Positions 1-54,551 of a stretch of 54,551 nt of DNA are shown here, piece after piece. Numbering within the stretch: the first letter of the stretch is position 1; every line of letters starts with the position of its first letter. The translations under genes were made by a program, and so were the position numbers. Under the pieces are notes generated by a model, which worked only from the letters and a program-made list of their open reading frames with translations, made no database searches and had not been told where the DNA came from. The stretch comes from Candidatus Limnocylindrales bacterium (GTDB lineage Bacteria > Patescibacteriota > Microgenomatia > Levybacterales > UBA12049): NCBI GenBank assembly GCA_035526025.1, contig DATLDE010000008.1, positions 1-54,551 on the forward strand, read 5' to 3'.

Positions 1-160
1 CTTTGTAATCCAAATGGATTCCAGTTATCATCTACATCACCTCCTATCATGCTGTACCTAATCTTAGCAATCCTTAAACACGCATTTCTGTAGATGATAT
101 ATTTTTGCCGAAAGTGTATACCATGTGCTGACCTGTGCACATAATTCCGCAAGTTCCATG

Positions 161-189
161 TTGCAATACCTTGATTGTTTTTGTATAAT
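161..189 (+). promoter_or_regulatory. sigma70-type promoter upstream of rpsB
   Basis: TTGCAA (161-166), 17-nt spacer, TATAAT (184-189). Confidence 0.75.
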
Positions 190-202
190 ACATACTATCT
201 TT

Positions 203-254
203 ACACATCTGGTTTTATTCCCTGAATTAAAACAAAATGTAATCAGATGGATGC
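203..254 (+). promoter_or_regulatory. Structured rpsB 5' leader (possible S2 autoregulatory, t44-like element)
   Basis: CATCTG (206-211) pairs with CAGATG (244-249) and GTTTTA (212-217) with TAAAAC (228-233). It lies between the promoter and the rpsB start. Structured leaders at this position are known in other bacteria; family assignment is inference. Confidence 0.45.
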
Positions 255-267
255 AAAAGGGAAAAAT

Positions 268-1230
268 ATGAGAAACGTAACTCTTGAAGAATTACTTGAA
301 GCTGGTTGCCATTTTGGTCACCAAGTTTCACGTCAAAATCCAAAAGCCTCAGAATACATCTTCGAAACCCGTGATGGGATCCATATAATTGACCTTGAAA
401 AAACCAAAGAAGGGCTTGAAGAAGCAGGTAAATTTGTCCGTGATTTAGCCAAGAAAGGTGGAACTATCCTAGTTCTTGGTACCAAAAGACAGGCTGAGAC
501 AATTCTTAAAGAAGAACTAAAGAGAATTGATCAGGATTCTATGAAGGGTCTGTATTTTGTTACCAAGAGATGGATCGGCGGAACTCTTACCAACTTCTCA
601 GAAGTTGCTAAGAATTTCAAAAAATTAACAGATATCTCATATAGACTTCAGGACGAGAATGAAAAAGCAAGTTATACAAAAAAAGAAATAAGCGATTGGG
701 ATAAATCCCGCATAAAACTGGAAAGTTTTTATGGAGGAATTGCAGACATGACCCGTGTTCCAGATGCATTATTTATAATCGATACGCATCAGGAAAGAGC
801 AGCAGCTGAAGAAGCTCTGAAAATGGGGACTCCAACAGTCGGTATCACAGACACAAATTCAGATCCTTTGATAATTAATTACCCAATCCCGGCAAATGAC
901 GATGCTGTCGGCAGTTTGAAGCTTGTTATTAGTTATATTTTTGACTCGTGGATCGAGGGGAAGAAGGCCTACAAAGTGGCAGCTGATCAGGCAGAAGCTG
1001 CTGCTTCCAAAGAGGCAGAAGCGGAAGCAAAGAAAGCCAAAGCTGCTGAAAAACCACAGGCTGATTTCTTCGGAATAAATGAGGAAAAAAAGGAGTCGAA
1101 AGCGGAAGATAAAAAAGCTGAAAAGCCCGATGAAAAAGTAATTGACAAGAAATCAGATGAGAAACCTAAGAAAGCTGCGGTTAAAAAAGAAAAAGTAGAA
1201 AAGAAAGCTACAAAGAAAGTTTCAAAATAA
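268..1230 (+). CDS. rpsB: 30S ribosomal protein S2 with long Lys/Glu/Ala-rich C-terminal tail
   Basis: LLEAGCHFGH, RWIGGTLTNF, DTNSDP and PIPANDD motifs. ATG 268 preferred over the track start 247 because it leaves the structured leader untranslated. Confidence 0.98.
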   Translation: MRNVTLEELLEAGCHFGHQVSRQNPKASEYIFETRDGIHIIDLEKTKEGLEEAGKFVRDLAKKGGTILVLGTKRQAETILKEELKRIDQDSMKGLYFVTKRWIGGTLTNFSEVAKNFKKLTDISYRLQDENEKASYTKKEISDWDKSRIKLESFYGGIADMTRVPDALFIIDTHQERAAAEEALKMGTPTVGITDTNSDPLIINYPIPANDDAVGSLKLVISYIFDSWIEGKKAYKVAADQAEAAASKEAEAEAKKAKAAEKPQADFFGINEEKKESKAEDKKAEKPDEKVIDKKSDEKPKKAAVKKEKVEKKATKKVSK

Positions 1231-1232
1231 TT

Positions 1233-1294
1233 TTGTCATTCTGAGGCTTAGCCGAAGAATCTAAATAGATCCTTCACTTTGTTCAGGATGACAA
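1233..1294. repeat. REP-like nested palindrome between rpsB and tsf
   Basis: Outer arms TTGTCATTCTGA (1233-1244) / TCAGGATGACAA (1283-1294) and inner arms GAAGAATCT (1254-1262) / AGATCCTTC (1267-1275), each with one G-U type mismatch. Confidence 0.8.
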
Positions 1295-1306
1295 CTAGAT
1301 AAATGT

Positions 1307-1762
1307 ATGGCAAATATTGATCTTAAAACACTTAAAAAACTTAGAGATGAAACAGCCGCATCAATCGTTGATTGTCGTGTAGCGCTTGATGAATCCGGGG
1401 GAGATTACAAAAAAGCTTTGGAGTGGCTTAAAAAAAGAGGAATTGAAAAAGCATCAAAAAAATCAGGACGCTCAACAGGTGAGGGATTGGTTGAAGCATA
1501 CATACATAATGGGGGAAAAATCGGAGTACTTGTTACTGTAAATTGTGAGACTGATTTCGTAGCCAAGACTGAAGAATTTAAGCAATTGGCTCATGAAGTT
1601 GCTATGCAAATCTCAGCGATGAACCCATCAAGCGTTGAAGAACTTCTAAAGCAAGATAACATTCGTGATTCAAGCATAACAATTGATCAGCTTATCAAAT
1701 CCGCTATCGGGAAATTGGGAGAAAATATAACCATCGGCGACTTCAAAAGATTTGAAATATAG
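1307..1762 (+). CDS. tsf: Elongation factor Ts (short form, 151 aa)
   Basis: KLRDET..DCR..L N-terminal domain, EGLV, VNCETDFVAK and KLGENI motifs; follows rpsB. Confidence 0.97.
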   Translation: MANIDLKTLKKLRDETAASIVDCRVALDESGGDYKKALEWLKKRGIEKASKKSGRSTGEGLVEAYIHNGGKIGVLVTVNCETDFVAKTEEFKQLAHEVAMQISAMNPSSVEELLKQDNIRDSSITIDQLIKSAIGKLGENITIGDFKRFEI

Positions 1763-1772
1763 ATATACTAAT

Positions 1773-2339
1773 ATGGGTTTCCTCGAGAGAAGAATAAGTG
1801 GCTATAGGGAAGTAGCGGAGTTCAAAAGACAAATTCCACATCGTGCTGAAAAACCAGAGTTGGCAGATCCAGATAAATTTTATGCGGAAAAAGCGTTGGA
1901 GGCAGAAGGCGTTTTGCACGCTATTGTCTCTGCTGTTAAAGGTCATAGGCAAAGAAATCCTCAACATCAGGTAGAAGTTGATGTCACAACGATTCAAAAC
2001 GGTGAAGGAGAGGAAAAAATGAGCCCTGTAGCCCGGATTCGCTGGAGATCACGCGACCATAAATCTCCCACGGGATGGGTCAAAAGTGGTGTAAATGTAG
2101 TCTTACACGATGCATGGGATGGCGTTGTGAAAATAATTCATTCGGTTCATCCTTATAATCAAGGTCAAAGTAATCCAGTAGGAGTTTGGAAAAATTTTGA
2201 AGCAAGCGGTGATAACGCAGATACTCCTCTGGATGAGCAAATAGGAAGTGCAATGTCGGAAGCAAGCGGAGATGATCCAAATATGTTAAAATTATTAAAA
2301 GGGAAAACAGGAAGACAAATAGGACCTGGGAAAAAATAA
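1773..2339 (+). CDS. Hypothetical protein at the usual pyrH position
   Basis: Open frame filling the tsf-frr gap; ATG 1773 follows the tsf stop. No recognisable motif and no UMP kinase (KLSGE) signature. Confidence 0.7.
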   Translation: MGFLERRISGYREVAEFKRQIPHRAEKPELADPDKFYAEKALEAEGVLHAIVSAVKGHRQRNPQHQVEVDVTTIQNGEGEEKMSPVARIRWRSRDHKSPTGWVKSGVNVVLHDAWDGVVKIIHSVHPYNQGQSNPVGVWKNFEASGDNADTPLDEQIGSAMSEASGDDPNMLKLLKGKTGRQIGPGKK

Positions 2340-2345
2340 ATCATT

Positions 2346-2897
2346 ATGGATCCGTTGGCAGAAAATACAAAGAAAAAAATTGATAAGGTTCTTGATATCC
2401 TCAAAGGAGATCTGGATACCATCCGCACTGGTCGTGCGGCACCATCACTTGTTGAAAATATAATTATTTCAGCCTACGGAGGATCTACCAAGTTGAAAGT
2501 AATGGAGCTCGCGACAGTTGGAGCAATGGACGCACAGACGCTTGTCATCACCCCATTTGATCCGTCAATCATAAATGAGATCGCCAAAGGAATTGAGGCT
2601 GCAAATGCTGGATTTACTCCAAGTGTTGATGGTAATTTGATCCGTATCAGTATCCCCCCACTTTCACAGGAAAGACGTGAAGAGCTTATAAAAGCTATGC
2701 GTCTCAAGCTTGAAAATGGGAAAATTATGGTACGTCAGGTAAGGCATGAAGCTATGGAAGAGATTAAAAAGGAATATGCTGGAAGAGAAGATGACATAAG
2801 CCGTGTTGAGAAGGAAGTTCAGAAATTAGTTGATGATACGGTCGAGACAATTGAGTCTTGGGGCAAGCAAAAAGAGCAGGAGTTAATGCAAATTTAG
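2346..2897 (+). CDS. frr: Ribosome recycling factor
   Basis: IRTGRAAP, ITPFD, IPPLSQERR and VRQVR motifs. Confidence 0.98.
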   Translation: MDPLAENTKKKIDKVLDILKGDLDTIRTGRAAPSLVENIIISAYGGSTKLKVMELATVGAMDAQTLVITPFDPSIINEIAKGIEAANAGFTPSVDGNLIRISIPPLSQERREELIKAMRLKLENGKIMVRQVRHEAMEEIKKEYAGREDDISRVEKEVQKLVDDTVETIESWGKQKEQELMQI

Positions 2898-2900
2898 ATT

Positions 2901-3857
2901 TTAATTTTTCTTACCAAGATTCATTCGTTTGGAAAGTCTTGATATTATACCTCCTCGGTAACCCTCAGTTCTATCTGCATATGAATAAAGTAATTCTAGA
3001 TAATTATTTATTTCACCTTTTCTTTTTTGGTCACTTGGTAAGCCACTGATTTTTATTAAATCTTCAATTATCGCCTGTGCGTAACCATAAACAAGCTCTT
3101 TGTCGTCTTCAGAAACTTTTTTACCTTCTTTCATTGCCGTAACATGTGCTTTGATTTTATCAATTGTGTCCATGCGGGCTGTGGGCAGGTCTAGAGATTC
3201 ACGTAAATCCCTCAATGTATTTTTACTAAACGGAATACTAGGATCGTCATCCGGTTTTTTTGTGTGTATTGCCCAAGTTCCATCTTCTCTTTTAACTGCA
3301 TATACTTCTTCTGCATCATCCATTTTTGGGTGTTTCCAAAAGAATTGCTGCGTAATATCTGCTGCTTCTCTCAGTACTCTTTTCTCAGGATGTAGCTTAT
3401 CCTGCTCTTTTTGTCTATCTAGAACATCATTTTTATTTCCGTCTAAAATATCCTCTAAATGCTCAAATTTAAAAGCCTCAGGATTTTCCTTAAGTTTATT
3501 TTTAATATCCTCGGGCGATACCCTAGCTAATTCTTCCTGAGTTAATCCGAGGCAGTCTTGTATTGCTTTTTGCATTGCTTGTTCAGAGTTTTCAAATCTG
3601 GGAACAACAGGAGTCTCATTGCCGAGCTGTGCTTCCAGAGAGCTAATTATATTTGTTGCTGGAGCAGCCTCACGAGGTCTAAATCCGGTATGACGATCTG
3701 CATTTTTGCTTTTATGAAAATGATCAAATCCTCTTATTGCATCAGGCCTGAAAGGGTTATGAGGGGATAGTTGATTTTCCTGAATGGAATGCTTGTTGAC
3801 AAAGCTCTCACCTTGACTTTTTTGATCATTTTCTCCACCACCTTCACCGCTACTCAT
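2901..3857 (-). CDS. Hypothetical protein (charged, helical)
   Basis: Long ORF filling the frr-rseP gap, convergent with frr. ATG 3857 is preferred to the track start 3893. Confidence 0.7.
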   Translation of the reverse strand: MSSGEGGGENDQKSQGESFVNKHSIQENQLSPHNPFRPDAIRGFDHFHKSKNADRHTGFRPREAAPATNIISSLEAQLGNETPVVPRFENSEQAMQKAIQDCLGLTQEELARVSPEDIKNKLKENPEAFKFEHLEDILDGNKNDVLDRQKEQDKLHPEKRVLREAADITQQFFWKHPKMDDAEEVYAVKREDGTWAIHTKKPDDDPSIPFSKNTLRDLRESLDLPTARMDTIDKIKAHVTAMKEGKKVSEDDKELVYGYAQAIIEDLIKISGLPSDQKRKGEINNYLELLYSYADRTEGYRGGIISRLSKRMNLGKKN

Positions 3858-3917
3858 ACTATTTAGACTATAGAATTTTGGGCTTGTTTGCAAGTCTCTA
3901 CATGTTATAATGTATGA

Positions 3918-5093
3918 ATGCTTACGGGTTTGATTTTTCTTCTAATTCTCTCTGTTCTTGTTCTTATTCATGAAGCGGGGCATTTTTTTGTAGCTAAGAA
4001 ATTGGGTATAAAAGTTGAGGAATTTGGTTTTGGGCTTCCCCTGACAAAGGCACTATTTTCTGTAAAAAGAGGGGAGACTACATATTCTTTTTATCCGGCA
4101 CTTATAGGAGGATTTGTAAAATTATATGGTGAAGATGAGGCTGGTGCGGGAAGGATAAAAGTTAAGGAGCATAAGGAAGTATCAAAAGACAAAGACAGAG
4201 CATTTTTCTCACGGCCCATATGGCAGAGAGTTGCAGTGATTGTTGCTGGAGTCGTGATGAATACAGTTCTTGCTGTAGCGATTTACTATTCATTTCTGGG
4301 GATTACAAATTTCAGGACAGAAATTCCACTTCTTGGGGACCATAAGTTTTTTGCAGTAAATCAGCAGAATAAATCTGAGATTATAATCAGTGACGTTGCA
4401 AAAGATTCACCGGCTGAAAAAGCAAAAGTAAAACCTTTATCAAAAATACTGAGTGTAAACGGTCAAAAAGTGGCAACAATGGATTTCTTTATAGAGTTCA
4501 TAAAAAAGAACAAGGGACAGGAAGTTATTTTGGAATTACAGGATTTGAAGACCAGTGATAAGCAAACCATAAAACTTACTCCACGAGTAAATCCTCCGAA
4601 GAATCAGGGAGCACTAGGCGTCTCCTTTTTTCCCATAAAAACAGCAGTACTGACATATGAAACACAAGCTCAGAAATTATTTTCAGGATTTACGCATCCT
4701 CTGAATTTGATGAGTTACAATTTTGACGTGATGGGAAAGCTAATCGCAACCTCGATTAAGGATAAAACTGCTGAGCCAATAAGCCAGGGGGTTTCAGGGC
4801 CAGTTGGGATTTATTCAGTAGTTGGTGAGATAATAAATATTCCCAATATGAGAGAGCGCGTATTGCAGCTTTTGAACTTGGCAGGGCTTTTATCAATTTC
4901 TTTGGCATTTTTCAATGTGTTACCGATTCCAGGACTTGATGGTGGACGTCTGTTCTTCATAATCATAGAAGCTGTGACCAGAAAAAAATTAAATCCCAAA
5001 TTTGAAGCCTATGCAAATGCAATCGGGATGGCAGTTCTTATTGGTCTTATAATTCTCGTAACTTTCAAAGACCTCTTTCAGATATTAAAATAA
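3918..5093 (+). CDS. rseP: Site-2 intramembrane metalloprotease (M50) with PDZ domain
   Basis: HEAGH zinc motif, GGFVKLYGE, AGVVMN, PDZ-like DSPAEKA segment and NVLPIPGLDGG. Confidence 0.93.
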   Translation: MLTGLIFLLILSVLVLIHEAGHFFVAKKLGIKVEEFGFGLPLTKALFSVKRGETTYSFYPALIGGFVKLYGEDEAGAGRIKVKEHKEVSKDKDRAFFSRPIWQRVAVIVAGVVMNTVLAVAIYYSFLGITNFRTEIPLLGDHKFFAVNQQNKSEIIISDVAKDSPAEKAKVKPLSKILSVNGQKVATMDFFIEFIKKNKGQEVILELQDLKTSDKQTIKLTPRVNPPKNQGALGVSFFPIKTAVLTYETQAQKLFSGFTHPLNLMSYNFDVMGKLIATSIKDKTAEPISQGVSGPVGIYSVVGEIINIPNMRERVLQLLNLAGLLSISLAFFNVLPIPGLDGGRLFFIIIEAVTRKKLNPKFEAYANAIGMAVLIGLIILVTFKDLFQILK

Positions 5094-5104
5094 TTTTTAA
5101 TCCT

Positions 5105-5863
5105 ATGTTTGCAAAAATAGAGGAACTATTTAAGAAAAAAAATGTATTTTCCCACAAAAATCAGGGGATTACAGTTGCAAAAGTAATAGAGCCCGCTTCA
5201 GGCCTCGAGCTAGCCAAAGAAATTTTGTATCAGATCATAGACAGGAAAACAGTAATTTATCTTTCAGGAGGTAGCGTTGCAGAGCTTTATAAATTGTTAG
5301 CTAAGGAAGAAAAGATTCTACCAGGTGCTGTAGGGCTGATTGATGAAAGATATGGTGATCCGCTCCATTCAAATAGTAATCAGCTTCTCATAAAAAATAC
5401 GGGGCTTCTTCGGTATTTGGATATTCTTGATATACCGTTTTATTCTATGCTTCAAGGATTGCCACGGGTTGAAACCGCAGAGATTTATGATCAGAAAATT
5501 AGAGAACTTAACGCAAATTTTCCTAAAAGTGTTGGGATTTTGGGAATTGGACCGGATGGTCATATCTCAGGCATAGCACCAAATAGAAGCGATTTTAAAA
5601 ACCCTGTTTTTGATGCGGAACAAAAGACTTTATTGGTCTCAGAGTTCAATGATAAGACAGGGAAGTTTAAAGAACGTGTAACTACCACATTTTTAGGGCT
5701 TGAAATGCTTGATTTGATGATAGTGATAGCTTTTGGTTCTGCAAAGCAGAATGCGCTGGATCTAATGTTCGAAGACGGAAAGGAAGAAGATATACCAGCT
5801 AGATTCTTAAGAAGACCGGGCGTTGCTGAGAAAACCCTTTTAATTACCGACCAAAACGTTTAG
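5105..5863 (+). CDS. pgl: 6-phosphogluconolactonase / glucosamine-6P isomerase family protein
   Basis: LSGG, DERY and ILGIGPDGH motifs; directly upstream of zwf. Confidence 0.8.
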   Translation: MFAKIEELFKKKNVFSHKNQGITVAKVIEPASGLELAKEILYQIIDRKTVIYLSGGSVAELYKLLAKEEKILPGAVGLIDERYGDPLHSNSNQLLIKNTGLLRYLDILDIPFYSMLQGLPRVETAEIYDQKIRELNANFPKSVGILGIGPDGHISGIAPNRSDFKNPVFDAEQKTLLVSEFNDKTGKFKERVTTTFLGLEMLDLMIVIAFGSAKQNALDLMFEDGKEEDIPARFLRRPGVAEKTLLITDQNV

Positions 5864-5875
5864 AATTGAATCAGA

Positions 5876-7321
5876 ATGAACTCTCCATTTGTACTTGTCA
5901 TTTTTGGAGCAACGGGGGATCTTGCTCAGCATAAATTGATTCCTGCACTCTTTTCTCTTTTCAAGCAAAAGCAACTTGGTTCAGAATTCTACATAGTCGG
6001 ATTTGCCAGGCGTGAATTCAGCAATGAAGATTATGCTCATATGCTTGGAGATGAGCTTGAGACGCATAAAGACCCAGACTGGGCAGAGTTTTCAAAAAAT
6101 ATCTTTTACCAGCAGGGCTTGTTTGATGAAGAAAAAGGTTATAAGGAACTTATAGATACGCTTGCTGGATTTGATAAAAAAATTGGGGCATGCATCACAA
6201 GGCTTTTTTATCTGGCTACACCTCCTGATAATTATCTTTCAATTCTTAATAATCTAAAAGAAAGCAAGCTTTCAGAAGGCTGCGGGCAGGGATCTGAGAA
6301 ATTCACTAGACTTGCTATTGAGAAACCATTTGGCCGCAATCTTGAGACAGCACAGGAGCTAGATATGAAGCTTGCTGATATTTTTGAAGAACACCAGATT
6401 TACAGAGTCGATCATTATCTTGGAAAAGAGACAGTGCAGAATATGATCGCGTTTCGCTTTGCCAATAATATTTTTGAACCTGTGTGGAATAAAAATTACA
6501 TTGATCATGTTCAGATAACAATGGCTGAGATAGAAGGTGTCAGAACAAGAGGGAAATTCTTTGATGGTGTTGGGATACTTCGTGACATTGTGCAAAATCA
6601 TCTACTTCAACTTTTGGCAACTGTTGCCATGGAGCAACCGGCAAGCTTCTCAAAAGAAGGCGTACGGGACGCACGAGCCAATGCGATTAAAGCCATAAGA
6701 CCGATTGAGCCGGCTGATGTGTCAAAATATGTAGTAAGAGGTCAATATGAGGGGTATAGAGATGAAAAAGATGTAAAAAAAGATTCAAATACCGATACTT
6801 TTGCAGCAATGAAATTATTTGTTGATACTCCGAGATTCGAAAATGTTCCATTTTATATCAGAACAGGTAAAAAAATGCCCAAAGAAGTTATGGAAATCTC
6901 AATTATCTTTATACAGACCTGCCATTTATTATTTAAAGAATACGGATGCCCTGAAATAGGAAATGTTCTGACTATCAGGGTTCAGCCTGATGAAGGAATA
7001 GGAATGAGAGTAATTACCAAACAGCCTGGAAGTAAGGTCGCACTCGGCAGTGTAGATATGAAATTTACCTACAAAGAATCATTTGGAGAAAAAATTGTTG
7101 ACGCTTACGAAAAGCTTCTTTTGGATATTTTCCATGCTGATCAGATGCTTTTTAACAGATCAGATGAGCTTGAAAGCTCATGGAGATTGATATCCAATGT
7201 CTTAACTGGTTGGGATTCTGCAGGGAAAAATTCAGAAATTCCAATTTATGAACCGGGATCATGGGGACCAAAAGAAGCAAATGAACTCATTGAAAAAGAC
7301 GGGAAAAAATGGCTTAAGTAG
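5876..7321 (+). CDS. zwf: Glucose-6-phosphate 1-dehydrogenase
   Basis: IFGATGDLA, IEKPFG, YRVDHYLGKE, RDIVQNH and FYIRTGK motifs. Confidence 0.98.
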   Translation: MNSPFVLVIFGATGDLAQHKLIPALFSLFKQKQLGSEFYIVGFARREFSNEDYAHMLGDELETHKDPDWAEFSKNIFYQQGLFDEEKGYKELIDTLAGFDKKIGACITRLFYLATPPDNYLSILNNLKESKLSEGCGQGSEKFTRLAIEKPFGRNLETAQELDMKLADIFEEHQIYRVDHYLGKETVQNMIAFRFANNIFEPVWNKNYIDHVQITMAEIEGVRTRGKFFDGVGILRDIVQNHLLQLLATVAMEQPASFSKEGVRDARANAIKAIRPIEPADVSKYVVRGQYEGYRDEKDVKKDSNTDTFAAMKLFVDTPRFENVPFYIRTGKKMPKEVMEISIIFIQTCHLLFKEYGCPEIGNVLTIRVQPDEGIGMRVITKQPGSKVALGSVDMKFTYKESFGEKIVDAYEKLLLDIFHADQMLFNRSDELESSWRLISNVLTGWDSAGKNSEIPIYEPGSWGPKEANELIEKDGKKWLK

Positions 7322-7402
7322 TATGAAGGGGTAAGTATAAAGCATCCAGTAATTAACTACCCTTTATACTTAATACCAAATACTTTATACTGATTATATA
7401 CT

Positions 7403-8320
7403 ATGCAGATAGCAATTCTTGGACTTGAAAAGATGGGCAGAATGCTCACAGAAAAACTTCTGACCGCGGGGCATGAAGTAGTTGTGTGGAACAGGACCCG
7501 GGAAAGTCTCGATGCGATTAGAATTGAAGACGCAGAATATGTAGTAAATCAAAAACTTATCCTCGCATATACTATTGATGAACTCAGGAACGTACTCAGA
7601 AAACCCCGTATTGTCTGGTGCATGATGCCATCTGGTGAGCCAACAGAAACAGTTATTCAGCAGTTGAACGGCATTATAGAAGCAGGTGACGTTGTGGTGA
7701 ATGGTGGAAATGCAAATTATAAAGACACACAGCGGCATTTTGAAGAATTTGAAAAAAGAGGCATAAAATTTTTGGGGATTGGAATCGCAGGTGGTATACA
7801 TGGTTCAGAGAATGGATATAGTCTGACAGTAGGCGGAAATGAGGATGCATACCAATTTTTGGTTCCAGTTCTTGATAGTCTCTCTGAGCCAAATGGAATA
7901 CATGGATATTTTGGCACAGGTGGTGCAGGTCATTTTGTAAAAATGGTACACAATGGAATCGAATATGGAATGATGCAGTCTATTGCAGAAGGGTTGGCGA
8001 TATTAAAAAAATCTGATTATCAGATAAGTCTTGAAGACTCAGTTACAGCATGGCAGGAAGGAGGCATTATCTCAAGCTTTTTACTTGATATGGTGCTAGA
8101 TGCATTGAGTAAAGATCCTGAATTCTCGCAATTTGATGGTGTAATCGGATCTTCCTTAAGCGGAAAGTGGGCAGTTGAGCAGGCAAAGACCACAAATATC
8201 TCAGTTCCCGTAATTGAGCAGTCGCTTGCATTTCGGGAAAGATCTCAGTATGATAAAGCTATACAAGAAACTTTTATAGCAAAAGCATTACAAGCAATGC
8301 TAAAGGAGTGGAAAGGATAA
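7403..8320 (+). CDS. gnd: 6-phosphogluconate dehydrogenase, short decarboxylating type (divergent cofactor motifs)
   Basis: GAGHFVKMVHNGIEYGMMQSIAEG signature and position after zwf. The Rossmann motif reads GLEKMG. Confidence 0.85.
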   Translation: MQIAILGLEKMGRMLTEKLLTAGHEVVVWNRTRESLDAIRIEDAEYVVNQKLILAYTIDELRNVLRKPRIVWCMMPSGEPTETVIQQLNGIIEAGDVVVNGGNANYKDTQRHFEEFEKRGIKFLGIGIAGGIHGSENGYSLTVGGNEDAYQFLVPVLDSLSEPNGIHGYFGTGGAGHFVKMVHNGIEYGMMQSIAEGLAILKKSDYQISLEDSVTAWQEGGIISSFLLDMVLDALSKDPEFSQFDGVIGSSLSGKWAVEQAKTTNISVPVIEQSLAFRERSQYDKAIQETFIAKALQAMLKEWKG

Positions 8321-8321
8321 C

Positions 8322-8786
8322 ATGGACGAAACACCAGTACATACAGAAGAAACAGTAACGGTTTCATCAACTCTACCGCCACAAGATGTGGTTACTAGCA
8401 CGACAACAGTTGTTCCACCTCCCGGAGTACCAAATCCAACACAAAAAGTATTTCAAAAAAAGAAAAAGATATTTAGAGCCTATCAAATAATATGGTTTCT
8501 CCTTGCAGTGATTGAGATACTTTTGGCATTTAGGATGCTTCTAAAAGCGCTTGGTTCAGATCCCAAAAGCGGTTTTGCTACATTAATATATGCACTGAGT
8601 GATCCGCTGGCTCTTCCATTTACTGGATTGGTTGGCATCACCCAGACTCAGACGTCGACTTTTGATTGGTCGATCATAATCGCCGCTGCTGTATATGCCT
8701 TGTTAACTTTCGGAATTGTTCAAATCATCCACATGTCAAAGCCTGTAAGCAAGCAGGAAGTCGAACAAACAGTCGACGAGGCATAG
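8322..8786 (+). CDS. YggT-like membrane protein with Thr/Pro-rich N-terminus
   Basis: IEILLAFRMLLKALG...FATLIYALSDPLALPF pattern with two hydrophobic segments; starts 1 nt after the gnd stop. Confidence 0.65.
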   Translation: MDETPVHTEETVTVSSTLPPQDVVTSTTTVVPPPGVPNPTQKVFQKKKKIFRAYQIIWFLLAVIEILLAFRMLLKALGSDPKSGFATLIYALSDPLALPFTGLVGITQTQTSTFDWSIIIAAAVYALLTFGIVQIIHMSKPVSKQEVEQTVDEA

Positions 8787-8929
8787 GATTTACAAAACGG
8801 GATATAAATCATCTATGTTCCGTTCTACTCATTTAACTCCCACTTCATCACCGCTCTACAATGATAAGCAGTTTAGGAGGCAATTGTAGTAAAATCTTCA
8901 AAGCGATTAAACAGGAGAGAATTTTTTTA

Positions 8930-9493
8930 TCAAATCCTACCCCCAAGGAAACTTTCGCTATTCCAAACTCGAGCACTTTGCAATGTAAATATATTTGTTC
9001 TTGTGTCAGGTGATCCCGGTGACTGTTGATTTACTTCAAACGTGCATGCTTTGCTAACGTGTGGTTCCTTCGTTCTTCCTTTATATATCCTTGTAAGTTG
9101 ATCAGGATTTTGATGGGCGAGTGCAAACGCAATAGGGACACCAAGCTTAAGAGATGCAGAAATTAGTCTTCTTGTTTCACCATCACCTACTTTGAAGTCC
9201 AGACACGTCTCACCATTTGAGTTAGCAGCCGTTCTTATTGCAATAGGTTGCCCATATCTGCCTGTGAAGCGGCATTCTTGATCTCCCGCTTCTTCTACAT
9301 CTTCAGGTGTGTACCCAAAATGTTTTGTCAAAATAGCTTTCAACGCATCTCGACTTTCTGTTGGATTGTCCTCACCTTCACCGTCGAAAAATGGATCCTC
9401 CAATGTTTCATCCTGGGATACGCTTAATGCAAGTTGCCGAAAATTAGGTATGTCACCGTCTTTTCCAGGAGATCCTTCAATTGCTTCGTCCAT
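8930..9493 (-). CDS. Hypothetical protein
   Basis: 187-aa ORF with upstream TGGTAGTCT (-10-like) on the minus strand; no motif recognised. Confidence 0.65.
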   Translation of the reverse strand: MDEAIEGSPGKDGDIPNFRQLALSVSQDETLEDPFFDGEGEDNPTESRDALKAILTKHFGYTPEDVEEAGDQECRFTGRYGQPIAIRTAANSNGETCLDFKVGDGETRRLISASLKLGVPIAFALAHQNPDQLTRIYKGRTKEPHVSKACTFEVNQQSPGSPDTRTNIFTLQSARVWNSESFLGGRI

Positions 9494-9683
9494 ACAACTT
9501 CTAGACTACCATGCTGTTTGTTTTTGTCAATAGCAATATTGATCCTGGGGTTAGGCAGTTAATTAATTATTTAGGTGAAAAAAATTAGAAATAAGACTTT
9601 TTCAACTTTAAACTTCCTCAAGATGTAGGTATAACTATCCTGTAGTTTGAAGATCGAGATTATATGTTGTATAATTTGTCGCT

Positions 9684-10442
9684 ATGGGGACAAATGAGCA
9701 TCCTGGTAAAGGTCAGGGAGGTAGAGAAAATAATAGATTTTCAGAATCACCTACAAGTTTTGAGCTTGCTACAAATCCGCTTTTGGATGAATTCGCTGAG
9801 TTTTTGCGGGCTAAACCTAAGAATTTTAATGAAATTATTGAGCAAATTATTCATCAGGAAGCTCGTCCTCGAAATAGAGTTATTGAGCCTAATAAGGCGA
9901 GAGGAATTCTGGCGGAAGTATATACGCGTTACAGACTTATGGAATTTGCAAGGAATCGTGATATTGTGGTTGATCCAATTCCTCATTCTGCGGTAGTAGA
10001 TCACTTTATTTTCAAAAAAAGTATAGAGGGAGGGATGCGAGTACTTGATATAGATAAAATTGGTGAGCTAAAACCCGAATATCCTCAATTTGATGAATAT
10101 GATGCATTAATGGTTGCCAGTGGCTTACCGGTAGCTATAGAGGTAAAGTCGGGAACCAAAGGTAAAACAAATGGGTTTGCTTCTGCAACAAATTTGCGCA
10201 CTGTTAGTAGAAAACTAAAATACATAAAAAACTATTTCAAAACAGATAAATTTGGATACATGGCAGTTAGTTTGCCAGAAAGAGTAAATGATAGTAATAG
10301 TACAAATATAGACAAATTTAAAAAAAGAGGAGGTATTGTAGTCGCTCTTCCCATAACTTCGCCCGAATTAGATACATATGCAGGAAGATTATTATCGCAA
10401 AATGACCAATATCGCAAGTCAAAAAGTCAAATAATAAAGTGA
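9684..10442 (+). CDS. Hypothetical protein with PD-(D/E)xK nuclease-like motif
   Basis: EYDALMVASGLPVAIEVKSG resembles the D...ExK core of restriction-endonuclease-like folds; TATAAT at 9670-9675. Confidence 0.55.
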   Translation: MGTNEHPGKGQGGRENNRFSESPTSFELATNPLLDEFAEFLRAKPKNFNEIIEQIIHQEARPRNRVIEPNKARGILAEVYTRYRLMEFARNRDIVVDPIPHSAVVDHFIFKKSIEGGMRVLDIDKIGELKPEYPQFDEYDALMVASGLPVAIEVKSGTKGKTNGFASATNLRTVSRKLKYIKNYFKTDKFGYMAVSLPERVNDSNSTNIDKFKKRGGIVVALPITSPELDTYAGRLLSQNDQYRKSKSQIIK

Positions 10443-10507
10443 ATAAAATTTGACAAACCTCAAGACTCTAAGCAGAAATGTGCGCAAATTTTATCCTATA
10501 GTAGCTA

Positions 10508-10536
10508 TTGACAAATTTCAAATTATTGTTTATAAT
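10508..10536 (+). promoter_or_regulatory. Perfect-consensus sigma70 promoter of the T-box/proBAC transcript
   Basis: TTGACA (10508-10513), 17-nt spacer, TATAAT (10531-10536). Confidence 0.9.
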
Positions 10537-10550
10537 CTAATTAGTTTATA

Positions 10551-10793
10551 AAAGCGTTGAGTTTGGTTTCCCGCCAAACGAGCTGCATACGATGAGTATG
10601 ACGGAAGGACACCGTAAAAATAAATCCAAAGTGTGTCGGTAACGGAGCACTAAATAAGAAGTTTCTTTTTAGATGTTCTCCGCTGGTTGGCGGAGATTTT
10701 TGTATTAAGGGACTTAAAGCAAGGTGGTACCACGAGCGAATCCTCGTCCTTGCCTATCAGAATTGATCTGATGGGTGAAGACGAGGTTTTTTT
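10551..10793 (+). promoter_or_regulatory. T-box riboswitch leader (transcriptional), probable Pro (CCC) specifier
   Basis: T-box core AAGCAAGGTGGTACCACG (10717-10734). Antiterminator: AAGG 10721-24 / CCTT 10748-51, TGGTACC bulge, ACGAG 10732-36 / CTCGT 10743-47. Stem III TCTCCGC/GCGGAGA (10677-10696). K-turn-closed short Stem I at 10553-10584. Confidence 0.9.
10742..10793 (+). terminator. Intrinsic terminator (T-box attenuator)
   Basis: CCTCGTC (10742-48) pairs with GACGAGG (10780-86), followed by 7 T. It is mutually exclusive with the antiterminator. Confidence 0.88.
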
Positions 10794-11429
10794 ATGGCTA
10801 AAAATATGAAAAAAATAATTGTTATCAAAATAGGAAGCAGTGTGCTTATGACGAAACGCAATCAGCTTGACGAGTTTCGGATTGCTCATATTGCCAAACA
10901 GGTTAGTGCTTTGAAAGAAAAAGGCATAGGTATCGTATTGGTCATTTCTGGTGCCGTCGCATATGGATCAAATTTTATTGATTTATCCAAGAATCAAAAA
11001 CAAATCAGACAGGCTGCAGCGGGCATTGGGCAGGTGTATACAACCTGTACTTTTAACAATATATTTAATCAAAGCAAACTACAGCTGGCACAAATGTTAC
11101 TCACTAAAGATTCTTTTAACACGGATCTCAAGAGAAAAAAGATTAAGAAGCTTATCGAATTCTATGCGGAGTCCAATTTTATCACTTTTATAAATGAGAA
11201 TGATGTAATTGATCTGAACAGCTTTGGAGGTAATGATCATTTGGCTGCGGAAGTCACACGACTGCTGAATACAAAAAAACTGATAATTCTCTCGACGTGG
11301 GAGGGATCAATACATGGCGTGGGTGGTGGGCAGGCCAAGCAAGACGCCATAGCAATGCTTACAGAGAGCGATATAGAGGCGAGTATTGTTAACGGAAGAA
11401 CAAAAGATATTATTTTACAATCAATATGA
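10794..11429 (+). CDS. proB: Glutamate 5-kinase, truncated (no PUA domain, internal deletion)
   Basis: KIGSSVL, ISGAVAYG, AAAGIGQ, INEND and FGGND motifs; first gene after the T-box. The start may be ATG 10806. Confidence 0.85.
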   Translation: MAKNMKKIIVIKIGSSVLMTKRNQLDEFRIAHIAKQVSALKEKGIGIVLVISGAVAYGSNFIDLSKNQKQIRQAAAGIGQVYTTCTFNNIFNQSKLQLAQMLLTKDSFNTDLKRKKIKKLIEFYAESNFITFINENDVIDLNSFGGNDHLAAEVTRLLNTKKLIILSTWEGSIHGVGGGQAKQDAIAMLTESDIEASIVNGRTKDIILQSI

Positions 11430-12613
11430 AAAACCAAATTAATCTCAACCAAATAAAAGATGCTGCTCTTATACTTTCTCAAAAAAAAGAGAGTGATCAA
11501 AATATGTTTTTAAAAAATCTCGCGAATTCTTTAATGGACCACAAGGAGCTCATTTTTAAAGCGAACAGAAAAGATATTAGGAATGCAGAAAAAAATAATC
11601 TGTCCACTTCTATGATTCAGCGGTTGATTCTTGATGAAGATTTATTGAACGACTTAATTTTAAGACTTGGTAATTTGCAAAAATTGAAAAGTGTAACGGG
11701 TACGATTTTGGAAGAGAAGTTACTGAAAAATAAATTGATTTTAAAAAAAGTATCCGTGCCCTTGGGTGTAATCTTGGTGATTTACGAATCACGTCCTGAA
11801 GTCACGATTGATGTAGCTGCGTTATGTATTAAATCCGGAAATGCAGTGATTCTCAAAGGGGGATCTGAGGCCATCAATACAAATAGGGCGCTGCATCAAT
11901 GTGTTATTGAGGCACTGGATAAATCGAAATTATCAAAAAAGACTGTTACGTATATTGAAGTCCGCATCATGTTAAATAAATTATTAAATAGGAGTGATTA
12001 TATTGATCTGGTTATTGCGCGTGGTGGATATGGGATGGTGAAAAATGTTATGGAAAAATCAAGAATTCCTGTTTTGGCGCATTCCGCAGGAGGGGCAAGG
12101 ATCTATATAGATGAAAGCGCTGATTTATCAATTGTTGAGAAGATTATAATCAACTCAAAAACAAGTAAGCCTGCGGCGTGCAATTCACTGGACACGATCC
12201 TTATTCATCAGAAAATCGCCAAAAAAGTTTTACTTATTCTAAAAAAGACGTTAAAAAACAGTAAGGTAGGGATTGTGAACAACCAGTGGGAGCAGGAATT
12301 CCTTGATTTAAAGATTGGTATAAAAATTGTAAAAAACCTGGAGGAAGCGATCAAATTTATCAATATTTATAGTAAAAAACATTCTGAGGGCATAATTGCT
12401 CAGAACAAAGCAGTTATTAATAAGTTTAAAAATTCTATTGATATAGCGGCAGTATTCATAAATTGTTCGACACGATTTCATGATGGTTACGAATTTGGAA
12501 TGGGCGCTGAAATGGGTATTTCAACCGGAAAGCTTCATGCAAGAGGACCTGTCGGGTTAAAAGAATTAACAACGTACAAATGGGAGGTATATGGAAATGG
12601 ACAAATTAGATAA
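11426..12613 (+). CDS. proA: Gamma-glutamyl phosphate reductase
   Basis: VPLGVILVIYESRP, LKGGSEA, catalytic ACNSLDT, HSEGI and STRFHDG.EFG.GAEMGISTGKLHARGPVGL; ATGA overlap with proB. Confidence 0.96.
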   Translation: MKNQINLNQIKDAALILSQKKESDQNMFLKNLANSLMDHKELIFKANRKDIRNAEKNNLSTSMIQRLILDEDLLNDLILRLGNLQKLKSVTGTILEEKLLKNKLILKKVSVPLGVILVIYESRPEVTIDVAALCIKSGNAVILKGGSEAINTNRALHQCVIEALDKSKLSKKTVTYIEVRIMLNKLLNRSDYIDLVIARGGYGMVKNVMEKSRIPVLAHSAGGARIYIDESADLSIVEKIIINSKTSKPAACNSLDTILIHQKIAKKVLLILKKTLKNSKVGIVNNQWEQEFLDLKIGIKIVKNLEEAIKFINIYSKKHSEGIIAQNKAVINKFKNSIDIAAVFINCSTRFHDGYEFGMGAEMGISTGKLHARGPVGLKELTTYKWEVYGNGQIR

Positions 12614-13382
12614 AAAAATAGCAATAATCGGAGCCGGGCACATGGGAAAATCCTTGATGAAAGGATTAATTAATAGTGGATTTAAAAAGAATAATCTTTT
12701 TGTTTCAAATAAATCAAAAGATAATAAAAATGTTGTATTAAAAGCTGATTGGATCATACTCGCGGTTAAGCCTTCAATAATCTCAGAGGTGATCCAAGAA
12801 ATTAAAGATGGTGTTCAAAATAGATTGCTTATATCTGTTGCTGCAGCAGTAAGTATTTCAAATATTGAAAAATATGTAGGAAATAGAAATCAAAAGATAA
12901 TGAGAATTATGCCAAATATAGCAGTTGCTCATAATCAAGGTGTAATTGGTCTAATTGCAAACGAAAATGCTACCAGCACTGAAAAGCAGGAGGTAATTAG
13001 TCTATTCTCCGGATTAGGTTTAGTTGTTGATCTTAAAAAAGAGAAAGACTTGGATATGATTACTTTAATCTCTGCCTGTAGTCCTGCAATTATCGCTCAT
13101 TTTATGGAAATGTTTTCTGAGTACGGTACAACACATGGATTATCGGCAAAAGATTCAGAAAAGATTGTTCTGCAGGTGTTCAAAGGCACAGTTGAGTATC
13201 TTGAAAAATCAAATCTATCATCTTCTCAATTAAAGCAATCCGTAGCTACAAAAGGCGGAGTAACAGAAGAAATCATTAAAAGCTTGGATAACAAAAAAGT
13301 GTCTTTGAATTTTACGGAGAGTTTGGATAAGGGATATCAGAGAATAAATAAAGTTATTGAGGAGGTGAAAAAAAATGAGTAA
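12597..13382 (+). CDS. proC: Pyrroline-5-carboxylate reductase
   Basis: IAIIGAGHMG, ILAVKP, RIMPN and VATKGGVT motifs. GGAGGT at 12583-88 favours ATG 12597 over 12591. Confidence 0.93.
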   Translation: MDKLDKKIAIIGAGHMGKSLMKGLINSGFKKNNLFVSNKSKDNKNVVLKADWIILAVKPSIISEVIQEIKDGVQNRLLISVAAAVSISNIEKYVGNRNQKIMRIMPNIAVAHNQGVIGLIANENATSTEKQEVISLFSGLGLVVDLKKEKDLDMITLISACSPAIIAHFMEMFSEYGTTHGLSAKDSEKIVLQVFKGTVEYLEKSNLSSSQLKQSVATKGGVTEEIIKSLDNKKVSLNFTESLDKGYQRINKVIEEVKKNE

Positions 13383-13767
13383 AGAAGAACTTAGAACTGA
13401 AGTTGTACTGACCGGACGTGGGGTAAAAAAACTTTTAGAGCGGCGGGGTATAAGAAATGTTGAAAAGGATAAATCCGGTAAATATGTCGTGGCAACATTT
13501 ACAGGGGATGAGAGTTCTGCAGAGACTGGTTTTGGAAAACTGTCAATTGAATACAAACTTGTAAATAATACATCTCCAAATGGCAATAGGACAATTGTCA
13601 TATTTGGTGATTTGAGACAGAGGGGCCATAGAGATGTTCGTAAGGTTACTTTAAATCATGAGACAGGTGAAGGGTATCAGGAGTTTGGCAGTGGAATGTA
13701 CGTTGGGGTTAGGACCAATGCAGGAGCTGATATATTTGTTCGGGGGACAGAAAAGAGAATGGAATAA
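13375..13767 (+). CDS. Hypothetical protein translationally coupled to proC
   Basis: Overlaps the proC stop; SD GGAGGTGA (13361-68) lies 6 nt before the ATG. Confidence 0.7.
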   Translation: MSKEELRTEVVLTGRGVKKLLERRGIRNVEKDKSGKYVVATFTGDESSAETGFGKLSIEYKLVNNTSPNGNRTIVIFGDLRQRGHRDVRKVTLNHETGEGYQEFGSGMYVGVRTNAGADIFVRGTEKRME

Positions 13768-13809
13768 TAGTTACATAATTCAATATTTTAAGTTAATATT
13801 ATATAAACT

Positions 13810-14289
13810 ATGAACGATATTTATAAAGTGCTTGAGGAGCTAGGGATCATATATCAAAAATATGATCATCCTGCAGTTTTTACTGCTGAAGATGCGGATT
13901 TGCACTACTCAGGTATAGATGGGTTTAAAAGTAAAAATCTTTTTCTGAGGAATAAAAAAGGCGACAAGCACTTTCTTGTGATCGTAAAGAGTACAAAAAA
14001 GGTTGATTTAAAAAGATTGGAAGGTTTGCTGGAAGCTGACAAGCTTAGCTTCGGATCACCTGAGCGGATGATGAAATATCTCGGACTTACACCGGGATCC
14101 GTTTCGCCATTTGGTTTGATCAATGATTCCGAAAAAGTTGTCAACGTAGTAGTTGATAAAGACTTATTGGAATATAAGAAAGTTGCATTCCATCCAAATG
14201 TAAATACTGCCACACTAGTTATAGATACTGAAAATTTTAAGAAGTATTTAGAGTGGACAAAAAATAAAGTAACTTATTTAGATCTGTAA
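13810..14289 (+). CDS. YbaK/ProX-family prolyl-tRNA editing protein
   Basis: HPAVFT, KNLFLRNKKG, LSFGSPE and LTPGSVSPFGL...FHPNVNTAT motifs typical of ProXp-ala/PrdX; adjacent to proS. Confidence 0.9.
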   Translation: MNDIYKVLEELGIIYQKYDHPAVFTAEDADLHYSGIDGFKSKNLFLRNKKGDKHFLVIVKSTKKVDLKRLEGLLEADKLSFGSPERMMKYLGLTPGSVSPFGLINDSEKVVNVVVDKDLLEYKKVAFHPNVNTATLVIDTENFKKYLEWTKNKVTYLDL

Positions 14290-14318
14290 TGTATCATATA
14301 CTAACTTATGATACATTA
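14287..14318. promoter_or_regulatory. Perfect 12-8-12 inverted repeat (operator or dif-like recombinase site)
   Basis: TAATGTATCATA (14287-98), TACTAACT, TATGATACATTA (14307-18). The repeat is seen directly; the function is inferred. Confidence 0.5.
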
Positions 14319-14369
14319 GGAAAATGAATTGTTATAGCAGAGGCTGAATGTTATACTAACTATGTTGAT

Positions 14370-16052
14370 ATGAAATATTCAAAATTATTTGGAAAAACAA
14401 TTAAAGATATGCCAAAGGATGCGACACTTGCGTCTCACAAACTGCTTTATCAGGGTGGATTTATACGTGAGAGTACCGCAGGCAGGTATTATTTTCTTCC
14501 TCTCGGACAAAAAGTCCAGCAGAAAATTATCAAAATAGTTAAAGAAGAAATGGATAGAGCAGATGCGCAGGAGATTGTTGCGCCAATTCTTCACCCTCTT
14601 TATCTTTGGCAGGAAACAAATCGTGATAAAGCGGATTTTGGCCTACTTAAGATAAGAGATAGGCGAGACATGGATTTTGTTTTGGGGGGGACAGCTGAAG
14701 AGATGATGGTAGATTTGGTTCGTAAGTTTCAGATAAGCTACAAAGATCTGCCATTTCAGGTTTATCAATTTGCATCAAAATTCAGGGATGAGCTTCGCGC
14801 CCGAGGAGGACTTCTCAGAGTACGAGAGTTCATCATGAAAGATGGATATTCATTCCACGCTGATGAAGAAGATTTTAAAAAAGAATACAAAAAAATGGCA
14901 AATACCTATTCAAAAATATTTGAAAGAGTAGGAATCGACACTTTTATGGTGGCGGCTGACAATGGGGATATCGGTGGAGAATATGCTCATGAGTTTCAGG
15001 TTAAATCAGATGCCGGAGAAGACACAATTTTCTACGTACCTTCAAAAAAATTATATTTTAATAAAGAAATTGCCCCAACAAAAGCATTGCCTTTTGATCA
15101 GAAGAATGAAGAGCAAAAAACGATGGAAGAGGTTGAAGGAAAAGGAATAATAGGAGTTGAAGCACTCGCCAAATTTCTAAACATTCCTGTGGAGGCAACA
15201 ACGAAGACAATTCTATTTGAAACGGAAAAAGGGCAAATAATTGCAGCTGCGCTTCGTGGAGAATTTGATATAGATGAAACAAAGCTTAAAAGAATTATAA
15301 AGTGTCAAAGCCTTACGCTTATAGCTCCTGAAAAAATTAAAGAACTGACAGGGGCCGAAGTGGGATATGCAGGAATTATCAATCTTCCAAAAGAAGTGAA
15401 AATATTTATGGATGATTCCATGGAAGGTAGAGTTAATTTTGAAATGGGCGCCAACAGAACCAATTTTCATTCTATAAATATAAATTTTGGTCGTGATTTG
15501 CCACTTCCTGAAAAGTTCTATGATTTTAAAGAAACGCGTGTTGGGGACTTATATCCGGAAACTGGAGAGCCATATGAAACGTTCAGAGGGATAGAAGTTG
15601 GAAATATCTTTCAGCTTGGATATCACTATTCTAAAAAAATGGACAAAGCGACTTTTATGGATAAAGACGGAAAAGAAACGCCTTATTACATGGGTTGTTA
15701 TGGAATTGGAATAGGTAGAACTCTTGGAGCGATAGTTGAATCAAGTCATGATGAAAGAGGAATTATCTGGCCTAAGTCTGTTTCGCCTTATGATGTCCAT
15801 CTTATTTCAATCAAAAGCAATGACAAAGCAGAGGAAATTTATAACAAATTGCAAGATGCTGGGGTAGAAGTGCTTTACGATGATAGGGAAGACATATCGG
15901 CTGGAAATCAATTCGCAGATGCTGATCTGATCGGAATTCCAGTTCGGCTAGTGGTAAGTGCCAAATCAGGAGATAAGATCGAGTGGAAAGAGAGAGCGAG
16001 TAAAGAAGCAAAGCTGTTAAGTTTTGATGAAGTCTTGAAGTTTTTAAAGTAA
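14370..16052 (+). CDS. proS: Proline--tRNA ligase (bacterial type with INS editing domain)
   Basis: FRDELRARGGLLRVREFIMKDGYSF, GIEVGNIFQLG and MGCYGIGIGR motifs, YbaK-like insertion and anticodon-binding C-terminal domain. Confidence 0.98.
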   Translation: MKYSKLFGKTIKDMPKDATLASHKLLYQGGFIRESTAGRYYFLPLGQKVQQKIIKIVKEEMDRADAQEIVAPILHPLYLWQETNRDKADFGLLKIRDRRDMDFVLGGTAEEMMVDLVRKFQISYKDLPFQVYQFASKFRDELRARGGLLRVREFIMKDGYSFHADEEDFKKEYKKMANTYSKIFERVGIDTFMVAADNGDIGGEYAHEFQVKSDAGEDTIFYVPSKKLYFNKEIAPTKALPFDQKNEEQKTMEEVEGKGIIGVEALAKFLNIPVEATTKTILFETEKGQIIAAALRGEFDIDETKLKRIIKCQSLTLIAPEKIKELTGAEVGYAGIINLPKEVKIFMDDSMEGRVNFEMGANRTNFHSININFGRDLPLPEKFYDFKETRVGDLYPETGEPYETFRGIEVGNIFQLGYHYSKKMDKATFMDKDGKETPYYMGCYGIGIGRTLGAIVESSHDERGIIWPKSVSPYDVHLISIKSNDKAEEIYNKLQDAGVEVLYDDREDISAGNQFADADLIGIPVRLVVSAKSGDKIEWKERASKEAKLLSFDEVLKFLK

Positions 16053-16083
16053 AAATATAAACTTAGGTTCGAGCTTGTAATCT

Positions 16084-16329
16084 TTAATTATTTTTCTTCT
16101 TCTTATGCTTTTTTCTGTGTTCCTCTCTCTGTCTTTCTAATCTAGCTGCAGCTGTTTCTCTTGTTGGAGATTTATCTTTTCTCGCAGCATCCCTCATCCT
16201 TTGCTCCTTTGACTTCTTTTTTTCCGCAGCAAAGACAATCATAGTAAGTGGTAAGCTAATCGCTAAATCAAAATAGCTTATTCGTCTTCGATCTGCACTG
16301 GGATTTGGTCTTTCAATTTCTCTTCGCAT
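16084..16329 (-). CDS. Small basic hypothetical protein with one hydrophobic segment
   Basis: ORF MRREIERPN...KKHKKKKNN convergent with proS; ATG 16329 is preferred. Confidence 0.45.
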   Translation of the reverse strand: MRREIERPNPSADRRRISYFDLAISLPLTMIVFAAEKKKSKEQRMRDAARKDKSPTRETAAARLERQREEHRKKHKKKKNN

Positions 16330-16396
16330 AATTTCAAAATAATTTAATCTCAAAAATAGAATTAGTTTTAATACCGGGATATAGAAGATCAATAAA

Positions 16397-16615
16397 TCAA
16401 GATTTTCTGAGTCCTGGCCGTCTCAGTGGAGGAGGGGCATCTCCAGCAGGTCTTCCGCTCTTTAGTCTTTTTCTAAAAGCTTCTGTAAGTTTGATTGTAT
16501 TTTCTGATGGGGGATGTCCATCAAATCTTTCACTTCCCGCGTCTCTATTTGCCCACCTATTTGGCGGATTATTTATTCTGAAATCATGTCCATCGTGTCC
16601 ATGTCTATCTTTCAT
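16397..16615 (-). CDS. Small hypothetical protein (Arg/Pro-rich)
   Basis: Extended -10 TGCTATAAT (16632-16624, minus) lies 8 nt before ATG 16615. Confidence 0.5.
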   Translation of the reverse strand: MKDRHGHDGHDFRINNPPNRWANRDAGSERFDGHPPSENTIKLTEAFRKRLKSGRPAGDAPPPLRRPGLRKS

Positions 16616-16670
16616 AAGGTACAATTATAGCACGAAATTGAGGCTGATACAAGGCTCTGGAGCTACTTTT

Positions 16671-17108
16671 TTAAAAAGGGAGGCTGATGTTAAAAATCTT
16701 CATCCAGAAAAAAACATAGATTACAAAGAATACTGCAGCGCCTAAATAATACAATACTTTGATCAGGCCTGAATGTCCATGAGGCTGGGAAATTATGCCT
16801 GAAGCATTACCTGCGGGAAGAGGTTGATTAATAGTTACTGTTTGGGGTTGTTCAGATGGTGCTGAATTTTCAAGAACTGAAGATGTCATTGTTGAGCTAA
16901 GTCCATCAGGGGTAGGCTGAGTGGCTGGTATGTTTTCAGCAGGTGGAGTAGTTACAGTCTGCGTTACACCAGGTTCACCAGTTGATGGAGTAGTGGTGGC
17001 ATCAGGAGCAGGAGGCGGTGTGCCAGCTGCTGGGGTTGTTGCACCCATTACTCTTTCATAAGTTTCCCGTAACTTGGGATCAAGGTTGGACAGTGAAGCA
17101 GGATCCAT
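16671..17108 (-). CDS. Pro/Thr-rich protein with C-terminal transmembrane anchor
   Basis: MDP..L..LDPKLRETYERVMG N-terminus, low-complexity linker and C-terminal hydrophobic helix. Confidence 0.8.
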   Translation of the reverse strand: MDPASLSNLDPKLRETYERVMGATTPAAGTPPPAPDATTTPSTGEPGVTQTVTTPPAENIPATQPTPDGLSSTMTSSVLENSAPSEQPQTVTINQPLPAGNASGIISQPHGHSGLIKVLYYLGAAVFFVIYVFFWMKIFNISLPF

Positions 17109-17209
17109 ACTATATTTATCATCGATTATTTACACGATTTTGTCAAGAGCAGCAAACATTTCAGTGCCTGAACTTTAAATAGTAAGTCATTGTTGGTATA
17201 CTAGGAAAG

Positions 17210-18103
17210 ATGAAAATAATTGTCACACACATGTCACCTGATTGGGATGCGATTGGATCTGTTTGGCTAATTAGAAAGTTTCTACCCGGGTGGGAAAACG
17301 CAAGCGTGCAATTTGTCCCGGCAGGTGAAAGAGTCGGCAAGGCGAAAGAGAATCAAACGGATCCTATTGAAAAAATGGGAGAGGATGAAGTAATTCATGT
17401 TGATACAGGCTTGACTCCTCTTGATCATCATCAAACACAGGACACCAATGTCTCAGCGGCATCCCGCACCTGGGATTATGTACTTTCAGAAGTTAAAAAA
17501 TCGGGCAATACGCTTACTGGTGAGCATATAGAAGCTGTTTCGAGAATTGTTAAGTATATTGTGGCTACAGATCATTTCAAAGAAGTATTTTGGAAAGATG
17601 CAGCTGCAGATTATCATGAGTTTTCTTTTTTAGGTCTTTTGGAAGGCTATAAGCTTTTAAAACAAGGACAGGATATGGATTACGTGAATTATGGATTTGT
17701 GTGTCTTGATGCTGTTACTCATACCTTTGAAAATAGAATCTGGGCAGAAAAAGAAATAAGAGAAAAAGGAGTTGAATTCCAAACTAAATATGGAAAAGCA
17801 ATGGGATTTGAGACGCTCAATGATACTGTTTTGAAACTTGCTCAAAAAATGGGTTATGTCTTGGTAGTCCGGAAAGATCCGAGAAAAGGTTATGTCCGTA
17901 TAAAAACAATTCCCGCAACTGATGAGAAGAAAGGAATTGATTTGACACTTGCTTACGAGCAATTGAGCAAAATCGATCCGGATGCTACATGGTTCCTCCA
18001 TGTTTCAAAAAAAATGCTTCTGAATGGCACTCCCAAAAATCCCAAAATGCGCCCAACAAAGTTAAAATTGGGTGATATAATTAAGGTACTCGAGAAGCTC
18101 TAG
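17210..18103 (+). CDS. DHH/MYG1-like phosphoesterase
   Basis: THMSPDWDA, VDTG and DHHQ metal-binding motifs; TGGTATACT lies 7 nt before the ATG. Confidence 0.65.
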   Translation: MKIIVTHMSPDWDAIGSVWLIRKFLPGWENASVQFVPAGERVGKAKENQTDPIEKMGEDEVIHVDTGLTPLDHHQTQDTNVSAASRTWDYVLSEVKKSGNTLTGEHIEAVSRIVKYIVATDHFKEVFWKDAAADYHEFSFLGLLEGYKLLKQGQDMDYVNYGFVCLDAVTHTFENRIWAEKEIREKGVEFQTKYGKAMGFETLNDTVLKLAQKMGYVLVVRKDPRKGYVRIKTIPATDEKKGIDLTLAYEQLSKIDPDATWFLHVSKKMLLNGTPKNPKMRPTKLKLGDIIKVLEKL

Positions 18104-18104
18104 T

Positions 18105-18431
18105 ATGGATTGTTTATTTTGTAAATTTGTAACTGGGGAAATAAAGAAAGAATTTTTATATGAAGATTCAGATGTGATGGTTTTCCCTGACATTCATCCA
18201 CTTAAGCCTGTTCATCTTTTGATAGTTCCCAAAAAACATGTCACAGAATTTCAGGCTGTTGATGACCCGGTACTTTTTCAGAAAATATTTAAGGTAGCTC
18301 AGCAAATGATAAAAAGAGAAGGCCTGACAGATAAGCCTCATAGAATTGGAATTAATGGTGGAGGCGCACAAGACATAAATCATCTTCATATCCACCTCAT
18401 GGGTCCATTAAATAAAACGGATGGGATGTAA
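18105..18431 (+). CDS. HIT-family nucleotide hydrolase (HinT-like)
   Basis: DCLFC, DIHPLKPVHLLIVPKKH and HLHIHLM histidine triad. Confidence 0.93.
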   Translation: MDCLFCKFVTGEIKKEFLYEDSDVMVFPDIHPLKPVHLLIVPKKHVTEFQAVDDPVLFQKIFKVAQQMIKREGLTDKPHRIGINGGGAQDINHLHIHLMGPLNKTDGM

Positions 18432-18432
18432 A

Positions 18433-18876
18433 TTAGGCGGTCTCAGGAGGTTTAAATGCATCAAGAAACTCTGTGATCAGTCTATCCGTAGTGTCTGAGG
18501 CAACTTGCGTTTCAGTCTGAAAATCAGGTGGTTCCGTTCCATCAGTATCATTTCCTATTCCATTCGCCAATATGTGTCCGTAGTTATCTGCGGATATAAA
18601 ACGACCTTCTCGAGAGAAGTGGGGACTTATTCCTTCTTTTGATAGAGATGCATCTTGAGTTGAGCTATCTGAGGGATAGTTCCATGAAGCACGACATCTA
18701 TAAACTATTCCATTTTTCGTTATTGATAATTCGACACCGGTGGAGTTTGAAGTATCAACAATACTGCCTAAACCTGTTCTGAGTTTAAGTGCGAGTCTTT
18801 TTGATTCAGTGACAAGCCTTTCAGGCGCTAGCCTGTTTTCAGGGCCATTGCTTACCGGACCTTGAGCTTCTTTCAT
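18433..18876 (-). CDS. Hypothetical protein
   Basis: ORF convergent with the HIT gene; ATG 18876 (track start 18894). No motif recognised. Confidence 0.6.
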   Translation of the reverse strand: MKEAQGPVSNGPENRLAPERLVTESKRLALKLRTGLGSIVDTSNSTGVELSITKNGIVYRCRASWNYPSDSSTQDASLSKEGISPHFSREGRFISADNYGHILANGIGNDTDGTEPPDFQTETQVASDTTDRLITEFLDAFKPPETA

Positions 18877-18902
18877 GGTTGCATTATAGTTCAACCTTAT
18901 TG

Positions 18903-19070
18903 TTTACACAAGGCAGGTTTTGAGGTAGAATAGACAGACAAAGGAATTTACCCTCCTGAACTTTCCGTTTGCCTTTAGGTACTATTCGTACACGGCTCTC
19001 GGAGCGTTCCTAGGCGGGTTCTGAAACTCTAGAACTCACTCGCAACACGGTTCGTTAAGAGTTTCTAGAA
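18903..19070 (+). promoter_or_regulatory. Promoter and ~150-nt structured leader upstream of rpsU
   Basis: TTTACA (18903-08), 17 nt, TAGAAT (18926-31). Several hairpins follow, including GAAACTCT 19023-30 / AGAGTTTC 19058-65. Confidence 0.5.
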
Positions 19071-19088
19071 AAGGGGGTGTTTTATATT

Positions 19089-19277
19089 ATGGTACATGTT
19101 AAAAAAATGCCTGGTCAATCAGATGATCAGGTAATAAGAAATTTTTCAAAAAAAGTTATGGATGCTGGGATTGTCCAGGAGGCCAAAAGACGCAAATTTT
19201 ACCTCAAGCCATCCCTTGCAAAAAAATTAAAGAAAAAAATGAAGCAAGAAGAAGCTGCCCGGGTCAAGCTTTTCTAA
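19089..19277 (+). CDS. rpsU: 30S ribosomal protein S21
   Basis: V.KK...S.DQ.IR.F.KKV...GIVQEAKRRKFYLKPS pattern. AAGGGGGTG (19071-79) is best read as the SD for ATG 19089. Confidence 0.88.
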   Translation: MVHVKKMPGQSDDQVIRNFSKKVMDAGIVQEAKRRKFYLKPSLAKKLKKKMKQEEAARVKLF

Positions 19278-19663
19278 TGGAAAACGTAAATGTTCTAATC
19301 TATGTTGAAAGCAGGTATAAAGTCAGCAGAAAAAAAATAAAGTCTGCTGTCTACAATGTCTTCGAAGAAAACGGTCTTCAGAGTCCCATTGAAGTTTCAA
19401 TTGCGATTGTCGGCGACCGGAAAATGGCCAAGCTCAATAAGCAGTACCGTGATAAGGAGGGAACTACCAATATTCTCTCGTTTCCGCTCGCGGAAGGTGA
19501 GTCTTCCAAGCTTCCATCAGGTGTCACGCGGCTTGGGGACATTATAATTTCTTATCCGATGGTCATAAAAGAAGCAGCGCGGGATGAGATGTTGGTTGAT
19601 GAGCGGATTGAAGAGCTTGTTAGACATGGAATGCTGCACCTACTGGGATTACATCACCAGTAG
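19277..19663 (+). CDS. ybeY: rRNA maturation endoribonuclease YbeY
   Basis: LNKQYRDKEGTTNILSF, LGDIIIS and HGMLHLLG motifs; TAATG coupling to rpsU. Confidence 0.95.
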   Translation: MENVNVLIYVESRYKVSRKKIKSAVYNVFEENGLQSPIEVSIAIVGDRKMAKLNKQYRDKEGTTNILSFPLAEGESSKLPSGVTRLGDIIISYPMVIKEAARDEMLVDERIEELVRHGMLHLLGLHHQ

Positions 19664-19798
19664 GAAATACGAATATCAAAATACGAAATCCGAAACAAAT
19701 ACAAATGTTTAAAACACAAATGCTCAAATAACTTTTGAGTTTAGGTAATTAGGATTTTTGAGATTGTTTCGAGTTTCGATATTCTTATTTCGAATTTT
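19664..19798. repeat. Heptamer-periodic imperfect palindrome (ybeY-dnaX gap)
   Basis: Left arm GAAATAC GAATATC AAAATAC GAAATCC GAAACAA (19664-98); right arm TTGTTTC GAGTTTC GATATTC TTATTTC GAATTTT (19764-98). Confidence 0.8.
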
Positions 19799-19804
19799 TA
19801 AAGT

Positions 19805-21322
19805 ATGGTTTTTTATAGAAAGTACCGCCCGCAGACTATTGATGATCTTGACAGTAGTGAAGTGCGTGAGTTACTTTCCTCAATTCTATCCAAAACTCCT
19901 CCAGCCCACGCCCTGCTTTTTACTGGTCCCAAAGGCCTTGGGAAGACATCTAGTGCCAGAATTGTTGCCAAGGTGGTAAATTGTACAGCTTCCGAAAAAA
20001 AGCGTAAGAATGGTTTTGAACCTTGCGGAGTATGTGAGAGCTGTGTTTCCATTCGGGATGGACTAAATATGGATATTCTCGAGATAGACGCAGCAAGTAA
20101 TCGGGGAATTGATGAGATCAGAGATCTCAAAGAGAAAATACGTCTGTCTCCTCTTTCTTCTAAGATGAAGGTCTACATAATCGATGAGGTGCACATGTTG
20201 ACAACTGAGGCATTTAATGCACTTCTGAAGACGCTTGAGGAGCCGCCTGAGCATGCGATGTTCATCCTTTGCACAACAGAACAGCAGAAAGTTCCTGCAA
20301 CGATTTTGTCACGGTGTTTTCACATAGCTTTCAAAAAAGCAACGGAGGATGAATTAATTCGGTCTTTCACTCGGATTACGAAAGGGGAGAATATAACAGT
20401 TGATAAGGAAACGCTGAAATTTATTGCCGGACTTTCAGATGGGGCATTTAGAGACGGTGTAAAAATTCTTGAGGAAATGAGTTTTTTGTCCCATTCGGCA
20501 GGCTCAGGGCAAGCTAAAATAATCACCAAAAAACTAATTGAAGAAAAATACAATGTAGTGTCCATAGGCAAAAACGTTGAGGATATGGTCAGTTATTTAA
20601 CCAATCAAGAGATAAATAACGCTCTTTCTCTGGTAACTCAGATAACAGATCAGGGAATTGACATGAAACAATTCACACAAAGCTTAATTGAAAATATTCA
20701 TGAAAAACTATTGGATGAAGTAGCTCGGGAAAAAGGGAAAGGATTAAATGAAAAGATTAGGATGTTGATAGTAATGGCTGAAGTTTTATCAAAGGCTTAT
20801 CAAGATTCAAAAAATGCTGTAATTCCACAATTGCCTCTTGAGTTAGCTATACTTGAACTCGGAACTTCCCGAGGAGAAAATATGGCTCAAGCTCCGGTAA
20901 CGTTTGATAACGGTGTTTCTGTTTCTTCGTTAAGAAAACAAATAGGTAATATTAAAAAAACAAATGCAATGTATGGTACTCCTGTTTTGAAAACCCCAAT
21001 TAAAGAAGAAGAGGATGTAAGTAGTAAAGCATCAAAAGTTTCACTATTACACACATCAAATAGTGAAGTCACTAAAGAGTGGCTTGAAAGTCTGTGGAGC
21101 AATTTAATATCAGAAATGAAATTATATAATCACACGATTGCAGGAGTATTAAGAGGTTGTAGAATTAGCGGTTTTGATAAGGAGCGGTTGGTAATTGAGA
21201 CAAATTATAAATTTCATAAAGAGCGACTTGATGATCCCAAAACCAAATCAGAGCTTTCAAGAGTAGCCAAATTGCTCACTGGAAAAGAAGTGATAGTTGA
21301 GGTACAATTGAAAAGTAAATAA
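19805..21322 (+). CDS. dnaX: DNA polymerase III subunit gamma/tau
   Basis: YRKYRPQT, GPKGLGKTS Walker A, C4 zinc module, EIDAASNRGIDEIR, IIDEVHML, LLKTLEEPP and TILSRC. Confidence 0.97.
   Translation: MVFYRKYRPQTIDDLDSSEVRELLSSILSKTPPAHALLFTGPKGLGKTSSARIVAKVVNCTASEKKRKNGFEPCGVCESCVSIRDGLNMDILEIDAASNRGIDEIRDLKEKIRLSPLSSKMKVYIIDEVHMLTTEAFNALLKTLEEPPEHAMFILCTTEQQKVPATILSRCFHIAFKKATEDELIRSFTRITKGENITVDKETLKFIAGLSDGAFRDGVKILEEMSFLSHSAGSGQAKIITKKLIEEKYNVVSIGKNVEDMVSYLTNQEINNALSLVTQITDQGIDMKQFTQSLIENIHEKLLDEVAREKGKGLNEKIRMLIVMAEVLSKAYQDSKNAVIPQLPLELAILELGTSRGENMAQAPVTFDNGVSVSSLRKQIGNIKKTNAMYGTPVLKTPIKEEEDVSSKASKVSLLHTSNSEVTKEWLESLWSNLISEMKLYNHTIAGVLRGCRISGFDKERLVIETNYKFHKERLDDPKTKSELSRVAKLLTGKEVIVEVQLKSK
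20486..20512 (+). repeat. REP-like mini-hairpin in frame within dnaX
   Basis: TTGTCC-CATTCGGCAGGCTCA-GGGCAA, read within ...LSHSAGSGQA.... It shares TTC-N7-TCAGG with the right arm of the 1233-1294 repeat. Confidence 0.6.
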
Positions 21323-21429
21323 ATTTTCAATTTGAAATTTTCAATTTTCATTGAAAAAATAAATATTTAAAAATTTAAATTTAATACATTTGATATTCAT
21401 TTCAAATTATAAATTTAAAACTGAAAATT
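21322..21429. repeat. Heptamer-periodic imperfect palindrome (dnaX-ybaB gap)
   Basis: AATTTTC AATTTGA AATTTTC AATTTTC left arm with inverted GAAAATT-type right arm. Core 21360-90 matches 39070-39100 at 28/31. Confidence 0.8.
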
Positions 21430-21447
21430 AATAGGGGGTGATATTTT

Positions 21448-21738
21448 ATGAATAATCCATTTTCACAATTAGGAGAACTTAAAAAAATGAGGGATCAGGC
21501 AATGGCGATCCAAAAGCAGCTTAAAATGGAGGAAGTTGAAATTAATAAACATGGAGTATATGTGCGTATTTCAGGAGATCAGGAAATACGTGAGATTATA
21601 TCCAACGGCAAATCTGACAATGATATTAAAGGAGCTGTGAACGAAGCAGTTAAAAAATCTCAAGAAGTTGCTGCTAAAAAACTCCAAAGTATGTCAGGCG
21701 GAATGGGTGGTTTGGGAGGATTACTCGGAGGTAAATAA
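21448..21738 (+). CDS. ybaB: YbaB/EbfC nucleoid-associated protein
   Basis: Size, A..IQKQL / V.V.ISGDQEI / AVNEA pattern and dnaX-ybaB-recR synteny; SD AGGGGGTGA. Confidence 0.88.
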   Translation: MNNPFSQLGELKKMRDQAMAIQKQLKMEEVEINKHGVYVRISGDQEIREIISNGKSDNDIKGAVNEAVKKSQEVAAKKLQSMSGGMGGLGGLLGGK

Positions 21739-21740
21739 TA

Positions 21741-22694
21741 ATGACTGAAGATTACGTTTTATTAACAGGTCGTTCCAATCCAAAGCTCGCAACAGATGTT
21801 GCGAAAATTCTCAAACAGGAAATTCACCATCCTATCAGTGTTTTTTCTGATGGGGAAATTAGGGTACGTATTCCAACTAGCATGCGAAACATGCATGTCT
21901 TTATCATCCAACCCACCGCTCCAAATGTTAATGACAGCATTATGGAGCTTTTGCTTATGATAGATGCAGCCAAGAGGTCAAGTGCTGCTGAGATTTCTGC
22001 GATCATTCCATATTATGCATATTCCAGACAAGACAGAAAAGAGCAGCCAAGGGTTCCAATAAGCTCCAGTGTGGTTGCGAATATGATTATGCAAGCTGGT
22101 GCCACTCAAATTCTAACAATTGAAATTCACTCCCAGCAGCAACAAGGTTTTGTAAAAATCCCTTGGGACAATTTATATGGAAGTTATGCATTGTTACCAG
22201 TTCTCAAGTCCCGCAAATTCAGGAATTTAGTCGTTGCATCTCCTGATAAAGGAGGACTGATTCAAGCGACCGGTTATGCAAAGTTATTGGGCGCTGAAGG
22301 AGTGGCGCTTGTATATAAAGAACGTGATGTAGCTGTTAACAATAAATCAGAAACACTTGCAATGATAGGAGATGTTAAAGGTAAAAACGTATTGATAGTT
22401 GATGATGTAATCGATACTGCAGGAACTATCGTAAATGCTGCAAATTATATTAAAAAACAGGGTGCAGAAAGTGTAACGCTCGCAGTAACACATGGATTGT
22501 TTTCGGGCGCAGCACTTGAAAAGATCGCAAGCCCTGCGATAAAAGAAGTAATGATTACTGACTCTATAAAGCCTACAGAAGCAATACTCAAAACAAAGAA
22601 AATTCAAATCGCATCGATCGCACCCCTTCTTGCAGCAGCAATTCAGAGAATCCAGACAGGGGAATCAATCAGCCGTGATTTGATATTAAAATAA
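21741..22694 (+). CDS. prs: Ribose-phosphate pyrophosphokinase (copy 1)
   Basis: FSDGEI, PYYAYSRQDRK, SPDKGG and PRPP-binding IVDDVIDTAGT. Confidence 0.95.
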   Translation: MTEDYVLLTGRSNPKLATDVAKILKQEIHHPISVFSDGEIRVRIPTSMRNMHVFIIQPTAPNVNDSIMELLLMIDAAKRSSAAEISAIIPYYAYSRQDRKEQPRVPISSSVVANMIMQAGATQILTIEIHSQQQQGFVKIPWDNLYGSYALLPVLKSRKFRNLVVASPDKGGLIQATGYAKLLGAEGVALVYKERDVAVNNKSETLAMIGDVKGKNVLIVDDVIDTAGTIVNAANYIKKQGAESVTLAVTHGLFSGAALEKIASPAIKEVMITDSIKPTEAILKTKKIQIASIAPLLAAAIQRIQTGESISRDLILK

Positions 22695-22743
22695 CGTTTT
22701 ATTTATTGCTTCAATCAATTCGTAATAGTACAATAGAAAGCAG

Positions 22744-23664
22744 ATGAAGATATTTAGTGGTAGTAGCAACAAGCCTCTTTCAGAAAAAACAGCAAAAATA
22801 TTAGGATTGAATGTGTCTCCAATAGAGTTATTTATTTTTCCGGATGGTGAGAGGAGAATAAAGTTAAATGATAACGTTGTTGATGATGATACCGTTGTGA
22901 TTCAGTCAACTGCAACACCAGTTGATCAAAATTACACCGAGCTATTCTTCATCATTGACGCACTAAAAAGATCAGGTGCTAAATCAGTTACAACTGTTAT
23001 TCCATATCTTGGCTATCAACGTCAGGATCATGTTTTTAGAGACGGTGAAAGTGTTTCTCTTCAAGTTATGGTAAAGCTTCTGGAATCATTAAATGTTGAT
23101 AAAGTAATTATGCTGGACTTGCATAGTATTAAGATTCCTGAATTTTTCCATGTCCCGATAATCCATCTTTCAGCATTGCCATTGTTTGCTGAGGAAATTA
23201 GAAAAATCCAAGGAGAAGATAAAAATTCGATTCTCATCTCGCCTGATATGGGAGGTCTCAGAAGAATACAGAAAATGTCAGATCTTCTAGATAATATGCC
23301 ATGGGTAGCAACGGTTAAAGACCGCGATTTGGATACCGGAAATATAGATATTTCAAAGATTGATTTGTTCGAATCAGGTTTAACTCACAAGGATTTGAAA
23401 GGTAAAAAAGCATTTATTGTTGATGATATGACCTCAAGCGGTAAGACACTGGTTAAATCTTCTCAGCTTTTAAACCAATATGGCGTTGAGGAAATTTATG
23501 CATTTATAACTCATCCGATTTTTTCAGCTGATGCTCCTCATATTCTTCAAAAATCAACGATTACAAAAGTCTTTACAACTGACTCTGTATTTATACCCGA
23601 GGAAAAGCATTTTCCCAAACTTGAGGTTCTGTCAATTTCTAAAATGATCTCTGAAAATTTATGA
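22744..23664 (+). CDS. prs: Ribose-phosphate pyrophosphokinase (copy 2, divergent)
   Basis: FPDGE, PYLGYQRQD, DLH, SPDMGG and IVDDMTSSGKT. Own promoter TTGCTT(22706-11)-17-TACAAT(22729-34). Confidence 0.92.
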   Translation: MKIFSGSSNKPLSEKTAKILGLNVSPIELFIFPDGERRIKLNDNVVDDDTVVIQSTATPVDQNYTELFFIIDALKRSGAKSVTTVIPYLGYQRQDHVFRDGESVSLQVMVKLLESLNVDKVIMLDLHSIKIPEFFHVPIIHLSALPLFAEEIRKIQGEDKNSILISPDMGGLRRIQKMSDLLDNMPWVATVKDRDLDTGNIDISKIDLFESGLTHKDLKGKKAFIVDDMTSSGKTLVKSSQLLNQYGVEEIYAFITHPIFSADAPHILQKSTITKVFTTDSVFIPEEKHFPKLEVLSISKMISENL

Positions 23665-24269
23665 GAATTCCAAAAGCAATCACTCAGATAGTTGAGAGTT
23701 TTGAACGACTTCCAGGAGTGGGGCCAAAGACTGCTCAACGTCTTGCATTTTATTTATTGCATGTTCCGCAGGGAGAGCTTGATAGATTTGCAGCGTCTGT
23801 GCAAAATCTCAAAAAAAACACCACCATTTGCTCCGTTTGCCATTCTGTTGATGAAACAGACCCATGTAGTATTTGTAGCGACGAGAGACGCAACCAGAGC
23901 TTGATTTGCGTTGTTGAGCAGCCTTTGGATATCTTAAGTCTTGAAAAAAGCGGAAGATATAAAGGTGTTTACCACGTGCTTCATGGAAAAATTGATCCGT
24001 TAAATAACATCGGACCTGATGAGATTTTCATTCAGCAATTATTGGATAGAGTTAGAAATCATGACCTGGGAATAAGTGAAACAATACTTGCAACCAATCC
24101 CACAATGGAAGGGGAGGCAACAGCGATGTATATAAGTAAACAATTAAAATTGCAAAATCCTGAATTGAAAATAACCAGAATCGGTCGAGGATTGCCGACT
24201 GGTGCCGATATAGAATATGCTGACTCTACAACTCTTGATCAAGCAATGACAGGCAGAAGCGATTACTGA
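23661..24269 (+). CDS. recR: Recombination mediator RecR
   Basis: LPGVGPKTAQRLAFYLL, C4 zinc finger, ICVVE, YHVLHG, ATNPTMEGEATA and GLPTGADIEYAD. Confidence 0.98.
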   Translation: MRIPKAITQIVESFERLPGVGPKTAQRLAFYLLHVPQGELDRFAASVQNLKKNTTICSVCHSVDETDPCSICSDERRNQSLICVVEQPLDILSLEKSGRYKGVYHVLHGKIDPLNNIGPDEIFIQQLLDRVRNHDLGISETILATNPTMEGEATAMYISKQLKLQNPELKITRIGRGLPTGADIEYADSTTLDQAMTGRSDY

Positions 24270-24281
24270 TATAATAAATTA

Positions 24282-24896
24282 ATGCCTATAAATCCATTTA
24301 AAGCCAATGAGGAGTCCAGCTTTGAGCAGGGAATATCTATAAATAAGCCTGCAAAAGCAGTAACAGCTCAATCCCAGCAACAAGCAAAAAAATTCCAAGA
24401 TGATTTTGTAAATCAGCTCTATGGATTTAGTGATAAATCCACGCAAGGTGATGATCAGGCAGATCCCGCTACAGCCAATCAGCCCAAACCTACTCCTCCT
24501 CCGCCACCTCCCAAACAAGTTCATAAGCTTGGTGGGATGTCAGACTCTGGTGATCATGCAAAATATGCTGCGATGCAGGCATTACTAGAAAAAGGAGATA
24601 AGAAAGGTGCTGATGATGCAATGCACCACATGCAATATTATTACGATACAACTATCGGAACTCTTGAGGAGCAGGTAAAAAAAGCTCGGCAAAAGACTCA
24701 GCAGGATCGTCAGGAAAAGGAAAAGCAGGAACAGGAGGATGATGATAAGAAGAAGCAGGAGATGGCCGAGAAATCGCAAGATCTACCCCAAGCCACCGGA
24801 AAAGGAAGAAATAGAATGGGTAAAAAACCAAAAACAGATATGGGTCTAAAGATGGGGCAAATGAAGACAGAGACCTTCCGGGGCTCAAGCGGGTAG
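24282..24896 (+). CDS. Hypothetical Gln/Lys/Asp/Pro-rich protein
   Basis: 204-aa low-complexity, probably coiled-coil ORF directly after recR. Confidence 0.75.
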   Translation: MPINPFKANEESSFEQGISINKPAKAVTAQSQQQAKKFQDDFVNQLYGFSDKSTQGDDQADPATANQPKPTPPPPPPKQVHKLGGMSDSGDHAKYAAMQALLEKGDKKGADDAMHHMQYYYDTTIGTLEEQVKKARQKTQQDRQEKEKQEQEDDDKKKQEMAEKSQDLPQATGKGRNRMGKKPKTDMGLKMGQMKTETFRGSSG

Positions 24897-24982
24897 ATAA
24901 GTAACAAACTATTTTGTACAAAGTATTTAGTATGTTTTTGAATTTTGCCTCAAGTAAGCTATAATACGTATACAAAGTATAC

Positions 24983-25063
24983 AATCCAAAATGCAAAGCG
25001 AAAAGTTTGGATATTTTTTAATTTTGAACTGCAACTTTTGATATTTAACTTTGTACTTTTAAC
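24983..25063. repeat. Heptamer-periodic AT-rich element in the cysS 5' region
   Basis: TTTTGAA CTGCAAC TTTTGAT ATTTAAC TTTGTAC TTTTAAC (25022-63), preceded by A-rich inverted heptamers; ends 2 nt before the cysS ATG. Confidence 0.6.
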
Positions 25064-25065
25064 AT

Positions 25066-26457
25066 ATGTTTAAGCTCTACAATTCTCTCACACGAAAGGT
25101 CGAAGTATTCAAACCCATTAATGAAAAACAGGTCGGAGTATACACCTGTGGACCTACTGTATATAGCTTTGCACATATTGGTAATTTCAGAACCTACACA
25201 ACCGCAGATCTCTTCATAAGGGCTCTCAAATATAACGGGTATAACGTTAAGTATATTATGAATTTAACAGACGTAGGTCACCTGACGGGAGATAATCTGG
25301 GTGATGCGGACACTGGTGAGGACAGGATGGAAAAAGCCGCCAAGAAAGAAGGAAAGACCGCTTGGGAAATAGCGAAATTCTACACAGAAGCATTTCTTAA
25401 GGATTATGAACTTCTTGGACTGACAAAACCAGAAAAATTTGCCAAAGCAACAGATCACATTAAGGAACAAATAGAACTGGTAACGCGCCTTGAGAAAAAA
25501 GGGTTTACCTATACCACAAGTGATGGGGTATATTTTGACACCTCGAAAATGAAAGATTATGGTAAGCTCTCAGATCTTGATCAGATTAAAGAAGGTGCAC
25601 GAGTTGAGGTAAATGAAGAGAAAAAAAATCCACGGGATTTTGCACTGTGGAAATTTTCCCTAGTACCGGGAAAGCGCCATATGGAATGGAAAAGCCCATG
25701 GGGAGTAGGATTTCCGGGATGGCATATAGAGTGTTCTGCGATGGGCATGAAGTATCTTGGGGAAAGTTTTGATATTCATGCTGGTGGAGTTGATCTGAAG
25801 CAGACCCACCATCCAAATGAAATTGCCCAATCTGAAGCTGCGACGGGTAAAAAGTTTGTAAATTATTGGATTCATAGTGCGTTTATTTTGGTACAAGGGG
25901 AGAGGATGAGTAAAAGTCTTGGAAACAATTATAGACTCTACGATCTTGATAAAAGCGGTTATCATCCCATAAGTCTTAAATATTTATATCTTCAGACTCA
26001 TTATCGTAAAGAGATGAATTTCACATTCCCATCACTTGATGCTGCCGAGAATGCATTAAAGAATTTACTTCAGGAAGTAGCAATGTGGGATGAACCTTCA
26101 GGTTCACTCGCAGATTTTGAGCAAAGGTTCAAAGACGCAGTGAATGATGATCTCAATATGCCACAAGCCCTTGCTGTGATGTGGGAGATGGTCAAATCAG
26201 ATAAGCCATCTGGGGCCAAAGCGGCAGCTCTTTTTAAGATGGATGAGGTGCTGGGTCTTGGACTACAGCAAAAAAGTGAAGTAGTAAAAGCTGATGAGGG
26301 AATCATACCAGATCATATAAAAGAATTGGTAATGGAGCGGGAGCAATTCAGACGCGAAAAGCGTTTTAATATGGCAGATCAAATAAGAAGTAAGATTGTA
26401 AAAATGGGATATATTGTGGAGGATACTGATAAAGGCATCAAAGTCCGCAAATCATAA
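25066..26457 (+). CDS. cysS: Cysteine--tRNA ligase
   Basis: CGPTVY, HIGN, PGWHIECSAM, DIHAGG and MSKS motifs. Confidence 0.98.
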   Translation: MFKLYNSLTRKVEVFKPINEKQVGVYTCGPTVYSFAHIGNFRTYTTADLFIRALKYNGYNVKYIMNLTDVGHLTGDNLGDADTGEDRMEKAAKKEGKTAWEIAKFYTEAFLKDYELLGLTKPEKFAKATDHIKEQIELVTRLEKKGFTYTTSDGVYFDTSKMKDYGKLSDLDQIKEGARVEVNEEKKNPRDFALWKFSLVPGKRHMEWKSPWGVGFPGWHIECSAMGMKYLGESFDIHAGGVDLKQTHHPNEIAQSEAATGKKFVNYWIHSAFILVQGERMSKSLGNNYRLYDLDKSGYHPISLKYLYLQTHYRKEMNFTFPSLDAAENALKNLLQEVAMWDEPSGSLADFEQRFKDAVNDDLNMPQALAVMWEMVKSDKPSGAKAAALFKMDEVLGLGLQQKSEVVKADEGIIPDHIKELVMEREQFRREKRFNMADQIRSKIVKMGYIVEDTDKGIKVRKS

Positions 26458-26498
26458 CCTAAATTATATTTAAAAACCTATTTCCCACTTTTCCTAAA

Positions 26499-28688
26499 TT
26501 ATGGGCCAGTTATTTGAATCGGTGGAATTGTGATTGCAGGCGTTGTAGGCTCAGGAGTTGATTCAGGTACGGGAGTAGGTGTTGGAGTAGGTGTGGGTGC
26601 ATCTGAGGGTGCTGCTGTTGGGCTCACACTTGGTGAAGGGGATAGAGAGATGGAAGGGGATGGAAGTTCGCAGGTATCACTTGGTTGTGTTCCTGAAATG
26701 AAGAATTCCATATATGTTTGTCTTGAATTAACACATGCCATTTGAGATACAACAAAAGTTGGTTTTTTAAATTGTTCATCCGGGAGATTAATAAAAAAAT
26801 TATTCATAATAAGCCTCCAAATAGGTGCAGCACCCAGAGATCCTGCGATATTATCCATAGGTGTATTATCATTATTTCCTACCCAAACCCCAACTACTAG
26901 ATTTGGAGTATATCCTACAGTTAATGCGTCACGGTAATCATTGGTCGTTCCTGTCTTTACAGCAGCAGGTCTTGAGACCGTGAGGGATCCGCCAAATGTT
27001 TCAGCTCTTGATTTATTGTCTGAAAGAATATTGGAGATAATGTATGAGGCTTCTTCTGAAATTGCTTTTTGTCGATCTCCGGATGATTGTAAATCTCCAA
27101 ATAAAGCTGTAAACCAATTTTTTTGATCAATTGATTCTCCATATTTATCTTTTATATCTATGAAATATTTGGGTGTATTACGGACACCTTTATTGGCAAA
27201 TACTGCATATGAGTTTGTCAGATCGATTAGTTTTACTTCCCCAGCGCCAAGGACCAATGAGAGTCCATAATTTGAAGCGTCTCTATTTAAAGTGGTAATT
27301 CCCAATTTTTTTGCATGATCAAGCCCGCTTTGTACGCCAACTTTTTCCATGACCTCCACTGCCGGAATATTAAGAGAATTTGCCAAAGCCCGTCTCACAG
27401 TAACCGGACCTCTGAATCTTTTATCATAATTTAAAGGTTTGTAATTGCCCTCAAATGTTTTGGGACTATCATCAAGAATAGTTGCTGCTGTAATAGTTTT
27501 GTTTTCAATAGCCTCTGAATAAATGAGTGGCTTAAATGATGAGCCGGGCTGCCTAGGACTGATAGACATATTTGTTTTTCCATATTTTTCGTCCATCCAG
27601 TCATAGCTCCCGACCATAACAAGTATTTCACTCGTCTTTGGGTCTAGTGCCACTACGGCGCCATTTCCGGCATCATTAAATTTCAAATTGGCAATTTGAT
27701 TTTTGACAACCCGCTCAGAATATTCCTGCTGAGTTCGATCTAGAGTTGTTCTGACTTGAAAACCTTCTTTTATAATCCGCTCTTCGCCGTATTTTTTAAC
27801 AAGTTCATTTTTTACATATATCGCAAAATGTGGCGCTAGAATATTGCTGTCTTCCATTGTTGCAGGATCGTATTTAAGTTCTTTAGAGAGCGCAGCTTTT
27901 TTTTCGCTTGGTGTGATATATTCTTCCTCAACCATTTCTGATAGAACTATATTTTGGCGTCTGAGTGCCTTTGCATCGTCATTTGATATCGGAGAATACG
28001 CAGAGGGGGCCGGGAGCAGTCCTACCAAGAGCGCAGATTCGTTAAGATTTAGTTCTTTCGCTGATTTTCCAAAGTATGCAAGAGATGCATTTTCAATACC
28101 AAATGCGCCTTCACCAAAATAAACAGAGTTGAGATACATTTCCAGAATATCTTCTTTGCTAAATCTTCTATTTAATTCAGCTGCAAGAACAATTTCCTGA
28201 TATTTTCTGAGAAAATTTCTCCTAGATGTCAGGAAAGCATTTTTGGCAAGTTCTTGAGTGATAGTTGATCCACCTTCAACTATTTTCCCGGCAAAAATAT
28301 TTACAATAAAAGCTCGACCAATTCCGCGGATAGAAAATCCGGGATTGGTATAGAAATTTTTATCTTCAGTTGCTATTACGGCTTTTTGTGTTGAGTCAGG
28401 AATTTCAGAAATTGGGATATATTTTATTTCTTTTGGTTGGTAAAAAGTGAAGAATGTTTCTCCGTCTCTGGTCTGAAGGGTTAAGCCTGTTTTGCCTCTA
28501 TTGATTACACTTCGCTTGTCTTTCAAATCTTTTGCAAAATAAAGATATGTGGCAGGCGGAATCAAAAGTCCAATTATAATCATGATAATAAAAACCCAGA
28601 TAATCGCGCGTCTATGTTTTTTGACAAAACTTTTCAAAAATGGTTTTAGCTTAAATTCTTTCCATTTTACACCAATTCTTTTTCTCAT
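26499..28688 (-). CDS. Class A penicillin-binding protein (transglycosylase/transpeptidase) with Pro/Thr-rich tail
   Basis: N-terminal TM helix, ATEDKNFY, GGSTITQELAKN, RKYQE, SSFK, SLN and KTG motifs. Confidence 0.95.
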   Translation of the reverse strand: MRKRIGVKWKEFKLKPFLKSFVKKHRRAIIWVFIIMIIIGLLIPPATYLYFAKDLKDKRSVINRGKTGLTLQTRDGETFFTFYQPKEIKYIPISEIPDSTQKAVIATEDKNFYTNPGFSIRGIGRAFIVNIFAGKIVEGGSTITQELAKNAFLTSRRNFLRKYQEIVLAAELNRRFSKEDILEMYLNSVYFGEGAFGIENASLAYFGKSAKELNLNESALLVGLLPAPSAYSPISNDDAKALRRQNIVLSEMVEEEYITPSEKKAALSKELKYDPATMEDSNILAPHFAIYVKNELVKKYGEERIIKEGFQVRTTLDRTQQEYSERVVKNQIANLKFNDAGNGAVVALDPKTSEILVMVGSYDWMDEKYGKTNMSISPRQPGSSFKPLIYSEAIENKTITAATILDDSPKTFEGNYKPLNYDKRFRGPVTVRRALANSLNIPAVEVMEKVGVQSGLDHAKKLGITTLNRDASNYGLSLVLGAGEVKLIDLTNSYAVFANKGVRNTPKYFIDIKDKYGESIDQKNWFTALFGDLQSSGDRQKAISEEASYIISNILSDNKSRAETFGGSLTVSRPAAVKTGTTNDYRDALTVGYTPNLVVGVWVGNNDNTPMDNIAGSLGAAPIWRLIMNNFFINLPDEQFKKPTFVVSQMACVNSRQTYMEFFISGTQPSDTCELPSPSISLSPSPSVSPTAAPSDAPTPTPTPTPVPESTPEPTTPAITIPPIQITGP

Positions 28689-28731
28689 AAACGTGTGTCC
28701 ATTTTACCACAAAATCTGATAAAATAGATTT

Positions 28732-29142
28732 ATGAATGACATGAAAGATAAGCCAGAGGAGTATTGGAAAGAGAAGCTGACGCCTGAGCAGTACCGCGTT
28801 TTGCGGGAAAAGGGGACAGAAGCGCCATTTAGTGGTAAATATACAGAAAATAATGAGGCAGGTGTTTATAAGTGTGCGGCTTGTGGAGCGATGCTGTTCA
28901 CTACAGATGCTCAGCATGAATCAAAAACCCCTGGATTGACAGGTTGGCCGAGTTTTTCAGAGATAGCGGAGTCTGGTTCGGTTGAATTGGTGGAGGACAA
29001 TAGTATGGGCATGAATCGGATAGAGGCAATATGCGCAAACTGCGGAGGTCACCTAGGACATGTTTTTGAAGGAGTGAATGATACCCCAACTGGTAAGCAT
29101 TATTGCATTAATTCCTGCGCGCTGGATTTTACAAAGAAGTAA
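28732..29142 (+). CDS. msrB: Peptide methionine sulfoxide reductase MsrB
   Basis: LREKGTEAPF, CAAC, GWPSF, CANCGGHLGHVF and YCINS motifs. Confidence 0.96.
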   Translation: MNDMKDKPEEYWKEKLTPEQYRVLREKGTEAPFSGKYTENNEAGVYKCAACGAMLFTTDAQHESKTPGLTGWPSFSEIAESGSVELVEDNSMGMNRIEAICANCGGHLGHVFEGVNDTPTGKHYCINSCALDFTKK

Positions 29143-29253
29143 GGGTTAAGAATTTAGGCGCGCTTGAGGTTATAATTTATTTCCTAGATAAATGTATAAA
29201 TCATAATTCATACTTCTTGATTCATTATTCTATTACCGTGCTACAATAAATTC

Positions 29254-29622
29254 ATGGATATAAATCCTATTTGCCCTGGTTGTCATATTCAAATTCTCCC
29301 AATGTTTTATTTTTGTCCCAACTGCGGGAAAAATCTTAGACCCAAACCTTTTTCTATATCCATCGGAAAACAAGTTGGATTATATTTATTGAGTTTTTTC
29401 GTTCCACCCTTTGGTTTGGTTCCTGGTATTAAATATCTATTTCAAAAAAGTGGTAAAGCCAAAGTAGTAGGAGTAGTCGCTATTTGCTTAACAGCAATAT
29501 CAATATTATTAACTATTACAATAGCACTGGGAATGATGAATTATATGCAGACGTTATTAAATCCTCAACTAAATGGTCAAATCCAAAATATTCAATCACC
29601 AATTGACCAATTACCGCTTTAA
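29254..29622 (+). CDS. Double zinc-ribbon membrane protein
   Basis: CPGC...FCPNCG followed by two hydrophobic helices; TGCTACAAT lies 6 nt before the ATG. Confidence 0.8.
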   Translation: MDINPICPGCHIQILPMFYFCPNCGKNLRPKPFSISIGKQVGLYLLSFFVPPFGLVPGIKYLFQKSGKAKVVGVVAICLTAISILLTITIALGMMNYMQTLLNPQLNGQIQNIQSPIDQLPL

Positions 29623-29631
29623 TCAAATAGA

Positions 29632-29736
29632 TTAGCGATTTCGAGCTGGGACATAGGCTTTTCGAGTGCGTTTTATTTTACCTGCAATAACTGGTAAGAG
29701 TGTTGTTATTCCAATAATTATTATTAATCCTAACAT
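29632..29736 (-). CDS. 34-aa single-TM small protein (not in ORF track)
   Basis: MLGLIIIIGITTLLPVIAGKIKRTRKAYVPARNR. AAAGGAGG (29750-29743) immediately follows the upstream stop and lies 6 nt before the ATG. Confidence 0.7.
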   Translation of the reverse strand: MLGLIIIIGITTLLPVIAGKIKRTRKAYVPARNR

Positions 29737-29750
29737 AAAAAACCTCCTTT

Positions 29751-31061
29751 CTAAAGAGTCAGCAAATCAAGCGCAACCGCCGCAGACCAAGCCTGCTGAG
29801 TACAGCTTTGTTTGCCCCATTTATTTTCATAAGGAATATATTTTCCTTCTTTTGTCTTGATATAAAGCTCAATTGGTGAGCCAAAAAACTCGATTGGTAG
29901 AAGTGCTGCTTTTCTGAGATCTTCTGCTTTTTCGACATAACCGGTATTTATAAGTCCTTCATGAATCATGCCATTTAGCTTTGGCCAAAAGCTGCCGTTG
30001 TGGTATGAGTCTTTATCGGCATTGAAAATAGTAGATTTTGTGCTCATTGTGCGTATTCCAGCTGTTGGATCAAACATATCCGGCATAAAAGAACGATTAA
30101 CTAAATCAGGTATAAATTTATTATCAAGTATTGACTCAACTTTCCCTTGGTTTTCATATGTTGACCAGAGAAGAAGAAGGGGATTACCAGTAATAGTCTT
30201 AATCTGATTTTTTCTACCATCAAGAGCTTGTGCCGGAAAATTAAATCCTTCTGTCTGAAACATGAATGATTCGTTGAAAGATGTTTTAATTATCTCAGCC
30301 TGCTCATTAAGTTTATTCGAGAAATGTTTTGAGTTAAGATTATTTACTTTTAAGTCCGCATAGAATTCAGCCCAGAGTTTAAAGGCGAGCCAGGCATAAC
30401 CCTGTACCTCAACTGGTGCGATGGGGTAGAGAGGGAATTTGCCATCTGCTTGAGTTAATGATTCATGCGAGTCTGTCCATGACTGAACAACAAGGCCACC
30501 ATGTACTCTTTCTTTTGGCAACTCATACTCCAAAAGTCCATCTTTATCTTTATCCCCATACGTAATCATCCAATTAAGTCCCTTTTCAACAGCGGGGAGT
30601 GCTTTTAATAAAAATACGCTGTCACCTGTCAGCTTCCAATATTTATAAATGGCGATTAATCCTAGGGGCGTTGAATCAATGGAATCATAATTTCTTAGGA
30701 TTTTATCTGGATAAAGATACCAAGGTCGTGGTCTATTGATGAGATTTTCATATTTATCTTTTCTGTATTCATGGATGAATTTACCAGGTTCTTCACCGCT
30801 TTCAATATTGCTTGAACGTCCTTGTAGAGTGATAAGTGTGGTAAGCGCTCTTTGGCACATTTCCATAAGAGGTTTTTTATCAAAAGCAGTAGTTGTTGCA
30901 GGGTTTTCACATACTTTGAGAAGCTTGAGTATGGTTATAAAACTATCTCGTCCGAAAATGCAGCCAAATCTTTCCTCGACACTTGAAGCGTTTATGCCCT
31001 CATCAGTTGCAAAGCTTAACATTGAGTTATAGATACTGGTTCGTAGAGCATTTGTAGTCAT
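29751..31061 (-). CDS. Glycogen-debranching-enzyme family (amylo-alpha-1,6-glucosidase-like) glycoside hydrolase
   Basis: FGRDS, GEEPGKFIHE, YDSIDSTPL, WTDS, EVQGY and YHNGSFWP motifs. Minus-strand promoter TTGACA(31201-196)-17-TACATT(31178-73). Confidence 0.85.
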   Translation of the reverse strand: MTTNALRTSIYNSMLSFATDEGINASSVEERFGCIFGRDSFITILKLLKVCENPATTTAFDKKPLMEMCQRALTTLITLQGRSSNIESGEEPGKFIHEYRKDKYENLINRPRPWYLYPDKILRNYDSIDSTPLGLIAIYKYWKLTGDSVFLLKALPAVEKGLNWMITYGDKDKDGLLEYELPKERVHGGLVVQSWTDSHESLTQADGKFPLYPIAPVEVQGYAWLAFKLWAEFYADLKVNNLNSKHFSNKLNEQAEIIKTSFNESFMFQTEGFNFPAQALDGRKNQIKTITGNPLLLLWSTYENQGKVESILDNKFIPDLVNRSFMPDMFDPTAGIRTMSTKSTIFNADKDSYHNGSFWPKLNGMIHEGLINTGYVEKAEDLRKAALLPIEFFGSPIELYIKTKEGKYIPYENKWGKQSCTQQAWSAAVALDLLTL

Positions 31062-31230
31062 ATAATTACATGAAGAAAGTTCTTAAACTACTTCCGGAAT
31101 ACCTCCTTTTGTGGGGTGTGTAATAGATTTGTATGAATATTGTAGTAAAACCATATGGGCAGTGTAAGACCCAATGTAACATGTTAAAAAATACTTGTCA
31201 AGCCTGTGAAGCGTTAATTAGAAATCTTAA

Positions 31231-32328
31231 CTATGTATTCTTCCGGGGCAATGAAAGCGCAGGTGAAAAAATGTCTGTTTTTGAGATTTTTCTAATAGAT
31301 TTGTCTCTGCCTTTTAGAATAGTTTGATATACCAATTCGTATTGGTCGGTCATTTTCTCTACATTAAAGTTTTGAAGAGCGTATCTTCGACAGACTCTCC
31401 TATTAATATTTGCGATATGTGAAATTGCGTCTACCATTTCATCAGGTGTTTCTACCACATAACCATTTCTACCATTTTTAATAAGTTCAGGGATAGAACC
31501 TCTGTTAAATGCAACAACAGGTGCTCCACAAGCCATGGCCTCAATCATAGTCAATCCAAAAGGTTCTTCCCAGCAAGCCGGGTGTAAGAACGCAAGCGTA
31601 TTAGCCATTAGTTTATTCCTTTCAAGCTCGTTTACTTCACCTATCCAGGAAATTTGATCATTTAGATATGGTTTAATTTTTTCCTCGAAATATGGTCTAT
31701 GTAATTCATCCAGTTTGGCGGCGATAATGAGTCTTTTGTTCAGCTTTTGTGCAACACCGATTGCATGATGAAGCCCTTTTTTAGGAGCAATTCGCCCGAC
31801 ATAGAGTAAATAATCTTTGTGTGTGTCAGAGAAGGGATAATTTCTCATATCAAACCCATGATAAATAGTCGTGATGTGATTGATGGCAGCATTTTTAGGG
31901 ACCTGGGCTTCAGAAATTGAGATTAGATAAGGATTATTTAGGTTTTCATAAAGCTCTTGATTTCCTGGGTCAATAGGCCCATGAAGGGTTGCAACTACAG
32001 GTGTTTGCGCCAGATTAGCGGTTGGGGTACTAAAAGGAAGATTGTGATCATGAATGATATCAAATTCTTCCTGGCGTTGGTAGGGAATTCCAATACCCAT
32101 TAGCCGAATGGAATTTATTTTAAAATCATCAAGTTTTGCCTGTCTCAGATGAGTTGGATAAATAGGGAAAAGTCTTGCCGTAGTTATTGAGTCTCCGCTT
32201 GCAAAAAGAGTGACGTCATGACCCCTTTTTACCAATTCTTCAGTAAGTGCTGATACTACTCTTTCAGTTCCGCCGTAGGTTTTTGGAGGTACTCGCTCAA
32301 TAAGTGGTGCAATCTGTGCGATTTTCAT
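31231..32328 (-). CDS. GT4 glycosyltransferase
   Basis: PPKTYGGTERVV, VTLFASGDS, YVGRIAPKKG and EEPFGLTMIEAMACGAPV motifs. Confidence 0.93.
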   Translation of the reverse strand: MKIAQIAPLIERVPPKTYGGTERVVSALTEELVKRGHDVTLFASGDSITTARLFPIYPTHLRQAKLDDFKINSIRLMGIGIPYQRQEEFDIIHDHNLPFSTPTANLAQTPVVATLHGPIDPGNQELYENLNNPYLISISEAQVPKNAAINHITTIYHGFDMRNYPFSDTHKDYLLYVGRIAPKKGLHHAIGVAQKLNKRLIIAAKLDELHRPYFEEKIKPYLNDQISWIGEVNELERNKLMANTLAFLHPACWEEPFGLTMIEAMACGAPVVAFNRGSIPELIKNGRNGYVVETPDEMVDAISHIANINRRVCRRYALQNFNVEKMTDQYELVYQTILKGRDKSIRKISKTDIFSPALSLPRKNT

Positions 32329-32329
32329 T

Positions 32330-32358
32330 GTATATTTATCTTAATAAGATAAATATAC
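32330..32358. promoter_or_regulatory. Near-perfect 29-bp palindrome abutting the GT4 start (candidate operator)
   Basis: GTATATTTATCTT-AAT-AAGATAAATATAC, 13-bp perfect arms, 1 nt from ATG 32328. Confidence 0.45.
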
Positions 32359-32467
32359 GTTATACAGATAAGACATGAAACAAAAAAATGTAAGGAAAGG
32401 GAAAGAGGGGAATCACATAGAGAAACATATTATCAAGGTAAAAAAATTTTGAATTTAGTTGGGTTGA

Positions 32468-32929
32468 TTAGCGCTTTGAGGTTGCGAGCTTTTGAAGAAG
32501 TTTTTTTGCGTTTTGTGCTTTTTGTTCTGTTAATGGTTGAGTAGTTGGCTCTGTTCCTTCCGTAGCTTCACCACCTCGCCTACGATAAGCTCCTATAGGG
32601 ATATCAATAGTATAAGGATCTGACTTAGGAATATCTGACTCAGGAATTTCTGACTTAGGAGGAGTTACATCAATTTTTAATTTTTTCGCTCCATACGAAA
32701 CGCTTACTCCAGTATTTCCATCATGACCAGTACTTACTAATCTCCACTCATGCCCTCTATGAAGCTCCGGAGGTGTTGTGGAATCAGGTTTTAGAAAGTC
32801 CCATATGCCATATCCATGGTTTCTTGATCTTTTCCTTGCGATTTTTCTTTCTCTGTGGACCACATCTTTTGCTACGCTTTTGAGTTCTTTTAACGTTCTT
32901 CTATTGACGGGGGGACTAGCTTCAACCAT
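32468..32929 (-). CDS. Hypothetical protein
   Basis: 153-aa ORF with TATAAT 9 nt upstream on the minus strand; no motif recognised. Confidence 0.65.
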   Translation of the reverse strand: MVEASPPVNRRTLKELKSVAKDVVHRERKIARKRSRNHGYGIWDFLKPDSTTPPELHRGHEWRLVSTGHDGNTGVSVSYGAKKLKIDVTPPKSEIPESDIPKSDPYTIDIPIGAYRRRGGEATEGTEPTTQPLTEQKAQNAKKLLQKLATSKR

Positions 32930-33017
32930 ATTTTAGCGATTATAATCATATAGCACATATTTGTCAATAAATACATTTTTAAATGAATTAGATTATTTGT
33001 TGTGGCTTATTGAATAT

Positions 33018-34238
33018 TTATTTTTTTTCAAACTTGTCTTTCATTAAATTCCATAATTCTGGATAATCTTTATCGTATCCTAGCACCCAGATTGCCACAC
33101 CCTTAAAGTCTTGCTGATTTGCGAAATCATATTTGATTCCGATAGATTTTTCGTTTTCGAACCAGACTTGATGCTCTATTTTGGTCTTTGGATCTATGTA
33201 CCAGCACCAAGGTTCCTTTGCGTAATCATCAAATTTGCACTGAGTTTTTTTGAAGTGTTTAAATTCTTTGGCCCTGGCATATGACATGACTGCTGAATAA
33301 TTGTCAGGATTATCCTGGAGCAAAGTGGAGCTTTGAATTGTTTCTCCGCTTATGACTGCCCAATCCCATCCATAATGAGGAACACCCATCACGATTTTTT
33401 CTTTGGGAATATATTTTTCTAGGTCTTCATACATCGTTTCAACATCGAAGTAGAATTTATTTTCCTTAAAACCTGTCATAGGAGCAATTGGACCAGCTGT
33501 TGGGGATGATCCTCCGTTGAAATCATATGACATACCTATAAAATTGTCATAAAAAGGCACAAGCTTTTCAAAGTCATTTATATCGGGAGTTCTGGCAGAT
33601 CGAGGCATAATGCTTATTTCAAGTTTGTTATTTGGGTTCTGTTTTTTCATCGTTACATTTAATCTTTTACTGAAATCAGTGAATTTTTGTTTATATTTAT
33701 CATCCGGAGCGCCAGTATATTCAAAATCAATATTTATTCCATCTAGCTTACGGGACTGAATTTCATTTAGTATGTTGGATATTAACTTTTGCTGGGTGGG
33801 AACGCTATCAAGTATGGATTTGATGTCATTATTGTCCTGACATATTATGGAGAGCGTAAATTTTGTCCCAAATATATGTGATTTTGTAATAAGGTCTTTG
33901 ATTTTTTCACTTTCCCATTCACGCTTACCAGGATTTGTTTCCCCATTGTAAACAGTTATAAATTCTCCATCACCATTTACAAAAAGTCCGAAATAGTTTA
34001 TTTCAGTTATGAGATCAAGTTGGGTATATTTGCTATCATCTATTCTCCAGTAAGGCAAAAATCCAAGGCTTTCTCTCTTCATTTCTACACTAGGACTTAA
34101 TTTATGTTCAAGGTAATACTTTGCGGATTTAAGAGGCTTAGTTTCGGGGTATTTCTGCTTGAGGTGATACCAAAACCCAGTTAAGCAACTCACAATAAGC
34201 AATACAAAAAATAGAACCAATAATAAAATTTTTTTCAC
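33018..34238 (-). CDS. GH18 glycoside hydrolase (chitinase/YdhD-like) with N-terminal anchor
   Basis: LDGINIDFEY catalytic motif, MSYDF, VMGVPHYGWDW and AIWVLGYD; GTG start. Confidence 0.9.
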   Translation of the reverse strand: MKKILLLVLFFVLLIVSCLTGFWYHLKQKYPETKPLKSAKYYLEHKLSPSVEMKRESLGFLPYWRIDDSKYTQLDLITEINYFGLFVNGDGEFITVYNGETNPGKREWESEKIKDLITKSHIFGTKFTLSIICQDNNDIKSILDSVPTQQKLISNILNEIQSRKLDGINIDFEYTGAPDDKYKQKFTDFSKRLNVTMKKQNPNNKLEISIMPRSARTPDINDFEKLVPFYDNFIGMSYDFNGGSSPTAGPIAPMTGFKENKFYFDVETMYEDLEKYIPKEKIVMGVPHYGWDWAVISGETIQSSTLLQDNPDNYSAVMSYARAKEFKHFKKTQCKFDDYAKEPWCWYIDPKTKIEHQVWFENEKSIGIKYDFANQQDFKGVAIWVLGYDKDYPELWNLMKDKFEKK

Positions 34239-34325
34239 GTTTAACCATTATAAATATAAAGCTACAAATTTACAATTTAAAACTGCGAATTGCAATCTGA
34301 AATTTATCTGTGTTAATCTGAATGT

Positions 34326-35300
34326 ATGTCAAGAATATATGATGTGATTGCAATTGGGGAGGCGACGATTGATGCATTCATGACAATTCATGACTCCTCG
34401 GATAAAGTTAACTATGATCGGGAAAGCGGAAAGCTGGAGTTCAAGCACGGCGAGAAGATAAATGTTCAAAGTTATGATTTCCTGATGGGTGGAAATGCAG
34501 CAAATGTGGCCGTTGGCTTGACGAGGCTTGGACTTAATGCAACGCTTGCTTGTGAGATAGGGGATGATGAGTTCTCGATCAAAATTCGCAATCATCTCGC
34601 AAAAGAAAATGTTGAAAGAGTACTTGTCACACAAGGAAAGGGTAGACAATCCAATTTCTCAGTAATTATAAATTTTCAGGGGGATAGGACTATATTTAAT
34701 GAAGACCTCAAAAGGGAACACAAATTCAGTTATGACGAGATAGCAGCCAAGTATATTTATTTGACTAGTATGGGAGAGGACTGGGTGATAGCTTATGAGG
34801 AAGCAGTTGAGTTTGCAAAAAAGCATGGTGGACAAATAGCTTTTAATCCCGGGACACATCAACTCCGCAATCACACAGGGACAATTCATAAAATCATGAA
34901 AGATACAGAAATTTTATTCGTAAATAAAGAAGAAGCCGAGTTGATTTTATTTAATCATTATAATAAAAAGATTGATAATTCTGATTCCTATATCAAAAAA
35001 TTGTGCCAGGAGTTACAAGAGCTAGGACCAAGGATTATAGTTATGACCAATGGACATGAGGGCTCGCATGTGCAAGATTCCGAAGGGAATTTTAAAAGTC
35101 AGGAACTATTTCCAGGAAAAAATGTTGAACGTACAGGTGCAGGCGATGCATATGCGTCTGGATTTTTGGGTGCTATACTTCATGATAAATCTTTGGAGGA
35201 GGCAATGAAGTGGGGTTCTATAAATGCAGCGGCTGTCGTAGGTATAGTGGGTGCTGAAACCGGTCTTTTAACCAAGTCTCAAATTCAAGAGAAGCTATAA
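34326..35300 (+). CDS. PfkB-family carbohydrate kinase
   Basis: GGNAANVAVGLTRLG, FNPG, FVNKEEA and ERTGAGDAYASGF motifs. Confidence 0.92.
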   Translation: MSRIYDVIAIGEATIDAFMTIHDSSDKVNYDRESGKLEFKHGEKINVQSYDFLMGGNAANVAVGLTRLGLNATLACEIGDDEFSIKIRNHLAKENVERVLVTQGKGRQSNFSVIINFQGDRTIFNEDLKREHKFSYDEIAAKYIYLTSMGEDWVIAYEEAVEFAKKHGGQIAFNPGTHQLRNHTGTIHKIMKDTEILFVNKEEAELILFNHYNKKIDNSDSYIKKLCQELQELGPRIIVMTNGHEGSHVQDSEGNFKSQELFPGKNVERTGAGDAYASGFLGAILHDKSLEEAMKWGSINAAAVVGIVGAETGLLTKSQIQEKL

Positions 35301-36341
35301 ATCCTGTGCGTGGGATACAAAACTATCATCTTTTAATTGTGATTCATCTAGTTCTCCCATGCTTGCTGCACTTGCGAGTTCCAACTGGTGCAGGAATAAA
35401 TCCTGAATTTCCTTAGTAGCAGTTCTGTCTTTTGCCCAGAGCTTAAGTACTGGATCCTGAAGAGCACGAGAATACGAGAAAGTAACTCCCCATGGATGTG
35501 GCCCTTTTTGCGCAATCTTATTGAGATTGATAAAAGCGTCATTGCTTGTCTGTCCACCGCTTAAGAAAACAACACCAGCCAAGTCTTGCGGTACATGTTC
35601 GTGAAGCACTTTAACAGTTCGCGTTGAGGTGTCTTCATGATCTATTTCTGTTCCACTTGTTTTGCCTGGAAGTACCATACTTGTTTTGAGAATAAGTCCA
35701 GGGTTATGAACCTTGAATGACTTAAGTGTTTTGAAGAGTACGTCTAAAGTGTGTGATAGCACCTCTTCACAGCTTTGTATGCTATGTGTGCCATCAAACA
35801 ACACTTCGGGCTCAACCATAGGGACTATTCCAGCATCTTGGCAAATCCTGGCATATCTTGCTAGCACAAATGCATTGGCCTGGATACATTCCTCAGAGGG
35901 AATTCCTTCTCCTATGGTGATGACAGAGCGCCATTTGGCAAATCTTGCACCCGATTCATAATATTTGATCATTTGCTCTGGAAGTCCATCAAGTCCTTGT
36001 GTCAGTTTTTCATTTTCAAAACCCGGTAGATCAATAAGTCCCTTATCTACTTTTATACCAGGCTCAACAGATTTGGATTTAAGATAATCAGGGATGCTTT
36101 GACCGTCATTGGTCTTTTGCCAGAATGTCTCGTCATACAGGATGACCCCGCTCATGTAATTTTCAGCCCCTGGGGTGGTCATCATGAGCTGTCTGTATTC
36201 TCGTCTTGATTCTTCTGTGCATTCAACACCGACACCATCAAAGCGCTTTTTACAACTTGCGTTACTCTCATCAGCTGCTAAAAGGCCTTTCCCTTTTGCA
36301 ACGAGGCTCTTAGCGTTTTTTTCTAGTTCTTCGTTATTCAT
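35295..36341 (-). CDS. Class I fructose-bisphosphate aldolase (eukaryote-like family)
   Basis: KGLLAADES, GIKVDKG, AKWR, VPMVEPEV, Schiff-base LKTSMV, FLSGGQ and FSYSRALQ motifs. Confidence 0.94.
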   Translation of the reverse strand: MNNEELEKNAKSLVAKGKGLLAADESNASCKKRFDGVGVECTEESRREYRQLMMTTPGAENYMSGVILYDETFWQKTNDGQSIPDYLKSKSVEPGIKVDKGLIDLPGFENEKLTQGLDGLPEQMIKYYESGARFAKWRSVITIGEGIPSEECIQANAFVLARYARICQDAGIVPMVEPEVLFDGTHSIQSCEEVLSHTLDVLFKTLKSFKVHNPGLILKTSMVLPGKTSGTEIDHEDTSTRTVKVLHEHVPQDLAGVVFLSGGQTSNDAFINLNKIAQKGPHPWGVTFSYSRALQDPVLKLWAKDRTATKEIQDLFLHQLELASAASMGELDESQLKDDSFVSHAQDL

Positions 36342-36418
36342 TACTATCTAATCCTAAACATTTGAAATGTAAAATGCAAGTGATCGAATAGAAATTTTTC
36401 AAGTGATATAATAAAATC

Positions 36419-36883
36419 ATGCCAAAAACTGCGAAAGGCGAGAAACATTTCACTGCCTCTGCCTGGATACTCTCTAAATCCATTCCTAAAAAGATCATTC
36501 TAGTCCATCATAAAAAGCATAACAAGTGGTTGCAGCCAGGGGGACACATTGAAAAGTTTGAAAATCCAGTTGAGGCGGTTATAAGGGAAGTAAAAGAAGA
36601 AACAGGGTTGGATATAAATTTTCTTAGAAATAAAATAGATGTATTGAGCAATGCTGATAAATTCTTGCCAATCCCGGATTTTTTACAGGAGCAAAATATC
36701 CCGTCCCATGGAGATGAACCGCAACATTTTCATCTGGACATTAATTACGTGGTTGAAGTTGAAGAGCAAGAGTTGAAGCAAAACAAATCTGAGTTGAATG
36801 ACATCGGTTGGTTCACAAAAAAAGAAGCACTTAAGCTGTCAATTCATGAAAATACAAGAATAATACTATCAAAAATATTATAA
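36419..36883 (+). CDS. NUDIX hydrolase
   Basis: Nudix box GGHIEKFENPVEAVIREVKEETGL; TGATATAAT lies 6 nt before the ATG. Confidence 0.92.
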   Translation: MPKTAKGEKHFTASAWILSKSIPKKIILVHHKKHNKWLQPGGHIEKFENPVEAVIREVKEETGLDINFLRNKIDVLSNADKFLPIPDFLQEQNIPSHGDEPQHFHLDINYVVEVEEQELKQNKSELNDIGWFTKKEALKLSIHENTRIILSKIL

Positions 36884-36897
36884 CTTTATGATAAGCT

Positions 36898-37308
36898 ATG
36901 AGCATGGAAGACGTATCAACTAATACCGAGATGGATCTTAGTGAGTTTAAGAGGCTTACGCACCTTTCAGAAGAGGATTTACGAGATATTGAGAAGGGGG
37001 GAGAGGTTGGCGCATCATCAAACACACCCAATAAGCCATATTGGCTTGCAGTTACAGCAGCTTTAATAATTGCTCGGAGAGATGTAAAAGAAAGTATTCC
37101 ATCAAGGGATTTTCAATTAGTGACTATTCCTGGAAAAGAAGGCCAAAAACTCGGAATTACAATTAAAGGGAAACCTATTTATCCAGCTGGAATTGAAGAC
37201 CGGGGAGAATTAGTGCCTGACCCAACGTTTGGGAAAGATTTCAACGTAGCTGTGATTCAGATGGGAAGATACGTACCGCCGGGATATGCAAAAAGAGATA
37301 GATTATAA
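36898..37308 (+). CDS. Hypothetical protein
   Basis: 136-aa ORF following the NUDIX gene; no motif recognised. Confidence 0.6.
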   Translation: MSMEDVSTNTEMDLSEFKRLTHLSEEDLRDIEKGGEVGASSNTPNKPYWLAVTAALIIARRDVKESIPSRDFQLVTIPGKEGQKLGITIKGKPIYPAGIEDRGELVPDPTFGKDFNVAVIQMGRYVPPGYAKRDRL

Positions 37309-37376
37309 TCTCCTCATAATATTGATGGGGTGGAATATTAATGGGTATTGGAAACAATTGAGCCATGAAAGAAGGT

Positions 37377-39029
37377 TTACCAACTCTTTCTGATGTGGTT
37401 CATGGCGAATTCTAGATCGCCATCGACTTTTTTATGTGGATTGAAAATGCCATGTGGGTCAAAAATCTTTTTCGTTTCTTCAAATAGCTCGAGGATCTTT
37501 TTATCAAACTGCAGATGTAGATAAGGTGTTCTTATCCAGCCATCATTATGTTCACCAGATGTTGAGCCTTTGTATTTGGTCACAAGCTCAAAAACTTCCT
37601 GACAGATTTGTGGGATAAGGATTTGCTCATCCGGATCAGTAAGTTTTACCAAAGGAATTACATGGAAATTTCCATTTCCGATGTGTCCTGCAAATGTTTC
37701 TTTGATTGATGGATATTTATCCATAATTTCATAAAATTCAGGTAAGAATTTTGGCAAGTGCTCAGGTTTTACGACAATATCATCTATAAAAGGGGAGGAG
37801 TACATTTCTTTGATGTGGGATCGTAATAGCCCAAAGCTATCTCGTCTGATGAGCCAGTATTTTTTCTCTTCATCATCAACTGCTATTTTTGTAGTTGGGT
37901 GAAGCGATTTCAACTTTTCAGTTAGATCTTCAATTTTTTTGGTAAGATCATCTAGCTCATCTGATGCAAATTCAATTTGAATTACAAGCTTAGGCAGTTT
38001 ATGTTCTTTATAGAGTTCAAGTTCTGGCAAGAATTTGAGAGCAGTTGAAAGAATTCCGCGGGTTCCGAGTTTTTTGGCAAATTCTGGGAAGAATTTCAAA
38101 GCAAGCTTAAGAGTCTTGTCATCATATGCTTCGATACTTTCCGGCTTGAAGGGAAGGATATCATTCACCAGTTCAGCAAGACGTGAGAAATCATTCATGT
38201 AAAGGATCATCATTTCTGTGTGTTTTTTGGTCGGGACCAGATGGAGCTTGGCTTCTGTCATAAGTCCAAGTGTACCCTGTGCGCCAACAAAAAGCTTAGT
38301 CAGATCAAAGATCTTTTTTTCTTTGTCGTATACATTCCACAATAAATATCCAGCTGAATTTTTTGACACATCAGGCTTGGCATTCTTAATAATGTCATAA
38401 TTCTCATCAATCAAGTTAAATATTTTTTTATAAAGTTTTCCTTCGAAATCATCTTGTGCGATCTTTTTCTTTAATTCATGTTCGTTAAGAGGTTTGATCC
38501 TATATTCATTTCCGTCGGATAGGACCATTTTTAATTCTTTTACATAATCTTCAGTTTTGCCATATCCAAGTGACTTCTCACCACCTGCATTATTATTCAC
38601 AATTCCTCCCAGTGCGCAGATTTCGCGGGATGAGGGGTATGATGGGAAAATCAAATGATGTTTTAAAGTCTCTTTCTCTAAGTCACGATAGAATACCCCA
38701 GGCTCAACAGTCGCGGTATTGCCAGTTATATGAGGTTTGTGATTGAAGTATTTTTGAAATGCAATAATTATTGAAGTGTTGAGTCCTCCTCCAGACATGC
38801 AAGTGCTTGCAGCACGGGCAGTCAGGGATAGATCATGATTATTTAGCTTATTTGTTGCTGCAAATTTAACTAGATTCTGAACGTCAAGAACATTTTTGGG
38901 GAAAACGACTACTTGTGGCTTTATCTCAAAAATACTCGCGTCATGTGAGTACTTGGTGAGTGTTCCATCATCAGTAGCGACATCGCCTCTGATAATTTTT
39001 TTTAATTCTTCGATTAGGGCAGAATTCAT
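37377..39029 (-). CDS. FAD-binding oxidoreductase (GlcD / D-2-hydroxyacid dehydrogenase-like)
   Basis: YSHDASIF..P..VVFP, FPSYPSS...ALGGIV.NNAGG, GAQGTLG, GHIGNGNFH, SGEHNDG and FDPHGIFNP. The track TTG start 39041 lies inside a repeat, so ATG 39029 is preferred. Confidence 0.88.
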   Translation of the reverse strand: MNSALIEELKKIIRGDVATDDGTLTKYSHDASIFEIKPQVVVFPKNVLDVQNLVKFAATNKLNNHDLSLTARAASTCMSGGGLNTSIIIAFQKYFNHKPHITGNTATVEPGVFYRDLEKETLKHHLIFPSYPSSREICALGGIVNNNAGGEKSLGYGKTEDYVKELKMVLSDGNEYRIKPLNEHELKKKIAQDDFEGKLYKKIFNLIDENYDIIKNAKPDVSKNSAGYLLWNVYDKEKKIFDLTKLFVGAQGTLGLMTEAKLHLVPTKKHTEMMILYMNDFSRLAELVNDILPFKPESIEAYDDKTLKLALKFFPEFAKKLGTRGILSTALKFLPELELYKEHKLPKLVIQIEFASDELDDLTKKIEDLTEKLKSLHPTTKIAVDDEEKKYWLIRRDSFGLLRSHIKEMYSSPFIDDIVVKPEHLPKFLPEFYEIMDKYPSIKETFAGHIGNGNFHVIPLVKLTDPDEQILIPQICQEVFELVTKYKGSTSGEHNDGWIRTPYLHLQFDKKILELFEETKKIFDPHGIFNPHKKVDGDLEFAMNHIRKSW

Positions 39030-39032
39030 AAT

Positions 39033-39140
39033 AATTTTCAATTTTCAATTTTCAATTTGAAGTGAAATCTAAATGTTTTAAAATTTAAATTTATTACATT
39101 GAATCATTCAATGAAAATTTCAAATTTCGAATTAAAAATT
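39033..39140. repeat. Heptamer-periodic imperfect palindrome (transketolase-oxidoreductase gap)
   Basis: AATTTTC x3 + AATTTGA (39033-60); right arm GAAAATT TCAAATT TCGAATT AAAAATT (39113-40). Core is shared with 21322-21429. Confidence 0.8.
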
Positions 39141-40131
39141 ACTTTTTCCGACGGATTACTCTTTTTACAGCTTCTTTAATGCTTTCAGTTCCCATTCCCA
39201 ATTTTTCAACCAATTCTTTCGGATTACCTGTCTCGCCAAATCTATCCTGAAGACCAATAAATTCGATCGGAAGTGGATTGTTCTTAGCGAGTGCTTCAGC
39301 AATTGCTGATCCCATGCCTCCTGCAACCTGATGATCCTCAACTGTCACGACAGCTCCTGTCTGATTGGTGAATTTGAGAATTCCATCTATGTCCAGCGGT
39401 TTGATAGTTGCCACATTTACAACTGTTGTATGAACTCCTTCTTCTTCGAGCTCTTTTGCTGCAACAAGTGCATAGTTGAGCATGTAGCCCATTGCGAAAA
39501 TAGTCACTTGTGGATTCTCACTGACCCAAAAATCCTGCATTTTTCCTGGAGTAAATGGTGTTTCCATAGTTGTCATGAAGGGTGTTTTGTCACGTGAATA
39601 GCGAAGATATGTAGGTTTGGTCGTTCGGCCTGCTGCAATCGTTGCTTTTTCGGCCTCAATTGCATCACATGGTACGAAGATATCAATGTCTGGTAGGCAT
39701 CTCATGATTGCGATATCTTCTGTTGCTTGATGCGTTGCGCCGTCTGGGCCGGTCATGATTCCTGCATGATGTCCTGCGATTTTGACATTGGCCTGATTGT
39801 AGACAATTGTAGTTCTGATTGTTTCCCAGTTTTTACCCGGTGAGAAAGTAGCATAGGAGGAAATGAAAGCTACCTTGCCACTGACCCCAAGGCCTGCTCC
39901 TACAGCCGCCATATTTTGCTCGGCAACACCAACTTCAAAAAATCTATCTGGGAATTCTTTGGCAAATAAATGTGCATTTGTTGACTCTGTTAGATCTGCA
40001 CAAAGCGCTACGACATTTGGATTTTCCTGACCGAGTTTAAGAAGTCCTTTGCCATATCCGATACGAGTTGCGTCTTTCTCAACATCCTCATCAAATATTT
40101 TTTGATTTAGTTTTAAATTAGGATTTAACAT
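39139..40131 (-). CDS. Transketolase C-terminal (pyrimidine-binding) subunit
   Basis: LCADL, FFEVGVAEQNM, GPDGATHQATED, YLRYSR and VTVEDHQVAGGMGS motifs. Confidence 0.93.
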   Translation of the reverse strand: MLNPNLKLNQKIFDEDVEKDATRIGYGKGLLKLGQENPNVVALCADLTESTNAHLFAKEFPDRFFEVGVAEQNMAAVGAGLGVSGKVAFISSYATFSPGKNWETIRTTIVYNQANVKIAGHHAGIMTGPDGATHQATEDIAIMRCLPDIDIFVPCDAIEAEKATIAAGRTTKPTYLRYSRDKTPFMTTMETPFTPGKMQDFWVSENPQVTIFAMGYMLNYALVAAKELEEEGVHTTVVNVATIKPLDIDGILKFTNQTGAVVTVEDHQVAGGMGSAIAEALAKNNPLPIEFIGLQDRFGETGNPKELVEKLGMGTESIKEAVKRVIRRKK

Positions 40132-40273
40132 TATTTTTTATTAGTTTCTTATAACAGGTTTGGCATAAATGGTATTTTTTGACTTCACCTTTTTTTTTCG
40201 GTGGGCCAAAAAGTAAACCTCCAAAATCTGTCAATTCTTTTTTGCAAAAATCACAAACCGGATTTATTCCCAT
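40118..40273 (-). CDS. 51-aa CxxC...HxCxxC putative zinc-binding protein (not in ORF track)
   Basis: MGINPVCDFCKKELTDFGGLLFGPPKKKGEVKKYHLCQTCYKKLIKNNVKS. It starts 1 nt after the transketolase N-subunit stop and overlaps the C-subunit start. Confidence 0.8.
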   Translation of the reverse strand: MGINPVCDFCKKELTDFGGLLFGPPKKKGEVKKYHLCQTCYKKLIKNNVKS

Positions 40274-40274
40274 T

Positions 40275-41177
40275 TTAATTCTCGCTTACTATCCGTTGTT
40301 TTTCTGTTTCTATTTCATCAAGCGCCACTTTTACCTGTTCGTCTTTAGATGGGGCTCCATCAACATCTTTAAGTCCCGGTGGCATTCCATGCCATTTGTA
40401 ATTCCCCTCCATATAGCTGACACCTTTCCCCGGAACAGTGTGGGCGATTATGATAGTTGGTTTGTTTTTTACATTTTGCGCTTCTCTAATCGCATCTATA
40501 AATGCTTTTATGTCATTTCCATCAACATCAATCACATGCCAGTTGAATGCTTCGTATTTTGCGCGAAATGGTTCAAGTGGCATGATATCTGCTACGGGAC
40601 CATCAATTTGGATGTTATTGAAGTCAATTACCTGGATTAAATTATTTAGTTTTAACTTGGCCGCAAACATCACAGCCTCCCAGATATTTCCTTCCTGGTG
40701 TTCACCGTCTGAAGTAAGCACATAAGTAAAATAATCTTTTTTATCAAGTCTTCCCGCAAGGGCTATGCCCGCTGCTTGAGATATTCCTTCACCAAGCGGA
40801 CCGGATGTATTTTCAACTCCCGGAAGTGCTGTACGGTGGGGATGACCTTGCAATCGTGTTCCGATTTGTCTTAAAGTCTTAAGTTCGTCAATCGGAAAAT
40901 AACCAGCTTGTGCCATGCTTGCATATCTGATGGGGCAGATATGACCGTTTGAAAGGATTAAGCGGTCACGGTCAACCCAATCAGGATTTTTGGGATCATG
41001 TTTTAAGACATGGAAATACATCGCAGTAAATATGTCGGCCATTCCAAGTGGTCCTCCAGTGTGTCCTGCGCCAGAATTTTTATTTGCGGCATCAAGTTCT
41101 TCAATTAGCAATTTTCTGACCTCATTGGCCTTAAGCTTTAAATCTTTTAATTTTTCAGGAGTCAGTTCTTCTGTCAT
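40275..41177 (-). CDS. Transketolase N-terminal (TPP-binding) subunit
   Basis: GHTGGPLG, DRDRLILSNGH, LQGHP, SGPLGEG and SDGEHQEG..WEA motifs. Confidence 0.93.
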   Translation of the reverse strand: MTEELTPEKLKDLKLKANEVRKLLIEELDAANKNSGAGHTGGPLGMADIFTAMYFHVLKHDPKNPDWVDRDRLILSNGHICPIRYASMAQAGYFPIDELKTLRQIGTRLQGHPHRTALPGVENTSGPLGEGISQAAGIALAGRLDKKDYFTYVLTSDGEHQEGNIWEAVMFAAKLKLNNLIQVIDFNNIQIDGPVADIMPLEPFRAKYEAFNWHVIDVDGNDIKAFIDAIREAQNVKNKPTIIIAHTVPGKGVSYMEGNYKWHGMPPGLKDVDGAPSKDEQVKVALDEIETEKQRIVSEN

Positions 41178-42454
41178 TTTTTTAATACTATAAATAAATC
41201 GGACACGTTTGATTCAAGTTTTCCAGTCTGTACACCGTCTCCAACTTTTTTAAAGAATTCATAACTATTATCATCCGATACAAATTTATTTACGTCAAGT
41301 CCCATTTTTTTAACTTTTTCAATAGTTTCATGATCTGCAATTGCTCCTGCTAACTCATAAAAGTCCCAGCCATCAGAGTCAAAGCTTGCTATTAAAGTAT
41401 TTTCACCTAAATAGGGGAGGGAGTTAAGAACTAGAGCCTGATTACGTCCTCCTTTTCCCTTACCTGTAATTTTTATGGTTGATTCACCGGCTGCCAGAAG
41501 AATTTGTCCGGGTGGAGTCTGATCAATTAATTTTTTACCCAGTTCCCGTGCATCACCCTGCAACGCATCTGTCAAAACAAATGCATTATATCCATGCTCT
41601 CGGGCTTTTTTCTCCATAGCATCAAGTGCAGTGTGATTACTCAGCATTAGGATGTTATGTACTTTTTCAAAATACTTATCATCAGTTGGGGTCTCTGTGA
41701 AATCGTCGTGAGTTGTAGCAGCTTTTTCACTTATTTTATACTTTTCAAGAATCTGTTTTACCTCATCCATTGTTGTATGGTCTTTAACAGTCGGGCCTGA
41801 AGCAATTACAGATAAATCGTTCCCTGGGACGTCTGAAAATATGAGATTTGCAAAGGTCGAAGGGTAGAGAATTTTGGCAAGTCCTCCGCCTTTTACACGG
41901 GACAAGTGCTTTCTTATGACATTCATTTCAGAGATTTTTGCACCGGATTTAAGAAGTGCATCATTGATCTCAGTTAACTTTTGCAGATTTATTTTATAAG
42001 GAGCTTCAAAAAGAACAGAACCGCCACCGCACACAACTCCAATAACCAGATCTTTTTCACCCGTTCCTTCTAAGTGTGTTAAAACATCCTGAGTATATTT
42101 GATATTTTCCTCAGATGGCAGAGGATGCGTGCCTTTGGTGTATTTTACTTTGGTAAAAGGGGATTCATCAATTACGTCTATATCATAGCCAGCATCAAGT
42201 CTTTCCCCCAGTGTAGCCTCGATAATTCTGCACATTTCGGCCGATCCTTTCCCAAATCCGATAAGTGTTATTTTCTCGAAATTTCGCAGATCAAAAGTTC
42301 TTTTTTGGATTTTTAAAATATCTCCATCTAAAGAAAAGTGATTTTTAAATACTTCACGAGGTTGGATAGAGGCAAAAGCTGATTCCATGAGTTCAAGAAT
42401 TAACTTGCGGTTATCGTTTGTTGCAAGAGTATCGTAGTTTTTAATAAATTTCAT
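41174..42454 (-). CDS. Glycerate 2-kinase (MOFRL/DUF4147 family)
   Basis: GFGKGS, HPLP, GGGSVL, RKHLSRVKGG, SDVPG, IASGPT, GGRNQ and DSDGWD motifs. Confidence 0.88.
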   Translation of the reverse strand: MKFIKNYDTLATNDNRKLILELMESAFASIQPREVFKNHFSLDGDILKIQKRTFDLRNFEKITLIGFGKGSAEMCRIIEATLGERLDAGYDIDVIDESPFTKVKYTKGTHPLPSEENIKYTQDVLTHLEGTGEKDLVIGVVCGGGSVLFEAPYKINLQKLTEINDALLKSGAKISEMNVIRKHLSRVKGGGLAKILYPSTFANLIFSDVPGNDLSVIASGPTVKDHTTMDEVKQILEKYKISEKAATTHDDFTETPTDDKYFEKVHNILMLSNHTALDAMEKKAREHGYNAFVLTDALQGDARELGKKLIDQTPPGQILLAAGESTIKITGKGKGGRNQALVLNSLPYLGENTLIASFDSDGWDFYELAGAIADHETIEKVKKMGLDVNKFVSDDNSYEFFKKVGDGVQTGKLESNVSDLFIVLKK

Positions 42455-42495
42455 TGGACAGTTGAAATTAGTTTACCAGATAAAGTAAATATTTT

Positions 42496-43266
42496 CTATG
42501 CAGCAGTTTGAAGAGGTTCCAAATCGGGAGCTCCCTCAGGCCTACATTTGTCATATGTGCTGGCAATTATGTCGTACCAATATGCTCTTTCTCCATCAGG
42601 AATTTTTCTGATAAGTGGAAGAATGTGCTCTGAGGTTTGGGCAAACTTTCTCTGAAGCTTATCTATTTTATCCCACTTTTCCAGTGGATATTCTTCTTTA
42701 TATTTTGGAGTTGTTTCCAGGTTATGGTTCCAGTCTGCAATCTTTACTCTCCAATCAGGTAGCCTTCCGTACGTCATGAGTTGATGAAAGTACCCCTTTA
42801 TGTCTTTTTTCTTTGCTTTCTCATTTGATTTGGCAACCTTGCTTAATAGCTCAATAGTATTAGCAGGATTTCTTTTAGCAAATCTCATTAATTGCCAGCG
42901 TTTAATATTTGTATTTTCTCTTAAATCATGACCAATTGCGCTAATACAATGCTCTTTAAGTTCATCAACTGGAATATGGATACTTTCTGCTAAAGTTAAC
43001 GCTACTGCGAGTGGATGTGTGATAAATGGATCGCCGGTTAATCGTCTTTCGTCTTTATGCAGCCAGTTCGCAAGCGAAGCAAACGCATATAATTCCCCAG
43101 TATCCTGTTGGCTAACGCCTCTAATTTCCAACTGATTAAATAATCTCGTCCTTGAGGCAACTATAGCAGGATCATTCTCTGAGGCGAAGACATTTATAAG
43201 TTCTCTTAAATGTTTCCTCTTTGGTATTTCAGGAATAGCTCCGTTCCTTCTTAATTCAAGTCCCAT
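42496..43266 (-). CDS. RelA/SpoT-type HD-domain protein (stand-alone small alarmone hydrolase-like)
   Basis: H...R.TGDPFITHP, GHDLRENT (cf. LHDVVEDT) and VKIADWNHNL (cf. KLADRLHNM); no synthetase domain. Confidence 0.75.
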   Translation of the reverse strand: MGLELRRNGAIPEIPKRKHLRELINVFASENDPAIVASRTRLFNQLEIRGVSQQDTGELYAFASLANWLHKDERRLTGDPFITHPLAVALTLAESIHIPVDELKEHCISAIGHDLRENTNIKRWQLMRFAKRNPANTIELLSKVAKSNEKAKKKDIKGYFHQLMTYGRLPDWRVKIADWNHNLETTPKYKEEYPLEKWDKIDKLQRKFAQTSEHILPLIRKIPDGERAYWYDIIASTYDKCRPEGAPDLEPLQTAA

Positions 43267-43473
43267 ATCAGTATTTCTGAGCAGTAGTCTATTTTAACAA
43301 ATTTAAGGTATAATTACTATATATACTACTTACTATGGCAAAAGTGTACTATTTTTATATATATAGCAATGAATAATACTCTTGACACTAGATGTAGGAA
43401 GAGTACAATTATGCTGTATTTATAAATCCCTGACTGCCTGATCTGAAATTATCAAAATATATTTGGAGGTAAA

Positions 43474-44076
43474 ATGAAAGATGGGATGGTCATAAAAGGG
43501 GATTGGGATAACTTTCTTAATTTGGAAGGGGAAGAGCTACTATTTGTAAAACGCAGACATCCTTTCATTATAATTTATCCGCTTTTTTTAATCAGCACAT
43601 TTACTGTCATATTTTCACTTTTTTCACAATTTCTTTTTACATTTATAGTTCCTTCATTCCCTCTTTTTATAGCAACGACTCTTCTTATTTGCAGTTTTAG
43701 CATGAGTCTCATGATCTACTCATATATTTATTGGTATTTTCATCTCTATATACTGACGACTAGAAAAATTCTGGAAGTAAAATACACACCCCTTTTTGCC
43801 CACGTTGTAAATGATATATTTTTGGATAAAGTAAATTGTACAGAGATAGATCTTAGCTCAAAGGGTTTTTTTCACGAACTAATTGATATGGGCGATTTGA
43901 TAATCACATTTGACAGGCCCACACATCAGGAGGAGTTTATTCTGCAGGATGTAAAGGATTGTGATGAACTTGGCAAATTTTTGACGCAAAAGCTTATGGA
44001 TAGAAATTCAGAAATGGCAGGAGAGACTATTTGGTTAAGGGGTAGAGCGAGGATCAGGCCAAAAATAGCTATATGA
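43474..44076 (+). CDS. Membrane protein with bacterial PH-like domain
   Basis: E..L..KRRHP, two TM helices, YILTTRKI and F...IDMGDL.I pattern. Promoter TTGACA(43382-87)-16-TACAAT(43404-09); SD GGAGGT. Confidence 0.7.
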   Translation: MKDGMVIKGDWDNFLNLEGEELLFVKRRHPFIIIYPLFLISTFTVIFSLFSQFLFTFIVPSFPLFIATTLLICSFSMSLMIYSYIYWYFHLYILTTRKILEVKYTPLFAHVVNDIFLDKVNCTEIDLSSKGFFHELIDMGDLIITFDRPTHQEEFILQDVKDCDELGKFLTQKLMDRNSEMAGETIWLRGRARIRPKIAI

Positions 44077-44327
44077 ATATTTCCATACTTACAACATTCT
44101 TGCAGGAAAGCGGTTTCAAACAAGTTTTAATTGTATTATGTTTGGTAGTTGCTATCATTGTTGCATGCTACAACTGGCTGTATTTATATCATTCTCTGCA
44201 TGTTGCTACTAAGCACATGGGGTTAAATGCGCCTTTATACATAAGAGGAGTGATAAAGACAAGCATTTTTTTTTCAGTATTCACTGCGGGATTATGTGTG
44301 TTTTTGCTTATAACCGGGATGTACTAG
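44073..44327 (+). CDS. Small two-TM membrane protein
   Basis: ATGA-coupled to the upstream gene; two hydrophobic segments. Confidence 0.65.
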   Translation: MNISILTTFLQESGFKQVLIVLCLVVAIIVACYNWLYLYHSLHVATKHMGLNAPLYIRGVIKTSIFFSVFTAGLCVFLLITGMY

Positions 44328-44374
44328 CGCTTTAAATTGTTGACATGGCCTAAATGGTTTGTTAGCATATTTTT

Positions 44375-44773
44375 ATGGCGAAAATATTATATGTTGAAGA
44401 TGAAGATCTTCTGGTGCAAGTCTTCTCTGACGCATTAAAAAATGAGGGATTTACCGTAGAGTCTGCAACTGATGGGGAAGTGGCGCTTATAAAAGTAGAT
44501 GAATTTCATCCTGATCTTAGTCTTCTAGATGTCAAGCTCCCAAAGCTAAACGGAATTGAAGTTCTAAAAAAGTTAAAGGAAAAAGAAGAAACTAAGCACA
44601 TTCCGGTAATTATGTTCACCAATCAAGGGGATAAAACAGTGGATGTTGAGGCAGCAATTAAATAGGGAGCAGTATCCTACCTTATAAAAGCTGAGATAAC
44701 ACCAAAAGAATTAACAGATAAGGTCCGTGAAATAGTTGGCGAATACGTTGACGAAACTAAAAAGTTCTACTAA
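44375..44773 (+). pseudogene. Single-domain response regulator (CheY-like) interrupted by in-frame TAG at 44663-44665
   Basis: ILYVEDE...LLDVKLP..NGIEVL...IMFTN. After the TAG the frame continues GAVSYLIKAEITPKELTDKVREIV to TAA 44771-73 and supplies the conserved beta5 Lys. Confidence 0.8.
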
Positions 44774-44861
44774 GAACAATACCTTCTCCACTTACAGCTT
44801 ATAGTGTTGACATTTTTTCCACATTCATATATAATAAAAGTTATTACACAGTGTAAAAATT

Positions 44862-45284
44862 ATGAGGAAAGAAACAAGATTAAGATCAGTAGATACGGAT
44901 AGAACATATGTTAGGGAGCATACCGTCTATAAGCCTAAGCCAATGCCTAATCAGTTTCTCAGACGTCAGGTAGTAGCTGGGGTTAGTGCTTTAACGTTGG
45001 CTGGACTTGCGGGTGGAGGTCTTATTGCTTTGTTTGGTAGGGACGAAGTAAAATGCGATCCTGTTGGTCAAGGTGAGAAAACTCCTGCTGACGCAAACAA
45101 CGTAGTATCGATAAAAAGATCACTTTCTAATAACGGGATTGATCCAAATACTAGAACCCCAGATCAATTAATAGATGATGTCAATTGTGCTACTGATAAA
45201 AATCCATCTCTGAGACGTGGAACTAGAAATGTCGACGGTCAACCAGTCACTCAATATACTGTTTATGTTTCCAGCAAAAGATAA
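44862..45284 (+). CDS. Hypothetical membrane-anchored protein
   Basis: One TM helix; perfect promoter TTGACA(44807-12)-17-TATAAT(44830-35). Confidence 0.7.
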   Translation: MRKETRLRSVDTDRTYVREHTVYKPKPMPNQFLRRQVVAGVSALTLAGLAGGGLIALFGRDEVKCDPVGQGEKTPADANNVVSIKRSLSNNGIDPNTRTPDQLIDDVNCATDKNPSLRRGTRNVDGQPVTQYTVYVSSKR

Positions 45285-45333
45285 GCATAAGAAAATTTTT
45301 ATTTTTCCCCAAAATGAATGATATAATTAGCGT

Positions 45334-46734
45334 GTGAGTCAATTAAGCAAAAATAAAAAAAACATTGGCACGCTTGTTCCGCTCTCAGCTCTTACGAGTA
45401 TCAATTCCAAAAAGGAAGATCAGGGGACATTTGAAACGGGGATGTATTTTCTTGATTGGCTTCATAAAGTAGGGCAAAATGCCTGGCAAATTCTTCCATT
45501 GAATCTAACCCAACTTGAGACAGGGTCCAGGACCACACGAGTTCCATCCCCATATAAAGGATATGGGGTAGGTCTAGATCCCAAGTATCTACCTTCAGCC
45601 TTTGCAAATAATAACCCAGCACAAGATGAGCTAAATTTCTTCATGGAAACAAATAATGATTGGATAAGTGATTATGCTTTATTTTGTGCTATATCTGATG
45701 ATCTTGGCACAGATGACTGGAGGAAATGGGATGAAGGGCTTAGGAAAAGAGACCAATCTGCATTGAATAAAGTTAGGAATAGCTTAAAAAAGAAAATAAA
45801 AGATCACATTTTGATTCAGTGGAGGCTTGATTCTGCGTATAAAGCATTAAGAGAAAAAGCTAAAAGACTCAATATACAGCTCATTGGTGATTTACCTTTT
45901 TATGTTTCTGTTAAAAGCCCGCTTGTGTGGGTTCATCAAGATGTCTTTCAGTTTGAGAAAGATTCTGAATTGAGATATGTCTCGGGAATCCCTGATACTC
46001 CAGCTGCTCATTTTGGTAGGCAGGTATGGGGACATCCTCTTTATAAATGGGATACAAAGCATGAGAAGGATGTAATTAAATTTTGGGAAATAAGAATTAA
46101 GTACCTCTCGCAATTGTTTGATTCAATAAGATTTGATCATGCAAAAGGGCTATTTGATTATGGGGTTGTGGATTTACAAAATAAAAGTGAAGATAGGTAT
46201 GTTAAGGGGCCAGGCTCCTTGGTATTTGAAAAGTTAATGCTTTTTGGAGAGAGATGTGGATTGTCAATATTTGCCGAAGACAGCGGTGAAAATCTAAGTG
46301 TTTTGAGAGAGACTTTAGTTAAATTAAAAACTCCTGGAATTAAAATTTTCCGTTTTGCACTGAATGAGAAAAAAAAGAAGTTAAATAAAGAATATGCGGA
46401 TTTATCCAATTATCCCATAAATACAGTTGTGTATACGACAACTCATGATACGGAAAGTCTTATATTGTATTTGGAAATGTTAAGCACAGAACAAAAACAA
46501 CAGTTGGCTATATATGCAAATGCGATGTATTCTCCAAAGGATGTTAAATTTGCTCTCTCACTTCGGGAAGCAGTGATAAATTCAAATGCAAAAACAGTAA
46601 TTATTCCCATTCAGGATTGGCTGCTTACAAAAGATCGTATAAATATTCCCGGGACTGAAAAAGAAATAAATGATCCTAACTGGAGGTTTATTTTGAAATC
46701 ACCAATAGAGAAGTTAGCCTTGCGAAATTTTTAA
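45334..46734 (+). CDS. malQ: 4-alpha-glucanotransferase (GH77)
   Basis: WQILPL, SPY, IGDLPFYV, YVSGIP, WGHPLYKW, RFDH, AED, THD and INIPGT motifs; GTG start. Confidence 0.9.
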   Translation: MSQLSKNKKNIGTLVPLSALTSINSKKEDQGTFETGMYFLDWLHKVGQNAWQILPLNLTQLETGSRTTRVPSPYKGYGVGLDPKYLPSAFANNNPAQDELNFFMETNNDWISDYALFCAISDDLGTDDWRKWDEGLRKRDQSALNKVRNSLKKKIKDHILIQWRLDSAYKALREKAKRLNIQLIGDLPFYVSVKSPLVWVHQDVFQFEKDSELRYVSGIPDTPAAHFGRQVWGHPLYKWDTKHEKDVIKFWEIRIKYLSQLFDSIRFDHAKGLFDYGVVDLQNKSEDRYVKGPGSLVFEKLMLFGERCGLSIFAEDSGENLSVLRETLVKLKTPGIKIFRFALNEKKKKLNKEYADLSNYPINTVVYTTTHDTESLILYLEMLSTEQKQQLAIYANAMYSPKDVKFALSLREAVINSNAKTVIIPIQDWLLTKDRINIPGTEKEINDPNWRFILKSPIEKLALRNF

Positions 46735-47871
46735 AGGTAATTTCATTTTGAATTCAGATCCTTTTCCAGGATTACTGTCCACTTCAACGCTTCCTTGGTG
46801 TGTCTGAATAATTTTCTGTGTTATATAAAGGCCAACTCCTAAGCCCTTGTATTGTTCAGGTGTTACAGCCCGTTGAAAAAGTTCGAAAATCATTTTTTGT
46901 TTTTGCTTGGATATTCCTATCCCTTGATCTTTTATAGAAAAGATGGCGTGATTTTTTGATTTTGATGTTTTTATCTCAATAGGCTTGTGCTCACCATACT
47001 TAATCGCATTTGATATAAAATTGGAAACAGCCTGTTCAATACGTATCTTATCCCAAAATCCAATGATCTTGTCTTTTGGGTCAAAATTTAGAATATATTT
47101 TTCTTTCTCAATTCTTGCTTCAAAGTCCGTAAGCACTCCTTTTACAAGTTCATTCAGGTCAATATCTTCAGGTTCAAGTTGTAAGTTCCCAACTGTTAAT
47201 ACAGAAACAGCGAGAAGGTCATTGATCATTTTGGAAAGTCTTTTTGTTTGGTTTTCTACACTTTCAAGCATTTTTAGAAGACTTTCAAATGAGAAGCGTG
47301 CGACAGAAACATTTCTGATATTGTGAAGAGCTGTCTGGGTTTGAAGAAGCATAGATGTTAGGGGAGTCTTGAGCTCGTGTGAAGCAATTGATAAAAATTC
47401 ATCGCGAGAACGTATTTCTTTTTGGAGATTTAAATTAATCTCATCTAATTCAATAATTTTTTTATTAAGTTCCTTTTCATGTTTTTTGAATTCAGAAACA
47501 CGATCCCGTTTTTTGAGGAATTCAACCAGATAACTTAGGAATATACTCTCAACTAAGTAAAGAATAAATTGAAAAATGCGTTCTCCATAAAGAAGGGAAT
47601 TGTAGTTGGTAATTGGAGGAAAATACAATATCAGAATCATCGCAGAAAGTATGCTAGTTATGATTCCAGCTATTAGACCACCAACGTAAGTGCTTATGAC
47701 TACAATCGGGAAAAATATAAGTAAAGGAGTGCTAAGGAATGGTTCATTTAGAATGATGGTTAATAGCAAGGCTGTTAAAGGTAGGAAGACAGCAAAATAA
47801 TAGTTAAATAACCGATGTAAAGGTGATTTACTTTTATCTGGTTTTAAATAGTTAGGTAATTTAATTATCAT
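46714..47871 (-). CDS. Membrane sensor histidine kinase (DUF4118-like N-terminus, HisKA, HATPase)
   Basis: ASHELKTPLTS H-box, NFISNAIKY N-box, DQGIGI and GLGVGLYI G-boxes. Confidence 0.95.
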   Translation of the reverse strand: MIIKLPNYLKPDKSKSPLHRLFNYYFAVFLPLTALLLTIILNEPFLSTPLLIFFPIVVISTYVGGLIAGIITSILSAMILILYFPPITNYNSLLYGERIFQFILYLVESIFLSYLVEFLKKRDRVSEFKKHEKELNKKIIELDEINLNLQKEIRSRDEFLSIASHELKTPLTSMLLQTQTALHNIRNVSVARFSFESLLKMLESVENQTKRLSKMINDLLAVSVLTVGNLQLEPEDIDLNELVKGVLTDFEARIEKEKYILNFDPKDKIIGFWDKIRIEQAVSNFISNAIKYGEHKPIEIKTSKSKNHAIFSIKDQGIGISKQKQKMIFELFQRAVTPEQYKGLGVGLYITQKIIQTHQGSVEVDSNPGKGSEFKMKLPLKISQG

Positions 47872-47994
47872 TCTGTCCGTGCACTGCTTTTATTATATCT
47901 CAAAAACATTAAGTAAGTAGGATTTTACTTCGCTCTTGCAGGTTTCTTACCAAATTTTCACATATGCACAGGCTCGGAACGATACAATGAATAG

Positions 47995-48369
47995 ATGGTG
48001 TTGATGGAAAATCAAGGTAAAAAAATATTTGTTGTTGATGATGACATATCAATCGGCGAAATAGTATGTATGCTTCTTGAGCTTGAAGGTTATGAGGTTA
48101 ATTCGTTCTCTGCTGGAAAAATTGGGGTTGAGAGAGCCAAATTCGATAAGCCTGATCTTGTGTTGCTCGATTATTTTCTCCCAGGCGAAAGAGCAGAAGA
48201 AATTATTGAAAATATGCGTAAAGCAGCGGGTGATAAGTTGCCAATAGTTCTGATGTCGGCAAATACAGACGCAGGAAAGCTGGCCGAAAAGTTATCAGTT
48301 AATGAATTTATAGCTAAGCCGTTTCAGAGAGAAAGGCTACTTGAAGCAATAGAGAGAAATTTAAATTAA
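47995..48369 (+). CDS. Single-domain response regulator
   Basis: FVVDDD, LVLLDYFLP, VLMSA and FIAKPF receiver motifs. Confidence 0.9.
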   Translation: MVLMENQGKKIFVVDDDISIGEIVCMLLELEGYEVNSFSAGKIGVERAKFDKPDLVLLDYFLPGERAEEIIENMRKAAGDKLPIVLMSANTDAGKLAEKLSVNEFIAKPFQRERLLEAIERNLN

Positions 48370-48392
48370 TATCTGTTATAATAATGCAACAA

Positions 48393-49055
48393 ATGAATAG
48401 AATCCTGGTCGCTGAAGATGATGCATCAATAAGGGAGGGCATCCAAACATTTTTAACAGATAACAACTACATGGTTGATGCGGTGGAGGATGGGGCTGCT
48501 GCACTTGATTCAGTACGTCGAAGACAGCCTGATTTGGTAATTCTTGATCTCGGGTTACCAAAAATAACTGGAGAATCAGTTTGTCAGGAGATTAAAAAAC
48601 AATTCCCCGAACTGCCAGTAATTATTCTAACTGCAAAAAATCAAACAACTGATGTCGTGACTGGATTTAAATTGGGAGCTGATGATTACATAGGCAAGCC
48701 GTTTGAGTTGGAAGAACTGATGGCTAGGATAACTGTCAGACTCAAATCCGAAACAAGTACAAAGATTGAGATTGATGACTTGGTTTTGGACCCGCAAGCT
48801 GTAAGAGTTACCAGAAATGGTAAAGATATCCAGTTAACGCCACATGAGTTTAAATTACTGCATTATCTTTTGGTAAATAAAGGCCGCGTATTAACTCGTG
48901 AGATGATACTTAACAGAGTTTGGAAGTACTCAATGGACGTAGATAGCAGGGTTGTTGATGTATATGTTGGTTATTTGAGAAAAAAGATCGACAGCATTTC
49001 AAAGAAAAAGCTAATTTCCTCAGTTCGTGGCTTTGGATATATTGTAAAAGAATAA
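48393..49055 (+). CDS. OmpR/PhoB-family response regulator
   Basis: ILVAEDD, LDLGLP, GADDYIGKPF, LTPHEFKLL, VDVYVGYLRKKI and VRGFGY. TGTTATAAT at 48374-82 favours ATG 48393 over 48384. Confidence 0.95.
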   Translation: MNRILVAEDDASIREGIQTFLTDNNYMVDAVEDGAAALDSVRRRQPDLVILDLGLPKITGESVCQEIKKQFPELPVIILTAKNQTTDVVTGFKLGADDYIGKPFELEELMARITVRLKSETSTKIEIDDLVLDPQAVRVTRNGKDIQLTPHEFKLLHYLLVNKGRVLTREMILNRVWKYSMDVDSRVVDVYVGYLRKKIDSISKKKLISSVRGFGYIVKE

Positions 49056-49408
49056 TTTCTTTCATTTCTCTTACCTCTTTTCTAAATATTTATTAATCTA
49101 CTCTGATATTGTATGAGTATGAAAATTACAGAAAATATTAAAATTATTTTAAATAAAGTTTTTTATGACTATTGGATCGCATTTTATCCTACCCTAAAGT
49201 AGGTGAGGTGACTTTTTGTCCCTCTAAGTGATAAATAAAATCTACAACAGATTACATTGTAAAGCTGATCAACCGAGAAATTAAAGCCAAACACTCTTTC
49301 CTTATTCTTACTTGACCTTTATAATCCTTTTACTATCAGACTTTATACTTGGTTCAGTTTGTATGTATGATAGTATTTAGATTGCAAACATGAAGGGGGT
49401 GAAAAATT

Positions 49409-49771
49409 ATGGCAGAAAAAACAAAAACTAAAGGAAGATTAAGTCCATTAACTGTTGGTATAGCAAGTACTGCAGCAGTTGCAGCGGGTGTTGCAGCAGT
49501 GGCGCTTTCTAATAAAGATAATAGAAAAAAAGCAGGAAAAATGCTTAAAGATTTAAAAAATAAAAGTGGTGATTTGACCAAGCGAGCGTCTGAGGGTCTC
49601 GATAGGGTACTTAAAGAAGAAAAAAATGTTCGGGAAAAAGTACAAAAATTGAGAACTAAAGCAGGTAAAATAAATGGCGCAAAGGCTAGTAAGTCAAAAA
49701 CAACAAAAAAATCAACGACAAGTTCTCGTTCAGCGAGTTCAAAAAATGGGTCACAAACTCGAAGTGTTTAA
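49409..49771 (+). CDS. Basic protein with N-terminal Ala/Val-rich helix (YtxH-like architecture)
   Basis: Hydrophobic AAVAAGVAAVALS segment followed by a Lys-rich helical region; SD AGGGGGTGA. Confidence 0.7.
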   Translation: MAEKTKTKGRLSPLTVGIASTAAVAAGVAAVALSNKDNRKKAGKMLKDLKNKSGDLTKRASEGLDRVLKEEKNVREKVQKLRTKAGKINGAKASKSKTTKKSTTSSRSASSKNGSQTRSV

Positions 49772-49804
49772 AATTTATTCAGTTTTGGATTTTTAAATTG
49801 AAGC

Positions 49805-49836
49805 CAGTGAAGCGCTCGCGCACATTGGCTTCACTG
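49805..49836. repeat. REP-like palindrome
   Basis: CAGTGAAGC (49805-13) / GCTTCACTG (49828-36), perfect 9-bp arms. It shares CCAGTGAAG with the 52339-52397 element. Confidence 0.65.
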
Positions 49837-49917
49837 CTCAAAAAAGTTTAGTGTTCTCAGCTGGATATTTTCCTCATCACTCCATTATTTATGCCAACTT
49901 TGCTATAATCAACTACT

Positions 49918-50346
49918 ATGAAAATATTTTTTGCAGGATCAATAAGGGCAGGGCGTGGTGACAGCGCTATATACCAATCAATTATAGAGATGTTATCAAA
50001 GTATGGTAAGGTACTAACTGAACACGTAGGGGACAAGAAAATGACGATTAAAGGGGATGCAGGACCTACAAAAAAAACTCATGATCGGGATATGAAGTAC
50101 CTTGTTGAAACAGATATTGTCCTTGCAGAAGTGACTACGCCAAGTCTGGGCGTAGGTTATGAAATCGCCAAAGCTGAAGAAATGGGAAAAAGTATCTTAT
50201 GTTTATTTAGACCTATTAAAGGTAGGAGTATTTCTGCGATGATTTCCGGGAGCGACAAGCTCGTTTTGAAAAAGTACCAAACCGTAAGAGATGTTGAAAT
50301 TATATTCGAACAATATTGCCGTGAATCTGGAATTGTATTAAAATGA
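49918..50346 (+). CDS. Nucleoside 2-deoxyribosyltransferase / DNPH1(Rcl)-like N-hydrolase
   Basis: KIFFAGSIRAGR, VLTEHV and DIVLAEVTTPSLGVGYEI motifs. Confidence 0.85.
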   Translation: MKIFFAGSIRAGRGDSAIYQSIIEMLSKYGKVLTEHVGDKKMTIKGDAGPTKKTHDRDMKYLVETDIVLAEVTTPSLGVGYEIAKAEEMGKSILCLFRPIKGRSISAMISGSDKLVLKKYQTVRDVEIIFEQYCRESGIVLK

Positions 50347-50356
50347 GTTTAATCAT

Positions 50357-51277
50357 ATGAAAAATTCTACATACCAAGTACTTTTATACTATAAATATGT
50401 AAAGATTGAAAATCCGGAAGAAATTCGGGATTTTCATAAAAGAATGTGTGAGCATCTAAATCTTAAGGGGCGAATTATTGTCGCAACTGAGGGAATAAAT
50501 GGAACAGTCGAGGGAACTACAAAAAATACAAAAAAGTACATGAAATGGATGGGGAAGAGTAGGCTCTTCAAAGACATTAAATTCAAAAAAAGTACCGGGA
50601 TTGGAAGCGCATTTAATAAATTGATAGTAAAGGCACGACCCGAAGTAGTTACTGCAAGAATACCTATAGATCCGAATAAAACTACCGGAAAATATATAAC
50701 AGCAGAAAAGCTTCATAAATGGTTTGATGAAAAGAAGGAATTTTATATAGTCGACATGAGAAATGATTATGAGTATATCTCAGGCCATTTTGAGAACTTT
50801 ATTCCATCAGGAATTCACAATTTCTTTGACCTACCTGACGTTTTGCCAAAGTTACAACATCTCAAAAATAAAATCATAGTAACAGTCTGTACTGGTGGAA
50901 TAAGATGTGAAAAAGCTTCGGGGTTTCTTGTGATGAACGGATTTAACGATGTGTATCAACTCAAAGACGGAATTCAAACTTATATGGAAATGTATCCAAA
51001 TGAACATTTTCTGGGTAAGCTATATGTTTTTGATAATAGACTGACAATTGGTTTTAATACCGCTGATCCAAAGCATAAAATTGTTGGGAGATGCATGGAG
51101 TGTGAAGAAGCGTGTGACACCTATGTAAATTGTGAATATGATATATGTCACTATCATCATATAAGATGTATTGAATGTATGGATAAAGAAACCGGATTGG
51201 CTTTTTGTAAAAAAGAGTGCAAAGAGAAATACTTAAAAAGTCCGCAAGTCTTGAAATTTCAGGGAGTAGTTGTTTAG
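50357..51277 (+). CDS. trhO: Rhodanese-related tRNA U34 hydroxylase (TrhO/YceA family)
   Basis: LYYKY, GRIIVATEGINGT, DMRNDYE...GHF, CTGGIRCEKAS, YQLKDGI and GKLYVFDNR motifs. Confidence 0.85.
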   Translation: MKNSTYQVLLYYKYVKIENPEEIRDFHKRMCEHLNLKGRIIVATEGINGTVEGTTKNTKKYMKWMGKSRLFKDIKFKKSTGIGSAFNKLIVKARPEVVTARIPIDPNKTTGKYITAEKLHKWFDEKKEFYIVDMRNDYEYISGHFENFIPSGIHNFFDLPDVLPKLQHLKNKIIVTVCTGGIRCEKASGFLVMNGFNDVYQLKDGIQTYMEMYPNEHFLGKLYVFDNRLTIGFNTADPKHKIVGRCMECEEACDTYVNCEYDICHYHHIRCIECMDKETGLAFCKKECKEKYLKSPQVLKFQGVVV

Positions 51278-51843
51278 GAGTTTTCTTCTTCCGGTTCTGG
51301 GGGTAAAAACTCTTCCCCAGCATTATCAATTTTCTCAGGATATTCAGAGGGCTTGAGCCAATAAACGTATCTGCAGCCAGTCGCAACTCTTTTGGCGCTA
51401 TCCCACCCAGCAGTTGAGCACTTTTTCATTTTTTTACCGGCATTGGTTGTGAACAGTACGAGCTTTTCACCGCAATCCGGGCAATCCTCATCAAGTGGTT
51501 CTGTTGTTCCATTTATCCATTCGACATAATCACAACCGTCAACTTTTTTGGTTTCGCTATTCCAGACACCAGTTGAGCACTTTTTCATCTTTTTCCCAAA
51601 CCGGGTAGTTGCGAGGATAAGATTTGATCCGCATTTGGGGCATTTTTCATCAAGCTCTTCTGGCTCAATCTCAAGCCATTTAACATAGTCACACCCAACG
51701 TTTTGTTTGGTAGTTGGGTCCCAGCTACCTTTTGAACAGCGTTGAAGTTTGCGTCCTGTTTTGGTGACTGTTATCTCACCAAGCGGTGCGCCGCATTTGG
51801 GACACACACCGTCATCTACTTTTTTATCTTCTGCATTTGCCAT
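51274..51843 (-). CDS. Stand-alone topoisomerase-IA-type C4 zinc-ribbon repeat protein (3 repeats)
   Basis: Three CPxCG-x-L...T..G.K..KCS..xW...K...GCxYVxW units. Confidence 0.85.
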   Translation of the reverse strand: MANAEDKKVDDGVCPKCGAPLGEITVTKTGRKLQRCSKGSWDPTTKQNVGCDYVKWLEIEPEELDEKCPKCGSNLILATTRFGKKMKKCSTGVWNSETKKVDGCDYVEWINGTTEPLDEDCPDCGEKLVLFTTNAGKKMKKCSTAGWDSAKRVATGCRYVYWLKPSEYPEKIDNAGEEFLPPEPEEENS

Positions 51844-52049
51844 TTACATATACTACTGTTTTGGGAACGCTCAAGTCAATAGACATTATTGAGAAAGTTA
51901 TAAAAAAGGTATCCAAAGATCTCAGGCTTCATTTTGCTTATAACATGCTAGGCCTGATAGTGTCGGGCATCACGCCTTAAAAATTTGTTATATTGCAAAT
52001 GCTGGAGCAGGTGTACTATTATCAAAACATAGTTAGCCGGTATGGTCTT

Positions 52050-52307
52050 ATGTATTTCGTTTATGTTTTAAAAAGCCAAAAAGATGGGGAGTTTTATACA
52101 GGATTTACTGACAATGTCGAAAATAGAATTAGAAAACACAATGAGGGTTTTGTGACTTCAACCAAATACCGAAGGCCTTTGAATTTAGTTTATATGGAAG
52201 GTGGATTAAGTAAAACGGATGCATTACATAGAGAGATTTATCTTAAAACAGCTTGGGGAAAGCGGTATATTAAAAATAGGTTGAAAAATTATTTAAGTAA
52301 AATTTAA
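52050..52307 (+). CDS. Small GIY-YIG nuclease
   Basis: YFVYVLKS...FYTGFT...RIRKHN...TKYRRPL.LVY.E...A..RE..LK. ATG 52050 is preferred to the track TTG 51993. Confidence 0.9.
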   Translation: MYFVYVLKSQKDGEFYTGFTDNVENRIRKHNEGFVTSTKYRRPLNLVYMEGGLSKTDALHREIYLKTAWGKRYIKNRLKNYLSKI

Positions 52308-52338
52308 GTGATAGTTTGAAAGAGTTTGGATTGAGAAT

Positions 52339-52397
52339 GTCCCAGTGAAGTAGTCCATTAGATTGAAATATTTATTTAACGGGACACTTCACGGGAC
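52339..52397. repeat. Nested REP-like palindrome downstream of the GIY-YIG gene
   Basis: Outer arms GTCCCAGTGAAGT (52339-51) / ACTTCACGGGAC (52386-97); inner degenerate arms GTCCATTAGAT / ATTTAACGGGAC. Confidence 0.7.
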
Positions 52398-52401
52398 CCC
52401 A

Positions 52402-52436
52402 TGAGATGCTCTGAAAGAGCTATCTCAAGGGGGTGA
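52402..52436 (+). promoter_or_regulatory. Hairpin immediately followed by extended SD
   Basis: TGAGAT-GCTCT-GAA-AGAGC-T-ATCTCA (52402-27), then AGGGGGTGA (52428-36), 6 nt before ATG 52443. Confidence 0.55.
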
Positions 52437-52442
52437 AAGATT

Positions 52443-52865
52443 ATGATAGAAGTTAATTATTTAGTGGTTTTGGTGGCAGCGATTGTCAGCATGGCAGTTG
52501 GATTTGTCTGGTACATGTTCTTGTTTGGTAAGCCTTGGTCTAAGTTGATGGGAAAAACCCGCGAATCCATGGAAAAAGAAAAAGCAAATATAGGCAAATC
52601 ATATTCGATAAGTTTTATGTTGTCACTTGTCGCAGCTTATATTCTTTATCACGTTATGGTCATGTCTGAGGCATATTTTGGCAATCCAATGGTGATGACA
52701 GGTCTAATGACGGCTTTTTGGTCATGGCTTGGGTTTATTATGCCTACTCAAGCAACTGATGTTTTATTTGGCGGTAAGAAAAGTTGGAAGCTTTTTTATA
52801 TAAACACAGGATATCAGCTTGCAGCGCTCCTCGCAATGGGAGCAACGATAGGGCTGATGAGCTAG
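52443..52865 (+). CDS. DUF1761-like membrane protein
   Basis: INY-like VNYLVVLVAA..SM.VGFVWY..LFGK.W and K.W.LFYINTGYQL patterns; four TM helices. Confidence 0.8.
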   Translation: MIEVNYLVVLVAAIVSMAVGFVWYMFLFGKPWSKLMGKTRESMEKEKANIGKSYSISFMLSLVAAYILYHVMVMSEAYFGNPMVMTGLMTAFWSWLGFIMPTQATDVLFGGKKSWKLFYINTGYQLAALLAMGATIGLMS

Positions 52866-52980
52866 GGTTTTGAATTAATCATTGCTTTTTAACTCAGTAT
52901 ATCTGTAAGTTATTTTTGTACCGGTTATATTCGTCCTACTCAATATTCTACCAATGGTAAGCTATGTGATAAAAGGTGAA

Positions 52981-53229
52981 TTTGGGAAATGGGTAGCGCC
53001 AATAAACTATCTCTCAGATCTAAAAGGCGCTGTCCTATTAAATCACGTGGTTGATGATAGGGTGCTTTACGTCGGTTACAGTCGAGATTTAAATACTTAG
53101 CTTGATAACACAAAAGTTCCTCATGAACTGAATGAATACGAGATTGGAGGACATGATATCGAGGATGGAAGTTTTGTGACGGCGATGGATAGAACAATTG
53201 AGTTCTATAATAAATATCTTAACGATTAG
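52981..53229 (+). pseudogene. C-terminal remnant of an alpha/beta-hydrolase (S9 peptidase-like) with internal TAG
   Basis: Frame reads FGKWVAPINYLSDLKGAVLLNHVVDDRVLYVGYSRDLNT*LDNTKVPHELNEYEIGGHDIEDGSFVTAMDRTIEFYNKYLND*. It resembles the Asp and His catalytic segments; the N-terminal nucleophile region is absent. Confidence 0.6.
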
Positions 53230-53310
53230 TTTCATGAACCAATTCTTGCTCTTACTTTTTTCATATCTATTTTTAATTAATACTTAAATGGAGAATGATA
53301 AATTAAGTAG

Positions 53311-54159
53311 ATGCTTTCTAAAGGACAACCAGGACAAGCGCAAAAGCCTCCCGGAGTTGAAAAGAAAATGGATCCAATTCCTCAGAGTGATAATCCCAAT
53401 TATAAATCCGCAGATAGATTTGTCGGAAAAGTAGTTCTGATTACAGGAGGTAGTGGGATAGGAAAAGCAACTGCTATTTGTTTTGCAAAAGAGGGCGCAG
53501 ATATCGCAATTATTTATCACACTACTGATCAAGATGCGAAGGAAACAAAAAAACAAATAGAGGATGAAGGGAGCAAATGTATTTTAATAAAGGGAGATGT
53601 TGGGGTGAGGAAATTTTGCAATGAATCTGTTAAAAGGGTGATGAAAGAATTTGGTAGGCTTGATGTTCTGATTAATAATGCAGGTGAGCAGCATCCCAAG
53701 GACAAGATTGAAGAAATTTCAGAGGATCAGCTACGAAAAACTTTTCAAACCAATATGTTCTCGATGTTTTTTATGACTCAAGCTGCACTTCCATATTTAA
53801 AAAAGGGAAGTAGTATATTAACCAATTCATCAGTTACTGCTTATCAGGGACGAGAACAATTGCTTGATTATGCGTCTTCAAAAGGTGCTATAACCAGTTT
53901 TACGAGATCTCTATCACTGAGCTTGGCGAAAAAAGGCATTAGAGTGAACTCAGTTGCGCCTGGTCCTATTTGGACGCCGCTTATTCCCTCGACATTTCCA
54001 CCTGAGAAGGTCGATAAATTCGGGACAGATACGCCCTTAGGTCGTGCAGGACAACCCTATGAAGTGGCACTAGCTTTTGTTTTTCTGGCCAGTGATGACG
54101 CGTCCTACATAACAGGACAAACCATCCACGTAAATGGGGGGCATTCTGTAAATGGATGA
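53311..54159 (+). CDS. Short-chain dehydrogenase/reductase (general-stress YhdF/GSP39-like)
   Basis: Q.PPG.E..M.P.P N-terminus, LDVLINNAGEQH, NSSV, YASSKG, IRVNSVAPGPIWTPL and GRAGQP.EVA. Confidence 0.92.
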   Translation: MLSKGQPGQAQKPPGVEKKMDPIPQSDNPNYKSADRFVGKVVLITGGSGIGKATAICFAKEGADIAIIYHTTDQDAKETKKQIEDEGSKCILIKGDVGVRKFCNESVKRVMKEFGRLDVLINNAGEQHPKDKIEEISEDQLRKTFQTNMFSMFFMTQAALPYLKKGSSILTNSSVTAYQGREQLLDYASSKGAITSFTRSLSLSLAKKGIRVNSVAPGPIWTPLIPSTFPPEKVDKFGTDTPLGRAGQPYEVALAFVFLASDDASYITGQTIHVNGGHSVNG

Positions 54160-54247
54160 AAATTCATACATATTTTTTACCCGCTTCACATAGATATCTT
54201 GTACAATCTGTTTAATATTACACTATTGAGTTAGGGGGTGAGTTAAT

Positions 54248-54391
54248 ATGAGTTTAAGTTTAGGCAATCTTGATCCAATCATTTCTATACTTTTTGGAGT
54301 ACTAATTTTGGTATTTCCAAAATTTCTAAATTATTTAATAGCAGTTTATTTGATTATAATCGGTCTTTTGGGGCTTGGAATAATAAGATAA
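54248..54391 (+). CDS. 47-aa DUF3096-like membrane protein (not in ORF track)
   Basis: MSLSLGNLDPIISILFGVLILVFPKFLNYLIAVYLIIIGLLGLGIIR; SD AGGGGGTGA lies 6 nt upstream. Confidence 0.8.
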   Translation: MSLSLGNLDPIISILFGVLILVFPKFLNYLIAVYLIIIGLLGLGIIR

Positions 54392-54551
54392 ATTTTACAA
54401 TTTTATCTAAATCTGGTTCTGAGCCAGGACATGGTATCCACTCCAGGGGCCTAAGTCTACAGATATATTGTCAAGGAAAACTGGTGGTACTATCCTGATT
54501 CTATCATTAATCTCCGGCATCTGTGAAGATAGGTGCTGAAAGGGAGTTTGT

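Follow-up and report, generated by a model that had tools for sequence, protein, structure and literature searches.

T-box control of proBA is reportedly classic in Bacillus, where the proBA and proI leaders (class I, transcriptional, RF00230) place a tRNA-Pro-specific T-box before anabolic proline genes. The Bacillus leader used here for comparison, a T-box upstream of proB-proA in Bacillus sp. FJAT-27251 (outgroup locus L112:4172-4386), scores 85.8 bits and has a long Stem I with an AGAGA bulge, a distal loop and the specifier in an internal loop. The ultrashort-Stem-I T-boxes of actinobacterial ileS genes (M. tuberculosis, M. smegmatis; Sherwood et al. 2015; PDB 6UFG) control translation by Shine-Dalgarno sequestration, according to a review (PMC7583486) that also states that transcriptional T-boxes generally require a long Stem I. 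Here, we describe a proline operon whose leader shares features with both.

The operon has the gene order proB-proA-proC-orf130-ProXp-ala-proS, downstream of a promoter and a T-box leader, with overlaps or short gaps at the junctions (Table 1). Promoter, T-box, proB-proA-proC overlaps, a coupled orphan, an editing gene and proS with an INS domain had been listed in the original prediction, and each was found where it had been placed. The sigma-70-type promoter is the only 12/12 match between positions 8700 and 16500; it is not conserved in G174, where similarity begins only at the leader. A simple scan found no terminator-like site within 10800-16052. A hairpin after the proX stop precedes a second promoter-like element, possibly a basal proS promoter; in the closest congener, G002, TGnTATACT stands about as far from the proS ATG. 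Transcription of the operon from the consensus promoter, gated by a minimal proline T-box, is probable, under a joint estimate that covers the whole of our preferred explanation.

Table 1. Features of the proline locus; coordinates refer to the window, the whole 54.5-kb contig analysed.
Feature	Coordinates	Strand	Basis or remark
Left part of segment specific to the genome studied	8786-10507		contains orf187 and orf252
orf187	8930-9493	-	in the specific segment
orf252	9684-10442	+	in the specific segment
Sigma-70-type promoter, TTGACA-17-TATAAT	10508-10536	+	12/12 consensus matches
Predicted minimal proline T-box leader, whole element	10548-10793	+	RF00230 match, fold
Ultrashort Stem I, GUUUGG/CCAAAC, 7-nt apical loop UUUCCCG	10561-10579	+	26-leader comparison
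Stem II	10586-10600	+	96% paired, 5/5 pairs compensatory
Stem IIA	10601-10615	+	91% paired
Pseudoknot, UCC with loop GGA	10625-10627 with 10607-10609	+	complementarity across leaders
Small conserved hairpin, GUGUGUCG-GUAA-CGGAGCAC, GNRA-type loop	10631-10650	+	invariant GTGTCG columns
Extended Stem III	10659-10715	+	tip 10677-10696 plus U-run terminator-like
T-box sequence, antiterminator, competing terminator	10718-10793	+	Rfam alignment of T-box core
UGGU bulge	10725-10728	+	within T-box sequence
Terminator arms, then U7	10742-10748 and 10780-10786, then 10787-10793	+	fold
proB, predicted mini glutamate 5-kinase	10794-11429	+	PF00696 (AA_kinase), 83 bits
proA, predicted glutamate-5-semialdehyde dehydrogenase	11426-12613	+	NF001221, 449.7 bits > 289
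proC, predicted pyrroline-5-carboxylate reductase	12591-13382	+	PF14748, PF03807
orf130, near-orphan	13375-13767	+	8-nt overlap with proC, translationally coupled
ProXp-ala-like free-standing tRNA-editing protein	13810-14289	+	PF04073 (tRNA_edit), 96 bits
Candidate basal proS promoter, TTGTTA-17-TATACT with TG	14329-14357	+	9/12 matches plus TG
proS, bacterial-type prolyl-tRNA synthetase	14370-16052	+	NF006625, 618 bits > 558

The leader, the sole T-box in the genome, matches RF00230 at 10548-10754 with E 1.3e-8. The T-box that had been predicted is thus real, albeit in minimal form: at 44.6 bits it is missed by the Rfam gathering threshold of 93 bits, because Stem I has shrunk (from about 76 to 9 model-unaligned bases). 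The remaining hairpin has 6 bp and shows the proline codon CCC at 10570-10572, followed by a purine (G10573). Its apical loop reads N-N-U-C-C-Y-R in 26/26 related leaders, in which the helix is 100% paired and has changes on both sides in five of six pairs. Across the leader helices, 96.4% of cells are paired versus 26-37% in slid controls, and 11/15 pairs are compensatory, a level reached in none of 500 shuffles. The pseudoknot partners covary as well (GGAU/AUCC, GAGCU/AGUUC, GUC/GAC, GUUC/GAAC). The GNRA-type hairpin forms in the computed fold; a similar hairpin occurs in other family T-boxes, including one with a long Stem I in L006. The Stem III tip is the only terminator-like site flagged by the simple scan, and is the end of a longer helix in the full fold (-83.4 kcal/mol, z -5.5); a hairpin resembling this tip, with a T-run, is present in 4/7 leaders of alignment A1. 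The terminator itself folds at -32.8 kcal/mol (z -4.97), and its 3' arm contains GAGG (10783-10786), positioned as the proB Shine-Dalgarno sequence. The genome encodes tRNA-Pro(GGG) and tRNA-Pro(UGG), both with discriminator A73, matched by the U of UGGU.

As in Bacillus, a T-box core, a UGGN bulge, an antiterminator/terminator with a U-run and a proline codon followed by a purine stand before anabolic proline genes; in contrast to Bacillus, the codon lies in the apical loop of a 6-bp Stem I, and the operon adds proC, the orphan, ProXp-ala and proS. Like the actinobacterial ileS T-boxes described in PMC7583486, the leader presents its specifier at the tip of a short Stem I, within the apical loop, lacks the elbow-binding double T-loop platform, and has a conserved Stem II and IIA/B pseudoknot. 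Unlike them, it ends in a strong hairpin with U7 and is a predicted tRNA-Pro sensor, placed before biosynthetic genes and proS in a CPR host.

We propose that the anticodon of uncharged tRNA-Pro(GGG) would pair with CCC in the Stem I loop, assisted by Stem II and the IIA/B pseudoknot, while its free 3' end would pair with the UGGU bulge, stabilising the antiterminator and so blocking the terminator. The terminator would also mask the proB ribosome-binding site. When charged tRNA-Pro runs short, the operon would thus supply proline from glutamate, clear Ala-tRNA(Pro) and provide more ProRS. We infer this tRNA response, and the contributions of termination and translational control, from the leader architecture. 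The rule on long Stem I given in the review makes termination control uncertain, and the leader may act mainly on translation; with the Shine-Dalgarno sequence inside the terminator arm, both modes are possible.

ProB (211 aa; 205-211 aa in CPR homologs) lacks the PUA domain and, through an internal deletion, about 40 kinase-domain residues. It scores 120.8 bits against TIGR01027 (cut-off 186), covering profile positions 2-200 of 363, and aligns to residues 13-182 of PDB 4Q1T and weakly to 209-252, including the GGG-x-x-K stretch. It is a putative glutamate 5-kinase. The proA start overlaps proB by 4 nt and proC overlaps proA by 23 nt; ProC falls slightly below the TIGR00112 cut-off (186.4 versus 196.75 bits). 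The enzymatic activities of the operon products are presumed from such family matches. The orphan status of orf130 was borne out: it has no Pfam or NCBIfam match and a single homolog (74% identical, 127 aa) in a search of 5.8 billion proteins. Its AF2 model is mostly β-strand (mean pLDDT 56), and a structure search of the atlas returned no usable match.

The 159-aa editing protein, previously labelled "ProX/YbaK", retains only the first half of that name. Its best solved-structure relatives, with nearly full-length matches, are ProXp-ala of Caulobacter (5VXB, E 1.2e-26) and the Agrobacterium homologs 1VKI and 1VJF (all at E ~1e-26). A YbaK identity was rejected (1DBU, E 0.097; TIGR00011, 27.6 bits versus 153). 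The product is therefore a predicted Ala-tRNA(Pro) deacylase. The gene occurs in 8/194 family genomes (E<=1e-50) and adjoins proS only here. Unlike in the ProXp-ala systems compared, it lies directly upstream of a ProRS already carrying a cis INS domain (tRNA_edit at residues 263-370, as expected), so the two editing activities look redundant. ProS is orthologous to that of G002 (84% protein identity), DNA identity is uniform at 71-84% with no mosaic, and the order proS-d145-d297-d108 is kept in G002, G003, G004, G019 and G016.

The host (G000; 1.18 Mb, 91% complete) is supported as a CPR, Microgenomates-type genome, as anticipated: all 10 taxon names given among the best 120 ProA homologs (55-100% identical) are CPR, those of close homologs being Patescibacteria, Roizmanbacteria, Gottesmanbacteria or Paceibacterota. 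It looks otherwise auxotrophic, again as anticipated, since searches for glutamate dehydrogenase, argininosuccinate synthase, glutamine synthetase and ornithine cyclodeaminase found no match at this completeness. The AT-richness noted by eye for proBAC, however, lies within genome noise (GC 0.347 versus a mean of 0.371, z -0.83, at the 18th percentile of genome windows), and by tetranucleotide distance the region does not stand out. Such host-like composition is compatible with an old acquisition or one from a related donor and, to the same degree, with vertical descent.

ProA was found in 3/41 relatives, 0/4 congeners, 10/194 family genomes (E<1e-60) and 27/401 phylum genomes (E<=1e-30), counts that MAG contamination may blur (G016, at 5% contamination, has two proBAC copies). 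Judged by this sequence survey, the pro module is accessory. T-boxes, in contrast, occur in 16/24 family genomes, where they regulate proS, hisG, argH, argG and trpS, and in 51/151 sampled phylum genomes; congener T-boxes lie upstream of proS. By this distribution, T-boxes are native to the lineage. The 26 proline leaders compared are followed by proB (10), ocd (5), a tRNA_bind gene (2), proS directly (3), proC (1), an AA-kinase gene (1), an MNT/HepT pair (1) or unfamiliar ORFs (3). As part of the same jointly weighted explanation, the proS locus is likely a slot whose cargo varies in relatives: ocd, proC, a tRNA-binding gene, a toxin-antitoxin pair, or nothing.

Homology to G002 stops at 8785 and resumes at 14368, leaving 5.6 kb specific to the genome studied versus 1.1 kb in G002, with breakpoints at gene boundaries (the up154 stop on the left, a point 2 nt ahead of the proS ATG on the right). 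G002, G003 and G004 retain up154, a T-box and proS-d145-d297-d108 without proBAC. Within the specific segment, orf187 and orf252 have no Pfam or NCBIfam match. G003 encodes, in the equivalent place, a protein 31% identical to orf252, so 8786-10507 may not belong to the acquired module and may instead be a variable resident stretch. Vertical inheritance of an ancestral T-box-proBAC-(x)-proS locus, lost from most relatives including all four congeners, would accommodate the T-box-proB-proA-proC-...-proS-d145-d297-d108 order that G019, a member of another genus, has at this site, and the proBAC-proS and proC-proS adjacencies in G135, G138 and G109 (proBAC-proS likewise at this site), as well as the host-like composition; CPR genomes are, moreover, known for gene loss. 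We nevertheless consider it unlikely. Had proBAC merely been deleted, a proB-type leader should have stayed behind, yet the leaders of the four congeners have another loop (CAUCCUA or CUUCCUA) and are only 55-63% identical to that of the genome studied, which shares 96% with G174 and 81-83% with other proB leaders. The scarcity of ProA in the family would require very many losses. Within the family, ProA falls into two subclades (SH-aLRT 100 for both), of which one is mixed with sequences from other families; the ProA studied belongs to the mixed one, apart from G019, G135, G138 and G109. A single family clade was rejected (delta lnL 220, p-AU 5e-40) for a group set by external family code but tested after the tree was viewed. 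These data support lateral exchange of ProA inside CPR. Most likely, then, the pro module was acquired laterally, as the original prediction held, upstream of a vertically inherited proS; we infer the direction of transfer from the same comparisons.

The source is another matter. A Firmicutes-type T-box pro operon moved into a CPR genome with its foreign regulation kept, as had been suggested, would have a counterpart in the Bacillus sp. locus, but is contradicted on several sides and very improbable. In a 'quick' tree with SH-aLRT as its only support, ProA falls in a CPR-only clade of 32 rows (SH-aLRT 97) with Firmicutes across that split; it is 56-86% identical to CPR sequences (76-86% to the closest, P0006-P0008) versus 37-44% to Firmicutes and other non-CPR ones, and ProB is 53-66% identical within the CPR family versus at most 36% to non-CPR loci. 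The full-length Stem I of the Bacillus leader, the native T-boxes and the absence of a compositional anomaly likewise speak against it. Misassembly or misbinning of 8.8-14.4 kb from another organism is conceivable for a MAG-derived segment missing from four congeners, but we give it hardly any credence: the junctions sit exactly at gene boundaries, synteny is kept to the left and right of the segment on a single contig, its GC and tetranucleotide profiles agree with those of the genome, comparable gene arrangements emerged from the separate assemblies of G019, G135, G138 and G109, and the contamination estimate is 0.58%. As for function, proline is a common osmolyte, and the soil habitat given for sequencing runs containing the stretch would suit osmoprotection, one of two possible roles named earlier. 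No osmotic-type signal was identified, however, and the predicted tRNA-Pro-charging gate follows a translational-supply logic, as does a transcript shared with an Ala-tRNA(Pro) editing gene and proS. The T-box-controlled proBA/proI route of B. subtilis serves anabolism, and its osmoadaptive route is under other control. Predicted control by tRNA-Pro charging points to anabolic supply, and we regard osmoprotection as improbable.

The explanation we favour, and hold to be probable as a whole, is a T-box-gated pro cassette of CPR origin placed before a vertical proS. The leader-proBAC-orf130-ProXp-ala cassette would be accessory cargo that replaced the resident proS leader in this lineage, whereas proS and its flanks would descend vertically. 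The locus would thus represent a complete operon for proline synthesis, proofreading and charging in an ultra-small CPR bacterium from soil, predicted to sense proline tRNA and built from genes of a CPR-specific type.

The promoter, T-box leader, proB-proA-proC, orphan, editing gene and proS of the original prediction were all confirmed at the expected positions in contig C8 of G000, the genome of the window (1.18 Mb, 18 contigs; ~91% complete, 0.58% contaminated). Junctions are overlapping or short throughout the six-gene block from proB to proS. Because a simple scan detected no terminator-like site inside the coding block and the gene after proS lies on the opposite strand, a single transcription unit spanning promoter, leader and six genes would be the simplest reading. 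The sequencing runs listed for this stretch included none of RNA. In the interval before proS (14290-14369), and at its counterpart in the closest congener, G002 (L027:6984-7089), the gene upstream is followed by a hairpin, and a TGnTATACT motif stands ~10-12 nt before the proS ATG, with no obvious Shine-Dalgarno sequence ahead of proS in either genome. This weak TG-extended -10 element may serve as a basal proS promoter, and the basal transcript may be near-leaderless.

Features of the pro-proS block and PF01588 genes at related loci
Feature	Position	Strand	Remarks
Promoter TTGACA-17-TATAAT	10508-10536	+	sole 12/12 site within 8700-16500
T-box leader	10548-10793	+	
proB	10794-11429	+	211-aa mini form
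proA	11426-12613	+	
proC	12591-13382	+	
orf130	13375-13767	+	
tRNA_edit gene (ProXp-ala-like)	13810-14289	+	159-aa product
proS	14370-16052	+	INS-bearing ProRS
PF01588 gene, G018	L016:1644-2003		
PF01588 gene, G028	L014:1712-2065		
PF01588 gene, G019	L031:5385-5759	-	between proC and proS

ProA exceeded both equivalog cut-offs (NF001221, 449.7 > 289; TIGR00407, 401.1 > 317.45), as did ProS that of NF006625 (618.1 > 558), and the INS domain of ProRS was recognized by PF04073 at residues 263-370 (75 bits). ProC scored 186.4 against a TIGR00112 cut-off of 196.75, with coverage of positions 1-261 of 263 and both Pfam domains passing. ProB fell far below the TIGR01027 cut-off (120.8 < 186; profile positions 2-200 of 363 covered) because it is a mini form that lacks the PUA domain and, when set against solved glutamate 5-kinases (PDB 4Q1T), shows an internal gap. 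Its C-terminal GGG-x-x-K stretch is kept, and given that a 205-211-aa form is conserved beside proA in CPR, the mini protein probably works like ProB. CPR ProB proteins (the window copy and those of L030, L031 and L034) are ~40 residues shorter than 2AKO (251 aa), the shortest solved ProB matched.

A scan of the whole window at the Rfam gathering level, which for the T-box family RF00230 is 93 bits, returned no match. At an E-value threshold, the leader was recovered with E 1.3e-8 and 44.6 bits, under the gathering cut-off, and AAGGUGGUACCACGAG aligned to the RF00230 core at posterior probability '*'. The long Stem I of class I, with its AG bulge, distal loop and tRNA-elbow platform, is not present: ~76 Stem I model positions are replaced by 9 bases, and Stem I is a 6-bp hairpin (GUUUGG/CCAAAC) closed by the 7-nt loop UUUCCCG. 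This loop displays the specifier CCC followed by the purine G, matching the downstream pro genes, and the U of the UGGU bulge complements discriminator A73 of both tRNA-Pro genes of G000 (anticodons GGG and UGG). The aragorn set for this genome comprises 41 predicted tRNAs, including the unusual calls tRNA-Ser with anticodon ACT and tRNA-Ile with anticodon TAT.

A low bit score was not taken as a sign of architecture. The outgroup Bacillus proBA leader, which has a complete long Stem I where that of G000 is ultrashort, also scored under 93 bits (85.8), and a gathering-level scan of 10 outgroup proBA loci yielded no match; a score below the cut-off is therefore by itself no proof of atypical architecture, which we judged from the RF00230 alignment of the Bacillus leader instead. 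With the ultrashort-Stem-I (class II) T-boxes, as defined in PMC7583486, the leader shares an apical-loop specifier, a Stem II and a IIA/B pseudoknot. For translational control, class II has a Shine-Dalgarno sequestrator without a terminator; the off-state helix of the G000 leader (-32.8 kcal/mol, z -4.97) holds GAGG but is followed by U7, like a terminator, and either mode may operate. Terminator and antiterminator share CCUCGUC. Within the 3' arm GACGAGG, GAGG stands 7 nt ahead of the proB ATG, and this start codon comes directly after the U-run. Here, the short form is joined to a platform that resembles a terminator and also masks the ribosome-binding site.

Two further hairpins were noted in the leader. 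At 10631-10650, between the F-box region and Stem III, lies a conserved small hairpin (GUGUGUCG, a GNRA-like loop and CGGAGCA) of a type found in many T-boxes of the family (L006, L012, L011) whatever the length of Stem I, and treated as an insertion in the Rfam model. The tip of Stem III (10677-10705) is a GC-rich hairpin with a U-run, terminator- or pause-like and upstream of the T-box sequence, with an equivalent in four of the seven leaders of alignment A1.

From relatives, we assembled 26 non-redundant leaders, chosen by T-box core, NNTCCYR-loop hairpin and T-run. Their loops read UUUCCCG, UUUCCUG, CAUCCUA, CUUCCUA or UAUCCCG. Since the set was selected by the U-C-C-Y-R pattern, which all 26 Pro-type leaders carry, independent evidence comes instead from the agreement of the codon with the pro genes downstream. 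In the alignment of the 5' halves, the proposed Stems I, II and IIA were paired in 96.4% of cells, compared with 26-37% when partners were slid. Both partners vary in 11 of the 15 pairs, and none of 500 shuffles reached this level. The Stem IIA loop stays complementary to a segment 4-10 nt downstream through differing sequences, the signature of the IIA/B pseudoknot. Corresponding loops present His CAC ahead of hisG and Arg CGC ahead of argH. Taken together, core, covariation, pseudoknot and tRNA match mark the leader as a genuine tRNA-Pro T-box of the ultrashort-Stem-I kind.

The editing gene had been predicted to encode ProX/YbaK. Its product is closest to ProXp-ala (PDB 5VXB, E 1.2e-26, residues 3-147; Agrobacterium homologs, E ~1e-26), and the YbaK identity was rejected (TIGR00011, 27.6 < 153.25; PDB YbaK entries, E 0.097 and 0.19). 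Clearing of Ala-tRNA(Pro) is normally done by the INS domain. The closeness to ProXp-ala, beside a ProRS that bears INS, suggests that the protein duplicates this function in trans. ProXp-ala homologs (E<=1e-50) occur in 8 of 194 family genomes. Apart from G000, these genomes carry the gene at a site distinct from that of proS, and the ProRS of each of the seven is of the INS type. The near-orphan orf130 has one homolog (74% identity) in a large protein search. It matched no Pfam or NCBIfam family and, by features, no usable atlas neighbour, its structure neighbours (TM <=0.56) are without family, and its AF2 model is of low confidence (pLDDT 56).

The congeners G002, G003 and G004 share the order up154 (the left flank gene), Pro T-box, proS and the downstream genes d145, d297 and d108, without proBAC. 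DNA homology between G000 and G002 (ProS 84% and d297 86% identical) ends at 8785, the up154 stop, and picks up again at 14368, only 2 nt short of the proS ATG; the intervening 5,582 bp correspond to ~1.08 kb in G002, consisting of a leader and an ORF without family. The ORFs that separate the Pro leader from proS in G002 (L027:6402-6983) and G003 (L028:7155-7403, minus strand) have a C-terminal motif, VxYPLGDxRFLCM, in common, and neither matches a Pfam or NCBIfam family. Within proS, DNA identity to G002 is uniformly 71-84%, and a search for a mosaic or recombination footprint in this gene found none. The left limit of the acquired piece, somewhere within 8786-10507, is uncertain, because an ORF 31% identical to orf252, one of two family-less ORFs there, occupies the equivalent place in G003.

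The 5' 110 nt of the G000 leader are 96% identical to the proB leader of G174, a member of the same family, and 81-83% identical to proB leaders of G019, G546, G016 and a metagenome contig, as against 55-63% to the leaders of congeners G001-G004. Similarity to G174 starts abruptly at the leader and runs into proB at lower identity, with unrelated promoters. This resemblance to proB leaders rather than to those of the congeners suggests that leader and proBAC moved together and that the resident proS leader was displaced; plain deletion in the congeners would not produce such a pattern of identities. A simple gain is in turn counted against by the recurrence of proBAC directly upstream of proS in G019 (with the same flanks), G135, G138 and G109, which belong to the other ProA subclade. 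In genome G016, small contigs (C42, C93, C134; L030, L033, L005) hold two diverged copies of T-box-proBAC, with ProA 57% and 59% identical to that of G000; the two do not pair first in the ProA tree, and one groups with a Roizmanbacteria protein. Given ~5% contamination, this double copy may reflect strain or bin mixing.

ProA was found in 3 of the 41 nearest genomes and in none of the four congeners; among 194 family genomes, 15 had matches at E<=0.001 (10 true ProA at E<1e-60 and five weak matches to other dehydrogenases), and in an even phylum sample 27 of 401 genomes had matches at E<=1e-30. In a quick IQ-TREE reconstruction of 82 rows with SH-aLRT support only, G000 ProA falls within a 32-row clade (support 97) in which every named or coded member is CPR and 8 rows are unnamed; Firmicutes and all other phyla lie on the opposite side of this split. 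The family's sequences form two subclades with support 100 each, one comprising G019, G135, G138, G109, G077, G137 and G193, the other joining G000, G016 and G174 to Roizman- and Gottesmanbacteria and to two other-family genomes. Forcing the 11 family rows into one clade cost 220 log-likelihood units (p-AU 5e-40), the group being set by the external family code, though tested after the tree was seen. A metagenome scan returned six loci, none giving the context of the closest ProA homologs (P0006-P0008, 76-86% identical).

Consistent with the original prediction, the module beside proS is accessory, regulated and probably laterally acquired. The proposed Firmicutes-like source proved wrong: against a named outgroup set, mostly non-CPR loci, ProA identity was 37-44% among the matches listed, and ProB identity was at most 36% at non-CPR loci versus 53-66% within the family. 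Nor did the suspected compositional anomaly of proBAC give a signal (GC 0.347, genome mean 0.371, z -0.83; ordinary tetranucleotide distance). The T-box itself is not foreign either: RF00230 matched 16 of the 24 family genomes scanned (E<=0.01) and 51 of 151 genomes sampled across the phylum (E<=0.001), five of the 151 above the Rfam cut-off.

The assumption of a CPR host that is largely auxotrophic stands. The ten taxon names given among the best 120 ProA homologs (55-100% identical) are all CPR (Patescibacteria group, Roizmanbacteria, Gottesmanbacteria, Paceibacterota), and the ProA of G174 has the same sequence as a protein named 'Patescibacteria group bacterium'. In G000, no match was obtained for glutamate dehydrogenase, glutamine synthetase, argininosuccinate synthase or ornithine cyclodeaminase, which at 91% completeness means not found rather than absent; the first three were found in 14 of 14 control genomes.

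Cargo behind the Pro leader varies. The first gene after the 26 leaders is proB in 10 cases, ornithine cyclodeaminase (ocd) in 5 (Pfam confirmed those of G001, G110 and G007, while N-terminal similarity identified those of G132 and G131), proS in 3, a tRNA-binding PF01588 protein in 2, proC alone, an AA-kinase and an MNT/HepT pair in one each, and an ORF without assignment in 3. Within the single genus g1, G000 carries proBAC, orf130 and the ProXp-ala-like gene, G001 ocd and an INS-less ProRS, G002 and G003 an ORF without family, and G004 nothing. In three genomes, a gene for the small PF01588 protein (CsaA/Trbp111-like, 117-124 aa) separates proS from the Pro T-box or from proC; its position is filled in G000 by orf130 and the ProXp-ala-like gene. 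In G133, an MNT-type nucleotidyltransferase and a HepT-like RNase occupy the interval between the Pro T-box and proS (L150:865-1504), a location that would place this toxin-antitoxin pair under tRNA-Pro control.

The ProRS itself occurs in several forms in the family (L017-L022, L138-L164): an INS type 63-84% identical to that of G000, a second INS type at 52-57%, and a third, short form found in ~70 genomes as open frames of ~390-475 aa matching residues 1-238 and 387-559 only, with INS absence Pfam-verified for G001 alone. As g1 and g63 each hold more than one form, proS itself seems to have been exchanged. Other T-boxes of the family stand ahead of hisG, argH (two genomes), argG and trpS (L012, G007; L015, G003; L007, G012; L009, G021; L011, G016), and the hisG leader and one argH leader carry their codons in short Stem I loops (AGU-codon-GAU). 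The T-boxes before hisG, argH and argG suggest that a lineage thought auxotrophic has several T-box-gated biosynthetic genes.

We tentatively propose, with somewhat less than even confidence, that in CPR Microgenomates the Pro T-box/proS locus is a plug-in site at which cassettes of leader and cargo pass from one lineage to another ahead of a resident proS. The cargo would comprise alternative routes to proline (proBAC from glutamate, ocd from ornithine, or proC alone) and factors for tRNA-Pro quality control, and the minimal leader, with its apical-loop codon and lacking a tRNA-elbow platform, would act as a true transcription-termination switch. If true, this would contradict the rule that terminator-type T-boxes need a long Stem I. 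The finding combines two known kinds, a T-box-controlled pro operon and an ultrashort-Stem-I T-box, in a new form. The searchable literature yielded no paper on CPR T-boxes; the supplementary tables of TBDB may hold CPR entries.

With ~245 nt in all and a Stem I of 19 nt, this compact T-box joins an ultrashort Stem I to a terminator and so makes the need for tRNA-elbow contacts in termination control open to direct testing. Many ProRS of the family lack INS; against this background, the ProXp-ala-like gene and the INS-bearing ProRS next to it offer a natural system for asking to what extent tRNA-Pro requires proofreading. The reflex of equating T-boxes with Firmicutes is also corrected, as one third of the sampled phylum genomes have matches, almost all of them below the annotation threshold. 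For the organisms themselves, these observations indicate that a lineage taken to be largely auxotrophic retains a small set of amino-acid modules that are exchangeable and under tight, native regulation.

Follow-up and report, generated by a model that had tools for sequence, protein, structure and literature searches.

A T-box leader with an ultrashort Stem I and a predicted intrinsic terminator upstream of the proline operon of a Patescibacteria bacterium

According to a kinetic model of T-box riboswitches, those acting on transcription need the elbow-binding double T-loop of a long Stem I; in the same model tRNA capture must beat the polymerase to the terminator, and only translational switches can afford an ultrashort Stem I (PMC7583486). 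The ultrashort T-boxes known so far regulate translation only, stand before ileS only and read tRNA-Ile only, in all members (10.1101/2023.02.28.530422), and a 2026 review describes the ultrashort T-box only as a translational ileS class (PMC12990946). The leader of the proline operon in a Patescibacteria (CPR) bacterium raises the question of whether such a Stem I can also be combined with an intrinsic terminator and with an amino acid other than isoleucine. The leader lies in a window of 54,551 nucleotides, the whole stretch of DNA that was analysed, and an earlier note, made from the letters of this DNA, had taken it for a transcriptional T-box with an ultrashort Stem I and a proline specifier. 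That interpretation proved to be essentially right, the leader being a variant of the T-box and not a new kind of system. We put at roughly 0.8 the probability that a tRNA-Pro-responsive T-box riboswitch controls proB-proA-proC-(ORF)-ybaK-like-proS, an assignment drawn from sequence and comparison. The locus is made up of the following features.

10508-10536, + strand: sigma-70-type promoter, TTGACA at 10508-13, 17-nt spacer, TATAAT at 10531-36, 12/12 consensus matches
10553-10793, + strand: T-box leader, upstream of the proline operon
10794-11429, + strand: proB, short form without the PUA domain
11426-12613, + strand: proA, 449.7 bits, above the cut-off
12591-13382, + strand: proC
13375-13767, + strand: ORF of 130 aa, function not assigned
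13810-14289, + strand: YbaK-like ORF
14370-16052, + strand: proS, 618.1 bits, above the cut-off

The promoter had been called perfect, and with every one of its twelve positions at consensus it is; transcription is predicted to start at about 10543-10545. Since a scan of 10780-16400, from the leader past the end of proS, found no terminator-like site, the proB-to-proS cluster is probably one transcription unit. The match of the CCC specifier to downstream proBAC genes, which had been suggested, was upheld and extends to proS. Proline T-boxes are found in front of proBA and proI in Firmicutes, and the proline operon is thus a target that these leaders and the window leader have in common. The guess of a CPR-type genome was also correct, as the ProB homologues came from Gottesman-, Roizman-, Davies-, Levy-, Ames- and Shapirobacteria and from WS6, all of them Patescibacteria. 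When both strands were searched, the proline-operon leader was the only T-box-like element in the whole window. Within the cluster, proS is preceded by a weak promoter-like site.

The T-box nature of the leader was examined with the Rfam model RF00230, a search that the earlier note had recommended. The model matched 10548-10754 at 44.6 bits, with an E-value of 8.8e-9 for the region and 1.2e-6 for the whole window on both strands; this is below the RF00230 gathering score of 93, and the match is seen with E-value thresholds, Rfam at gathering thresholds giving no match anywhere in the window. The alignment runs end to end, with 9 nt standing for 76 Stem I model positions, and the T-box sequence AAGGUGGUACCACG and both antiterminator helices are placed with high posterior probability. 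The match is beyond chance, and 10553-10793 is a real T-box leader. None of the related loci (0/20) reached the gathering score either, so that the Patescibacteria leaders escape standard Rfam annotation altogether.

Genomes and metagenomes of Microgenomates-type Patescibacteria yielded more than 100 homologous leaders. A search of reference genomes with ProB alone gave no confirmed relative; it was an alignment of ProB homologues that found them, and in the 37 related reference genomes whose regions upstream of proB were compared, most leaders have GGUGGUACC together with the short hairpin of the window. With a scaffold pattern whose loop was left free and which included the 3' flank RAGCTG, 34 matches were obtained in reference genomes, 33/34 of them in Patescibacteria, and 83 in metagenomes. 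A structure-blind MAFFT alignment (A3) was made of 29 decoding modules, with the sequences trimmed to start at AGCG. In A3 the proposed pairs are formed in 97.2% of cases, compared with 27-43% for registers slid by 1-3 columns, and 10/17 pairs change on both sides; the observed values were reached by 0/500 shuffles. The covariance model R1, built from A3, scored the window at 96.8 bits; it recovered some 50 non-redundant leaders from the genome loci and gave 57 further matches in the metagenome loci, where no second-site members were found beyond the pattern-matched leaders. Collecting homologues and testing them for covariation had been proposed as a check, and the Stem I hairpin, Stem II, the IIA/B pseudoknot and the basal pairs of the linker helix do covary. 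The first 85 nt or so of the transcript hold the elements below as far as the IIB pseudoknot, and the linker helix and Stem III follow them.

10553-10584, + strand: complete ultrashort Stem I, consisting of closing helix, K-turn, 6-bp stem and 7-nt loop
10553-55 with 10582-84, + strand: closing helix AGC/GCU
10559-60 opposite 10580-81, + strand: K-turn region, bulge GUU, then GA opposite GA
10561-66 with 10574-79, + strand: 6-bp stem GUUUGG/CCAAAC
10567-73, + strand: specifier loop UUUCCCG, with CCC (Pro) at 10570-72 and the 3' purine G10573
10586-10600, + strand: mini Stem II, 5 bp CAUAC/GUAUG (10586-90 with 10596-600) and GNNRA pentaloop GAUGA at 10591-95, z -7.1
10602-04 with 10612-14, + strand: Stem IIA, CGG with CCG, from the RF00230 alignment and A3 covariation
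10607-09 with 10625-27, + strand: IIB pseudoknot, GGA with UCC, partners changing in concert
10631-38 with 10643-50, + strand: conserved linker helix, GUGUGUCG with CGGAGCAC, GUAA tetraloop, lineage-specific
10659-10715, + strand: Stem III, outer helix AAGUUUC 10659-65 with GGGACUU 10709-15, -23.2 kcal/mol, z -4.4
10677-10701, + strand: terminator-like hairpin inside Stem III, 8 bp (10677-10696) followed by UUUUU at 10697-10701, from the terminator scan

Each element that had been listed for Stem I, the K-turn, the loop, the T-box and the terminator is present at the position given for it. The hairpin at 10561-79, whose loss among homologues was to count against the proposal, is conserved with compensatory changes: in A3 the Stem I pairs are formed in 98.3% of cases, with double-sided changes in 3/6 pairs, and the variants include GCUUGG/CCAAGC, UUCCGG/CCGGAA, AUCGGG/CCUGAU and GUCCGG/CCGGGC. 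The K-turn claim stood in part. Its sequence requirements, a 3-nt bulge and tandem GA/GA, are present in the window, as judged from sequence and not from geometry, but across the family the motif is degenerate, with GA/GA in 6/65 members and AA/AA, GA/AA and AA/GA as the commonest forms. A Stem I of about 32 nt without AG bulge or distal T-loops had been described, and this was confirmed by both the RF00230 alignment and the placement of the promoter. In the window 16 nt separate the end of the -10 hexamer from the closing helix; a promoter is recognisable in 35/52 relatives, and in 34/35 of these the -10 ends 7-20 nt before the closing helix. From the predicted start to Stem II there are only about 42 nt. 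Because the -10 element sits so near the closing helix, a long Stem I cannot exist in these leaders, and its features (internal Specifier Loop, AG bulge, distal loop) are absent from the window leader. The specifier thus sits at the tip of a short Stem I, in its terminal loop, and an elbow-binding domain is lacking, which is the character by which the ultrashort (US) class is defined.

The stretch 10585-10670, which had been left as not foldable with confidence, now folds into the mini Stem II, the IIA/B pseudoknot and the linker helix. In Stem II 5/5 pairs covary in A3, and the GNNRA pentaloop is found in 64/65 leaders. Neither the window nor most members have an S-turn in Stem II (GAA/AGUA is missing from the window); L032 and L212 are among the few relatives with an expanded Stem II and an S-turn-like motif (GAA/AGGA). 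The IIB partners pair as GGAU/AUCC, GUC/GAC, AGCC/GGCU, GGUA/UACC, CCCAA/UUGGG and others across the leaders. In the linker helix the three basal pairs covary (GUG/CAC, GCG/CGC, AUG/CAU, ACG/CGU, UGA/UCA, UAG/CUA, CAG/CUG), and the core UGUCG/CGGAG is invariant and would form U.G, G.A and U.G. Stem III had been called canonical, which it is not, as it encloses the terminator-like hairpin and U-run of 10677-10701. Such a hairpin inside Stem III was found in 23/47 leaders, where 0.33 were expected from shuffles, and it belongs to at least four unrelated sequence classes. It was tested whether the 5' arm of this inner hairpin pairs with the linker helix, as an alternative structure or first checkpoint, and this was rejected as a general mechanism: the complementarity stands out only for hairpins of the ACACAC type, with z-scores of -1.3 to -3.8, the z-scores being mostly about -0.4 for the common UCCACC type, and for the window's own inner hairpin the z-score was -1.06, 16% of shuffles being equally good.

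The 3' part of the leader carries the elements by which expression would be decided.

10721-34, + strand: T-box sequence AAGGUGGUACCACG, with the 7-nt bulge UGGUACC at 10725-31
10721-10751, + strand: antiterminator, A1 10721-24 with 10748-51 and A2 10732-36 with 10743-47
10742-10793, + strand: intrinsic terminator, 19-bp hairpin 10742-10786 followed by U7 at 10787-93
10783-86, + strand: Shine-Dalgarno-like GAGG in the terminator 3' arm, with the U7 as spacer and AUG at 10794

The UGGUACC antiterminator and the U-tailed terminator that had been pointed out are thus both there. With the bulge open the antiterminator has -11.1 kcal/mol, and the terminator hairpin 10742-10786 has -28.9 kcal/mol and a z-score of -7.3, energies that are typical for T-boxes. 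The 5' arm of the terminator (10742-10761) reuses the antiterminator 3' strands at 10743-51, and the two folds are therefore mutually exclusive. A terminator with a run of at least 5 U, usually 6-8, is present in 45/52 non-redundant leaders, mostly at -20 to -30 kcal/mol. A second in-frame AUG of the window gene is at 10806.

The position of the GAGG, 7 nt before AUG 10794, brings up the question of whether this is a purely translational T-box like that of actinobacterial ileS, with 10742-10786 as a sequestrator of the Shine-Dalgarno (SD) sequence and the U7 as an A/U-rich spacer. All other T-boxes known to have an ultrashort Stem I are translational, a U-tailed terminator is not obvious in one of the valS leaders (L270), and the arrangement of the window recurs in the family: an SD-like motif (GAGG/GGAGG) lies within the final 9 nt of the 3' arm in 36/45 terminator-bearing leaders, and a start codon lies 0-3 nt past the U-run in 38/45. 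This start codon is the gene's own in 26/38; in the others it opens a mini-ORF of 2-31 codons, as in L001, whose 4-codon MAKI* ends in a stop overlapping the proB AUG. Against a role in translation alone, a pure run of U6-8, which after a strong hairpin is the signature of an intrinsic terminator, directly follows a hairpin of -20 to -30 kcal/mol in nearly all of these divergent leaders. Moreover, in L077, L095 (serS), L024, L033 and L029 the gene starts 21-46 nt past the U-run, in L077 with an SD of its own, and hairpin and U-run are kept, so that there the hairpin cannot be just a sequestrator. A purely translational T-box is therefore considered unlikely. To judge from these patterns, the final hairpin most likely terminates transcription and also masks the SD, the U-tract serving in addition as the spacer between SD and AUG. 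The leader is in this respect richer than had been proposed: besides the probable dual terminator/SD mask it has the mini Stem II, the linker helix and the insert in Stem III that resembles a terminator.

What the specifier loop reads was determined from the genes that follow the leaders. Loop positions 4-6 and the T-box bulge go with these genes as given here.

CCC/CCU/CCA/CCG at loop positions 4-6, bulge UGGU: proB, proA, proC, proS, ornithine cyclodeaminase, ornithine aminotransferase
UCC at loop positions 4-6, bulge UGGC: serS (448.9 bits, cut-off 301.65), PspA-like histidine phosphatase
GUC at loop positions 4-6, bulge UGGU: valS, two independent leaders

The ornithine cyclodeaminase and ornithine aminotransferase downstream of CCN leaders scored 406 bits (cut-off 350) and 445 bits (cut-off 378), and several further CCN leaders stand before ORFs without assigned function. 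Loop position 7 is a purine in every leader but one. As the 7-nt loop resembles an anticodon loop, several triplets are formally possible, and UUC, UCC or UUU could be read in another register, in which case a non-Pro tRNA, or no anticodon at all, would be sensed. Such readings are extremely improbable. Positions 1-3 vary across the family (UUU, CUU, CAU, UAC, UCC, UAU), while positions 4-6 stay CCN before identifiable proline-pathway genes, changing among Pro codons, and turn into UCC and GUC exactly at serS and valS; the UGGU bulge also fits an A73. The specifier register is thus confirmed, on this comparative ground, as loop positions 4-6, CCC in the window, and the proposal of a CCC specifier followed by one purine held. 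The same comparison did away with the idea of a proline-specific class, the family serving Ser (UCC) and Val (GUC) as well. The bulge nucleotide, for its part, appears to track the tRNA discriminator base, with UGGU for Pro and Val and UGGC for Ser; the tRNA-Val(GAC) gene on a related contig encodes A73 followed by CCA, which fits the UGGU bulge. On the roughly 110 contigs examined no tRNA-Pro gene was found, the tRNA genes present being only those for Val(GAC), Leu, Arg, Tyr, Gln, Gly, Lys and Cys. It could also be argued that the leader is a decaying T-box, which lost Stem I and with it tRNA sensing, leaving expression constitutive or otherwise controlled, as the Rfam score is half of the gathering score, most members show only a degenerate form of the K-turn consensus and in one relative (L026) the whole discriminator is gone. 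Yet hairpin, loop register, Stem II, pseudoknot, bulge and terminator are retained in more than 100 leaders that span several candidate phyla, and compensatory changes are seen; the co-switching of specifier and bulge nucleotide with gene function implies selection for tRNA recognition. A relic is therefore very unlikely, and a working proline-responsive leader is preferred.

Among known T-boxes the closest in build are the actinobacterial ultrashort ileS leaders (Mycobacterium, Nocardia; class of Sherwood et al. 2015, as defined in papers that cite it), for which structures are available (6UFG, 6UFM; as cited in PMC7583486). Both they and our leaders have a very short Stem I with a terminal-loop specifier followed by a purine, lack the AG bulge, the distal double T-loop and the Stem I-elbow contact, carry Stem II and the IIA/B pseudoknot directly after Stem I, and possess a T-box bulge that pairs with NCCA; counted from the 5' end, the specifier is at nt 18-20 here and at nt 16-18 in N. 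farcinica. However, the ileS class is translational, actinobacterial and bound to ileS and tRNA-Ile, whereas our leaders close with an intrinsic terminator and U6-8, come from Patescibacteria and precede Pro, Ser and Val genes, including biosynthetic operons, with the specifiers CCN, UCC and GUC. Unlike in the ileS class, Stem II is cut to 5 bp and a GNNRA pentaloop and Stem III often contains a terminator-like hairpin, and the linker, which is single-stranded in Mtb, has a conserved extra helix. With the canonical transcriptional T-boxes (RF00230; B. subtilis tyrS, glyQS) the leader shares the T-box sequence, a 7-nt bulged antiterminator opposed to a terminator with U-run, a K-turn-type sequence where Stem I begins, the IIA/B pseudoknot and a specifier matched to the gene. 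The canonical Stem I measures about 85-100 nt, with an S-turn Specifier Loop, an AG bulge and an elbow-docking distal loop, in place of which there is a 19-nt hairpin here, and its distal features are considered essential for co-transcriptional tRNA capture (PMC7583486).

In four relatives, L023, L028, L033 and L037, the K-turn is retained together with an internal Specifier Loop (AAUAGUA ... GAA-CCN-R), on top of which sits a stub of 3-6 bp. These relatives share with the window the operon context, the Stem II/IIA/B module, the linker helix and the terminator, but keep the codon in the internal loop below the stub, whereas in the window it is in the terminal loop. These leaders look like evolutionary intermediates toward the terminal-loop design. 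The distal part of Stem I is absent from them, as it is from the window leader and from the actinobacterial T-boxes with an "intermediate" Stem I (Sherwood et al. 2015).

In TBDB a short-Stem-I model was applied only to Actinobacteria and to class I matches with a truncated Stem I (PMC7778990). No T-box papers on Patescibacteria or the candidate phyla radiation were found in the searchable literature, which restricts the ultrashort Stem I to the translational ileS class; the earlier note had said that it is described mainly there. In that literature, leaders of Patescibacteria in which an ultrashort Stem I is joined to an intrinsic terminator and which serve Pro, Ser and Val are apparently undescribed. 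The suggestion of an undescribed hybrid class was accordingly sound with respect to Stem I, terminator and CPR origin and too narrow in limiting it to proline.

By analogy with the established T-box mechanism (PMC7583486, PMC11297988), tRNA binding and read-through may be pictured as follows. Transcription would start at about 10543, and the first 85 nt would fold into a miniature decoding module of K-turn, Stem I, Stem II and IIA/B pseudoknot. The anticodon of tRNA-Pro (GGG for CCC; this isoacceptor and its A73 are assumed) would pair with 10570-72, with G10573 stacking beneath, and, the distal Stem I being absent, Stem I would make no contact with the tRNA elbow. If the tRNA is uncharged, its 3' ACCA could pair with UGGU at 10725-28 and stabilise the weak antiterminator (-11 kcal/mol), so that the polymerase passes the U7 tract and the SD in the terminator 3' arm remains accessible. 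With charged tRNA, or with none, the terminator of -29 kcal/mol would form and transcription would end at 10787-93, and in any read-through RNA that escapes termination the ribosome-binding site would be masked.

Other elements of the leader invite speculation. In the ileS T-box structures the S-turn purine string clamps the codon-anticodon helix at its minor groove (PMC7583486), a role in which the GNNRA pentaloop may have replaced it, and the linker helix may act as a ruler or tRNA contact of a new sort. In the glyQS T-box, pauses at 138, 178 and 207 are kinetic checkpoints (PMC13001445), and the Stem III hairpin with its U-run at 10677-10701 may likewise be a site of pausing or partial termination that gives time for slow tRNA capture. 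Taken as a whole, it is a tentative and rather doubtful idea that the Patescibacteria leaders form a distinct T-box lineage that takes a kinetic transcription decision without Stem I-elbow contact, in which a pentaloop clamp, a linker helix acting as ruler or contact and a Stem III pause or first checkpoint compensate, and in which terminator and SD sequestrator are one and the same final hairpin, the U-tract being the spacer.

A conserved natural family of leaders that joins an ultrashort Stem I and a smaller Stem II to an intrinsic terminator offers a direct test of the kinetic argument. It also extends T-box regulation into the Candidate Phyla Radiation and shows that the ultrashort design is not bound to ileS, since Pro, Ser and Val at least have become its targets as well. 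Measuring about 140-250 nt, these leaders rank with the smallest transcription switches that sense tRNA, and they recommend themselves as parts for orthogonal tRNA sensors. The sequencing runs that contain the locus are all metagenomes, from soil, groundwater and similar sources, and are typed as DNA, the type being a guess.

Inside Stem III of the proline leader in the window, 5' of the T-box sequence, lies a nested element with the outline of an intrinsic terminator.

Window 10677-10701: intrinsic-terminator-shaped hairpin with U-run, nested in Stem III

The same hairpin and U-run shape was found at the equivalent position in 23 of the 47 related leaders, against 0.33 expected by chance, and it is kept across at least four unrelated sequence classes. 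Our guess is that this element serves as a pause site.

Other observations concern homologous leaders and their surroundings, here numbered by locus (L) with coordinates given within each locus.

L026, about 2318-2560: proB leader
L270, about 10679-10880: valS leader
L001, about 2283-2300: mini-ORF MAKI*, 4 codons
L084, about 4502-4700, minus strand: Pro-specifier leader of the same ultrashort class
L004, 953-1076, minus strand: LOOT RNA (RF03000), scoring 67.1 bits where the gathering threshold is 46.4

In L009, L016, L024, L029 and L063 the 3' strand of Stem I is separated from the closing GCU by an extra hairpin of 20-35 nt, so that the base of Stem I becomes a three-way junction. L024 carries another insert, its second, on the 5' side. 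The L026 leader has the decoding module, then the linker helix and a hairpin of the Stem III type with a U8 run. The proB AUG comes directly next, the entire T-box/antiterminator/terminator domain being absent; either a natural deletion between the two U-runs or an artefact of assembly could account for this loss. The valS leader of L270 has the loop CCAGUCC, in which GUC is followed by C where a purine is expected, and the bulge UGGUACC. No terminator composed of a hairpin and U-run was found 5' of the valS start, and this leader may act at the level of translation or differ from the other members in some other way.

In L001, L010, L202, L004 and L021 the start codon directly 3' of the terminator U-run belongs not to the gene but to a mini-ORF 2-24 codons long. 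The UGA stop of the L001 mini-ORF overlaps the proB AUG (AUGA), which suggests translational coupling of the two. Leaders of the ultrashort class with CCC or CCU specifiers also stand 5' of a gene for a CsaA/Trbp111-type tRNA-binding protein (L084, L219, L247 and L252), which matches NF007495 at 142.7 bits and is an unusual T-box target. The LOOT RNA of L004 is on a Patescibacteria-type contig, where the proB T-box has it approximately 1.2 kb upstream.

Three further features were noted within the proline operon of the window.

Window 13375-13767: 130-aa ORF that follows proC and precedes the YbaK-like gene
Within window 14289-14357: perfect hairpin (GUAUCAUA ... UAUGAUAC) lacking a U-run, 3' of the YbaK-like ORF stop codon
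Within window 14289-14357, 3' of the hairpin: weak TG-extended promoter-like site, TTGTTA, 17-nt spacer, TATACT

The 130-aa ORF, for which no NCBIfam match was found, shares 8 nt with the end of proC and thus appears to be part of the operon. Since the promoter-like site lies just 5' of proS, this gene may have its own promoter in addition.
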